This document shows, one piece after another, positions 1 to 64,000 of a DNA stretch of 64,000 bases. The notes beneath the pieces were generated by a model that did not search any database, had not been told where the DNA came from, and saw only the letters and a program-made list of their open reading frames with translations. Position 1 is the first letter of the stretch; each line of letters starts with the position of its first letter. A program made the translations under genes and the position numbers. Source of the stretch: Eledone cirrhosa (Eukaryota). The stretch lies in NCBI GenBank assembly GCA_964016885.1, contig OZ024748.1, positions 14,694,001-14,758,000 of the forward strand. The letters are read 5' to 3'.

Positions 1-970
1 TGGAATATTTTTGGATTCGTACTGGTTCCATTTTATATAATCCATTGAAGAATCCTGTTTAATTGTTCATTATGAAAAAAATATATACTTCTAGAAGTAG
101 AAAGCTTCATTTTAATCAACACTGGAATCTAATATATATTTAGCAAATGTGTATTAACAATAAACAAATAGCTTCTTTCTGATGTAGAGAGGGGGTAGTA
201 AACAAAGATATTTGAAATACATATTCAATTCTATATATATATATATTTACAGATATATTTAGTCTCCTAATATATAGATATATCAAGTTATATTATTCAA
301 TATATTTTGCCAAGTTATTCATTAATTAGGACAATTAAATTAATTTTAAAAGTAAAGATTAATAAAGAAACTCGCATTTCTCTCTTCAATTCTCATCTTG
401 GAAAATTCCTAACATACAGCTGCTTCCAATATCAGTTTTAATATCATAATTGAGTTTCTAGTTAAATTAAGCTAAGATTTCTATAGATATTTTCTTCAAA
501 ATAAAACTTGAAGTGGTTCTTAACTTCTTTTGTTGGATCTGAGTCTACATAAATGATGGCTTATAATAATTTAAAGCTTATCTTGAACGGAAATGGATAT
601 AAGTTAGCAGAACAATAGCAACCTTTTCATTACTGTATTCCTAAATGAAAGACACTTCCTATGCCTTTCAAATTATTTTGAAGATAACCAAAATTTGGAC
701 AACTTTAGTAATATAATTTTATTAAGCTGGTGTTTAGAACATAAGTTATCAAAGGGTGTTACACAAAATTATGATGGAAAGGTTTTCGATAAATATAAAC
801 AATTTAATTCTTTTGTTACTATATTTCCAAGGAAAGACACTGTCTATAATTCTCGAATAATTTGGAAAATATCAAAATTTGGGATGTATTTAGTAATATA
901 AGTAACTTGCTTATTATTCAGTTGGCATTTGGAACAGAAGTTAATGAAGGTTTTTACATGAAATTATAAT

Positions 971-1150
971 TGTTTCTACTTTAGGCACAAGGCCAGCAAT
1001 TACCCAGTGCATTACTGGTACTTTATTTTATCGACCCCGTAAGGATGAAAGGCAAAGTCAACCTCGGCGGGATTTGAACTCAGATCGTAAAGGGACATAA
1101 CTATGCTGGAAAGCATGGCGTCCGACCCTGTAACAATACTGCCAATCCAC
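971..1150 (-). mobile_element. tRNA-headed SINE, family 1 ((ATT)n / Tx1-like tail), with 12-bp target-site duplication
   Basis: Minus strand has A-box-like TGGCAGTATTG, B-box GAGTTCAAATCC, a conserved middle CCTTTCATCCTTACGGGGTCGATAAAATAAAGTACCAG and 3' end CCTTGTGCCTAAAGTAGAAAC. It is flanked by the direct repeat TGAAATTATAAT (959-970, 1151-1162). Confidence 0.85.
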
Positions 1151-2649
1151 TGAAATTATAATGGAAGGGTTTTAGATAAATATAAACATCTTGAAGCAAA
1201 CAGCATTGTATCATAAATCCAAGGATGGTTTTAGGCAGTTTGCCCATCAAAGGGTTAATGTGGCAATCTATAAAAAACATATAAGTTCAAACAGAATTTT
1301 TCTCTCCTGAAGAAATTGTAAGCAAATCATATATTGTTATTTATGCCTAAGTTCTAAACTGAATATGGAATAAAATTCAAATCTTTTGATACTAAACTGC
1401 CTGAACCACCTCAGGTTCATTTATACAAATCAATTAATGATACAGTGTTAACATTTATCATAATTTTTTGTAAGAAGCTTTATGTCATAATCCAAACATC
1501 AGCTTAATAATGAAAAATAAATCCATAGGCCCTGATGTTCTGTTTGATCATAGGTGGCACTGTTGAGATTTACTACATACCTTGGGTATTTAAACCTTGT
1601 GGAGTTCATCACTCTCCAGGTCTGAACACAGCTGATTTCTTCCAGAGAGAGAGAGAGAGTGGGCAAGAGGAAGAGAGGGAGAGAGCAACAGTGAAGTAAG
1701 AAAAAATTAAAAGGACGAAAAGTAAAGTTGACCTCAGTGGGATGTGAAATCAGGCCAGCTAGACCTAGAACAAATACCACAAGGTATTCTTTCCCAGATA
1801 ATCAGGACACTGCAACTTTGCCACCTAGACTCTTATTATGATGATTTGATTGAAAAAGATAGAGAAGTGGATTAGCAGAGTAATCTAAGGCATAGGTAGC
1901 AAGCTTTTGAGTTCAAATCTCACTGAGATCAACTCTGTCTGCTGGGTCGATATAATCGACTCACATCACCACCTCCAACAACAACAACAATAACACAAAT
2001 TGATGGCTTTGTGGTTCTGTTAGAAACCATTATTTGATTGGGAAAGGTCTTCCTAAGTGGTGACAGTAATACTACATGGTGTAATACACAGAACTTTAGC
2101 TCTCCATGTTAAAAGGTCAGTTGTTCTACATGGACAATGGCAAAATATTCAATATACTGTGGTGAACATTAAACATATTGATCTTTCAACAACATGGCTT
2201 TTGAAATATAAACCAATTTAATCTACTTTTATTGAACATCTCTCTCTCTCACTCACACACACAGGAGTGACTAATGGTACACATTAGAAATTAATAACGG
2301 ATTAAAATAGAGAGATGTCACCTATCTAGGGGACCTACACGTTGTTGACCATATTATTTGTCAACATGCAATTTGTCAATACACAGACCACCACCACCAT
2401 TGCCACTGCCAACACCCAACAATCAGACCCCCCCCCCCATCACAACGAAGGCCATGACTGTCACCGACACACAAGTCAACACACAGACCGCCATTGCTAC
2501 CAACAACAACAATCACAATAACATGCAGAGCACATTTCATTATCTGGTAATTTGCAGCAGAAAATTGGTTCCAAAATCGAAATAATGGTAATCTTTCTAC
2601 AGAGAAAGAGAGAGAGAAGAGAAAGAGAAGTTGAAAAGTGTGATATATG

Positions 2650-2828
2650 ATGTAAGAATAATTGCCAAATGTTGTTGTCACTTTTCAATATCTTAACCAA
2701 TTCTACCTAAATTCTTCATTTACAGAGAGAGAGAGATAAATATACATACATATATATGTGTGCGTGTCCTGTGTGTGTGTGTATATATATATATACACAT
2801 AATACATATATATATATATATACATATA

Positions 2829-2866
<38 letters not shown>

Positions 2867-3312
2867 TACATATATATATATATATACATATAATACATAT
2901 ATAGATATATATATATATATATATACATATTATACCTATACGTGTATATATATGTGTGTGTGTGTGTGTATAGAGAGGGTGGGAGAATGAGATATAGAGA
3001 AGTGCATTATGCCATGTAAGGACAATTGCCAAATGTTTTTGTCACTTTTGAAATATCTACCAATTGTGCGTCTTATCTCCCACCACATAATGAAGGAGAG
3101 AGGGGAGAGGAGGGAGGAGAAGAGAAAGGGGTGAGAAGTCTGTTACACCATGTAAGGACAATTGCCAAATATTTTTGTCACCTTGAAATATCTTTACCAA
3201 TTCCACCATGCATCTTTCCACTAAAAGAGAGCCAGGCTGGGAAGTGTGTTATACCATGTAAGGACAGGTGCCAAACATTGTTGTCACCTTTCAGATATCT
3301 TTATCAATTCCA
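2650..3312 (+). repeat. Four spaced copies of a ~50-bp motif TGTAAGGACAATTGCCAAATGTTTTTGTCACYTTTGAAATATCT..CCAATT
   Basis: Copies near 2650, 3015, 3150 and 3257, separated by microsatellite or purine-rich spacers. Confidence 0.7.
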
Positions 3313-3579
3313 CCTCCCATAATTCCACACTGATAGATGAGTGATTCAATAAAGCTGGCAGAGTGACACTATAAATGACAAACTTCAAATATATTTTTCA
3401 AATCATTTTGATTTTAAATGTTTTCAACAGATGTTTGTCAGGCCAGGACTACTTTTATACATACATTCATACTTATCTACTTATCTACCTACATACCTTT
3501 GTGTGTATATATATATATATATGTGTGTGTGCGTGTGTGTGTATAATATAAATATATATGTATATATATAATATAAATA

Positions 3580-3622
<43 letters not shown>

Positions 3623-3933
3623 AATATATATGTATATATATTTATATATATTTATATATATTTATATATTCATACCTATTTACCTACCTACCTATACATA
3701 TACATACATATTTCTGAAATAGGCAGCCAAAGAAATATTTGTATATTCATATATATATATATATATACACACATTTACACATATACATTCATATATGTAT
3801 GCACATACATACATTACATACCTACACACACATCCATACCTGTAGCCTCTAATATAGAAGACAGCAGCAAAATGTGTCATCAATTTCAAAATATTGGAAC
3901 TTGGCCAAAATAGTTTTCTATTAGCTTACAACA

Positions 3934-3965
<32 letters not shown>

Positions 3966-4278
3966 TCTGATAAGCAGGTGAGAAGATATAACGTATTATA
4001 AAAGACGTACCCATCAACATGATGATGATATATAGTGATGGTGATGACATGTTGGTGATGCAGGCATCTCTGTGTGATTAAGATGTTGAGAATTGTTAAG
4101 AAGTTTGCTTTGTCATCATTAGGTCCCCAGGGTTCAGTCCCAGCCCCTGGCACTTGGGAAAATATCATTTACCATCATAGTCTTGGGTGGTGGACTCATA
4201 ACTTGTGACAGGTCTGATCCCACTGTATGGGCAAGTGTCTTTTATCTTAGCCTCAGGATGACCCAAGATTTGTGAATA

Positions 4279-4508
4279 AATTGGGCAGAAAAACAGCCAA
4301 GTTTGTCACCCCTGGGTCATGCTGAACTTTTTTAGGAGACATGTGATTGGATAAAATTAGGCGGAAAAACAGCCAGGATTGTCACCCATTGGGTCATGCT
4401 GAACTCTTTGAAGGGTACATGTGATTGGATTAAATTAGGCAGAAAAACAGCCAGGATTGTCACCCACTATGTCATGCTGAACCCCATTAAGTGTACTTGT
4501 GATTGGAA
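4279..4508 (+). repeat. ~77-bp tandem repeat, 3 copies
   Basis: GGCAGAAAAACAGCCAGGATTGTCACCC..GGTCATGCTGAAC...ATGTGATTGGA recurs at ~4284, 4360 and 4438. Confidence 0.85.
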
Positions 4509-4734
4509 TGCTTAGACACTTACACATTACTTTCATGAGACAGTTGTTCCATTCATCAATCAACTGGTACATTTATCATTGAAACTGAAGAGTGTCCGTT
4601 TATTTCCAGTTAAAATGTTCACTTCACAACCAAATTGCTGCCCACAACTTTGGTCAAGTCATTTTTACCATAGTCTTATATAAACTTGAGTCTTCTAAGT
4701 GGAACTTGGAAGATGGAAATTGTGCTAATAATAT

Positions 4735-5365
4735 TGGTTTCTGATTTAGGCACAAGGACAAACATTTTGGTGGGAGGGGAAAGTCAACTAATTTGACTTT
4801 TGTATGTCACTGGTGATATATTTTATTGACCCCATAAGGATGAAAGGCAAAGCTAAACATGGTGGGCTTTGAAATCAATAATGATAATTGTTTCTACTTT
4901 TTGGCACAAGGCCAGCAATTACCCAGTACATTACTGGTACTTTATTTTATCGACCCCGTAAGGATGAAAGGCAAAGATAACCTCAGCGGGATTTGAACTC
5001 AGATCATAAAGGGACATAACTATGCTAGAAAGCATGGCGTCTGACCCTCTACCGATACTGCCAACTCACCACCCTAATAATAATAATGATAATGGTTTCT
5101 GATTTAGCCACAAGGCCAACAATTTGGAGGGAGAGGAAAGTCAATTAATTCTACCTCAGTACATTACTGGTACTTTATTTTATTAACCCCTACAAATGAA
5201 AGACAAAGTTAACATCAGGGGATTTGAACTCAGTTACAATGATTTCTAATTTAGGCACAAGGCCAACAATTTAGGGGGCGAGGAAGGGTTACCCAGTGCA
5301 TACTGTTACTTTATTTTAGTGACCCCATAAGGATGAAAAGCAAAGCTAATCACAGCAGGATTTGA
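4735..5365 (-). mobile_element. Head-to-tail cluster of four family-1 SINE copies or fragments
   Basis: TTTCT..TTTAGGCACAAGG...GACCCC.TAAGGATGAAAGGCAAAG repeated at ~4735, 4888, 5094 and 5242, separated by (AAT)n or short spacers. Confidence 0.8.
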
Positions 5366-6185
5366 AAATTGTGATATTAAGCCATGTTATCACCCAGCCT
5401 TACCAGTATATCAAGTGATACTGGTGAGGGTGCTTGACTATTCCAGCTCTTTAACCTAAAGACATCGCTGGGAATATGTTGACTTATCTAAGAAATTATT
5501 TAAGGGAAATTCCATCACCCCTCCTTGTGGTGCGTAATTACATGTACATGTGTTCTTTTGTTTTATTTCTTGATTGCTATTTTTCGTTTCCCTGATTACT
5601 TTCTGCAAATTTTGAATCGTTTGTTAACTTTTGTAACCCCCTTGGTGATAGAAACTACAATTTAAGACATGACTGCATTTAGCCCCTATAAACCAAGCCA
5701 GAAACAGTTCTATATGAGAAAGACACGGACACCTGACCTAAAATGCCTCAAACAGGACAACCCGTCTAACCCATGCTAGCATAGAAAATGGACATTAAAC
5801 AATGATGATGAGGATGATATCTGGTTACAGTTTGATCCCAAACTAAATTTCAATGAATCTAAAAACTTCAAGAGTAAGAAGAGAGAGAGAGAAAGCGAGA
5901 GAAAGATAAAAGTAAGGAGGATAAATAAACTAAAGATAAACACACAGAAGAAGGTAAAATGTTGAGTAACCTTGGTTACAATATAATCTGTATTCAACCT
6001 ATACCCACAGTGAACCGAATGCTGTAATTTCCTCTGGCAATTGTGAAACACTAATAAGGTGAGAATGTTGAGGAAACGGAAGAAAATACGTTATAAAGAT
6101 AAACACAGAAATAGAATGGAAAACAGAAAAATTGAAATAATGTATTTAAGTGCATCCAACTATCATATAAAACATATATATATAT

Positions 6186-6232
<47 letters not shown>

Positions 6233-6277
6233 CATATCATATACATATATATATATCATATATACACATACATATAT

Positions 6278-6311
<34 letters not shown>

Positions 6312-6334
6312 CTATACACATACATATCATATAC

Positions 6335-6684
6335 ATCATCATTTCATCATCATCATTTCATTTTATGTCCGCTTTTTCCCTGCTTGCAAGGGTGGGACGG
6401 GAACTGATGCTGGCTTGATTTCTACAGCTGGATGCCCTTCCTAACACCAACCTCATTTACAGTGAGTACTGGGTGCTTTTTTGCCGTGGCACCTCCACGA
6501 CCACTTTGCAGTGGAATGATAGGGAACCCAGTCCCTATCATCTCATTTCTACAGCTGAGTAAACTGGAGCAATGTGAAATAAAGTGTCTTGCTCAAGGAA
6601 ACAACACATCACCCGGTCTGAGAATTGAACTCACAACCTTTCGATTGCAAGGCCAATGCTCTAACCACTAAGCCATGTGCCTCC
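6335..6684 (-). mobile_element. tRNA-headed SINE, family 2, ending in the RTE LINE 3' tail
   Basis: Minus strand has A box TGGCTTAGTGGTT, B box GAGTTCAATTC, CORE-like CCTTGAGCAAGACACTT and 3' CCCACCCTTGCAAGCAGGGAAAAAGCGGAC..AAAATGA-(TGA)n, matching the RTE end at 57590-57640. Near-identical to 28045-28390. Confidence 0.85.
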
Positions 6685-6904
6685 ATTAGCCATGTGCCTC
6701 CATTTATATCCATATATATCATATATACACATACATATCATATACATATATATATTATATATGCATACATATCATATACATCTATATATCATATACATAG
6801 ATATATGTATTCATACATATCATATACATATATATACATATCATATATATATATATATTAAAAAAAACAAATATATATATATATATATATATGTATATAC
6901 ATAC

Positions 6905-7229
6905 AACATCATCATCATTTTACGCCCGCTTTTCCCTGTTTGCAAGGGTGGGGCGGGTCCTATTCAGTATCTCTCAACTTGTCAGGGTCCTTCGTCATCT
7001 CCTCCGTGAGCTTCAGCAATCTGAGGTCCGCTCTCACCACCTCCGCCCATGTTTTTCATGGTCTACATCTACTGTGTCTTCCTTCTACTCGGATTTCTTG
7101 GCACTTCTTTACCCAGTGGTCATTCTCCATGCGCATCACATCTCCATACCATCTCAGTCTTCTCTCCTGCACACCACAACTTATCCCTCTTATACCTAGT
7201 TTCTTTCTCAACTCGTCTATGCTTTGAGA

Positions 7230-7231
<2 letters not shown>
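6905..7231 (-). mobile_element. RTE-clade LINE 3' fragment
   Basis: Translation ..[51 protein letters not shown] matches the RTE C-terminus at 57151-57623; (GAT)n tail. Confidence 0.88.
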
Positions 7232-7273
<42 letters not shown>

Positions 7274-7419
7274 TCAGTGAAAATCGCATTTTCGCGGGTA
7301 GATATATATATATATCTATATATACATAAATATATATATGGTATATATATATATACATATATATATCATATATACCTAGTTTCTTTCTCAACTCGTCTAT
7401 GCTTTGAGAGCATATATAT

Positions 7420-7493
<74 letters not shown>

Positions 7494-7590
7494 TCAGTGA
7501 AAATCGCATTTTCGCGGGTAGATATATATATATCTATATATACATAAATATATATATGGTATATATATATATACATATATATATCATATA
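7191..7590 (+). repeat. Local tandem duplication of LINE 5' edge + (TA)n + 30-bp island
   Basis: TATACCTAGTTTCTTTCTCAACTCGTCTATGCTTTGAGAGC-(TA)n-AATTCAGTGAAAATCGCATTTTCGCGGGTAG occurs twice, from 7191 and from 7371. Confidence 0.85.
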
Positions 7591-7659
7591 TACATACATA
7601 TCATATACATATATACATATATATATCATATATACATATATATATATATATCATATCGT

Positions 7660-7850
7660 CATCATCATCATCACCATCGTTTAACGTCCATCTTCCACGC
7701 TTGCATGGGTTTGGACAGGAGTTTTCCCACTTGAGGCAAGATTGGTTGTCTTGCTCGTGTAGGACTGTCTGGCGGGTTTTCTACGGCTGGATGCCCTTCC
7801 TAACACCAACCGCATTTACAGTGTGGAACTGGGAGTTTTTTACCGTGTTA
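7660..7850 (-). mobile_element. SINE 3' half with RTE-type tail (AACCCATGCAAGCGTGGAAGATGGACGTTAAACGATG)
   Basis: Contains GGATGCCCTTCCTAACACCAACC shared with family 2. Related ends at ~5690-5815, 24420-24600, 30760-30975, 32370-32435, 32730-32900, 51530-51575 and 52965-53210. Confidence 0.7.
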
Positions 7851-7999
7851 CGTCAATACTCATCTTTTTCCATTTCTCCGAGGGTTCTTAACCCCACTAT
7901 CAGGCTAAATAATTTCTTTAATTGCTTTAGTCAAAATACGGCGATAGCTAACATTTCTAATAATATATATATATATTTATACATGCATATCATATACAC

Positions 8000-8180
8000 A
8001 TGTAAAGAAGTGCCAAGAAATCTCAGTAGATAGAAGACACAGTAGAGGAAGACCACAAAAAACTTGGGCAGAGAGAGTGAAAGCAGACCTCAGATGGCTG
8101 AAGCACAGGGAGGAGATGATGAAGGACCGTGACAAGTGGAGAGATGCTGTACTGAATAGGACCCATCCCACCCTTGCATG
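8000..8180 (+). mobile_element. RTE-clade LINE 3' fragment
   Basis: Encodes ..RGRPQKTWAERVKADLRWLKHREEMMKDRDKWRDAVLNRTHPTLA. Confidence 0.85.
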
Positions 8181-8529
8181 CCATATATATATACATACCA
8201 TATATATATACATATTATATATACATACCATATATATATACATACCATATATATATATACATACCATATATATATACATATCATATATATACATATCATA
8301 TATATACATATCATATATATATATATATATATAAATCATATATATATATATATATATATATCATACACGTACATACCATATATATATAATGTATTTAATT
8401 GCAACCAACAATCCTATATAAATCTTATCCTATATTGTTTGTTTTTATCTAGTGTTTCTCAGAAACATAAATGTATGCATGTGTGTACATACGTATGTAA
8501 AATTAAGAATGGTTTCCAAAAAAGGAATG

Positions 8530-8688
8530 GAAGGGAATCACAGTTAAATAAGGTACTCAATACATAAACAGAGAAGTTACATATCTATTTCATTTAGAAT
8601 TGAATCCTATAGGTTTAGAAGTGCTTCATTCGTTTGCTGGCAATTTCAAACGAATGAAACAGTTCTATTCATGTAGAAGTCATTCCTA

Positions 8689-8692
<4 letters not shown>
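8530..8692. mobile_element. Degenerate fold-back island, same family as 32175-32320 and 36691-36855 (hammerhead 3' half)
   Basis: TAGAAGTGCTTCATTCGTTTG / CAAACGAATGAAACAGTTCTA are inverted arms; GAAACAGTTCTATTCATGTAGAAG matches 36716-36739; the right edge runs into (TA)n. Confidence 0.6.
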
Positions 8693-8728
<36 letters not shown>

Positions 8729-9734
8729 GCACACACAAATGTTGTTTTCAAAGCATTACATTTACAGACAGGTTTCAGACCAATTTAGAATTCATATTAT
8801 TCAGTCAACAAGACTTCTTTTACATATCTTTATTATTTTATTTTATTTTTTTAACCAGTGAGATGATATGTTAACTCAACTGCAATAATGAACACTTTTA
8901 AAACTGAAGTTTCTCTGCGTGTGTACCATCACATTTCCATCTCTCTCTATATATACAATATATAAATATATATATACAATATATATATATATATACACAC
9001 AATATATATATATACACAATATATATATATATATATATACATACACAATATATATATATACAATATATATATATATAGTAACTTAATGCAAACAAGAAGT
9101 TTGTATTAAGCTCCTTGATTGCACATGTCCCAAGGGATCCAAAGCATTGAAGAAGAATAATAAAAAAAAAATCTAAGTTTGAATAACTTATATATGATAA
9201 CCTTACTCTACACTTTAAAATTATATTATTTCATTACAGTCGAAATTTCAAAGACAGAAACTGAGAGAAAAAGAAAAAAAAATAGTAAGAAATCGTTCTT
9301 TTTTATTAGTAGTATTACTTTTATTTTACAATTATATTTTCTTCTGTTGCCAATCTTTGTGATGCCCTAATGAGCACAATCACTGCTAGCTCTATTTCAT
9401 TAGATTTTATCAACTCTCTCTCTGATTCTTAACTGAAATTCTTCTGCCCATCATCACATGTATCTGGTTTCAATGTGAGCATAACTTTCATATTGAAGTT
9501 ATTTCTTTAACTGAAGTTATATAAATAAAATAGGAATGACAAAGAGAAGAAGTGGGGGTGGGGAGAAGAAGGTAGTAGTGGTGATGATTGTGTGATATAT
9601 GTGATATTATTTTCAACTTTGTTAGCAGCATCTCAGTTAGTTACTCTTAGTAAATATGGAATGGACCTTCGTCACTTTTCACAACGAATGAATGAGTTGT
9701 TTTATCATCAGTACAGCCTGCTCATGAAATTAAC

Positions 9735-10090
9735 GTCCAAGCAAGTGGCTGAGCATTCCACAGACAGGTGTACTCATAAAATAATTCTCAGGGAGAATCT
9801 GTGGGAAACATTGTGTGATAAAGTTGGACAGTCCATCTTTTTTTATAGTGTAAGTGGTTGAGTATTCCACAGACAGGTGTAACAAGTATACCCTTAGCAC
9901 AGTTCTCAGGGAAATTCTGTGTGAAACATTGTGTGATAAAGCTGGATCTTTAAATTTCATGTACATTTTATCTTTTTTTATAGTGTAAGTGGCTGAGCAT
10001 TCTACAGACGTGTACTCTTCAACATAATTCTCAAGAATATTCAGTTAGGAACAATGTGTGGTAGACCTGGACCTTAGAATTACAGGTAGT
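9735..10090 (+). repeat. Three diverged tandem copies of a ~110-135-bp interspersed-repeat segment
   Basis: AAGTGGCTGAGCATTCCACAGACAGGTGTAC...AATTCTCAGGGA...TGTGTGATAAAG.TGGA occurs three times; another copy lies at ~33705-33770. Confidence 0.7.
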
Positions 10091-11399
10091 CACTATCTGA
10101 CAAACTCCCAAACTATTTCCAATGGCACAATTGCACTCAAAAGGCAAGAGACGAGTTGAGGCTTTGGTAAATTATTGTTGCCCAAGGTGCCAAGAAATGG
10201 GATTGAACTGAGGACCTAATGATTGGGAAGTGAACTCCTTAACTTAAGTCATGTGATGGCAACACATCAAATGTAAGTATATAGTCGATACATGCACCTC
10301 ACACCATTGTCATGCTGTCAAAGGCATAGCTATGTTCGGCAAGACATGGTTCTAGATTGGAGAATCGCCTGCCCAAGATTGTATATGCCATGTGGTGAAC
10401 TCTCTACTAGCCAACTCAACAGAGAAGGCACCGAAGAAAGGATACAAATGTTCCTTAAAGAAATTGCTATAAGCATGTCATTAGTGGGGTTGCCTAGTTG
10501 TAAAGGTGTTGGACTTATGATCATAATGCTGTAGGTTTGATTCCTGGACAGGATTGTATATTGTGGGCTTGAGTAAAATATTTCATTTCACATTGCTCCA
10601 GTATACTCAGCTGAAAATAAGTACTTGCAATAGCTGGGAGTTTAATCTGTCTTGTCCAGGCGTAATCTTGTTCTTTCAGTTGTTTTATGCTATTGGAACC
10701 AGGATAAACACTAGCGCGATGAGCCTTCAGACTCAGGACAGATTTCAACACTCTGATGGACTGGCATCCTGTCCAGTGGAGAGTCATGTATTCTCAGCCA
10801 CTTTACATAATGGAAACCAGCGTAATGACCAGCTTGATGAGCCTTTAGACTTTAGACTTTCTTTTAGATTATCTAAGTTCAAAATCCATCAAGACTCACT
10901 TTGCATTTTTATCCTTTCAAGGTCAATAAAATAACAACCTGTTAATATATTAGGAATATTTAAAACCTTTCATTACCAATATTTCTAATGAAAGTCACTA
11001 CCTATGATTTTCATATAATTTTGAAAATAACCAAGAAGTGTGAGTGATTTATTAAATATAAGAAAAGAGTTAAATATGTCAACTGATTCCTTGTAGAAAA
11101 AAATGGCAGATTCTTAAAACAATATTTACATTCTTACATCAAAATTGATATATGAGAAAATATGTAACAACAACAAATACACTTCTTTTCTATTCTTTTC
11201 TTTTGTTTATGTAGAGAGGAGGTGTGGTGAGTGATGTATGTATGTATCTGTGTGCTTTGTGTATTAAATGACAATTTTTCTATTATTATCTCCCTCACAC
11301 TCTCTACATATACACACACACATATATACATATATATACATGTATATATATATATACATATAATATATAATATCAAAAGATGGTTAAAAGAGTTCCATG

Positions 11400-11470
11400 T
11401 ATTTTATTATGCGCATTTCAAAAACAAATATCATCATGCAATAACATTTGTGTTTTCATCAGATAAAATA
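11400..11470 (-). ncRNA. Type I hammerhead ribozyme motif (mirror copy)
   Basis: Reverse complement of 11605-11675. Confidence 0.82.
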
Positions 11471-11604
11471 GGAAGACATGATATGAAGGTTAAAGAACAC
11501 TTGTGAATAGTGCAGTTTTAAATCAACATATCAACATATCAACATATGTTGATTTAAAACTGCACTATTCACAAGTGTTCTTTAACCTTCATATCATGTC
11601 TTCC

Positions 11605-11675
11605 TATTTTATCTGATGAAAACACAAATGTTATTGCATGATGATATTTGTTTTTGAAATGCGCATAATAAAATA
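11605..11675 (+). ncRNA. Type I hammerhead ribozyme motif
   Basis: TATTTTAT-CTGATGA-[AAACACAAATGTTAT tgcatg ATGATATTTGTTTTT]-GAAA-TGCGCA-TA-ATAAAATA: 8-bp stem I, intact core, ~15-bp stem II, palindromic stem III, predicted cleavage after AUA (11667). Confidence 0.85.
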
Positions 11676-11798
11676 CATGGAACTCTTTTAACCATCTTTT
11701 GATATTATATATTATGTATACTCCAGTCCTACAAATTGTAGAGTGCTTCTTATCTGATATCTGCATTGCTTTATTGTACTACAATAAAACTCACCTCC

Positions 11799-11854
<56 letters not shown>

Positions 11855-11905
11855 CATATATATACATATATATATACACATATATATATATACATATATA
11901 TACAC

Positions 11906-11937
<32 letters not shown>

Positions 11938-12009
11938 GTGTATATATATATATATGTTTATATATATATATGTATATATATATATATGTATATGTATATA
12001 TGTATATAT

Positions 12010-12057
<48 letters not shown>

Positions 12058-13194
12058 GTATATATATATGTATATATATGTATATATATATGTATATATA
12101 TATATGTATATGTATATATATGTATATATAAATATATATGTATATATATATGTATATACTTTCTTCCCAATCTAATCTCAATGATTTTAGCTTTTGTAAA
12201 ATTAGCTTATGTAATATACCAAGATTTCAATAGAGAGAATACATTCACTGCAATAGAGAGAAAAGGAATGAAGGCTATGGTGAGATCTAGATTTAAGAAA
12301 TGTTCTTCTGACATGAATTCTTCAGAGGGTAATCACTTGGCCAATGGTGAGAGATAGTTTCTTACTCATGTTTTTATTTTTGTTGTCTTTCTCTACAAAT
12401 ATTTTTTTTTTCTGTGTTGTTTTCCTCTACAAGTATCTTGAATTACATTCACTGGCAGTTGTGTGAATATTTCATGATGATAAATTGAATTAATATTTAT
12501 GGAACACTTGAGCAATAATTTATTTAGATACACAATGTTTGTCTTTATACTTTCTCACAGCTGATCAACTTTCAATTCTAAAGCTTAGCTTTGCTTTGAT
12601 TTTGTGTATAAATGATTTCTAACATAAAGCACAAGGCCTCACCTTGTAGAAAAGAGAAGAGTATGAATGATAAGCCTGTTTAATACCAAACTGCCTGAAA
12701 CTGACACAAAAACCTTTCCATCTAAATCCTAAGTAAGAATCTTTCTTTTGTTATGCTAGAAACACCAACTTAATAAGGAAAAAGATAGTTATATTACTAA
12801 ATCCCTTACAATTCTTGATCATTTTGAACGTAACATTTACATAAAATTATGATGGAAGGTTTCTGGTTAAATCAACAGTGGCGTTTTCGGGTGGTTTAGT
12901 ACAAAAAAAGGTTAAAAGCACAGCCACCTGTTATTTAACAACAATACAAGCAACTGCCAAAACAACAATCCAGCTGACACAGACTCCTGTTCTATGAAAC
13001 AAAATCTCTCAATTTAAAGGGTACCTATTTCAATGAATATAACATAACATTATGAAAGAACCATATGTTAAGTAACTATCTTAGTATAATGAAAAATGTC
13101 ATAATTTCCGTAAATCCTTCCAAATTCATCATTAATATAATAATTAAAATATGAGGGCCAGCTGAAAATTTCATAGGCAGACAATGAAGGAGTA

Positions 13195-13480
13195 ATGCTA
13201 GGGCTGTGAAATATGCAAGCATTAATTTCAACTTTTTTTTATTAATAACTGCCTTGTTTCTTTCCAAAGACTAGGTTAAAAAATAAACCTCATTTGATCA
13301 TTCCACGAGAGTATCTTGGTCAGCTGATGAACGGGTGATGCTAGGGCTGTGAAATCTTACATGCATTAATTTCAACTCTACTTATTAATAACTGAAATGT
13401 TTCATTCCAAGAACTACGTTGAAAAAGAAACCTCATTTCATCATTACATGAGAGTGTCTTGGTCAGCTCATGAACTTTAC
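13195..13480 (+). repeat. ~140-bp tandem duplication of an interspersed repeat
   Basis: TGCTAGGGCTGTGAAAT...GCATTAATTTCAACT...AAACCTCATTT..TCATT.CA.GAGAGT.TCTTGGTCAGCT occurs twice; a related copy lies at ~52820-52882. Confidence 0.75.
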
Positions 13481-14202
13481 AGCCTATGAACATTTCAGCT
13501 GACACTTATTGAGTATATTTCGTAAGAAACCTGGTCAAAAAGTGTTAATCAAGTGGTTGCAATAACCAAGATTTATCAATACCAGATATACGATATTTGT
13601 AGAAAAAAATGTTCGATATGTATGACAAAAAGAATATAATAATGTGAAATATTGTAATTTTTAGAAAAATTATTTCAAAAAATATTTCTTCTAATTTTTA
13701 ATGAGCATCTGTTTAAATCAGTGGCATATAGATTTTTTAAAATTTTATCAGTAAATCTTTTTCATCTGTGTGTGGACATACAAGGATGATGATGATGTGT
13801 GTGTGTATGGCATCATGATCTAATGTCTGTTTCCCGTTAAAAAGAGTTGGGCATATATTTGTGTGCGTGTATGTGTGTATATATAAACATACATATATAT
13901 TTGTGTATATAAATATATACATATATTCACATATATATACATATATAAACACATATATATATACATATATAAACACATATATATATACACATATATATAT
14001 ATATACATATATATATTTATACATATATATATATATATATTTATACATATATATATATATATATTTATACATATATATATTTATACATATATATATATAT
14101 ATATTTATACATATATATATATATATATTTATACATATATATATATATATATACATATATATATTTATACATATATATATATATATATACATATATAAAC
14201 AC

Positions 14203-14307
<105 letters not shown>

Positions 14308-14314
14308 TATATTT

Positions 14315-14344
<30 letters not shown>

Positions 14345-14345
<1 letters not shown>

Positions 14346-14543
14346 ACAAAGGAAATGTGGTAAGGAACCAGGTGGACCATAACGCACCAAAGTACTCAAT
14401 ACTTGAGGTAGTAGAGTGGGTAATAGGAACCAGTAAGACCCCGACAGCTGAGCTCAAGCCGTTTCGACGGCTAATTCTGGACAGTCCAGAATTAGCCGTC
14501 GAAACGGCTTGAGCTCAGCTGTCGGGGTCTTACTGGTTCCTAT
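14345..14543. mobile_element. Fold-back element E, copy 1, in (TA)n; carries the 3' half of a hammerhead
   Basis: Perfect 60-bp arms (14423-14482 / 14484-14543) around a single A, plus a 78-bp left-only tail. Each arm reads GAAA-CGGCTTGAGCTCAGCTG-TC-GGGGTC. Homologues at 38081-38275 and 59361-59425. Confidence 0.82.
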
Positions 14544-14598
14544 ATATATATATATACATATATATATTTATACATATATATATACATATATATATTTA

Positions 14599-14643
<45 letters not shown>

Positions 14644-14644
14644 T

Positions 14645-14715
<71 letters not shown>

Positions 14716-14716
14716 T

Positions 14717-14810
<94 letters not shown>

Positions 14811-14814
<4 letters not shown>

Positions 14815-15439
14815 AATATGGGGAGAAGAATACTGCATGGTTGCACATGGAATACATGTTATAAAATGAGTCCCTCATCAGTGATTTGCCAACGATCATT
14901 GGTATTTCATCGCATTAAAAATCATATACCTCACGTTGGTGCGATAATAACTAAAATAAGTTATTAGGACAATTAAAATGCGTAAAGCGAGTGAGACAAG
15001 TAAACAACACAGGGGAAAGCTAACCGAAGATAGAAAGAAACACAAGCAACATGGTTATTCTGTCAGTATAAGCTGGGTGAATATATGAGCGAGTAAGAAA
15101 TAGACCTTCCGCTAGTGAATCCGATGTAAGAAAGAAGGAAAATCGTTTTCGTAGCGAACGGGAGGAAGTGAGAAGGGGAGAAACAGAGAGTGAGTGAGTG
15201 GAAGTGCGAGAAAGAGGTCAGTAGAGAGAAAGTGTTAACTGACATGACAGAGGGGATGAAAGAAAGTTAGAGAAACAGAGAGAACGAGGGAGCAGTAAGA
15301 GAGAAAGAGAGAAACACAGAATCGCAGTTTAGGTAAATATATGTGAAAAATATGGGGAGAAGAATACTGCATGGTTGCACATGGATTACATGTTATAAAA
15401 TGAGTCCCTCATCAGTGATTTGCCAACGATCATTGGTAT
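14811..15439. mobile_element. Island with 95-bp terminal direct repeats in (TA)n (pseudo-LTR-like)
   Basis: 14811-14905 and 15345-15439 are identical except for one base; the interior is purine-rich; both ends abut (TA)n. Confidence 0.7.
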
Positions 15440-16815
<1,376 letters not shown>

Positions 16816-17220
16816 ATCCATATGTGGAGGCGCGTGGCTGAGTGGGTAGCAAATAGGATTACAATCGTGAGGTTGTGAGGTGGAACTAGGTGTAGAATTA
16901 GCTCTACCATCCATGAACAGGTACAACCCACCTCTCATGTATCCATGCAGTTCTGTCTCACAAGTTTTGCTCACCAGGCTTGTGTCAAGCCAAGGCTATG
17001 TTAGAAGATACTTACCTAAGTCATACTCATCAGAATGACTGTAAAACCTTTAAAAAAATCAAATAGCATTGGTGCAGGAATGACTGTGTGGTTCTCTGTT
17101 CGATCATACTGCATGACACCTTGGACAAGTCTTTTCACCATTACACTTATAGCTTTTGATGAACTAATTGTTTGTAAGTGAAGATTGGGAAACTCTAAGG
17201 AAGCCATCATGTGTGTGTGA

Positions 17221-17254
<34 letters not shown>

Positions 17255-17834
17255 GCACAAACATACACAGACATCCATCTGCACTTATACACACACAAAA
17301 TGATAAAACAAAACACAAATATGTAACAGTTCGTACTACTACTACTACTACTTCTGCTACTACTGCTATCACCACCGCTACTATATTGGCCTATATTCTC
17401 TTCTATTGGCAATTTAACTGCCACTAAGTAAATTATCTAATTGTAGCCATATATCTGGAATGGTCTTCTTGTTCAGTAGTGTGAAGTCATTTGATATGAA
17501 ATGAAAGTTAAATCATTGCCTGCATTTGCAGCAAATTATCCTGCAGTAAGCAGCTTATAATTAATTAATAGTCACTATTGACAAATTATGTTGCATTAAA
17601 CTGCTTTGTTGCAGTCTTACAATATCATAATTGATGTTTCCAAACTTGTAATAATCAATATTTGTGCAGTATTATCCCATCTGAAATTGTAGACACAATG
17701 GTATATGATTGTTTAGTCATAGATAGATAGATAGAAGATTTTAGAATTAAAATATGTGTACGCATGTGTGTGTAAGAGAGAGAGAGAGAGAGGAGGAGGG
17801 GGAGAGAAAAATATATTCTAATATAATCCTGATT

Positions 17835-18080
17835 GTTGATGGCATGGATAAATTATGTGCATGGCTGATGATCATTGGGGGAGAAGTGCCAAGAGATCCA
17901 AGTGGAAGGAAACTGCAGATGAAGAAAGACCAAAAAAGATCTGGGTAGAAGTAGTGAAAATTGATCTCCAAACCGCTAAATATCAGCAAAGAGAAGACAA
18001 GGAGACACAAATGGAAGGAGACTGTATGAGAAATACATGGCCAACCATGAAAGCATGGAAAAAAAAGGGACATAAAATGA
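17835..18080 (+). mobile_element. Highly degenerate RTE LINE 3' fragment
   Basis: Residual MADDHW...ERPKKIWVEVVKIDL similarity to the RTE C-terminus; the tail resembles GGAC.TAAAATGATG. Confidence 0.6.
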
Positions 18081-18221
18081 TGTTGGTGAGGTTGCACTAA
18101 TCGTATTTGTAGAGGGCAATACAGAAAGACTGACTGTAAAATATGAAAAACTTAAGGTGTTGAGTGAATCTCAATAATGGCAGAGTACACCACATCTAGT
18201 TGTATGTAGGAAGGTTTTAGT

Positions 18222-18444
18222 TTAACACTTTAGCATTTACATTACACTATACTATCATATTTTCACAGTAAAGTCTTTATCTCACATAATTATCTCATGA
18301 TATCGAAACTATGAGATTTTTATATCATTTATTTTGAGAACAATACCTTAACATCATAATGAGAGGCCCATTACAGCTGGTTTGAACAGAAAGAGGTGAA
18401 CAAATTTTGGCTACATATGGCTGGTTTAAATGCTAAAGCTTTAA
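18222..18444. mobile_element. TTAA-flanked MITE (piggyBac-like termini, degenerate)
   Basis: TTAA-CACTTTAGCATTTA ... TAAATGCTAAAGCT-TTAA inverted termini; related to 28828-29194. Confidence 0.55.
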
Positions 18445-19597
18445 ATAAAAACCCTTTAAAATAACGGATCATTTTTCATAGAATAAGAGTCAATTTTAAC
18501 TGGTTTGGCAACAAAAAGGTTAAAGTTTGTAGAATCTCTCAGTACTGACTAATCTGTATAGCATTAGTAGAAAGACTCTGATTATGTTATATAATTAAAC
18601 TTTGCTTGCTTTCTTTCATGGTTTAACCTTTTTAATAACAAACTGCCTCTGGTTCTATAATACAACCTGTTTATTTTAAAGTGTTTATAAAATGCTAAAG
18701 TCCATTCATAATAATTTTGTCTAAAACATTTGTTAGTTATGTTCCAAAAACCAGTTTGATAATTACAAATTTAGTTATTTTACTAAATCCCAACAAATTC
18801 TCAATTATTTTCAAAATTTTTTGAAAATCAGAGGCAGTGTATTTTATTTAAAATAAGCTAAGGAAGGGGTTACAGCGTTTATATTTATCTGAAATCTTTC
18901 ACCATCATTTTATGTAAGATCATTTGTTAAGCTATGTTCTAAGCACCGAACAACTTTGTAATGAAAAAGCTGGTTACTTTAATAAATCTCTGCAAATTCT
19001 TGATTATCTTAGAAATGACTCCAAAATCATAGTCAGTGTGTTTCATTCGAAATTTGATAAAGAAAGGGTTAAAAAGACATCTTTGAGATTGGTTCCGCAA
19101 ATTCTCAGTAACTTCACCTCTCTGATCTTATCACATTTTAGAAATTTAACGAAAACAAGAGCATCTCTCTACCATTAGATTTGCCAAATCAATCGATCTC
19201 AAATAGATTGAATAATGTCTTCTTTGCTTAAATTCTACAAGAGAATTAATCTTAACCATTTAAATAAATATATTTCACAATGACACTCTCAGAAGCACTT
19301 TGGAAATGGAACATTTCCAATTCAACTACTAAATTTCAATACATGCACACACATTTACACACATTCAAAAGCACATACACACACACACTCATGTACATTT
19401 GCATGCTTGCACAATGAAAGACAACACATGTACACACCCACACTCAAATACACACACACATTTGTAATAGCATAATAAGAGACAGATACACATGCACACA
19501 CACATACACATGCACACACACATACACATATTGAGAGACACACATGCCTCAAACACATTTGCACAATGAGACAACACATATATTTGTATGTGTACAG

Positions 19598-19629
<32 letters not shown>

Positions 19630-19811
19630 GAGTGTGTGTGTGTGAATACAAATATATATATGTGGGTATGTGTGTATGCGTGTGTGTAAGTGTGTGTGTG
19701 TTGTTGTTGTTGTTTGACATTTAACAATTTCAGACACGAAACCAAATTTACGTCAGATTTTCACAGATAAACTCTTCAAAAACTGATACAGTGATATTGT
19801 TTGAACAACTG

Positions 19812-21560
19812 TATCATCATCATCAACATCACCATCACCATCATCATCATTATGAACATCACCATCATCATCATGAAATCATTATTATCATCATCACCAT
19901 GAATATCATCATCATCATCAATATCATCATCCTTTCAGCAGCAGCAGATTTAGCATCATCATCAACATCAACATCATATTCACTATAATCAACAACACCT
20001 TCACTACTACCTCAATTATCAACAAAACTACCACCTTCACTACCACTACCATCATGAACAACAACAACATCACCACCACCACCATCCCACCATCATCATC
20101 ACCATCACCACCATCCCACCATCATCATCACCACCACCAACTCTATCATCAACAACAACACTATCACCACCAACACCATCAACAACACTACCACCACCAT
20201 CAACAACACTACCACCATCATCAACAACACTACCACCACCAACATCATCAACAACACTACCACCACCACCATCATCAACAACACTACCATCATCATCAAC
20301 AACACTACCACCATCATCAACAACACTAACACCACCTCCATCATCAACAACACTACCACCACCATCATCAACAACACTACCATCATCATCAACAACACTA
20401 TCACCATCATCAACAACACTACCACCATCATCAACAACACTACCACCACCATCATCATCAACAACACTACCACCATCATCAACAACACTACCACCACCAC
20501 CACCATCAACAACACTACCACCACCATCATCAACAACACTACCACCACCATCATCATCAACAACACTATCACCATCCTCAACAACACTACCACCACCTCC
20601 ATCATCAACAACACTACCACCACCATCATCATCAACAACACTACCACCATCATCAACAACACTACCACCACCACCATCAACAACACTACCTCCACCCCCA
20701 CCATCATCAACAACAACAACACTACTACCACCTCCATCAACAACAACACTACCTCCACCCCCACCATCATCAACAACAACAACACTACCACCACCTCCAT
20801 CAACAACAACACTTCCTCCACCCCACCACCACCACCATCAACAACACTACCACCACCTCCATCAACAACACTACCTCCACCCACCACCACCACCATCAAC
20901 AACACTACCACCACCTCCATCAACAACAACACTTCCTCCACCCCACCACCACCACCATCAACAACACTACCTCCACCCCACCATCATCAACAACAACAAC
21001 ACTACCACCACCTCCATCAACAACAACACTTCCTCCACCCCACCACCACCACCATCAACAACACTACCTCCACCCCACCATCATCAACAACAACAACACT
21101 ACCACCACCTCCATCAACAACAACACTTCCTCCACCCCACCACCACCACCATCAACAACACTACTACCACCTCCATCAACAACAACACTACCTCCACCCC
21201 CACCATCATCAACAACAACAACACTACCACCACCTCCATCAACAACAACACTTCCTCCACCCCACCACCACCACCATCAACAACACTACCACCACCTCCA
21301 TCAACAACAACACTTCCTCCACCCCACCACCACCACCATCAACAACACTACCACCACCACCATCAACAACACTACCTCCACCCCACCATCATCAACAACA
21401 ACAACACTACTACCACCTCCATCAACAACAACACTTCCTCCACCCCACCACCACCACCATCAACAACACTACCACCACCTCCATCAACAACAACACTTCC
21501 TCCACCCCACCACCACCACCATCAACAACACTACCACCACCTCCATCAACATCAACAACA
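19812..21560. repeat. Compound (CAT/CAC/CAA)n low-complexity array with higher-order units
   Basis: Units such as CATCAACAACACTACCACCAC and CAACAACAACACTTCCTCCACCCCACCACC are reiterated. Confidence 0.92.
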
Positions 21561-21890
21561 TGAAGAAATGAATTATAATTTCGATTTTGCCTTTGTTGTC
21601 TCTTTAATTTTTTTCTTATTTCTTATTTTATTTGTGAAATGAAATTCTTCTCATGTTTTTGAATGAAATTTATCCAACATTAGTATCGGATGGTATCAGA
21701 GGGTTGTGTAGAAGTTCTGGAGGAAGTGTGCAGAGATTCTGTAGAGGGTTGGAGACGGTGTGAAAAGGAAGGAAGTTTTGCTGTATATATGAATTATTGA
21801 TTGAGTAAAAGAAAGATATTTTTTCTTGAAGTCAAACCAAATAAATTGTTGGAGCTAAAGTGCACTGATGTATATATATATATATATATG

Positions 21891-22028
<138 letters not shown>

Positions 22029-22047
22029 TAAATATATATATATAAAT

Positions 22048-22100
<53 letters not shown>

Positions 22101-22103
22101 AAT

Positions 22104-22134
<31 letters not shown>

Positions 22135-22137
22135 AAT

Positions 22138-22172
<35 letters not shown>

Positions 22173-22208
22173 AATATATATAAATATATATATATATATA
22201 AATATATA

Positions 22209-22332
<124 letters not shown>

Positions 22333-22343
22333 AATATATAAAT

Positions 22344-22515
<172 letters not shown>

Positions 22516-23623
22516 GCATGCATACATAAATATATATGCATACACATATATATATATATGCTAAGAACAAGCTTCCTTTTTCCTGTCAGGTCAAATGTCA
22601 TCCCTAGCTTGCTAGTCTGTACATTTTTGAAATCTTTGCTCATAAAACTCCATGCATTAGGTAGGAAAGAAAGGAGGAAAGAGAAAAAGAAAGGGGAGAG
22701 AATAAGAAAGATATATATATATAGAGAGAGAGAGGGAGGGAGAGAGATAGTTGTTTGCTATTAAAAATGGTAATGTGGTAATCTTTTGTCAACTTTTGAC
22801 TGCGAAAATGATATGATATATATTATTTAAGTTGTATTTCATCAAAGTGATCTTTTCCTCTTAATTTATTTAGATATTATTAATAAGATTCTGTTTAATA
22901 TTGCTTAAAGAAACATTTTAGGACAAATAATAAGAATTTTCAGTTATAACTTATATATACACAATTTATACATAACATACACACATTCACATAATATATA
23001 CACACACATCTACATAACGTATACTCACACACATCTACATAACATACACACTCACACATCTACATAACGTATACTCACACACATGTACATAACATCTACA
23101 GAAACACATTTGATCTTACTTGAGTTATTGTTTTGAATATTAACAGCTTTTTATTGTATAGTAGAATGGTGATTTTTCACAATAATATTTCAATAAGTTA
23201 TTTAACTTATTAGCTGAGAATTTATTGCATCTATTCAAATAGAATATGAAAACATGACCTAAGACGTTGTAGTTGGTAAGGTCATGTTTTCGATGTGGTT
23301 GTATATTTAGTACTTGAACAAGACTCTTCATTTTATGTTGCTCATGTCCACCAATCATCTGAAAATGATATGAGGGGCAGCAGTAAAGAAATGCCGTTCT
23401 ATCCAGGAGGTTTTATATTGTCAATCACTTAATACCTTATGAAACTGGAATAAGTACTGGCTTAATGATCCTCCAGTTTAAAGACAGACATTGATTAAAT
23501 TTTAATTTCCATAAAAGACTATGTGTATATTGTGTGTTGAGTGTGCAGCACATAAATATATATATATATATATATACGATATTAAATAAATGGAAACTAT
23601 ATTTATAAAACCATATTTATTTC

Positions 23624-23658
<35 letters not shown>

Positions 23659-23765
23659 CTGCTGCACACTCAACACACATAATATATATATGGGGAGCTT
23701 CCAACAGAAATGGTCGCATTCTTTAAGGGTATGTCAATATTTATTTATAAAATTGCTCTATATTA

Positions 23766-23830
23766 TATTTTATCTGATGAAATCACACCATAATTTAACT
23801 TGGTGTCCTTGAAATATGTATAATGAAATA
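23766..23830 (+). ncRNA. Type I hammerhead ribozyme motif (family B)
   Basis: TATTTTAT-CTGATGA-[AATCACACCA taatttaact TGGTGTCCTT]-GAAA-TATGTA-TA-ATGAAATA: 8-bp stem I with one G-U; stem III is one transition from palindromic TACGTA. Confidence 0.75.
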
Positions 23831-24205
23831 AATATGGTTTTATAAATATAGTTTCCATTTGTTAATATATCGTATATATATATATATATACTATAAATTA
23901 TGTCCTTAGAATCATTTAATAAGATATATACTCAATTTCCTCTCCCAATTAGCATAATCAACCATACAAAAAAAAAACAATTAAACCAGGCTATAAGAAT
24001 AAAATGCACCTGTGAAGAAATAATAGATAAATAAACGATAGCCATCTATTCGCGATCAACAGCCATAGAATATTTACCCATCATTTCAATAGCACGTGGA
24101 AATCGATTAAATATACCGTCAACCATACACAATTAGGTATAAAATTAAAGTTAGGAGAAAAAATGCATATACACATACCAGGATTAATATATATATATTT
24201 TTTTT

Positions 24206-24395
24206 TTAAATAACAGATTAAAGTTTAAGCAGCGATTCTTTGCTTAAGGGTGGGAGCAGCAATTCTTTGCTTAAACTTTAAACTATTATTTTAATAATTA
24301 TTTGCTCTATGGTTTTTATATATTTGATATATATATATTCATTCTTATCGACCCCTCTTCGGATTTTAGTCTTCATATTTATTATTATTACTATA
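24206..24395 (+). mobile_element. Fold-back island, family F (homologous to 38470-38652)
   Basis: AAATAACAGATTAAAGTTTAAGCA is the reverse complement of the family sequence TGCTTAAACTTTAATCTGTTATTT (38532-38555). The stem-III segment GCAGCGATTCTTTGCTTAA is duplicated. Flanked by (TA)n. Confidence 0.7.
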
Positions 24396-24726
24396 TAATT
24401 ATATATATATATATATATTCCATTCCTAACACACTGTAAATGTGGTTGGTGTTAGGAAGGACATCAAGCTGTAGAAATCTAGCGAGAAACAGTTCTGTAT
24501 GAACACGATACAGTCAACCAACTCAACTTGCCTCAAATGGAACAACTCGTCTAATTCATGTTAGCCTGGAAAGTAAATGTTAAACGATGATGATGATATA
24601 TTAATTAAAAAGTTATTTGTGTCTAATACTTAGACATCTCAATGAATGGATAAAATATCACCCAGATAAGTTATTTAACATATTAAACTCATGCCGAAAT
24701 CTCAATTCAGTGGAGTGGCTAATTAG

Positions 24727-24776
<50 letters not shown>

Positions 24777-24816
24777 CTATGTATATATATATATATCATT
24801 CAATATACAACCCGTC

Positions 24817-24850
<34 letters not shown>

Positions 24851-25044
24851 ATGTGCAGATATATATATATATTTATGTGAGTGTGTGTGGATATATATAT
24901 ATGTGTGTGAGAATGTGAAGATACACATGTAAATATAATTGTAATTTAATATGTTTAAAGTAATTTATCTGATTAAGAATCTAGTTTAAGAAAGAAGTTG
25001 AATAAAAATTCAGTAAAACAATTTTTACTTATGAAGCAATATCA

Positions 25045-25645
25045 TAGATATCAACATGGCCACCACCATTATCATCACCACCCACATCACCACCACCATC
25101 ATCATCATCATCAACCCCCACATCAACAGTCTCATCATCTACATCCCTATCACCAGCTAAATCACCACCACCACCATCATCTCCCACGTCACCATACCAT
25201 GGTCACCCACATCTCTATCATCAACACGATCTTCATCACCATCATAGCCCACATCACCATCATCACCATCATCACCATCATCATCCACATGACCATCAAT
25301 GTCCTCAACACCATCACCAACAACACCATAATCACCCAAATCACCACCACCATCATCACCCACATCACCATCAATGTCCTCAGCACCATCAACATCACCA
25401 TCACCTACATCATCACCACCATCATCACCATCACTGTCATCACCATCATCCACAACCGCATCAATATCATCACACTATCACCCTCATCACCATCATATGA
25501 TGTAAACAACACCCACACCTCCATCTGCTTTATTATCATTATAATGACCAACACCACCATTACCAAGCAAGATACGTCTCATTTTTCTCCAGCTCCATCA
25601 CCACCATTGTCATTATCACCATCACCATCATCATCATCATTATTA
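25045..25645. repeat. (CAT/CAC)n low-complexity tract
   Basis: Direct reading. Confidence 0.9.
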
Positions 25646-26619
25646 TGAAATTATAGAGAAAATTACTTTTCTGTCTTTTTTTTATTATTTTTATATTTGT
25701 ATTTTACGAATTAATTTGATTATTGTTAAGTTAATTATTTCGATAGAAATCATTTAATAAAATTCAATTTTCTAATAATCCAAATCTCAGTTATTTAATT
25801 GTAAATAAAATCAATTTCATAATCCAGCTCTCAATTATATAATTTAATAAGTTATTTAAATTTTACAAGTTTAAATTTAAAATCAGTTTATTCAATTAAA
25901 TGTGACATCTCTTTCATTACTGCTATTCCTCTTTTTATAATTGTTGTAGTTGTTGTTGCCGTTGTTATTATTGTAGTTATTTTTGTAGCTGTTGCTCTTG
26001 TTGCTGTTGTTGTTGTTGTTATTATTGCTATTGTTGTTGTTTTACTTACTGTGGCAGTGGTTGTTGTTATAGTTGTAGTGGTTATTGTTGTTGTTTATGT
26101 TGTTACTAAATGTTGATATTATCGGAGGATGATGGCTTGGCAGTCATTTAAGCATTGGACAAAATGGTTTGTTGCATTTGTTCCAGCCCTGAGTTCAAAT
26201 TACGCCAAGGTCAACTTTGCCTTCCATCCTGCTGGGCTTGATAAAATAAAGTAACAATAAAATAATGGAGTCAATATAATTAAATTTACCTGCCTCACAT
26301 ATTGCTGGCCTAAAATAAAAAAATATTGCTGTGGTTGTTGTGGTTAATATTGGTTTTGTTATTTATGCTATGTTATTTGTATTTCATCCATTAAATGTCA
26401 ATGAAAAAAGTACCGGTTTCATACTGGAGTCGATTTGACTTATATATCTCTTTCACATTTCTGGCAATATAACAATATGACCCTCCCAATATATATATAT
26501 ATATACACACATACACATATATATATAGCAAACAAAAATCACTTCGATGAAAACGAAAATAACATCATGACAAATTCAACATAAAAAAATAACAACAATA
26601 ATAATAATAATATTAATAA

Positions 26620-26795
26620 TTGTTTCTACTTTAGGCACAAGGCCAGCAATTACCCAGTGCATTACTGGTACTTTATTTTATCGACCCCGTAAGGATGAAA
26701 GGCAAAGTCAACCTCGGCGGGATTTGAACTCAGATCGTAAAGGGACGGAACTATGCTGGAAAGCATGGCGTCCGACCCTCTACCTATGCTGCCAA
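26620..26795 (-). mobile_element. Family-1 SINE (near-identical to 971-1150)
   Basis: Same sequence as 971-1150; flanked by ATTAATAAT on both sides. Older relatives at ~26130-26325 (+) and ~26830-27050 (-). Confidence 0.85.
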
Positions 26796-27487
26796 TTAAT
26801 AATGATAGAAATAATATAACAACAGCAATAATTTGTTCTAATTTAAGCACAAGGCAAGACTTTTTATGCAGAGGAGGGCGAAGGGGATTACATCAACAGC
26901 ACTATTCACTTTGAGCTTTATTTTATTGAACTATAAATAAAGGATGGAAGGGAAATTTGTCCTCAGCAGGAATTGATCTCAAAACATAAAAAAACCTGCA
27001 ACAAACACCACAACTTTTTTTTTTTTTGTCCAACACTATCTAATGATTCTAATAATTTTAATAACAATTTAAAAAAATAATAATAGAAATAATAATGATA
27101 ATAATAATAATTATTATTTTAGATATGAAAAATTCTGCTGCTGCTGCTGCTATTAAAATATTGCTACTACTACTAATAATAATAATACAGGAAAACTATG
27201 TAGAAATGATTAAAATAATTAAATTGCTTATAATTATTTCTAGAAAATTGTTTTAGTTTGAATTCCAAATGTTTTGAAATATTGAAAAAACAAAAGAAAA
27301 GTAAAAAAAAATACTCATCAATAAAACTAATTGGAAATATACTTGAAAAACTTTCTAAGTTAATTTTGAATTGGAGAGAGAGAGAGAGAGACAGGAGGGA
27401 AGAGATAGAGGAGGGGGAGAGAGAGAGAATGTGGGGGAGGGGCAAGAAAAGGGAAAAGAGATAGTGAAAACGAAAGAAATAGAGAAG

Positions 27488-27528
<41 letters not shown>

Positions 27529-28011
27529 TAGGGAAAAGAGAAGGAGGAAATGAGAGAAAAAGAAACAGAAAGAAAGAGAGAAAAAGAAAGAGAAAGAAAG
27601 AGAGAAAACGAGAGGGTGAGCCAGAAAAAGAGAGAGTGGGGGAAAGAGAGAGAGAATTGTAGCTGAAATGTTAAAATTCTAATCTAGGGAGGCAGACATT
27701 AAAATGCGAAGAAGGCAGAAATATTTTCTTTCATGTGGATGTTAAAAATACCAATATTTAGATATGTTATAAGTATAGATATAGACATTTTATAAATAGA
27801 GACATTTTAATAGAAAATATGGAGTCATTAATGGGGCAATATGGCACTGGTTTATAATGTCAGGCATTAAAAAGGCATGCATATGTGTGTATATATCATC
27901 ATCATCATCATTTCATTTTACGTCCTCTTTTCCCTGCTTGCAAGGGTGATATATATATATATATAAATAAATGTAATCATAGACAGAGGCTCATACACAC
28001 ATATATAAAAC

Positions 28012-28044
<33 letters not shown>

Positions 28045-28390
28045 GCACATGGCTTAGCGGTTAGAGCATTGGCCTTGCAATCGAAAGGTTGTGATATCAA
28101 TTCTCAGACCAGGTGATGTGTTATTTCCTTGAGCTAGACACTTTATTTCACATTGCTCCAGTTTACTCAGCTGTAGAAATGAGATGATAGGGACTGGGGT
28201 CCCTATCATTCCACTGCAAAGTGGTCATGGCGGTGCCATGGCAAAAAAGCACCCAGCACTCACTGTAAATCAGGTTGGTGTTAGGAAGGGCATCCAGCTG
28301 TAGAAATCAAGCCAAAAATCAGTTCCCGTCCCACCCTTGCAAGCAGGGAAAAAGCGGACGTAAAAAGAAATGATGATGAATGATGATGAT
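28045..28390 (+). mobile_element. Family-2 SINE (tRNA head, CORE-like middle, RTE tail)
   Basis: Closely matches the reverse complement of 6335-6684; internal hairpin GATAGGGAC..GTCCCTATC. Confidence 0.85.
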
Positions 28391-28827
28391 ATATATACAC
28401 ACACAACCACACATACAAATGCGCCCAGTACATTCTGTAAATTGGATGGCATTAGGAAAAGCATCCAGCTATGAAAAAAATTCCAAAATGAAATATGTAA
28501 GCAAAGACATCATCTTCTGTCCAGTCTTGTCTCATCGAACCCATCCCAGTATGAAAAAGGGGTGTTAAACGGTGGTGATGGTGATAGTATGATGGGTTTT
28601 GTCATTTTTCTCTCAATCAAATTCCATTCACAAGACATTGGTCAGCCTGGGGCAATAGAAGAAGACATTTGCCCAGTAAGACAATATGACACAGTAGATA
28701 ATATATCACAGTCATGTCTGCGCCTATCTACTCATAAAGCAATGGTGTCATCTTGGGGCTATAGGTGAAGAAATTTATCCAATGGGACTGAATCCAAAAC
28801 CATGTCTTTCAGAAGTGATCTCCTTAA

Positions 28828-29194
28828 CCCTTTAGACTTTAAACCAGCCAGAATTCTCTCACCTCTTTTTGTTCAAACCGTCTATAACTATCCACCTGTA
28901 CTTATGTTAAGGTGTTGTTCTCCAAATAAATAATATCAATATCTAGTAAATTTGATATAATTGTTTCTACTTTTGGCACAAGGCCAGCAATTAATCCAGT
29001 GTATTACTGGTACTTTATTTTATCGACCCCGTAAAGATGAAAGGCAAAGTTAACCTGGGTGAGATTTGAACTCAGATCATAAAGGGCCATAACTCTTTGC
29101 TGCAAAGCATAGAGTAAATTTGATATAATGTGAGATAATTATGAGAGGTAAAACCTTTATTGGGAAAATATAGAGTAATGTATATGCTAAAGGG
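28828..29194. mobile_element. piggyBac-type MITE (TTAA|CCCTTTAG ... CTAAAGGG|TTAA) with a nested SINE
   Basis: TTAA at 28824-27 and 29195-98, with CCC/GGG termini. Confidence 0.7.
28961..29112 (-). mobile_element. 5'-truncated family-1 SINE with ~17-bp target-site duplication
   Basis: AGTAAATTTGATATAAT is present on both sides (~28945 and ~29113). Confidence 0.85.
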
Positions 29195-30003
29195 TTAATG
29201 ACATAACCATATCTGCACCCAGACATTGGTGTTAGCAGGGGCTATAGAAGAAAAAAGTCACCCAGTGGGACTGAATCCCAAACTACATCTTTCAGAAGTG
29301 AACTCACACAGCCATGCTCCTCCTGTCCACTCACAAGGCATTGGTCAGCCCAGGACTATGGTAGAAGACTCATGCCAAATAGGCCACAATGGAACTGAAC
29401 CCAGACATACATGACAATGAAGTAAACACCATGTATATGTCGGTGTCTGTTTACAAGCTCTGATCTGCGTCACTTTCCAAAGGTTAATGTTAGTTCAGAT
29501 GAAATTTAGCCAACTTGCTTTCTCATTTCAGGTCATACAATGTCACATTCAATGTATTTTACATTCAATTTCCCATCTCATATTAAACCTGATCGATTCC
29601 ATTCGATTAATCTTAGCATCTAAAATTACATTAAAGCAGTTTTTTAAATAAAAAAATATATAAATATATATATACATTTATTTTTAGAAATTCTCTGATG
29701 CCTACTAATGTAAAGTTATATATATATATATATATATATATTACATAGATACATATGTCTTCTTATTCTGCAATACTTTCAAATTGTATGTGTGTGTGTG
29801 TATGTACATATATATATACATATATATTTAGCCATAGAACCATACACTAGCGCATACCATCATTGTTATATTTTTACAAATATCTGTGTGGTATATACAA
29901 ATCTTCAAATTGTAAACATATGTGTGTATCAGTAGTAAAATGCATTTACCTATATAACACTACAAATGACATTGTCTACACACACACACACACACATATA
30001 TAT

Positions 30004-30046
<43 letters not shown>

Positions 30047-30329
30047 TATATATAGAGAGTTGTATGCATATATATATATATATACACACATTCACATATA
30101 TACATATATACATATGCATATATATACACACACCCACACATATGTATATATACACACACACACTCTCTCTCTTTCACTGATTTATTCATAGAATTATTGA
30201 ATTCATAGTTTACCCAATCTCACTTTATTCTTCATATCTTGAAACTACTTTCAAATTATGATGAGCAATTTTTTTCCTATGAACTCTCATTTTCCTCCCC
30301 CTTTGGTGTGACTCCTATATGATAACTAG

Positions 30330-30600
30330 TAATACAAGAAACAAATAAATGTACAGATACTGCCACAATATGCACAACTTATTTCCCTAGTTGTGACTAT
30401 GTTTAGTAAAGTCCTACAAGATACAAATAGATGTATAGATAGTATCACAATTTTCACAATTCATTTCTCTACATGTAACTGTATTTTTAATAAAGTCCTA
30501 AGACATACAAATAGATGTATAGATAATGTCATACTATTCACGACATATTTCCCCACATGTGACTGTATTTTTCATAAAGTCCTATAAGAAACAACTAAGT
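30330..30600 (+). repeat. ~90-bp diverged tandem repeat, ~3 copies
   Basis: TAAAGTCCTA..AGA.A.ACAAATAGATGTATAGATA...CACATGTGACTGTATTTT recurs. Confidence 0.7.
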
Positions 30601-31072
30601 AAATGCTTTCATTATCATAATTCTAAAGAAGGACACTGCCTATGATTTTCAAATCATTTAAAAAGTAATCAAGAATTAGTGATGATTTAGCAACCTTCAC
30701 TAGCAGGGAGAATATACATGAATTTATAGTACACACACACTCACAAAAACGCCCAGTCCACACTGATCGTGTAGGTGTCATGACAAAAATAACCCTTGTA
30801 CTCACTGTAAATGAGGTTGATGCTAGGAAGGGTATCCAGCTGTAGAAACCAAGCAAAGATCGGTTCTGTATGAGCAATATTTTAGTCACCTGATGTGGCA
30901 TTGCTCACAACAGGATAACTTGTCTAACCCATGCCCGTGTGGAAACATGAACGTTAAAGGGTGATGATGATGATATATACATATGTATGTACATAATTCA
31001 CAGCTTGAATTTTAAAAATCACAAATTTGGTTGATTGGGGCTGATCTGGGGCTGCACAACAACACGTCTTAT

Positions 31073-31280
31073 GTTTTCTAATTTAGACCCAAGACCAACA
31101 ATCTTGGCAGGGGAAAGTCAATTAAGTCAACCCCAGTGCATTACTGATACTTTATTTTATTAACCCCATAAGGATGAAAGGTAAAGCTAACCTCAGCAAT
31201 ATGTGAACTCAGAATGTAATGAACATTATATGTTGCAAAGCATATTGTTCAATACTCTATCAATACTGTGAATCCAACAC
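31073..31280 (-). mobile_element. Family-1 SINE, diverged
   Basis: CCCCAGTGCATTACTGATACTTTATTTTATTAACCCCATAAGGATGAAAGG core. Confidence 0.75.
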
Positions 31281-32140
31281 CATCAACAACAACACCAATA
31301 ATAATAATAAGAATATTGAGTACTTATTTACCTTTTAGTATTAGAGAGTCATTGTGACATTTACTAACTATCCCCCACCTGAAGACATCCACTAAGAAGC
31401 ACGAACATTTTTACAGTATAAATTTAACAGAGTATAAACTGTGCTTCAGACATCTTTACACACCAACAACAACAGCAACAACAGAAACACCAAGAACAGA
31501 AACAACAGCAACAACAAAAACACCAAGAGCAACAGAAACAGAAACAATAGCATCACTGCCAACAACAACAGGAATAAATAATGCTACAGCCTCAACGTAG
31601 GTAAGAGAACCCCTAACGAGATTAATTATATTCTGAAGGCTAATTATCATCATCATCAATGTTATGATATTATACACAAGGTAGTTAATGAGAGAAAATT
31701 GTACTGAATCAGCAAAATCATAATTTGATTTCACAAATAAAAAGTTTTTTTTTTTCTGAATTATCAAAATAGATGGAATAAAACAACAACAGTTACAGAC
31801 ACTAACAGTCAGAAATAAGTACTGTCTTTATTTCTTTTATCAGTGTCAGCAGTGTAGTCCATGTGATTGGCTGCAAGGAGGGTATCAATTTATTGAACAC
31901 CTAAAGGACACCTTTATCATCCTGACAAGCTAATTAACCCAACTACAAAAGAAACCAACACCATGAAGAATACTCCAAGCAACTGAACTAACACAAACAG
32001 TGACAATTGCTGATTTAGTTCTTTTGTATTCCAAAATATAACAAAGAGAAGGGGAGGGGCAGTTGTTGTTAATATTTTAATTACATAACTAATTAATATT
32101 GAGGAAATTTAATACATTTTTATAGTAAATTATGTCTGTG

Positions 32141-32173
<33 letters not shown>

Positions 32174-32174
32174 T

Positions 32175-32320
32175 CCCAAGTTGCGCTGGCGGGTAACTGC
32201 AGTTATAAAGGGTACTCAATTTCTTGGTAGATTATAGGCATCTTCATATACAGAAATGATTTTACAGGACTAGAACTGATGATTTCTTATGAATGAAACA
32301 GTTCTAGTCCTGTAAAAGTA
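32175..32320. mobile_element. Fold-back island whose loop is a hammerhead core
   Basis: 19-bp arms TTTTACAGGACTAGAACTG / CAGTTCTAGTCCTGTAAAA. The plus strand reads CTGATGA-TTTCTTATGAAT-GAAA-CAGTTCTAGTCCTG-TA (32276-32314), with the 5' strand of stem I replaced by the inverted arm. Confidence 0.72.
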
Positions 32321-34223
32321 ATCTCTCTCTCTCTCTCTCTCTCTTTGTATATATATATATATATATACACCCCCGTCCAAACCCATGCAAGCGTGGAACA
32401 CGGGACGTTAAACGTTGATGATGATGATGATGATGATACAGATCAGAGCAAACAACACGGACGCTCTATCTCAAAATTATTTTTGAAAAGCATTTAGAAA
32501 TGCGCAACCTGTAAAAACTTAAAAACTTAAAACCACAACTGAATACTAACCCATACAATTACTAATACTCTTTTATTCCTAATTAAACCATTTTTCAACT
32601 GTGAACAATTTGTCAGCATTTTCTATTCCGTTTACCAATATATATATATATATATATAATGTCTACCCACTGACTGAAAACAGTTTTCTCCAAACGGTTG
32701 ATTTCAGAGAGAAACATTAGAATATATAACATCATCATTATCACCATTTTACATCTGCTTTCCATGCTGGCATGGGTTGGACGGGTTATCATGGTCTGTG
32801 ACTAGACATTGTAAGACAATCACATTTTGCTCATGCATTTCATATTCATCATGGCTTCTACAGCTAGGTGCCTTTCCTAATGCCAACCGCATTACAGAGT
32901 GTACCAGGTGTGATTTAGCATATCACCAACAATACAAACCAATGACAACTTTCAATTTCCATAAGAGAATATTCTCCTATATATTTATTTTCTTGTCTGT
33001 CCCACCTTATATTACCCACTAACCCCAATACATACACACCTACATTGACCAGGATAACCAGAACTCAATACCATAGTTGTATGCAGTATTTTATTAAAGA
33101 TGAGCTAATAGCCTAGCCTGTTCAGATAATATGGTACGGTCATGTAACTCCTGAGGGAGCTGTAGTAGTGCCAAATTGACATACAGCATTTCTTAGGGCA
33201 TTTTTTAAAAACCTAGCAGAGCCTATCCCCTCTCCAGGCCTGAGTACACCAGATTTCCTCCAGAGAAGGATAGAGAGTGAAAGAAAGTAAGAAAGAGTTA
33301 TAGAAGCAAATCTAGCTCAGTACTAGACTGATACCTTTTTAGTGACCTTGAATGGATGAAAGGCAAAGTTGCCCTCGTTAGATAAATAAAAACACATTAA
33401 AATATACATGTTCTATTATAGAGCCAGCACCAGTTTCAGATAGTTTGGTATCAAAAAGATTAAATAATAGAATAGAGATGTAATGTTCGTTTATGTGATC
33501 GTAATATAGTAGGTGTTGATGACCTAAATCAGCTAATGAAGAACAGTGTGTCTTCATTAGTCTTTGCACACATTATACCTGAAATTATAACACTGAAAAT
33601 TAATTGGAATAAAAAAAAAAATAAAACAGATCGTAATTGAGTTTGCCAATGATTGTTCCAATTGTTTAATCACTGGAACTGTGGGCTCATTAAATGGATA
33701 CATAAAGTGGCTGAGTATTCCACAGATATATGCACCCTTAAGTTAATTCTCAGAGATGTTATACTTGAAGTTACAGAAGACAATCCCAGAAGCGTCCGAA
33801 CAATTTCTGATTACAGAACCAATTTCACACACAAGTATTGAGTCAATCCGAAGCTATGAGAAATGAGACTTGCCCAAGATGTCAAGCATTGGGATCAAAC
33901 CAAGGAATCTATGATTGTGAAGCAAACTTCTTAAGCATTTGGTCATATTATCTTCACATATACATAAGTAGTCCATTTTATATACACATAAAATGTAGGG
34001 CATACAGTTTCAAAGAATGCATAATATATATATATATATGTGTATACACACACACACACACACATGCACACATACATACACACATTGCTATGCCAGCATA
34101 AATCAATATATGCATAGATTTAATGAAATGTGTGTTTAAAGTGTTTGCGCATAATTTTATAGCACTCGTTATATAAATACACACACTATCACACGTACAT
34201 GTAATACATATATATATATATAA

Positions 34224-34338
<115 letters not shown>

Positions 34339-34816
34339 CACACATATATATATATATATATACACATATATGTATATTATTACTGCATATATGTTTGTAT
34401 GTGTATGTATACATATTCTTCATCATCATCATCATCATCATCATCATTTTACGTCCGCTTTTCCCTGCTTGCAAGGGTGGGACTACATACATACACATAC
34501 ATACACACACGTATACATAATCAATTTAATTGTGGATAAGCAAGTAAGATCCAACATAATGTGCCTAATGTTTCTAATGTAGAACAAAGAATTAGGCTTT
34601 TTTTTTACCAAAGAGAGATACACACAATCACACCACATCTAAGTAAGCCAAGGATCCCTCTCTCTCGCTTAATCTCACTCTCCCTCCACTTAATCTCTCT
34701 CTACATCTTCCAGTTGAGAGAAACTGTTGTTTCACACTCTGATGTGAAGAATTACATTACATAGCTACTAAAAACTGAGACATTAAACATTGATTTTTCC
34801 CCATCTCTTCCTCTTC

Positions 34817-35110
34817 TTTGCTCTACATCTCTCATCTCTAGTCTTTCCCTTCCTGTTTATCCACCTATCTCTCTCTGTATGTATATATATGTGCATATAT
34901 ATGTGTGTGTGTATATATATACTTACATATATGTATAACTATATATCTATACCTATTTATCTATCTATATATTTTGCTCTACATCTCTCATCTCTAGTCT
35001 GTCTTTCCCTTCCTGTTTATCTACCTATCTCTCTCTGTATGTATATATATATATGTGTGTGTGTATATATATATATATATACTTACATATATGTATAACT
35101 ATATATCTAA
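34817..35110 (+). repeat. ~156-bp tandem duplication
   Basis: TTTGCTCTACATCTCTCATCTCTAGTC...ACTTACATATATGTATAACTATATATCT occurs twice. Confidence 0.85.
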
Positions 35111-36410
35111 CTGTATATCTAGCTATCTATATCTATATGTGTACTAATAATTATTCATATCTATCTATCAATCTCTCTCTATATATATTATATATATCTA
35201 TATATGTACTCATATCTATTTATATCTACCTCTATAAAGCTATTCATATGCACCAATAGACAAATATAAATAGATAACTAGATATATAGATATAGGTATA
35301 TAAACAGATACCTATAGCTATCTAGATTTATCTACTGTGTGTCTCCAGTTGGCATCAGAAGGGGTATCTGACTGTGAAACATTGGAAAAAAAAGAAGAAA
35401 AAAAGATAGAATCTCAGAAAATAAGAAGCATTAAGGCTAAATCTTGCATCATTAGAAGGAAAATAGCCTTAAAACACTTTCATCATATTCATCTATCTGT
35501 ATTTATTTATATCTATCTATATCGCTGTATCCATATCTATATTTATTTATCCATATCTATATTTATTTACCCATATCTATATTTATCTATCCATAACATC
35601 ATCAAAATCATTTTACATTTGCTTTGCCATGTTAACAGTTGTTGAAAGCCCATTACACACCAAATATGTACATAATGAAAATCACTGTCCACCTACACTG
35701 GCTTCATATCTCAGAAATTCTCAGATAGTCAAGCAGGGGAAACAAATGCTTCCTACCTTGTCTGAGGATTGTCTAAAGTCAGTGATATGTATTCTGAATG
35801 CTATAAGCAGGAAATATAACGCTGTAATTACATACACACATGCATGTGTATGTATACTTGTATGTCTATATAATTGTATATATATATTCTAGGAGAAGGA
35901 AAACTCTGATATAACACCTGCAACCCTGATGGTATCCAATGATGTTGACTTGTTCTTCTTTTTGGTAAATATCATCTTGGTTAAGAGAGTGGGACTGGCT
36001 TTGTGCAGTGCCTTTGCTCACGGCACAGGCATTGCTTTATATCCGGAGATCTCTCTGCACTTGTCGTCACATGGTACCATGGGCCCAGCACTATGTCAAT
36101 AATAGTCACAAGTGTAGTGTTTGTACTAGAGTTTTCAAGTCGCTGGTTGGACTAAAAAGTCACACTCATTCAGCGCATCGGTAGGGGTTCTCCTACATGG
36201 ATATAAAGTAGTGGCCGTACTCGAAAACGAGCTGGCAGCCACCATGTATATATATATAATAATAAGGCTTGACAGACCCAGCATATTTATCAATGCCAGT
36301 ACTGGTTGTATCTCAGTGCACTCAATGGGCAATGTAAAATACATTACCAGATGATACACATAGTTATTTGCCTCAACACAACACACGTAAATCGGGTGCC
36401 TATAAGGTTC

Positions 36411-36510
36411 CCGGACTCGAGTTTCTGCCACACTAATGCAGCAGTAAGGTGAACTGCACCATCTGTCTGCATATATTATGCACAATCGGCTTATGCGGCT
36501 TCATCAGCGG
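36411..36510 (-). ncRNA. Type I hammerhead ribozyme motif with large branched stem II
   Basis: Minus strand: CCG-CTGATGA-A-GCCGCA..(internal hairpins)..TGTGGC-A-GAAA-CTCGAG-TC-CGG; intact core, palindromic stem III, GUC triplet. Stem I is only 3 bp by eye. Confidence 0.72.
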
Positions 36511-36623
36511 CTATCGCCTAAACAATAACCAATCAATCGACAGAATCCAAACACCGGCCCGCGCCAGTCATGACTGTTTGTGACAACCGACACGGTAAAG
36601 CGATTAGCAACTGGCAACCGATA

Positions 36624-36676
<53 letters not shown>

Positions 36677-36690
36677 GTGTGTATATATAG

Positions 36691-36741
36691 GGCTTCCTGA
36701 TGATTGCTCCCAAATGAAACAGTTCTAGTCATGTAGAAGCC
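36691..36741 (+). ncRNA. Type I hammerhead ribozyme motif
   Basis: GGCTTC-CTGATGA-TTGCTCCCAAAT-GAAA-CAGTTCTAGTCATG-TA-GAAGCC: perfect 6-bp stem I and intact core; stems II and III are weak. Confidence 0.72.
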
Positions 36742-37001
36742 ATTTCTATATTAAATATGTGCTATGTATTAAGTACCTTTCTTACTGTGGTTACCCCCGA
36801 TCGAACCCGGGATACATTGTGGTTTGATGCATTACTGATTCCTCGTTCTTTATACTATATATATATATATCTGGGAGATATATGGTTCAATTCAACCGGC
36901 TGATGGAAACTTCTTTTTCCCTCTTTTAAGGGTCTTCACCATTATTTATAAGTTATGTTATAGCATCTCTATGCTTGAGTACATAATCCTTTATACATAT
37001 A

Positions 37002-37148
37002 TTTATCATTTTACGATCGTTTCTAGGATATATGTGTGTGTGTTGGTATCTATATCATATAGATCTATCTAAAAATTTTACATAGATCTATATGATATAC
37101 ATACCAACACACACATATATATCCTAGAAACAATCGTAAAATGATGAA
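37002..37148. mobile_element. Fold-back island with hammerhead 3' half
   Basis: ~67-bp imperfect arms (37002-37068 / 37082-37148). They read GAAA-CGATCG-TA-AAATGA (minus) and GAAA-CAATCG-TA-AAATGA (plus). No intact CUGANGA. Confidence 0.7.
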
Positions 37149-37326
37149 TTTTTAATATAAGGAACTGTTTGTTTTTATTCATTATTTTTTATTACTTATC
37201 TTGACTCTGTTTTCCTGTGTTTTTCATCGAAAAAATGTTGAATACATCTTCTCTTTTCATGATATTTGGATTACATTGAGTTCTTCGTACGGATTAGACA
37301 CTACCGTATATTTTGGTAGATTTATC

Positions 37327-37378
<52 letters not shown>

Positions 37379-37730
37379 CACACACTATGTGCACAAATGC
37401 TATTGGCATAAGATATCAACCTAGGAAGAATTGTGAAATACTTTTTGTTTTTTTGACTCCTATTGAAGCTGGCTTTTTGTTAAGAAAATTACATGTCAAC
37501 ATTTTTGACTATATTTTTATTAATGTATTTTATTGTGAATTTTATATTATACTTCTTTCACACATACATACACTCTCAAACTCATGAATGTGTGAAATAT
37601 ATGTGAAAAATATCACAGGAAGACCCATGCATATATACGTGTCTGTGTGCATTATTATTATATAGATTCTAATTCCTTTAAGTATAGAGCATACAGTTCA
37701 ATAATGGTCTTAATGAGTAACCTTTCATTC

Positions 37731-37774
<44 letters not shown>

Positions 37775-37905
37775 GTGAGGTTTTTTTTACAAAATGAAAA
37801 ATAACAGAGGTGTCCTACACGAGTGAAAGTATAAAGAAAAAGAGATGAAATCGAAAATGCAACTGGAGTCTTATTTTTTTTAAAAATATATATATTTATT
37901 TGGTT

Positions 37906-37943
37906 CCTTTACCGGTTTCGCAGTTCTTCTGCTTTTCAAAAGG
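37906..37943 (-). ncRNA. Minimal hammerhead ribozyme motif with U3:A8 core variant
   Basis: Minus strand: CCTT-TTGAAAA-GCAG aagaa CTGC-GAAA-CCGG-TA-AAGG. Confidence 0.72.
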
Positions 37944-38080
37944 TGAGTTAAGATGGAGGGTCTGTTATATATATATATATATATATTTATTAAAATAACA
38001 GATTAAAGTTTATTATTATTACTATATATATATTTATTCAGATAGGGAAAGAGAAAGATAGAAACATACTATATATATAT

Positions 38081-38275
38081 AAAAAAGGAATTGTGGTAAG
38101 GAACCAGATGGACCATAACGCACCAGAGTACTCAATACTTAGGGTAGTAGAGTGTGAAATATGAACAAGTATGACCCCGACGGCAGAGCTCAAGCCTTTT
38201 CTATGGCTATTACAGTCCAGAAATAGCCGTCGAAGCGGCTTGAGCTCTGCCGTCGGGGTCATACTTTTTCCTATT
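38081..38275. mobile_element. Fold-back element E, copy 2
   Basis: Homologous to 14345-14543 with the same tail side and fold position. Arms ~38158-38211 / 38222-38275. Flanked at short distance by the 30-bp direct repeat ATTCAGATAGGGAA.GAGAAAGATAGAAAC (38036, 38290). Confidence 0.8.
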
Positions 38276-38320
38276 ATATATATATATATATTCAGATAGG
38301 GAACGAGAAAGATAGAAACT

Positions 38321-38352
<32 letters not shown>

Positions 38353-38474
38353 GTGTTACGTTGAGTGCTTTTGTTACTATTGTATCAGGGTTAAGTATAC
38401 GAAATGACCTGTTCTATCCAATGGTGAACCACCAATTTCAATGAATATATAAATAAATATCCACTTCTGCTTTT

Positions 38475-38550
38475 ACAGATTGACTTTGTTAGTTTCAGAA
38501 GATCCCGTTAAGGGTGAAAGCAGCGATTCTTTGCTTAAACTTTAATCTGT
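38475..38550 (+). ncRNA. Hammerhead ribozyme motif, family F, with one core substitution
   Basis: ACAGATT..AGTTT-CAGAAGA-T CCC gttaa GGG T-GAAA-GCA gcgattctt TGC-TT-AAACT..AATCTGT. The core reads CAGA instead of CUGA; stem I is extended past an internal loop. Confidence 0.62.
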
Positions 38551-38650
38551 TATTTTAATAAATATTTGCTCTACGGTTCTTATATATTTGATATATATTT
38601 ATCCTTATCGAGCCCTCATTGGATTTTAGTCTTCAAATTTATTATTATTA

Positions 38651-38702
<52 letters not shown>

Positions 38703-39049
38703 ACAAACATGCACACGTATAGCTCTATATACAAAATGGGTTTTTTCCATTTCATGTAAACGCACTCCATCATCCACTTTTCTAAAAATGTATATCATCA
38801 CAAAACACCAGAATCAACTGTTTTCCAAGAGATGGCAACATGAATGGACCTCTTATTTTTCTCTAAAAACATTTTTTCTGATTCCGTCCATCCTTTCAAT
38901 ATTTCTAATTTGTCATTCATTCTTCTGATGAAGGACTAGCATCTGAAAGGTTATGACCCTCTTCCTGCTATTTCAAGCGATAACCTAATATATTTCTTCC
39001 ATATACTGATTGTGCTGTCATTTCTGTTTACCTTTTATGTACATACATA

Positions 39050-39330
39050 TCATCATCATCATTTTATGTCCGCTTTTCCCTGCTTGCAAGAGTGGGACAG
39101 GTCCTATTCAGCACAGCATCTCTCCACTTGTCACGGTCCTTCGTCATCTTCTCCGTGAGCTTCAGCGATCCGAGGTCTGCTCTCACCACCTCCACCCATG
39201 TTTTTTGTGGTCTTCCTCTACTGCGTCTTCCTTTTACTGGGATTTCTTGGCACTTCTTTACTCAGTGGTCATCCTCCATGCACATCACATGTCCATACCA
39301 TCTCAGTCTTCTCTCCCACACACCACAACT
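39050..39330 (-). mobile_element. RTE-clade LINE 3' fragment
   Basis: Reverse complement matches ~57365-57640. Confidence 0.88.
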
Positions 39331-39496
39331 TATATATATGTGTGTGTGTGTGTGTTGTTGCATCATGATGTTTTGTGAAGTCAAATTAGTTGTTCTATAG
39401 TTATACATATTACTGAAACTGTACTAAAGGTTAAAGTAACATGAGAGGAATATTTGGCACAATTATAATAGAAACTATTTCATAAGAGAGGAATTA

Positions 39497-39945
39497 GGTG
39501 TGGTGTGGTGTAGTGTTGTGTGGTATAGTGCTGTGTTGTATGATGTGGTGGTGTGGTGTGGTTTGGTGTTGTGTGAAGTAGTGTTGTATGTTGTGCAGTG
39601 CTGTGTTGTGTTGTGCAGTGTTGTGCTGTGTGGTGTGGTGTTGTATTGTGTGGTGTTGTATTGTGCAGTGTGTATTGTGCAGTGTTGTGTGGTGTGGTGT
39701 TGTGTTGTGTTGTGCAGTATTGTGGGGTATGGAGTGCAGTGTTGTGTGGTGTGGTGTGTTGTGCAGTGTTGTGTGGTGTGGTGTTGTGTTGTGTTGTGCA
39801 GTATTGTGGGGTGTGGTGTGCAGTGTTGTGTGGTGTGGTGTGTTGTGCAGTGTTGTGTGGTGTGGTATTGTGTTGTGCAATGTTGTGCTGCGTGATGTGG
39901 TGTTGTGCAGTGTTGTGGTGTTGTATTGTGTTATGCAGTGTGGTG
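39497..39945. repeat. Pentamer satellite (TGTGG/TGTGT/GCAGT)n
   Basis: Direct reading. Confidence 0.92.
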
Positions 39946-40881
39946 ATTTAGTAAAGCTAATTTTTAAATGATTGGTGCCTTTCTTAGTCTTTGTTCATTT
40001 TTTCGGAGAGGAACAGAAGGAAGGGCGGAGGTTGTATATCCTTTTGCTGGTTTCAGGCATTAGACTGCGACCATGATGCAGCACAGCTCTACATATCATA
40101 CATAGTTCTTTATCAATCCTTTTTTTCTCAAACTGCTCAATTATGAGACATAAACACTCACATACAAATGTAAAAATACGCACACACACAAATATACACA
40201 CACATACATATATACACATGCACAAACACACACATACACACACTCATACATACATATAACAGGCATATGCAGTTTCTGCTATCAAATTTTATTGACAAGG
40301 AATTGGTTAATCCAAAGTTATAAAAGAATACACAGAAAGGTGCCACAGAATGGGACTGAGCCCAGAACCACGTGGTTTCAAATTAAACTATTTAAGCACA
40401 CAGAAACATACCTTGCTTGTGTGGGGGGGCTTTTTTTTGGGGGGGAGGGTTTCATTAATTATTTTTCTGCTGTTGTTTTTTGTGTGTTTTTTTAATTATT
40501 ACTAACTATACAGTAGACATGTTGGAGTCTGATTTAATTTGTATATAACCTCCCAGAGTGCAAAAGCAGCCATTTTGAAGAAGGACGAAGGGTAGGGGTG
40601 AGCGAGGAGAGGGGGCGAGTGAGAGTAGAGGGTGAAAACAAAACAAAACAAAACGAAAAACAAACACAAAGTAATGTTATAAAGTGTAATATATAGTAGG
40701 TAGATAGGATGGGAGGTAGAAGGATGGAAAGCTAAGTTAGAAAATGGGTAGTGTGATATGTGTGAGGGAGAGAGGTAAAGATGCAGAAGGGCCAAGATAT
40801 TTGTGTGGGAGGAAAAGACAGAATGAAAGTCGTTCTTCAGGAGTTATATCAAAAACAATATTAATAATAGTAATAATAATA

Positions 40882-41070
40882 ATTGTTTCTACTTTAGGCA
40901 CAAGGCCAGAAATTACCTAGTACATTACTGGTACTTTATTTTATCGACCCCGGAAGGATGAAAGGCAAAGTTAACCTCGGCGGGATTTGAACTCAGACTG
41001 TAAAGGGACGTAACTATGCTAGAAAGCATGGTGTCCGACCCTCTACCGATACTGCCAATTCACCGCCCTT
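40882..41070 (-). mobile_element. Full-length family-1 SINE
   Basis: GGGCGGTGAATTGGCAGTATCGGTAGAG head, GAGTTCAAATCCC B box, (ATT)n tail. Confidence 0.87.
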
Positions 41071-41084
41071 CGTAATAATAATAA

Positions 41085-41675
41085 TGGTAATAATAATGCT
41101 TTCTTTATTAACCACAAGGATTAACACAAAGTAAGACATTAAGGACAGTACAGGACAATACAGGTTGGTACAAAGGGGCATTTCTGCTTGTAAAAAAAAC
41201 AAAAACAGAGGATGTAACAAAAAGGGAACAATGAAAAATTCCCCAATAGGGGGGAGACTCCGAGGGCCATTGTGGAGAAAGCCTATTAAAAAAAGCCACG
41301 GTGACTCTCAGCACCAGGGCAAGTGCCCTCTCCCAGTTTTCCACCTTCAATTTACAGGCACATACTCAGAGTAGGCCCATTCACTCGGGCCATTGTTGCC
41401 TCTCTCACCCATCTTTCAACAAAATGCTGGCAAGAGAGCACTTCCCTCTCTACCCTGATTTTCCCTTTCAAATGAAATTTGAAAAAGTTAATCAGGGCCT
41501 CACTGAAGAGATAAGTGTTCGTCTTCAGCCCTTTCAGATGCGTCCACCATACTATCTCTTTCGCCATGGCCACCAGACAGATAAAAACTGCCTGCCCTTC
41601 CCGGCTAAAGGAAGAGGGCTAGGCAAGCCTCACAATGGACTCAGCTGATAGCCGGATCCTTTCTACACGCGACAT
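41085..41675 (-). mobile_element. L1/Tx1-like LINE 3' end (ORF2 C-terminus remnant + 3' UTR)
   Basis: Translation ..AVFICLVAMAKEIVWWTHLKGLKTNTYLFSEALINFFKFHLKGKIRVEREVL..ERW resembles the AK..IW..R region at the end of Tx1-type ORF2 (recalled, not searched); one upstream in-frame stop. The element ends CCTTGTGGTTAATAAAGAAAGC-(ATT)n. Two more related 3' ends at ~41690-41770 and ~41810-41910. Confidence 0.65.
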
Positions 41676-41919
41676 TTATAATGTTTATAATGGTTTCTTT
41701 ATTGGCCACAAGGGCTAACAAAGAAAAACATTACAGACGGCATAGAATGGTACAGGACGACAGAACGTGGGTTAATAATAGCATCTTTATTTATGTCATA
41801 ATAATAATAATGATTTCTTTATGAGCCACACAGGGCTCACATTAAGGAGACATAGACTGTGCAGATTGAAACAGTGTGAGGTTTTTATTTTGTAAAATAG
41901 AATTGTGTAAAATAATAAT

Positions 41920-42690
41920 AATTTCTACTTTTAGCACAAGGCCAGCAATTATTCCAGTGCATTACTGGTACTTTATTTTATCGACCCCGTAAGGATGAAA
42001 GACAAAGTTAACCTCGGCGAGATTTGAACTCAAACCATAAAGGGCCGTAACTCTTTGCTGCAAAGCATGGCATCCGACCCTCCAATAATAATTGCTTCTG
42101 ATGTAGGCACAAAACCAACAAATTGGAGGGAGGGGAAAGTCGATAAAATTGACCCCAGTGCATTATTGGTACTTTATTTTATTGACGCTGTAAGAATGAA
42201 ATGCAAAGCTGACCTTGGTGGAATTAGAATGTGGAACGTAAAGGGCCGTAACCCAATGCCATGAAACAGGGTATCCGACGCCCTTCGATACTGCCAATCC
42301 ACTGCCCTTATTATTATTTCTGATTTAGGCAAAATGCCAATGATGTTTAGGGTAAGAGATAGTCGATTAAATCGACCCCAGTGTATTACAGGTACTTTAT
42401 TTTATCAACCCTGCCAGGATGAAAGACAAAGCTAACCTTGGGGAGATTTGCTAAGGTTAGCTTTGCTTTTCATGATAATAATGGTTTCTGATTTAGACAC
42501 AAGGCCAACAATATTTGGAGGAGGAAAAAGTTAATTAAATCAACCCCACTGCATTACTGGTATTTTTTTTTATCAACCCTGTAGGGATGTAAGAATGAAA
42601 GGCAAAGCTAACCTCAGCAAAATTTGATCTCAGAATATAAAGGGACATAACTAAACACCCAAAACATTCTACCAATCCACCACTTTAATT
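41920..42690 (-). mobile_element. Head-to-tail cluster of four family-1 SINEs
   Basis: Copies start at ~41921, 42092, 42316 and 42482, in the same orientation. Confidence 0.8.
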
Positions 42691-42704
42691 ATTATAATGA
42701 TGTT

Positions 42705-42858
42705 GAAATGCCAGTTGAAGGAAGATATTAGAGGAAGACCACGAAAAACACGGGCGGAGGTGGTGAGAGCAGATCAGATCAGATCTCACGGTGGAGATGA
42801 TGAAGGACCCGTCTCACCCTTGCAAGCAGGGAAAAGCGGACGTAAAATGATGATGATG
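42705..42858 (+). mobile_element. Internally deleted RTE LINE 3' fragment
   Basis: RGRPRKTRAEVVRAD followed by CACCCTTGCAAGCAGGGAAAAGCGGACGTAAAATGATG. Confidence 0.8.
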
Positions 42859-43614
42859 TTTATGGTGATAATAATGAAAATAATAATAACGATGATGATA
42901 ATGAAAATGAAAATGAAAATAATAAAAATAACAACAATGATGATGATGATAATGATAATGATAATATAAATGGTGTATTATTATTTTGTAAGACTTTGTA
43001 ACATTAGAACTAAGTAAGAATATTTGATTTCAGACTAGATTGGGGAAATTCTTAGCTTCATTTAAAAGAAAATGTGATTTCTTTTTCATTTTTCTTCTCT
43101 ACCTATTTAATTTTTACTTTTGTTGTTTCTGGTTTTAGATTGTTTCTATTAGAAGCAGGTGTTAATAACGAAAAGAAGCTTTACATGGGAAAATATCTTG
43201 ATTCCAACCAGTTTATCTTTGATTCACACTGTCAGATCTCATTAGAAACAATGAGATTCTTAACAACACCAGCTTTTCTCAAGAAATTGTCTTCCTCCTT
43301 GAAAATACAAGGACAAGATGATATGGATACAATTCCTTTCATTGATCATGTGACTATGAATATTCTGTCCATCATATAAAGTTGTAATGCTGATGCCCTG
43401 ATAAAATATATCCAACACACCCTGTAAAGTAGTAGTAGTTTTGTTGCCATGATAAAATATACCCAACCTGCTCTGTAAAGTTGTAGTGTTGATGTCATGA
43501 TAAAATACTCTCCATGCACTGTCACTTGATAGCACTAGGGACATGACAAAATACAGCCAGCACACCCTGTTGTAGAATTACAGTATTGGTACCATGAAAA
43601 AATTCAACCAGTTA

Positions 43615-44318
43615 AGTGCTGGTGCCACAATAAAACACCCAGTCTAATGTGTAAAGTCGTAGTGCTGGTGCCATAATAAAACACCCAGTCTAATGTGTAA
43701 AGTCGTAGTGCTGGTGTCATGATAAATCACCCAGTCTAATGTGTAAAGTCGTAGTGCTGGTGTCATGATAAATCACCCAGTCTAATATGTAAAGTCGTAG
43801 TGCTGGTGTCATGATAAATCACCCAGTCTAATGTGTAAAGTCGTAGTGCTGGTGTCATGATAAATCACCCAGTCTAATGTGTAAAGTCGTAGTGCTGGTG
43901 TCATGATAAATCACCCAGTCTAATGTGTAAAGTCGTAGTGCTGGTGTCATGATAAATCACCCAGTCTAATGTGTAAAGTCGTAGTGCTGGTGTCATGATA
44001 AATCACCCAGTCTAATGTGTAAAGTCGTAGTGCTGGTGTCATGATAAATCACCCAGTCTAATGTGTAAAGTCGTAGTGCTGGTGTCATGATAAATCACCC
44101 AGTCTAATGTGTAAAGTCGTAGTGCTGGTGTCATGATAAATCACCCAGTCTAATGTGTAAAGTCGTAGTGCTGGTGTCATGATAAATCACCCAGTCTAAT
44201 GTGTAAAGTCGTAGTGCTGGTGTCATGATAAATCACCCAGTCTAATGTGTAAAGTCGTAGTGCTGGTGTCATGATAAATCACCCAGTCTAATGTGTAAAG
44301 TCGTAGTGCTGGTGTCAT
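43615..44318 (+). repeat. 46-bp minisatellite, ~15 copies, almost homogeneous
   Basis: Unit AGTGCTGGTGTCATGATAAATCACCCAGTCTAATGTGTAAAGTCGT (starts at 43891 and 43937); diverged units extend left to ~43378. Confidence 0.95.
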
Positions 44319-44834
44319 AATAGAATACAACTGGTATAGCAAAATTTCTTATTATTAAGCTGTTTTTTGGACATAAAGGTTCTTACATAAAATTTCGATA
44401 GCGTGCCTATCGATGAAGACAATGCTAGTCATACATATTATAAAATCTCTCTAAATTCTTTACTGTTTTCAAAATAATTTGATAAGGTCAGGCAGTGTCT
44501 TTCATCAGAACTACTGTAATGAAAGGGTTAAACTATTTGAAACCACAACCAATAACAGCAGTGACAGTTATGGAATAGAAGTTCATTTTTTACTGCTTAA
44601 TTCTAAAGCAAAAGTCAAGAATGTCAAGATAAATAAGAATAAAATCACAAACGAAAAACAAAACAACCATTAGCAGTACAGTTTCAGCAATGATGTTTTG
44701 TTAATTATAATGATATAATTGATGGTAGCAATGGTTTGTTTTAATTAGGTATAAAGCTGTATGTTAAGAGATGTATGCTTACTATTAGGAACTTAAATAA
44801 CAATGTGAATATGATATTAAATACAAAGCAATAA

Positions 44835-47230
44835 TAATTGTTTCTACTTTTGGCACAAGGCCAGCAATTTGAAGAGAAGGGGAAAGTTGATTAAATCAAC
44901 CCCAGTGCATTACTGGTACTTTATTTTATCGACCCCACAAGGATGAAAGGCAAAGTTAATAATTATAATAATTGTTTCTACTTTTGGTACAACACTAGCA
45001 ATCACCCCAGTGCATTACTGGTGCTTTATTTTATCAACCCCGTAAGGATGAAAGGAAAAGCTAACCTAGGTGGGATTTGAACTCAGAACATAAAAGGCCA
45101 TAACTCTATGCTGCAAAGCATAGTGTCTGACGCTTTATGGATACTGCTAATTCATATGATTATTATTTTCTTTTTCTTTTTGCAAATCATCACCGCATTA
45201 CCGAGCACAGCTCTGTGTGTCTTGGATATGTGCAGGGTTGTTTTGCATGGCGTTGTTTCTTATGTATTGAGAGTAGTCTTTGTAATATGTTTACTGTGAT
45301 TAGTATTGCTATTTTTTGTATGCTATATATATTTGTAAGTCCTGGAGTTTAGATCATGTATTTGTCTTTCTGTTTTATTATTATTTTGGCAGTATCATTA
45401 GAGTGTTGGACATGATGCTTTGCAGCATAAAGTTATGGCTCTTTACATTCTGAGTTCAAATCCTGCCGAGGTTAGCTTTGCCTTTCATCCTTACATAGTT
45501 GATAAAATAAAGTACCGGTCACACACTGGGGTCGATTTAATCAACTTTCCCCTCCCCAAAAATGTTCTGGCCTTGTGCCTAATGTAGAAAAATTATTATT
45601 GGAATACTAGGTATGATAAAAGCTATGCATAAAAACATAGAAATCATACCAGAGCTCACAACACAAAATACTGTCCAAAAAGCAACTCTGCTAATGTACA
45701 AGACATTATTGATTCAATAACACTGCTCAAATAGAAGAATTTTTAAACACCACACACTCCCTATTCTATAAGCACCTAATAAAATAAAATAATGCAACTC
45801 ACACAAAATATAATTTACAAGATTAATAACCAATAAAATAACACGATTCATATTACACATATTTTACACAATAGAAGAAACGTAAAACAAAACTGATACA
45901 GTGTACTCCAATCCTATAAAAATATAAACACACAATGCTGCACAGAACGCAAGAATATGGTAAAAACTTCCATAAAACTTATGAGGAAAAAAAATTTATA
46001 AATATAATAATTGTTTCTACTTTTGGCACAAGGCCAGCAATTATCTCAGTGTATTACAGGTATTTTATTTTATTGACCCCGTAAGGATAAAAGGCAAAGT
46101 TAACCATGGCAGGATTTGAAAGCAGACTGTAAAGGGCTGTAACTCTATACTGCAAAGCATAGCGTCCAACCCTCTATCGATACTGCCAATCCACCACCCT
46201 ATATTATTTATAATTGTTTCTACGTTAGGCACAAGGCCAGCAATTAGCCAGTGTATTACTGGTACTTTATTTTATCAACCCCGTAAGGATGAAAGGCAAA
46301 GTTAACCTCGGCAGGATTTGAACTCAGAATGGCAAGGGCCGTAACTCTATGCGCCAAAGCATGGCATCCGACACTCTACCAATACTGCCAATCCACCGCC
46401 TATATTATTTATAATACTAATTGTTTCTAATTTTGGTAAAAGGCCAGCCATTACCCCAGTGCATTACTGGTGCTTTATTTTATCGATCCCATAAGGATGA
46501 AAGGCAAAGTTAACCTCGGCAGGATTTGAACTCAGATCATAAAGGGTCATAACTCTATGCTGCAAAGCATTGCGTCTGACCCTCTACTGATACTGCCAAT
46601 CCACTGCCCATAAATAATGTTTCTACTTTAGGCACAAAGCCACCAATTACCCAGTGCATTACTGGTATTTATTTTATCAACTCCATAGTGATGAATGGCA
46701 AAGTTAACCTGGCGGGATTTGAACTCAGAACATAAAGGGCCATAACTCCTATGTTGACATTCTACCGATACTGCCAAACCACCGCCCTCAGGCACAAGGC
46801 CTGCAATTTAAGAGGAGAGTGAAGTTGATAATATCAATCCAGTGCTTTACACGTACTTTATTTTATTGACCCTATAAAGATGAAAGACAAAGTTAATTTC
46901 AGTGGGATTTGATCTCAGAACATAAAGGGCCATAACTCTATGCCGCAAAGCATGTTGTCCGACACTCTACTGATAATTCAAATACACAAACACCTATAAT
47001 AATAATACACAAATATTTATAATGATAATAACAAATGTTTTTAATTTAGGCACAAGGCCTGCAATTTTAGAGGAGAGTGAAGTTGATAATATTAACCCAG
47101 TATCTTTTTACTGTTACTTTATTTTAGTGATCCCGGAAATATGAAATGTGAAGCTGACCTTGGTGGGATTTGAACTCAGTACACAAGTACTATCATAAAG
47201 CATTTTGTTCAATGCTCTAATGTTTCTGTT
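44835..47230 (-). mobile_element. Dense family-1 SINE cluster (about eight minus-strand copies, one plus-strand copy at ~45385-45600)
   Basis: Copies start at ~44836, 44970, 46010, 46213, 46420, 46617, 46790 and 47036, most preceded by ATAAT. Confidence 0.82.
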
Positions 47231-47726
47231 AATTCTGATGATGATAAAACATGTAAATTATTACATAGTTGTTTCCATAACGAGCCAACCATAAAGTTAG
47301 GGGGACATTGATTTAGAAGAAGCTGACATTTCCAGGGTATTGTGTATGACCTTTCTTGAAATCATTTCTTTATTCTGTCTATCTTGCTACACTTTATTTT
47401 CTAGCCATTCTACATTTCTATACTTCTTATGCCATCTATCTCTCCTGCTGATCTTCTCTTTGGAGCAAAATAAAGTGTTTCAGGCCATGTTTAAATGGAT
47501 TAAAAGTGACAAGTATTTTAACAGTTTCTTACAAAAGTAAATGTCTTTTGTTTATTGAGAAAACTGAGAGAAGAAAAGTTTATTCTTAACTCACAGTTTG
47601 ACCAATTGTGCAATTACTATCACCATTATTATTATTATCATCATCATCATCATCACTTCTATTTACTCAGCATTTCTTTGTTCTATTAGCATTTAGATTG
47701 TTAGATATTATTACTACTACTACAAC

Positions 47727-47757
<31 letters not shown>

Positions 47758-48443
47758 GCCATTAGCTTTCTTAGTTGGTTTTATTTTATTTTATTTTTTT
47801 TTTTTTAAACTTATTTCTTTTTTAATTCATTCGTAAATTACTTGGGAAGTTCTCTGTTCTGAATAGGAAGACAAAAGACAAATGAGCCAACTTGATGCAA
47901 ATTGTTAAATAACCTGGTTTTTATTGGTGCTGTAAATAGCTAGCACTTTGCCGTGAGGTATCGCAACTCGGAAACTAGTCAGTAAATGTATGTTTCTTTA
48001 CTTAGACTAAAATGTATATTTCTCTTTCATCTCATTCTTGGTCGTCTTTTTCATCTTTTTCTCTGCCTCTCTCATTTCTATTTCGCATCTCTCATCTATT
48101 TATTCTCTCTCTCTCCCTCTCTATCTCTCTTGCTTTGCCTCAATCTTATATCTATGGTCTCTCTCTATCTCTCACATATCTATATATCTCATCTTCTTTC
48201 TCCCTCTCTCAATCTCTCCCCCTCTTTCTCCCGCTATCAATCTCTCCCTCTCTTTCTCCCGCTATCAATCTCTCCCTCTCTTTATTATCTCAATCTATCC
48301 CCTCTTTCTTTCTTTCTCTCCTGTTTTCTCTTTATCTATTTTTTTCTCTACTTCTTTTGTCTTTAGTCTCTCAGTTTTCTCAGAATCAATGAGACGAGGG
48401 TTTCATTTGATCTAGCAACTAATGAAGTCTAATGAATAGAAAT

Positions 48444-48868
48444 ATGGTGGTGGTGGTTGTAGAGGTGGTGGTGGTGGTTGTAGAGGTGGTGGTGGTGGTT
48501 GTAGAGGTGGTGGTGGTGGTTCTAGAGGTGGTGGTGGTGGTTGTGGTGGTGGTGGTTGTAGAGGTGATGGTGGTGGTGGTTGTAGAGGTGATGGTGGTGG
48601 TTGTAGAGGTGGTGATGGTGGTGGTGCTTGTAGAGGTGGTGATGGTGGTGGTGCTTGTAGTGGTGGTGGTGGTGGTTGTAGAGGTGGTGGTGGTGGTAGT
48701 AGAATTGTCTTTTTTTTATAGTGGTGAGCGTTATTTACTACTGGCAGCAATAATTACAACAAAAGTAGTAGTAGTGGTAAGTAATACCAGAGGTAGTGGT
48801 TGAATTAGTAGTAGCAGTAGTAGTAGCAAGAGCAGCATTAGTAGCAGTAGTAGTAGTAGCAGCAGCAG
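48444..48868. repeat. (GGT)n / TGTAGA compound repeat and (AGT/AGC)n
   Basis: Direct reading. Confidence 0.9.
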
Positions 48869-48869
48869 T

Positions 48870-49295
48870 AAAATGTAAAGGTGCCACAATAGACTGTGAA
48901 ATGTGAAGGTTCCACCATAGAGTGTGAAGTGTGAAATGTGAAGGTGCCGCTATAGGCTGTGAAATGTGAAGGTGTCACTATAGACTGTGAAACGTGAAGA
49001 TGCCATTATAGACTGTGAAACGTGAAGATGCCATTATAGACTGTGAAATGTGAAGGTGCCACTGTGGACTGTGAAACGTGAAGGTGCCACTATGGTCTGT
49101 GAAATGTGAAAGTGCCACTCTAGACTGTGAAATATGAAGGTGCCACTATGTCTGTGAATTGTGAAGGTGCCTCTATAGACAGTGAAATGTGAAGGTGCCA
49201 CTATAGAGTGTAAAATGTGGAGGTGCCACTATAGACAGAAATGTTAAGGTGTCACTATAGACTGTGAAATGTGAAGGTGCCGCTATAGAAGGTGA
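48870..49295 (+). repeat. 28-bp minisatellite, ~15 diverged copies
   Basis: Unit approximately AAGGTGCCACTATAGACTGTGAAATGTG. Confidence 0.92.
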
Positions 49296-49514
49296 ACATC
49301 ACAATTTGGCATGATTAATGGATGTTCTTGTATCTCTATGGGTCCCACTCTCTCTCTCCACCCCCCTCTATCTCTCTCCACCCCTCTCTCTCTCTCTCCC
49401 CAACGTGTCATACCTAATTACACATGATACAGTAACAGACACCTATATTACATTTCAAATAGTAAACAGCAGGATTTCTGAATAAGAAAAAATACAACAT
49501 TTTTTTACAGAAAT

Positions 49515-50306
49515 CCATTCATCATCCACATCATTATCATCATCATCACCATTATCATCATTATCATCATTATCATCATTATCACCATCATCCACATCAC
49601 CATCACCACCATCACCATTATCACCATCACCACCATTACCACCAACATCCACATCATTATCATCATCATCACCATTATCCTCATTATCATCATTATCATC
49701 ATTATCACCATCATCCACATCACCATCACCACCATCACCATTATCACCATTACCACCAACATCCACATCATTATCATCATCATCACCATTATCATCATTA
49801 TCATCATTATCATCATTATCACCATCATCCACATCACCATCACCACCATCACCATTATCACCATCACCACCATTACCACCAACATCCACATCATTATCAT
49901 CATCCTCACCATTATCATCATTATCACCATCATCCACATTACCATCACCACCATCACCATTATCACCATCACCACCATCACCACCATCACCCACATCATT
50001 ATCATCATCACTATCATCGTCATCAACATCATCCTCACTACCACCCAACGCCTCTCTCATTACCATCATCAGCACAACAATCAATACAAATATCTCCAAT
50101 ACAACAACCACCACCAACAACAACACCAACAAAAACAACACCACAAACATCACAACCACCACCACCAAGATCATCAACTCTCCTACCACCACCACCACTG
50201 CTACCGATACCATAACCACCACCACCAACTCTGATACCAACACCCTTATTACCATCATCACCACCACAACCACCACCAACAACAACTGCACTACCAACAC
50301 CATCAC

Positions 50307-50347
<41 letters not shown>

Positions 50348-50360
50348 ACAACACAAACAT
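49515..50360. repeat. (CAT/CAC/TAT)n array with ~110-120-bp higher-order duplication
   Basis: CCACCAACATCCACATCATTATCATCATC blocks repeat three times. Confidence 0.9.
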
Positions 50361-50439
50361 CACTAATATACAACTTCCCCTCTCTTTCTTCCATGATATC
50401 TACACAGCTTTCTTTACAAGCTGAGTCCTAGTTGTTCAG

Positions 50440-51420
50440 TCAATCATTACATGTACACATGTATCCTACATGTTGAGTAGTCTTGTCAGTCTCATTATAT
50501 ATTATAACATGTAGCACAACTGACATGAATTATGATGTAGATATAGATACCTACATGCTAATTGCTTACAATGCTAGTCTCATTACATATTGTAACATGT
50601 AGCACAACTGATACATGAATGCTGTGGTAGATATAAATACTTACATGATTGATTAGTATATGCTAGTCTCCTTGCATGTTACATGTAACAGAGCAGACAC
50701 ATGAATAGAAATGTGCAGGTACATGCTACATGTAGCACATCTGACACATGAATGATGTTGTACATGCAGATATCTATATATTGTTTAATAACCCAGTCTC
50801 TTTATAAGAAACATGGAGCACAACCAGCTCTTCAATAGAGTTGTACATGTAGGTCCAGATATCTTCCTTAGCTTTCCCAGTCTCTTTATATGTAACATGT
50901 AGCACAGCTGGCTCTTCAGTGGAGTTGTACATGTATGTTACATGTATGAATATAGATGTTTAGTATGTTACATGCAGCACATTAGTAGATACATGTTACA
51001 TGTAGCCCAAATGACTTTTGAATAGAGCTGTACATGTAGATACCTATATGTTGTTCAGGGCTCCAGTTTAATTACATGCCAACATGTAGCATGACAGACA
51101 CCTAAATGGAGTTACATGTATGTACATAGATGTTTAGAATGCTAGTCTTGTTACATGTTACATGTGGCATAACTGACCTTTGAACAAATGTCAACACTTA
51201 CATGTTGCTTAGTCATATAGTTTTATTACAAGCTCCATGTAGGACCACATACATCTAAGTGTAGTTATATATGTACGTACATAGATGTTGTTTAAACTGT
51301 CAGTCTTATTACATGTTACACCACTGACACCTACATGTAGTTATACATGTATGTATATAGATGTTTAGTATGTCAGTTTAATTACATGCTACATGTAGCA
51401 CCACAAACTTGAATGGAGGC
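50440..51420 (+). repeat. Old diverged ~75-85-bp tandem repeat rich in TACATGTA palindromes
   Basis: Recurring AGTCT..TTACAT.T.ACATGTAGCACAACTGAC..TGAAT..AG.TGTACATGTAGATA. Confidence 0.75.
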
Positions 51421-51654
51421 AGGCTTCTATACAATGTACTACATACATAGTGTTAGAGGAATAACAGCTTTTTCTCATCATATGTACGAACATGTTAGAT
51501 ATATACAAACACACATATACATACACAGCAGTCTAACCCATGGAAAAATGGATGTTAAGCGATGATGATGATGATATATACACATATACATACACAGATA
51601 ATTATGTGTGTGTGTATATATATATATATATACACAGATACATATGTTTGTGTT

Positions 51655-51705
<51 letters not shown>

Positions 51706-51744
51706 GTGTGTGTATATCTATATATATATATATATATATACACA

Positions 51745-51776
<32 letters not shown>

Positions 51777-51865
51777 CACATACACATACACAGATACATA
51801 TGTTTGTGTGTATATATATATATATATATATACATATACACATGCATTTACACACAAACACACAC

Positions 51866-51907
<42 letters not shown>

Positions 51908-54102
51908 GCACACATACACATACAAACATGCATGCACACACACACACATATGCACACATACATATATTCATATATACATAGACATTCATACAAGTATACA
52001 TAGACATTCACACAAGTATACATACATACACAAACCCATCCACACACTAAAAGCCAACATGAATTTTCGATAATCTATATAAGCAAAAGTTTAATTATTT
52101 GTCTAGAGTTCGTAAATATCGTTTTTATATGTTTGTGTGTGTATATATAGATATATGTGTGTGTGTATGGGCGTGTGTGTGTGCGTGCGTATACAAACAC
52201 ATATTATGGAATTGAAATTCAATAAATTAATAGTAGCCACGTTTCTCTATTTTCAAATGATTTCAATACCCATGAAATTTTCCATTAACCTTCTACTGGG
52301 GGGTTTAGAACATAGGAGAGAAGCTTGTTATAATATTTAAATATTCTACTAGTTTCAGTCATTAGATTGTAGTCATGCTGGGGCATTCCCTCAAAGAGAT
52401 TTATGCTGCTTCCTCTTTGCACCAGTCACCATAAAGACCTCACATATACCCTCAGACCCCATACCACCGAGCTCCGCTGTAAAATCAGAATATCAGCAGC
52501 CCATCTGAGGAAGGACCCCTATGGGTGTCACTGGCAATTACACATGGAAATGAACAATTCACAGTTTTGATTGTGTTGCTCAGCTGAAACACCTCCCTCA
52601 ACCAAGGTGTAGAGTCTGTCACCCTCTCCCCCTCTTTTCCTCCGTTGCCTAATAGTCCTTGCTTTTTTCCTCCTTTTCTTTTCATTTATGGCATTGATAG
52701 TCCTTTTCTTTACTTTCCTATGCAGCCAGATCTTCCCATCTTTACCCTTCCCCTATTTTTTCATTACTTAATTTTGTTGTTGATTATATTGAGCCCAGTA
52801 TTATTTCCATGGAATATATTGAAAAATAAACCTCATTTGGTCATTCCATGAGAGTATCTTGGTCAGCATATGAACTTTTCAGTTGACCTTTGTACTACAG
52901 CCATGAGTTGATCAATAACTTGTGAATGGAATATGGTGGTCAGAAACTGCAGAAGCCTATCATGTGTATCATCATCACCATTGCTGTTTAACATATATTT
53001 TTCCATGCTAGCATGGGTTAGACACATCTTCCAGTTGTGAGACAAGTCAGATCAGATGATCATGTCTTGCTCATACAGAACTCTTTCTGGCTTCGTTTCT
53101 ATAGCTAGATACCCTTCCTAATGCCACAACATTTACTGCGGGCACTTGGTGCATTTTATCATTGCACCAAAATTACCACTTTACATGGTGGACTGGGTGC
53201 TTTTTGCATGTGTATATAAATGTGTGACCCCATGTCTATGTTTACATTTGTGCCTGTGATCCCCTACCTTAACCATTCAACAATACAGAGGTTGATAAAA
53301 CAAATATCAAATAAAATAAATACATATTGGCTGGTTTCTATGAGGGACACTGCCTAATATCAATTAATCAACAATTGGAAGGATTTAATAATGTAACTAA
53401 CTTTATGATTATTAAGCTCGTGTTTGGAAAATGTGATAATAAAATAAGTAACCCATTTGAAAAAAGAAAAGTACTTGGGTTGATCTAAGTCTAAAGTTGG
53501 TCTCAAGCCTAGAGGCTTCTCAGGCCAGTACTTATCCCGGTTTCCATGTCGTAAAGCAATTGATAGTACATGACTCACCCCAGGACAGGATGTCAGTCCA
53601 ATGCTGGGTTAAATCCCTAGCTATTGCTGGCTCTCATTTTCAGCTGAGTATACTGGAACAATGTGAAATGAAGTATTTTGCTCAAGAACGCAACACACAA
53701 CCCAGTCAAGTAATCAAACCCATGGCATTATGGTCATAAATCCAACACCCTTAACACTAGGCCATGCAGCTGGGGTTGATATGATTGACTAAATCCCTTT
53801 TAATGTAATGCTCCAGTATGGCCACAGTATAATGACTGAAAACAGTACATAAATAAAAGAATATAATATGACATATACAGTTTTGTGGAGAGGCAGCAGG
53901 AACGATTGAAAGAATACACAGGAGAAAGGTTTGAAACTAAATTTAATATGAAAAAAATCGAGAAAGTTACTTGAAATATTCTAATGGTAAACAATAGTAG
54001 CAGGTTTGTCAATAGCAGATACTGACTAAAGTTTGAACTCTACAGCTCATAGAGTAGTAATGTTGCTGTGCACACTTAATCACAAAGGAATATTATATAT
54101 TT

Positions 54103-54152
<50 letters not shown>

Positions 54153-54346
54153 TTACATGCCATATAATTATATTTATATATATATATACACAAGCATACA
54201 CACAATAATAGCATCATTCTTCAATACCATTTGTTTTCAAAACTGATATTGTCTTAACTTATACATTATGCACACACTTCATAATATACACAATATTCCC
54301 ACGTTAGTTTAGGTTACCAAATGTCATTCTCTCTCCCTCCCTCCCC

Positions 54347-54397
<51 letters not shown>

Positions 54398-54998
54398 CCT
54401 TATTTGTGTAGGGGAGGAGTGTATAGATAAATATGTGGAAGTGTCTATTATTTTTGTTTTTCTACCTTTTGAATTTACTCTACTCTTACCTTCATCTAGA
54501 AATTGGAACACTATTTTGTATATTATTTCCATGATTGTTTGTTTTATTATTATTATTATTGTGATTGTTATTGTTGGTGGTGGTGGTTTTGTTTTCATTT
54601 ATCTATGCAATTTGCATCTTTTTTTGTGGTGGTGAAGTGAGGTGTGGTGTAAAATTGTATTTAGTCACAATATTTCAACTAAATATACTGCAGAGCTAAT
54701 TTTCAATTTTCAGGGTAAATTTATTTCATTTTCGTCTATTTCAATTATTTTACTTTATTTATATTATATTATTATAACATATAACAACAGCAGTAGCAGG
54801 AGCTTTATTTCACACATTCTACCATTGTCTTTCTCACATGCAATTGCTATTTGTAACAAACAATAAGAACATCAACACCATCATCCATAACCATTGTTTA
54901 ACATTCGTAAAATACACACACACACAGACATATATATAAACACACACACACATATGTAAACACACCAACACACACATAAATACACCCACACACACACG

Positions 54999-55051
<53 letters not shown>

Positions 55052-55695
55052 GTATGTATGTATGTACGTATGAGAGTGGGCAGATAATGACTACAAAAAC
55101 AATCTCAGCTTTGTCTAATTGCTATAGGAATTGTCTAAATGTATCATCATCATCATCATCATTATAATTATTATTATTACTACATTCTCAAACAGAATAT
55201 CTAGCACATGGTTGAATTAGATGAGAGATGAGGGAGGAGGTTAAAACAACAAAACCACAACAGTTGCCGAAACTACTTATATATATATTAGATATAATAG
55301 ATTGTTGCACTTTGACCATCAGTAGCAACAATAACAACTACAACAACAAAATTATGGAATAATTTAATAAAGACAATAATTTAATAAAAATAATTAAATA
55401 AAATGATTAGAGAATAAATATATATGTATTCAGTGATGAGGGAGAGGGGGGGATATATTGAGTAAAGTGAAATGAAAGACTTTTTTTTAAAGGAATGAAT
55501 TCGTTAAAACATTAATAACAACCTATTAAACACAAAATGTTGTGTAAAAATATAGGGAAGATCTGGGAGAGGGAAGTGGAGAGAATATAAACACTTCCAT
55601 CCTTACTCTTCCCATATCCCTATATTTGTTTATCACCAGTGGTATTGATCAAAATGAAATGTATATATATATGTATATATATGTATATATATATG

Positions 55696-55752
<57 letters not shown>

Positions 55753-55763
55753 GTATAAATGTA

Positions 55764-55797
<34 letters not shown>

Positions 55798-55997
55798 TAT
55801 ATATGTATATATATGTATATGTATATATATATTTATATGTATATATATATATACATATATGTACATATATAGACGTGTGTATATATTTATGTATAATTAT
55901 ATGTATATATATACGTGTGTATATATTTATATATATATATGTATATATACGTGTGTATATATTTATATATATATATATATGTATATATACGTGTGTG

Positions 55998-56046
<49 letters not shown>

Positions 56047-56627
56047 ATATATATATACATGTGTATATATATATACATATATATATATATAAAATATGTG
56101 TATATATATATTTATATATGAATTTTAGTGCGTATATGTATAATTATGTATACAAGTAAGTTTGTATATATGTATGTGTATATAATGCTTTATGATGAAG
56201 ATAGCAACTGCTCTTATTTTTTTAAAATTTAATTTTTAATATTTTTTTAAATAAATAAAAAATCACCCCCCCCCCCCTCCCCCAATTCAGTTCTTCCAAT
56301 TTATCATTTATGCAGGTTCAGTTGCCACAGCAACAATAACACAATATTCTATTGAATTTAAATTTTATTGTTTCGTCTTTTTTTGTGTTTTATTTTTTTT
56401 TCAATTTAAAATAGTCAAAAACAAGATAGATTAGTCTTACACATATGCACACATACATGTATATACACAGACACACACATGTGAAAAATGCATATTTTCA
56501 CACACACACACGCACACACATATGCAAACACAAACATGCATGTACACAACATCTATTTCCATTATTTTTCTTTAACAACAATTGCAGAAAATTCATTCAT
56601 TCCATATATGAAAATATAAATGATGAT

Positions 56628-56662
<35 letters not shown>

Positions 56663-56732
56663 GGGGGGGGGGGGCAGAAGAGAGAGATGATGATGATGAT
56701 GATATAATAGAATGAAATATAACATGTTTTTG

Positions 56733-56783
<51 letters not shown>

Positions 56784-57150
56784 GCTGTTTTGTCGCTGTG
56801 CTGATAAGCTTTTTGGCATTGATACACTGGTTGGATGCCCTTCCTAACACCAGCGCCACTTTACAGCATGGACTGGGTGCTTTTATTTGTGCCACCAGCA
56901 CTAGAGAGGATGTCTTACTAGACTCAAGGGCCCTCGCTACCCCTCCATTTTACAGCATGGTCATAAAAAAAAAAAAAACTTATTGACACGACTCACACAC
57001 CAATACTCATGCATACAAACCACAACCACACATACCAACACTCATTCATGCATACAATCACACACACCACTCACAAACATATATATATATATACATATAT
57101 TACCGACAGTACTGATACAAAATCAAAATCAAAATCGTCAAAATCACTAT

Positions 57151-57641
57151 TCTCCCTGCGTACGAAAGGCCGGTTGTATGATGCCTGTGTGAGGAGCGTG
57201 ATGCTGCATGGTAGTGAGACATGGGCAGCAACCGCAGAGGATATGCGATGGCTGGAGAGAAATGAGGCAAGCATGCTCCGTTGGATGTGCAGTGTAAATG
57301 TGCGTGAACGACCCAGCATAAATGTGTTGAGAGAGAAACTGTGTCTGAGAGGGATAGAATGTAGTGTACGGGAGAGGAGACTGAGGTGGTATGGACATGT
57401 GATGCGCATGGAGGATGACCGATGGGTGAAGAAGTGCCAGGAAATGCCAGTTGAAGGAAGACGTGGTGGAGGTAGACCACAAAAAACATGGGCGGAGGTG
57501 GTGAGAACAGACCTCAGATCATTGAAGCTCACGGTTGAGATGACGAGGGACCGTGACGAGTGGAGAGATGCTGTGCTGAATAAGACCCGTCCCACCCTTG
57601 CAAGCAGGGAAAAGCGGACGTAAAATGATGATGATGATGAT
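57151..57641 (+). mobile_element. RTE-clade LINE, 5'-truncated, open C-terminal frame to stop 57623
   Basis: SLRTKGRLYDACVRSVMLHGSETW...RRLRWYGHVMRM...GRPQKTW...W motifs, typical of the post-RT region of RTE ORFs; (GAT)n tail. Confidence 0.92.
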
Positions 57642-57890
57642 AAATATATATAGTAATAATAATAAATGTGAAGATACATATATACTGGTAGCTTAGTTCG
57701 GATCTAGCTGTCAAAACGGTAGGAGCTTAGCCTTCGGGGACCCAAATCTTATATATATATATATGTAGGAGGTGAGTTTTATTGTAGTACAATAAAGCAA
57801 TGCAGATATCGGATAAGAAGCACTCTACAGTTTGTAGGACTGGAGTATAAATAATATATAAGATCAAAAGATGGTTAAAAGAGTTACATG

Positions 57891-57961
57891 TATTTTATTA
57901 TGCGCATTTCAAAAACAAATATCATCATGCAATAACATTTGCGTTTTCGTCAGATAAAATA
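57891..57961 (-). ncRNA. Type I hammerhead ribozyme motif (mirror copy)
   Basis: Reverse complement of 58085-58155. Confidence 0.82.
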
Positions 57962-58084
57962 GGGAGACATGATATGAGGGTTAAAACACACTTGTGAATA
58001 GTGCAGTTTTAAATCAACATATGATATGTTGATTTAAAACTGCCCTATTCACAAATGTGTTTTAACCCTCATATCATGTCTCCC

Positions 58085-58155
58085 TATTTTATCTGACGAA
58101 AACGCAAATGTTATTGCATGATGATATTTGTTTTTGAAATGCGCATAATAAAATA
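58085..58155 (+). ncRNA. Type I hammerhead ribozyme motif
   Basis: TATTTTAT-CTGACGA-[AAACGCAAATGTTAT..ATGATATTTGTTTTT]-GAAA-TGCGCA-TA-ATAAAATA; the core differs from copy 1 only at the free N7 position. Confidence 0.85.
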
Positions 58156-58249
58156 CATGGAACTCTTTTAACCATCTTTTGATCTTATATATATATATAT
58201 ATATATCCATATGTGGTTGATGGCTAAGAGAAAAGAGTTATCAATTTCA

Positions 58250-58400
58250 ATATTAATTTTATTAAAGCTAAATAGTGAGTCTTATACTTTGGAGTTTTGT
58301 CTGTTTATCACAAAGTTATCAAACAAAATGACACCGTGATAAACACAAGTGAAACTTCAAAGTAACACTACTCAATGTTTAGCCTTAATAAAATGAATAT
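58250..58400. mobile_element. Degenerate fold-back island
   Basis: ~62-bp imperfect arms (58250-58311 / 58336-58400); the right arm has GAAA-CTTCAAAG-TA. Confidence 0.55.
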
Positions 58401-59124
58401 ATATGAGAATAAACAATGAATGGGGCATATAAGCACCCTGAATGGAAAAAGATGGGCATCAGGACACATGGGCTACTATGCCCTGCTATTAGACAATTTT
58501 CCTTAGTCAAATTTAAGGCAAAATGTAATTCTAATTTAAACTCTGCTTGCTGTCTTCTAAACACACATGATTTCGTTTATATATATATATATATATATAT
58601 GCAAAGGAAAGCATATATACACACAAACATATATATATATATATACATACATATATATATGAATACATACAGACACACATATATATATGTGTGTTTAAGT
58701 ACGTATAATTCTTACAAGTTTTATGAGCCAATTCTGCATATCATATTTAACTTTTTCATATATGCTCTAACGGGATAATATTCCAAAGACGACTTAAAAT
58801 GTTTATACAACAACAAGCATTGCAAGGCTATTTACCTTGCTAAAACAGGCTTTCAAGTTGCTGAGCCCCTCTGACAAGTTTCTCCAATTTGCTTTATCAT
58901 TTGCATGCCTCTCACCAACCTATTGCCTTTCATTTCCTCTTTCATCATGTTTAGCAACATCTTTCTTGGTTCCCCCCTTCTTTCCACATTCATTTTCATT
59001 ACATCTCTCACCCATAAAACATTACTGAAACAAAGACATCATCAAGAGTATAAAATGTCCTTAGAATATTTTATTTTTAGTATCATATTCTGTTTTAGAA
59101 TGTCACATTCCTCCTTCGAAAATA

Positions 59125-59297
59125 ATTGTTTCTACTTTTGTCACAAGGCAAGCAATTATCCCAGTGAATTACTGGTATTTTATTTTATTGACCACGTAAG
59201 GATGAAAGGCAAACTTAACCTCGGTGGGATTTGAACTCAGACCATAAATGCTGCAGAGCATAGCATCCTACCCTCTACCAATACTGTCAATCCACCT
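59125..59297 (-). mobile_element. Family-1 SINE
   Basis: Same core as the other copies; AAATAAT on both sides. Confidence 0.8.
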
Positions 59298-59423
59298 TCT
59301 TCATAAATAATATCTTGGAGCAATCTATCTATCTATCAGTTAATATATATATAATATATACCCTAAGTATTGAGTACTCTGGTGCGTTATGGTCCATCTG
59401 GTTCCTTACCACACCTCCTTCGT

Positions 59424-59468
<45 letters not shown>

Positions 59469-59469
59469 G

Positions 59470-59830
59470 TGTTGGATGCTTAAAGCGTCCATATGCGGTA
59501 GGCCGTATGAGCACTCGATGCTCTCATAGTATGATATCACATAAAAAAAGAGAATCATTGTTGCGACGAATGGAATTTATTGGACATATTACAATCCTTT
59601 CTCTGATGATCGAACCTGACTCTGAAAATTGCAAGGTCCTCAGATACGTCTTGATTCTATGAAGCAGATTTTCCTCGTAGAATCAAGACGTATCTGAAGA
59701 CCTTGCGATTTTCAGAGTCAGATTCGATCATCAAATCGATCGTCCCTCGAGCTGGTCGCCAGAGAAACGATTGTAATATGTCTAATAAATTCCATTCGTC
59801 GCAACACTGATTCTCTTTTTTTCTGCGGAT
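59470..59830. mobile_element. Fold-back hammerhead element D in (TA)n
   Basis: Arms ~59543-59662 / 59675-59822; the left arm lacks ~26 nt of the stem II insert; left-only tail 59470-59542. Confidence 0.82.
59687..59782 (+). ncRNA. Type I hammerhead ribozyme motif with 63-nt stem II region
   Basis: GACGTAT-CTGAAGA-[CCTTGCGA...TCGCCAGA]-GAAA-CGATTG-TA-ATATGTC: 7-bp stem I (one G-U); stem III is one transition from CGATCG. Confidence 0.72.
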
Positions 59831-60226
59831 ATATATACATGGAGGACACGTTTCGCACCTTTCCGACAGACAACCTTTTCCCCGCCTGGTTTTCCCCCAG
59901 TTGATGGATGTGAATCCGAAATATATAGGGACAATTAAATCTCTCCCAAGGTAACTCTATCTCGTGTTATTATTTTTATTCTTTACGCTCTTTCCTACAT
60001 TCTTCTACATGCTACAGTCTTCTACACGCCACGCATCTCAACGTACACCCACTTACATCTCTCTCTCCACCACCGGATCTTGTTACCCGGAGTTTTACCC
60101 ATCTGCATTGTCGAGGCTTCCAAACGATTTAAAGAAATTTACCTTATTATTCCACAATGCGTCAAGCAAACTTCAATACTCTCATATATATATATGTATA
60201 TATATATATATGTATGTATATATATA

Positions 60227-60298
<72 letters not shown>

Positions 60299-60774
60299 GA
60301 GAGAGAGAGAGAGAGATGTATACATATGGTATTTTCTTATGGTTGATATTATTTTTAGCATTATATTGAGTTTTTCAGGATCATTTTCATCTTTCTGTAA
60401 TACTCCTCTGGTTGTAATCCTTTTCATGTTTCCTTCTTTATGTTGTTATCTATTCTTCAACATTCAAAGAATCTCTCTATTTCTCTTTCACTCCAGCTGC
60501 TCTAGTCTTTGAATTGTCTTATTTATAGATGAGACTGCGGTGGTTGTGGCAGTAAAGGTGCCACTGGCAGTTGGAGTTGTTGAGGAATCCATCTAAATTC
60601 AAAGTAGTTTTAGCACCCTTCTCATTAGCCACCCTCACCCACCCAAGTTCTGTTGAGAATGATATAAGAATCAGCACATGAGATGCTGTCCATGTGCTTC
60701 ACTTTTGGAACAAGTGCCAAGCAAATCCCAGGAGAGAAGAAAGTGATACACACACACACACATATATATATATA

Positions 60775-61258
60775 TCATCATCATCATCATCATTTTAGGT
60801 CCGCTCTTCCCTGTTTGCAAGGGTGGGATGGGTCTTATTCAGCACGGCATCTCTCCACTTGTCACGGTCCTTCCTCATCTCCACCGTGAGCTTCAGCAAT
60901 CTGAGGTCTGTTCTCACCACCTCCCCCCATGTTTTCTGTGGTCTACCTCTACTACGTCTTCCTTAAACTGGCATTTCCTGGTACTTCTTCACCCATCGGT
61001 CACCCACCATGCGCATCACATGTCCATACCACCTCAGTCCCCTCTCCCGTACACTACATTCTATCCCTCTTAGACACAGTTTCTCTCTCACATTCATGCT
61101 GGATCGTTCACGCACATTGACACTGCACATCCAACGGAGCATGCTTGCCTAATTTCTCTCCAGCCGTCGCATATTCTCTGCAGTTGCTGTCCATGTCTCA
61201 CTACCATGCAACATCGCGCTCCTCACACAGGCATTATATAACCGGCCTTTCGTACGCA
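60775..61258 (-). mobile_element. RTE-clade LINE, 5'-truncated
   Basis: Reverse complement closely matches 57157-57641. Confidence 0.9.
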
Positions 61259-61604
61259 TATATATATACACACACATATACATACATGTGATAGTCCAAA
61301 CTAATGAAAATAACAGACAACATATCAGCTGGAAGATAAGAATATTTTAGTAGCTACTTCATTTCAAATTTCGTATATTTCGTATTTGCACCTGAAAGAA
61401 TTTGTCATATTTGCAGCCACAAAACTATTTGAAATTCAAAAGTAATTCAAGCCATATATAGACAGAGATGTAAGTGAAATCCTGATTGATTGCTTGGCGC
61501 TGTAGTTGGGATTATACCTAGTTCTATACCCACTCTGCATCTCCCCCTGCATTGAGTAGTTCCATGATTAGTGTCTTCTTGATCTCAGCAGCGAGCATCG
61601 TGGA

Positions 61605-61660
<56 letters not shown>

Positions 61661-61804
61661 ATATATATATATATTATATATATATTATATATATATATAT
61701 TATATATATATTATATCTCCCTCTTCCGGTGGTGGTGGCAGTGGGGGTCATCATAGATGTGATAACAAAATACTTAGACAGGAGATGGATATATAACATA
61801 CATT

Positions 61805-62205
61805 GATGATGATGAAGGTGGTATGGATGTGATGGTGATGGTGGTGGTTAATGGTGATAGATGTGGTAATGGTGAAGGTGATGGTGATGATGATGATGGT
61901 GAGGCTGAGAATGATGGTGATAGTGGTGATGCTGGTGATGATGGTGATTAATGGTGATGGTGGTGATAATGGCGATGATGAAGATGAGGATGATGATGAG
62001 GGTTGAGAATGATGGTGATGGTGGTGATAATGTTAATGATGGTGATGATGGTGGTTATTGTTAATGGTGGTGATAATGGTGACAGTGATGATGATGATGA
62101 TGATGGTGTTGAAGATGAAGATGATAATGATGATGATGAGGCTGAGAATAATGGTGATGGTGGTGATAATGGTGATTATTATGATAAAGACAATGATGAT
62201 GATGA
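61805..62205. repeat. (GAT/GGT)n low-complexity tract
   Basis: Direct reading. Confidence 0.9.
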
Positions 62206-62217
62206 CTCCTTAACTAG

Positions 62218-62263
<46 letters not shown>

Positions 62264-62684
62264 AACTGCCATTGTTTCTATTTTTCTGACATTTTAGTTG
62301 CTGATATATTAATTCCTTTTCCATGAATTCTAGTTAGAAATGGAACAACAAATAATGAAATGTCAAATTTTCAATTTATGAAGTAAATTCCTTGAATCAA
62401 TATAACAATTTCTCTCTTCCATTGGCACAACATTTTATTGAAATAGTGAAAATAATAAATAACACAGTTTTACATCCCCACTCTGCAGGTTTGGGATGGT
62501 TTATCCAGTAAATAGGATTGTTTACATAACTAGGTGTCCTTCCAACCATGTAATGATTTTTGTAGAAAATATCTAAAAAAAAACGTTTGTTAATTCAAAT
62601 GTTTATAGTATTCTAGAGTTATAGTAACAACATTACATACAATCTTCATAGGATATCTATCATTAACCTTTTTTCTAACATGTT

Positions 62685-62826
62685 TTAACTCCTTTCCAAC
62701 ATTTCATGACTTCAAAGTTATGAACTCGTTTCCAACGGTTCATAACTTCAAAGTTATGAACTCGTTTCCAACATTTCATAACTTCAAAGTTATGAACTCG
62801 TTTCCAATGGTTCATAACTTCAAAGC
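62685..62826. repeat. 36-bp tandem repeat x4 with internal palindrome
   Basis: Unit TTTCCAAC(ATT/GGT)TCATAACTTCAAAGTTATGAACTCG; gives a 12-aa periodicity in the ORF track. Confidence 0.9.
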
Positions 62827-63607
62827 TAGATGGGTTTACTAGTTTATTGATGGGATGTTTGTCAATCAAAATATTCATTTTACTGAAAAAAACACCCTGG
62901 CACAGCAACTATAGCTGTGTAAAATATATGTGGCATTCAACAGGTTAAAACATTCGAGAAAGCACTTATGAGATGCAACCTCATAAGAGATCAACAAAAC
63001 CTACCTAGGTGTGATTTGTATATTTCATAAAAGTATTGTGGTAGTTGTCTACCTTGTTCACCCCCCCTCCTCGCCTTACCCCTCCTGCCATATTGCATCT
63101 ACCAGTGATAGTCAGTAGTGGTGATAGTAGGGAAAGAATATTATTTTGAATGTTATTTGGTACCTATTTGCAGCTGAATGGACTGTGGCATTTAAAGATA
63201 AGTATCTTTTTCATTGAACAAACACAAATCAAAGCCACAGACAAATACAATTCCCCCATCCCAACCCCCCAATTGTTCAGCCAGTAAGTAAATCTGCTAA
63301 TGAGACAATTTTAGTTTACACAGGTGAGATAAGGTAGAAGGATCAAAAATCAAAGAAAGAAAAACATGCTTTTGTTGTAGGGGATGACTCAAATATCAGA
63401 GTAGGAAATCAAAATAGACAAACTATGTAAAGTGGTTGGTGATTGGATCAAGAGAATAAAGGGTAGAGAGGACTCTTCAGTTTGGCCAAGAATAGGACAA
63501 TCTTTCTAGTGTTGGTGTAATGATAAAATGCACCCAGTGTATTCTGTAAAATAGCCATTTTGGTGCCACATAAAATGCACTCAGTACACTCTGTAAAAGA
63601 TTATCAG

Positions 63608-63820
63608 TAATTGGTAGAGTATTGGACAGCATGCTTTGCAGCATATAGTTACATTACAGCCCTTTATATTGTGAGTTCAAGTGCTGCTGAGGTTAGCTTT
63701 GCCTTTCATCTTTATTGGGGGTCAATAAAATAAAGTACCAGTAACACACTGTGGTCAATTTAAGTGAATTTACCCTTCCTTCAAATTGCTGGCCTTGTAC
63801 AAAATGTAGAAACAATTATT
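63608..63820 (+). mobile_element. Family-1 SINE, diverged
   Basis: GAGTTCAAGT B box, TTTGCCTTTCATC..GGGGTCAATAAAATAAAGTACCAG, ends GGCCTTGTAC..ATGTAGAAACAATTATT. Confidence 0.8.
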
Positions 63821-64000
63821 TAATAACAATAACAGGAAATTTAAAAGACTTTATAATTGGAAATTCATTGGAAACACACCTTTATGGGAAGACTTCTACA
63901 AAATGAAATAAATGAAATATTTTCAGCAAAGTCTGAAGGAATTAGATTTTACATAATTTCCTAAAAAATTGAAATTGCTTAAAATTCCATTCTTTCAGAA

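Follow-up and report, generated by a model that had tools for sequence, protein, structure and literature searches.

Penelope-like elements (PLEs) have been described with inverted pLTRs meeting in palindromic junctions, with a tail on one side only and with pairs of hammerhead ribozymes on opposite strands (PMC3846280, PMC8557442, PMC4209133); such hammerhead pairs, lying 100-700 bp apart, are in print (PMC4209133, bioRxiv 10.64898/2026.07.22.740005). The origin of the inverted repeats and of the one-sided tail is listed as unresolved in PMC8557442, and self-priming was proposed in PMC3846280. For PAc/Poseidon of Anolis, the purified PLE protein acts in vitro on both strands, cutting and extending them; two internal start sites bound the tail and are used without strand difference, a dimer is predicted, and the hammerhead is dispensable (PMC11167929).

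The window analyzed here, a stretch of 64,000 nucleotides from the 3.0 Gb genome of Eledone cirrhosa, contains two palindromes of this kind, at the positions reported in an earlier note based on the sequence (copy 1, 11361-11802; copy 2, 57764-58191). Each hairpin is a head-to-head pLTR pair of a Hydra-clade Penelope-like retrotransposon set in (TA)n; its identity as a PLE, which the earlier note had missed, is practically certain. Our main reading, to which we assign a probability of roughly 70%, is that one hairpin corresponds to one PLE insertion into (TA)n, whose two arms likely arose as cDNAs primed independently of each other and joined head to head. Positions within the pLTR are numbered from A1 (+1), the first A of ATATGTTG, at window position 11544 in the long arm of copy 1. 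In each copy the long arm ends at +259 and the short arm at about +169 to +173. The features are as follows.

11361..11531, minus strand: tail-less pLTR arm of copy 1; A1 at 11531, outer end at the proposed start site A, about +171 to +173
11400..11470, minus strand: minimal type I hammerhead of copy 1, opposite strand; core 11456-11462, predicted cut between 11408 and 11407
11532..11547: junction of copy 1; two extra 8-nt units, read from the sequence and the junction table as the template's first bases copied again
11544..11802, plus strand: tailed pLTR arm of copy 1; A1 at 11544, outer end at the proposed start site B, +259
11605..11675, plus strand: minimal type I hammerhead of copy 1; CUGAUGA 11613-11619, GAAA 11656-11659, palindromic helix III, predicted cut after 11667
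11717..11802, plus strand: tail of copy 1, about 86-90 nt, spanning the interval between both proposed cDNA start sites
11803..12160, and about 11310-11360 on the left side: (TA)n-type target microsatellite flanking copy 1
57764..58022, minus strand: tailed pLTR arm of copy 2; hammerhead core 57947-57953
58023..58023, plus strand: junction base of copy 2; one extra base, whose origin in this copy is ambiguous: the cap, or the parent base before A1 as template
58024..58191, plus strand: tail-less pLTR arm of copy 2; hammerhead core 58093-58099, predicted cut after 58147; then (TA)n

The final 4 nt of the copy 1 junction (ATAT, 11544-11547) are common to the junction and the long arm. The two copies had been said to share a fold point: the fold base is the same, but the junction as originally written is found in neither, since copy 1 holds the two additional 8-nt units and copy 2 the base at 58023. 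Likewise, the short arms, supposed to stop at the same place, end about 4 nt apart, both within a TA-like stretch. The loop of copy 1 is a stutter and each arm holds a hammerhead motif, as had been noticed. Seven substitutions (at least six had been claimed) separate the copies and are present in both arms; the arms are identical at 159/159 sites in copy 1 and differ at 3/159 in copy 2. The description of these variants as private did not survive comparison with 59 other loci: six of the seven allele differences are seen there in both arms, and one copy 2 allele alone is without a match. The shared variants are mostly subfamily alleles.

The repeat-finder output for the window is dominated by (TA)n. 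Among the other repeats, there are many 3'-end fragments of an RT-bearing LINE ending in (GAT)n, presumably RTE-like judging by motif (57071-57640 and, for example, 6365-6680, 6900-7230 and 28045-28360), one of them about 120 nt from copy 2. An abundant SINE-like repeat of about 190 nt is found at 961-1150, 4880-5064, 26616-26796, 40875-41063 and 46004-47180, with a tandem array near 46-47 kb. Long low-complexity tracts of (CAC/CAA/CAT)n type (19880-21640, 49460-50420) are a source of spurious open frames.

The tail-end motif has 13,564 matches in the genome. Longer copies extend upstream through A1 into the 3' UTR and ORF, and downstream past +259 into the ORF's start; in full-length copies the tail continues into the 5' UTR and then the ORF. 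The pLTR flanks the ORF as a partial tandem, with a repeat period of 3,940 nt (L123), and the unit lies upstream of the ORF in L095, L101, L105 and L106. Three natural copies (L097, L113, L118) hold frames of 595-677 aa with YRDDG and, downstream, an IY..FG.T..R motif, whose region aligned to the Pfam GIY-YIG domain of a homologue (P0033). The ORF also contains RW[R/I] at the RWK position, DKT, a linker of CxCX5C type, and CxxC as well as CxH, placed around E and N. Searched by sequence against Pfam and PDB, the family's own frames gave no significant match, so that the assignment rests on motifs and homologues; by these, the ORF would encode an RT followed by a C-terminal GIY-YIG-type domain, and appears to carry the Hydra-clade features of PMC8557442. 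Two of its closest named homologues are from Argonauta. Judged by its motifs, the element is an addition to the Hydra clade, and its overall architecture is already known.

Between RT and endonuclease, L086 and L118 have an asparagine-rich stretch, longer than in most homologues, which recalls the N-rich inserts of rotifer Penelopes as described in part of PMC3846280. A broken ORF of a second Hydra-like PLE (L087:5182-7178, minus strand) lies about 2 kb from a copy of this pLTR-hairpin family.

The junction pattern was matched 2,159 times genome-wide and never in the reversed control, and is therefore not a product of chance. That the palindromes are fold-back artefacts of assembly or library preparation is unlikely, and we consider the probability negligible: 2,159 junctions fall at one base, the long/short asymmetry of the arms is fixed, the arms carry independent mutations and the flanks are unique. 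Moreover, raw reads from three other individuals hold related opposite-strand joints, at the same fold base and leading from A1 to short tailed arms, as well as loose TA ends at both sites. The perfect fold-to-fold joint, from A1 to A1, is not among the joints listed, a point on the side of an artefact.

The relationship between arms was analyzed on 61 loci with both arms of at least 160 nt, consisting of 42 of 48 consecutive junction-pattern loci and 19 best-match loci, the window copies included. Arms of one locus differ on average at 2.5 sites, against 10.2 between loci, and minor alleles are concordant between arms in 293/336 cases (87%), the shuffled mean being 15%. On a tree, the long/short label changes 47 times, compared with 39 in shuffles; the arms are therefore not grouped by side, a grouping that the earlier note had named as a refutation. 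Strict clustering by locus was not borne out: no more than 29 of the 122 arms have their partner as strictly nearest, 41 have it in a tie and 52 are closer to some other arm, so that arms group by subfamily. One and the same haplotype bears several differing junctions. With no clustering by side, the high concordance and different junctions on identical haplotypes, every insertion involves new synthesis of both arms on the same kind of template.

Homogenization of the arms by conversion, also suggested in the earlier note, plays a minor part, given that singletons occur in one arm 74 times and in both arms 14 times, and that their rate per arm (0.53%) is near that of the unpaired tail (0.62%). 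The same figures bear on the view that palindromic master copies are transcribed and copied whole, with fold point and arm ends inherited and conversion keeping the arms similar. Near-identical hairpins in thousands, and the 14 both-arm singletons, would agree with it. We hold it to be very improbable, since junctions vary within one haplotype, side-specific clustering is absent, one-arm singletons prevail at a rate near that of the tail, and insertions of every length are bounded by the same A/B ends.

The fold point is a fixed 5' end that each arm uses separately. Among 14,542 motif copies, the parental bases upstream are retained in only 6,363, and about 56% begin at A1. A sample of tail-anchored insertions was obtained from the first 100 tail-end matches on one contig (C1), of which seven were dropped (four internal tails, one second end of the same locus, one duplicate, one complex case); the resulting table of 93 consecutive insertions, spanning the first 45 Mb of one chromosome only, was read by hand. 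In this sample 27/93 tailed and 31/79 tail-less arms start at A1, amounting to about 4 arm starts per base at A1 against 0.04 just upstream, and in 10 pairs the tail-less arm alone starts there.

The base preceding A1, which is C in the parent, is G in 2,602 copies and A or T in 2,855; G thus makes up 48% of non-C bases, against about 20% expected from composition. By eye, the first 30 G-preceded sites comprise about 11 untemplated bases, 9 in microhomology with the partner, 6 ambiguous cases, 3 stutters and 1 probable point mutation. The TTCATA context at A1 presumably bears a weak likeness to the initiator consensus. On these sequence features, A1 is probably the capped transcription start of the template, although we propose it as a putative one. 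A physical template end at A1 would explain the loop of copy 1, by the cDNA end slipping 8 nt back and re-copying. An extra G is the mark of capped L1 templates in the excerpt of PMC11702581, and an internal promoter has been described in the pLTR of Penelope (PMC2377424).

An inverted partner, as a 5'-truncated copy, is present in 82 of the 93 insertions, and 68 of them pair a tailed and a tail-less arm. The outer end of the partner is at site A in 68 cases and at site B in 3; in 11 it is cut or unseen, and the remaining 11 insertions have no partner. The 68 A+B pairs and 3 B+B pairs follow a one-of-each rule, with p = 2e-9 against free choice over the 93 insertions. The 48 junction-anchored loci comprise 43 with a long and a short arm, 1 with two short arms, 2 with a stub arm and 2 unclassed. 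The exceptions to the rule are the 3 B+B pairs and 1 A+A pair (L041).

Of the 79 pairs other than B+B, 26 have equal 5' ends; in the others it is the tail-less arm (46) or the tailed arm (7) that extends further 5'. This comparison is biased in two ways: with site A about 85 nt 5' of site B, the tail-less arm has a head start, and a tail-less arm of very small length would escape detection (46 vs 18, were the 11 partnerless cases all assigned the opposite way). The arms have no overlap at all in 14/79 pairs; in L054 the short arm holds extra upstream bases, and in L044 and L084 the two arms derive from different subfamilies. When A1 starts are excluded, the median length is 235 nt for tailed and 821 nt for tail-less arms, and 22/93 tailed arms start between +150 and +239, around site A.

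These figures bear on the proposal that one cDNA, or an antisense RNA (as in the part of PMC3846280 cited), folds at the CATATG palindrome and copies itself into the second arm, which was also the earlier note's first suggestion. Such self-priming is already proposed in print; it would yield identical arms and the commonest junction (the ATAT overlap, 22/61 loci), the parent has a 6-bp palindrome at A1, and equal 5' ends are found in 26/79 pairs. A fold-back copy, however, cannot contain sequence absent from its template, and arms are often non-overlapping or each hold sequence missing in the other, so that two separate syntheses are needed. Self-priming cannot produce the 14/79 pairs without overlap, the tail-less arms exceeding their supposed template (46/79), the upstream extras of the short arm of L054 or the mixed-subfamily arms, and A1 is used also where a symmetric partner is absent. 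Fold-back is refuted as a general route and is, in our estimate, quite unlikely as an explanation of the family; fully symmetric copies, both window hairpins among them, are individually compatible with it. Two independent cDNAs per insertion are highly probable.

The hammerhead core is intact in 114/122 arms, and stems I and II are predicted. The fold energies of the hammerhead and tail regions are not exceptional with respect to shuffles (z = -1.0 to -1.5). An Rfam scan of the window showed no hammerhead family among the 150 of 235 matches listed, nearly all of which are miRNA-type, on microsatellites or hairpins, and every one below the gathering score. A hot spot of arm starts at the predicted ribozyme cut was considered and rejected. 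Raw counts were 221, against 110 and 114 at the adjacent bases; 18/30 inspected sites proved to be substitutions or slips (no loci of the third set were inspected), and the corrected count of about 88, against 72 at the next base, leaves no excess of arm starts by which the ribozyme cut could define the templates. Templates starting at A1 run through the hammerhead uncut. The absence of a cut-site pile-up and these uncut templates agree with the dispensable hammerhead of PMC11167929.

The earlier note had envisaged a kinetic switch between cleavage and double-stranded RNA. Whichever way a head-to-head pair is read through, the antisense arm is transcribed first; according to the predicted fold, the A1-started transcript retains its hammerhead stems, whereas the read-through transcript is one long duplex in which the ribozyme is buried; the switch is therefore unsupported. 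Formation of a putative long double-stranded RNA by read-through is plausible. A non-LTR retrozyme was also rejected, as the arrangement is head-to-head rather than head-to-tail and the ends are A1, site A and site B, not ribozyme cuts.

A few other hammerhead-like sequences were observed. At L250/L251 (C1:244900710-244900743) a palindrome of the family is folded exactly at the predicted cut, with a similar pair at C8:59937958; such cases are rare and produce no overall excess. In the window, a segment flanked by TA at 23600-23880 contains a minimal-hammerhead-like motif (core 23774); an inverted copy of 35 nt lies at 23600-23634, and the whole probably represents a pLTR from another PLE family. 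A second hammerhead-like family is found at 32260-32317 and 36690-36830, and at L003:99-239; the same head-to-head habit is suggested by the short hairpin that it forms at 32260 and, in L003, by a palindrome of 141 nt. An old imperfect palindrome of 74% identity, with CTGANGA motifs on both strands, lies at 59550-59815.

For two independently primed cDNAs, the following course may be envisaged. The GIY-YIG domain would cut both (TA)n strands. Reverse transcription would then start at two fixed sites inside the RNA, each primed by one of the 3' ends at the break, and a dimer of the protein, bound to a single RNA, would probably carry this out. The short template would be an RNA, likely capped, that the promoter within the pLTR itself produces from A1 onwards. 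The polymerase at site B would trail and often stop early; trailing on the same RNA would result in short tailed arms, many of them ending near site A. Where both cDNAs reach the template end, their last bases would be ATAT, in many cases with a C added or the 8-mer copied again. This self-complementary end, or microhomology, would allow them to anneal, which can give the commonest junction (22/61), repair filling in the rest. The hammerhead would be a passenger, carried uncut by the templates. Against this course, PMC11167929 gives no strand difference in start-site use.

We lean towards a single RNA per insertion, although overlapping cDNAs on one RNA would require strand displacement, and the arms of mixed subfamily are better accounted for by two RNAs, or by ectopic conversion at a later time. 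Alternatively, two RNA-protein particles, each with its own RNA, might extend the two ends, dimer geometry or target asymmetry fixing the start site. This arrangement would do without strand displacement and accommodate L044 and L084, and one dominant source per germ cell would account for the 87% allele concordance; it is unlikely, given that free choice of site is rejected (68 vs 3) and that tailed arms are far shorter (median 235 vs 821 nt, A1 starts excluded), many ending near site A. The full scheme, of programmed twin priming by a dimer on one RNA, with two fixed sites and both (TA)n ends, together with a short capped pLTR RNA acting as a self-renewing non-coding sub-element, is a tentative proposal, to which we give slightly less than even odds. 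If true, programmed twin priming would explain, by one and the same step, both the inverted pLTR and the tail on one side, and each insertion would be a divergent promoter pair able to seed further ones.

Compared with known systems, the element resembles the Hydra-clade PLEs (PMC8557442), as far as the excerpt describes them, sharing the C-terminal GIY-YIG-type domain, the RWK-like and DKT motifs, the CxCX5C linker, CxxC and CxH, a pLTR hammerhead and the (TA)n target. It differs from them in unit length (generally under 3 kb, vs 3.94 kb here), in the presence of RWI in place of RWK in some copies, and in the tail, which is 30-40 bp in PLEs and about 86-90 nt here, with over 13,000 tail ends in this genome. 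The Penelope insertions of Adineta vaga and Drosophila virilis (PMC3846280, PMC2377424) are alike in their head-to-head inverted pLTRs, palindromic junction, tail at one end and AT-rich targets; those papers, in the parts cited, derive self-priming from few copies, whereas here copy statistics lead to two cDNAs and a fixed, likely capped 5' end. In the excerpted Anolis report (PMC11167929) the two start sites are not linked to inverted pairs, no one-site-per-end rule is given, and the sites show no homology to the target, while in this family both are TA-like.

Minimal PLE hammerheads and non-LTR retrozymes (PMC4209133, bioRxiv 10.64898/2026.07.22.740005) share the type I fold with a tiny palindromic helix III; the retrozymes, as excerpted, are head-to-tail tandems bounded by hammerheads, and neither property is found here. 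L1 twin priming and 5' inversions (PMC11702581) are similar in that both target ends prime cDNA, joining is by microhomology and an extra G marks capped 5' ends. According to the same excerpt, the second L1 priming site is variable and upstream, and the segments barely overlap; here the sites are fixed, 85-90 nt apart, and the same region is copied. No paper stating twin priming for PLEs was found in a literature search that left older reviews and supplements aside.

The thousands of young insertions in this genome have ends that discriminate between models and argue against fold-back, and the family ties the two-site, two-strand result obtained in vitro to a genomic structure, with sharp predictions. 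In an RT with telomerase as its sister, telomerase-like re-copying of a terminal 8-mer is notable. Neither the element nor the presence of hammerheads on both strands is new; what is added to the systems described so far is evidence at the population level, which speaks against self-priming and in favour of programmed twin priming, the template being a short pLTR transcript that is likely capped.
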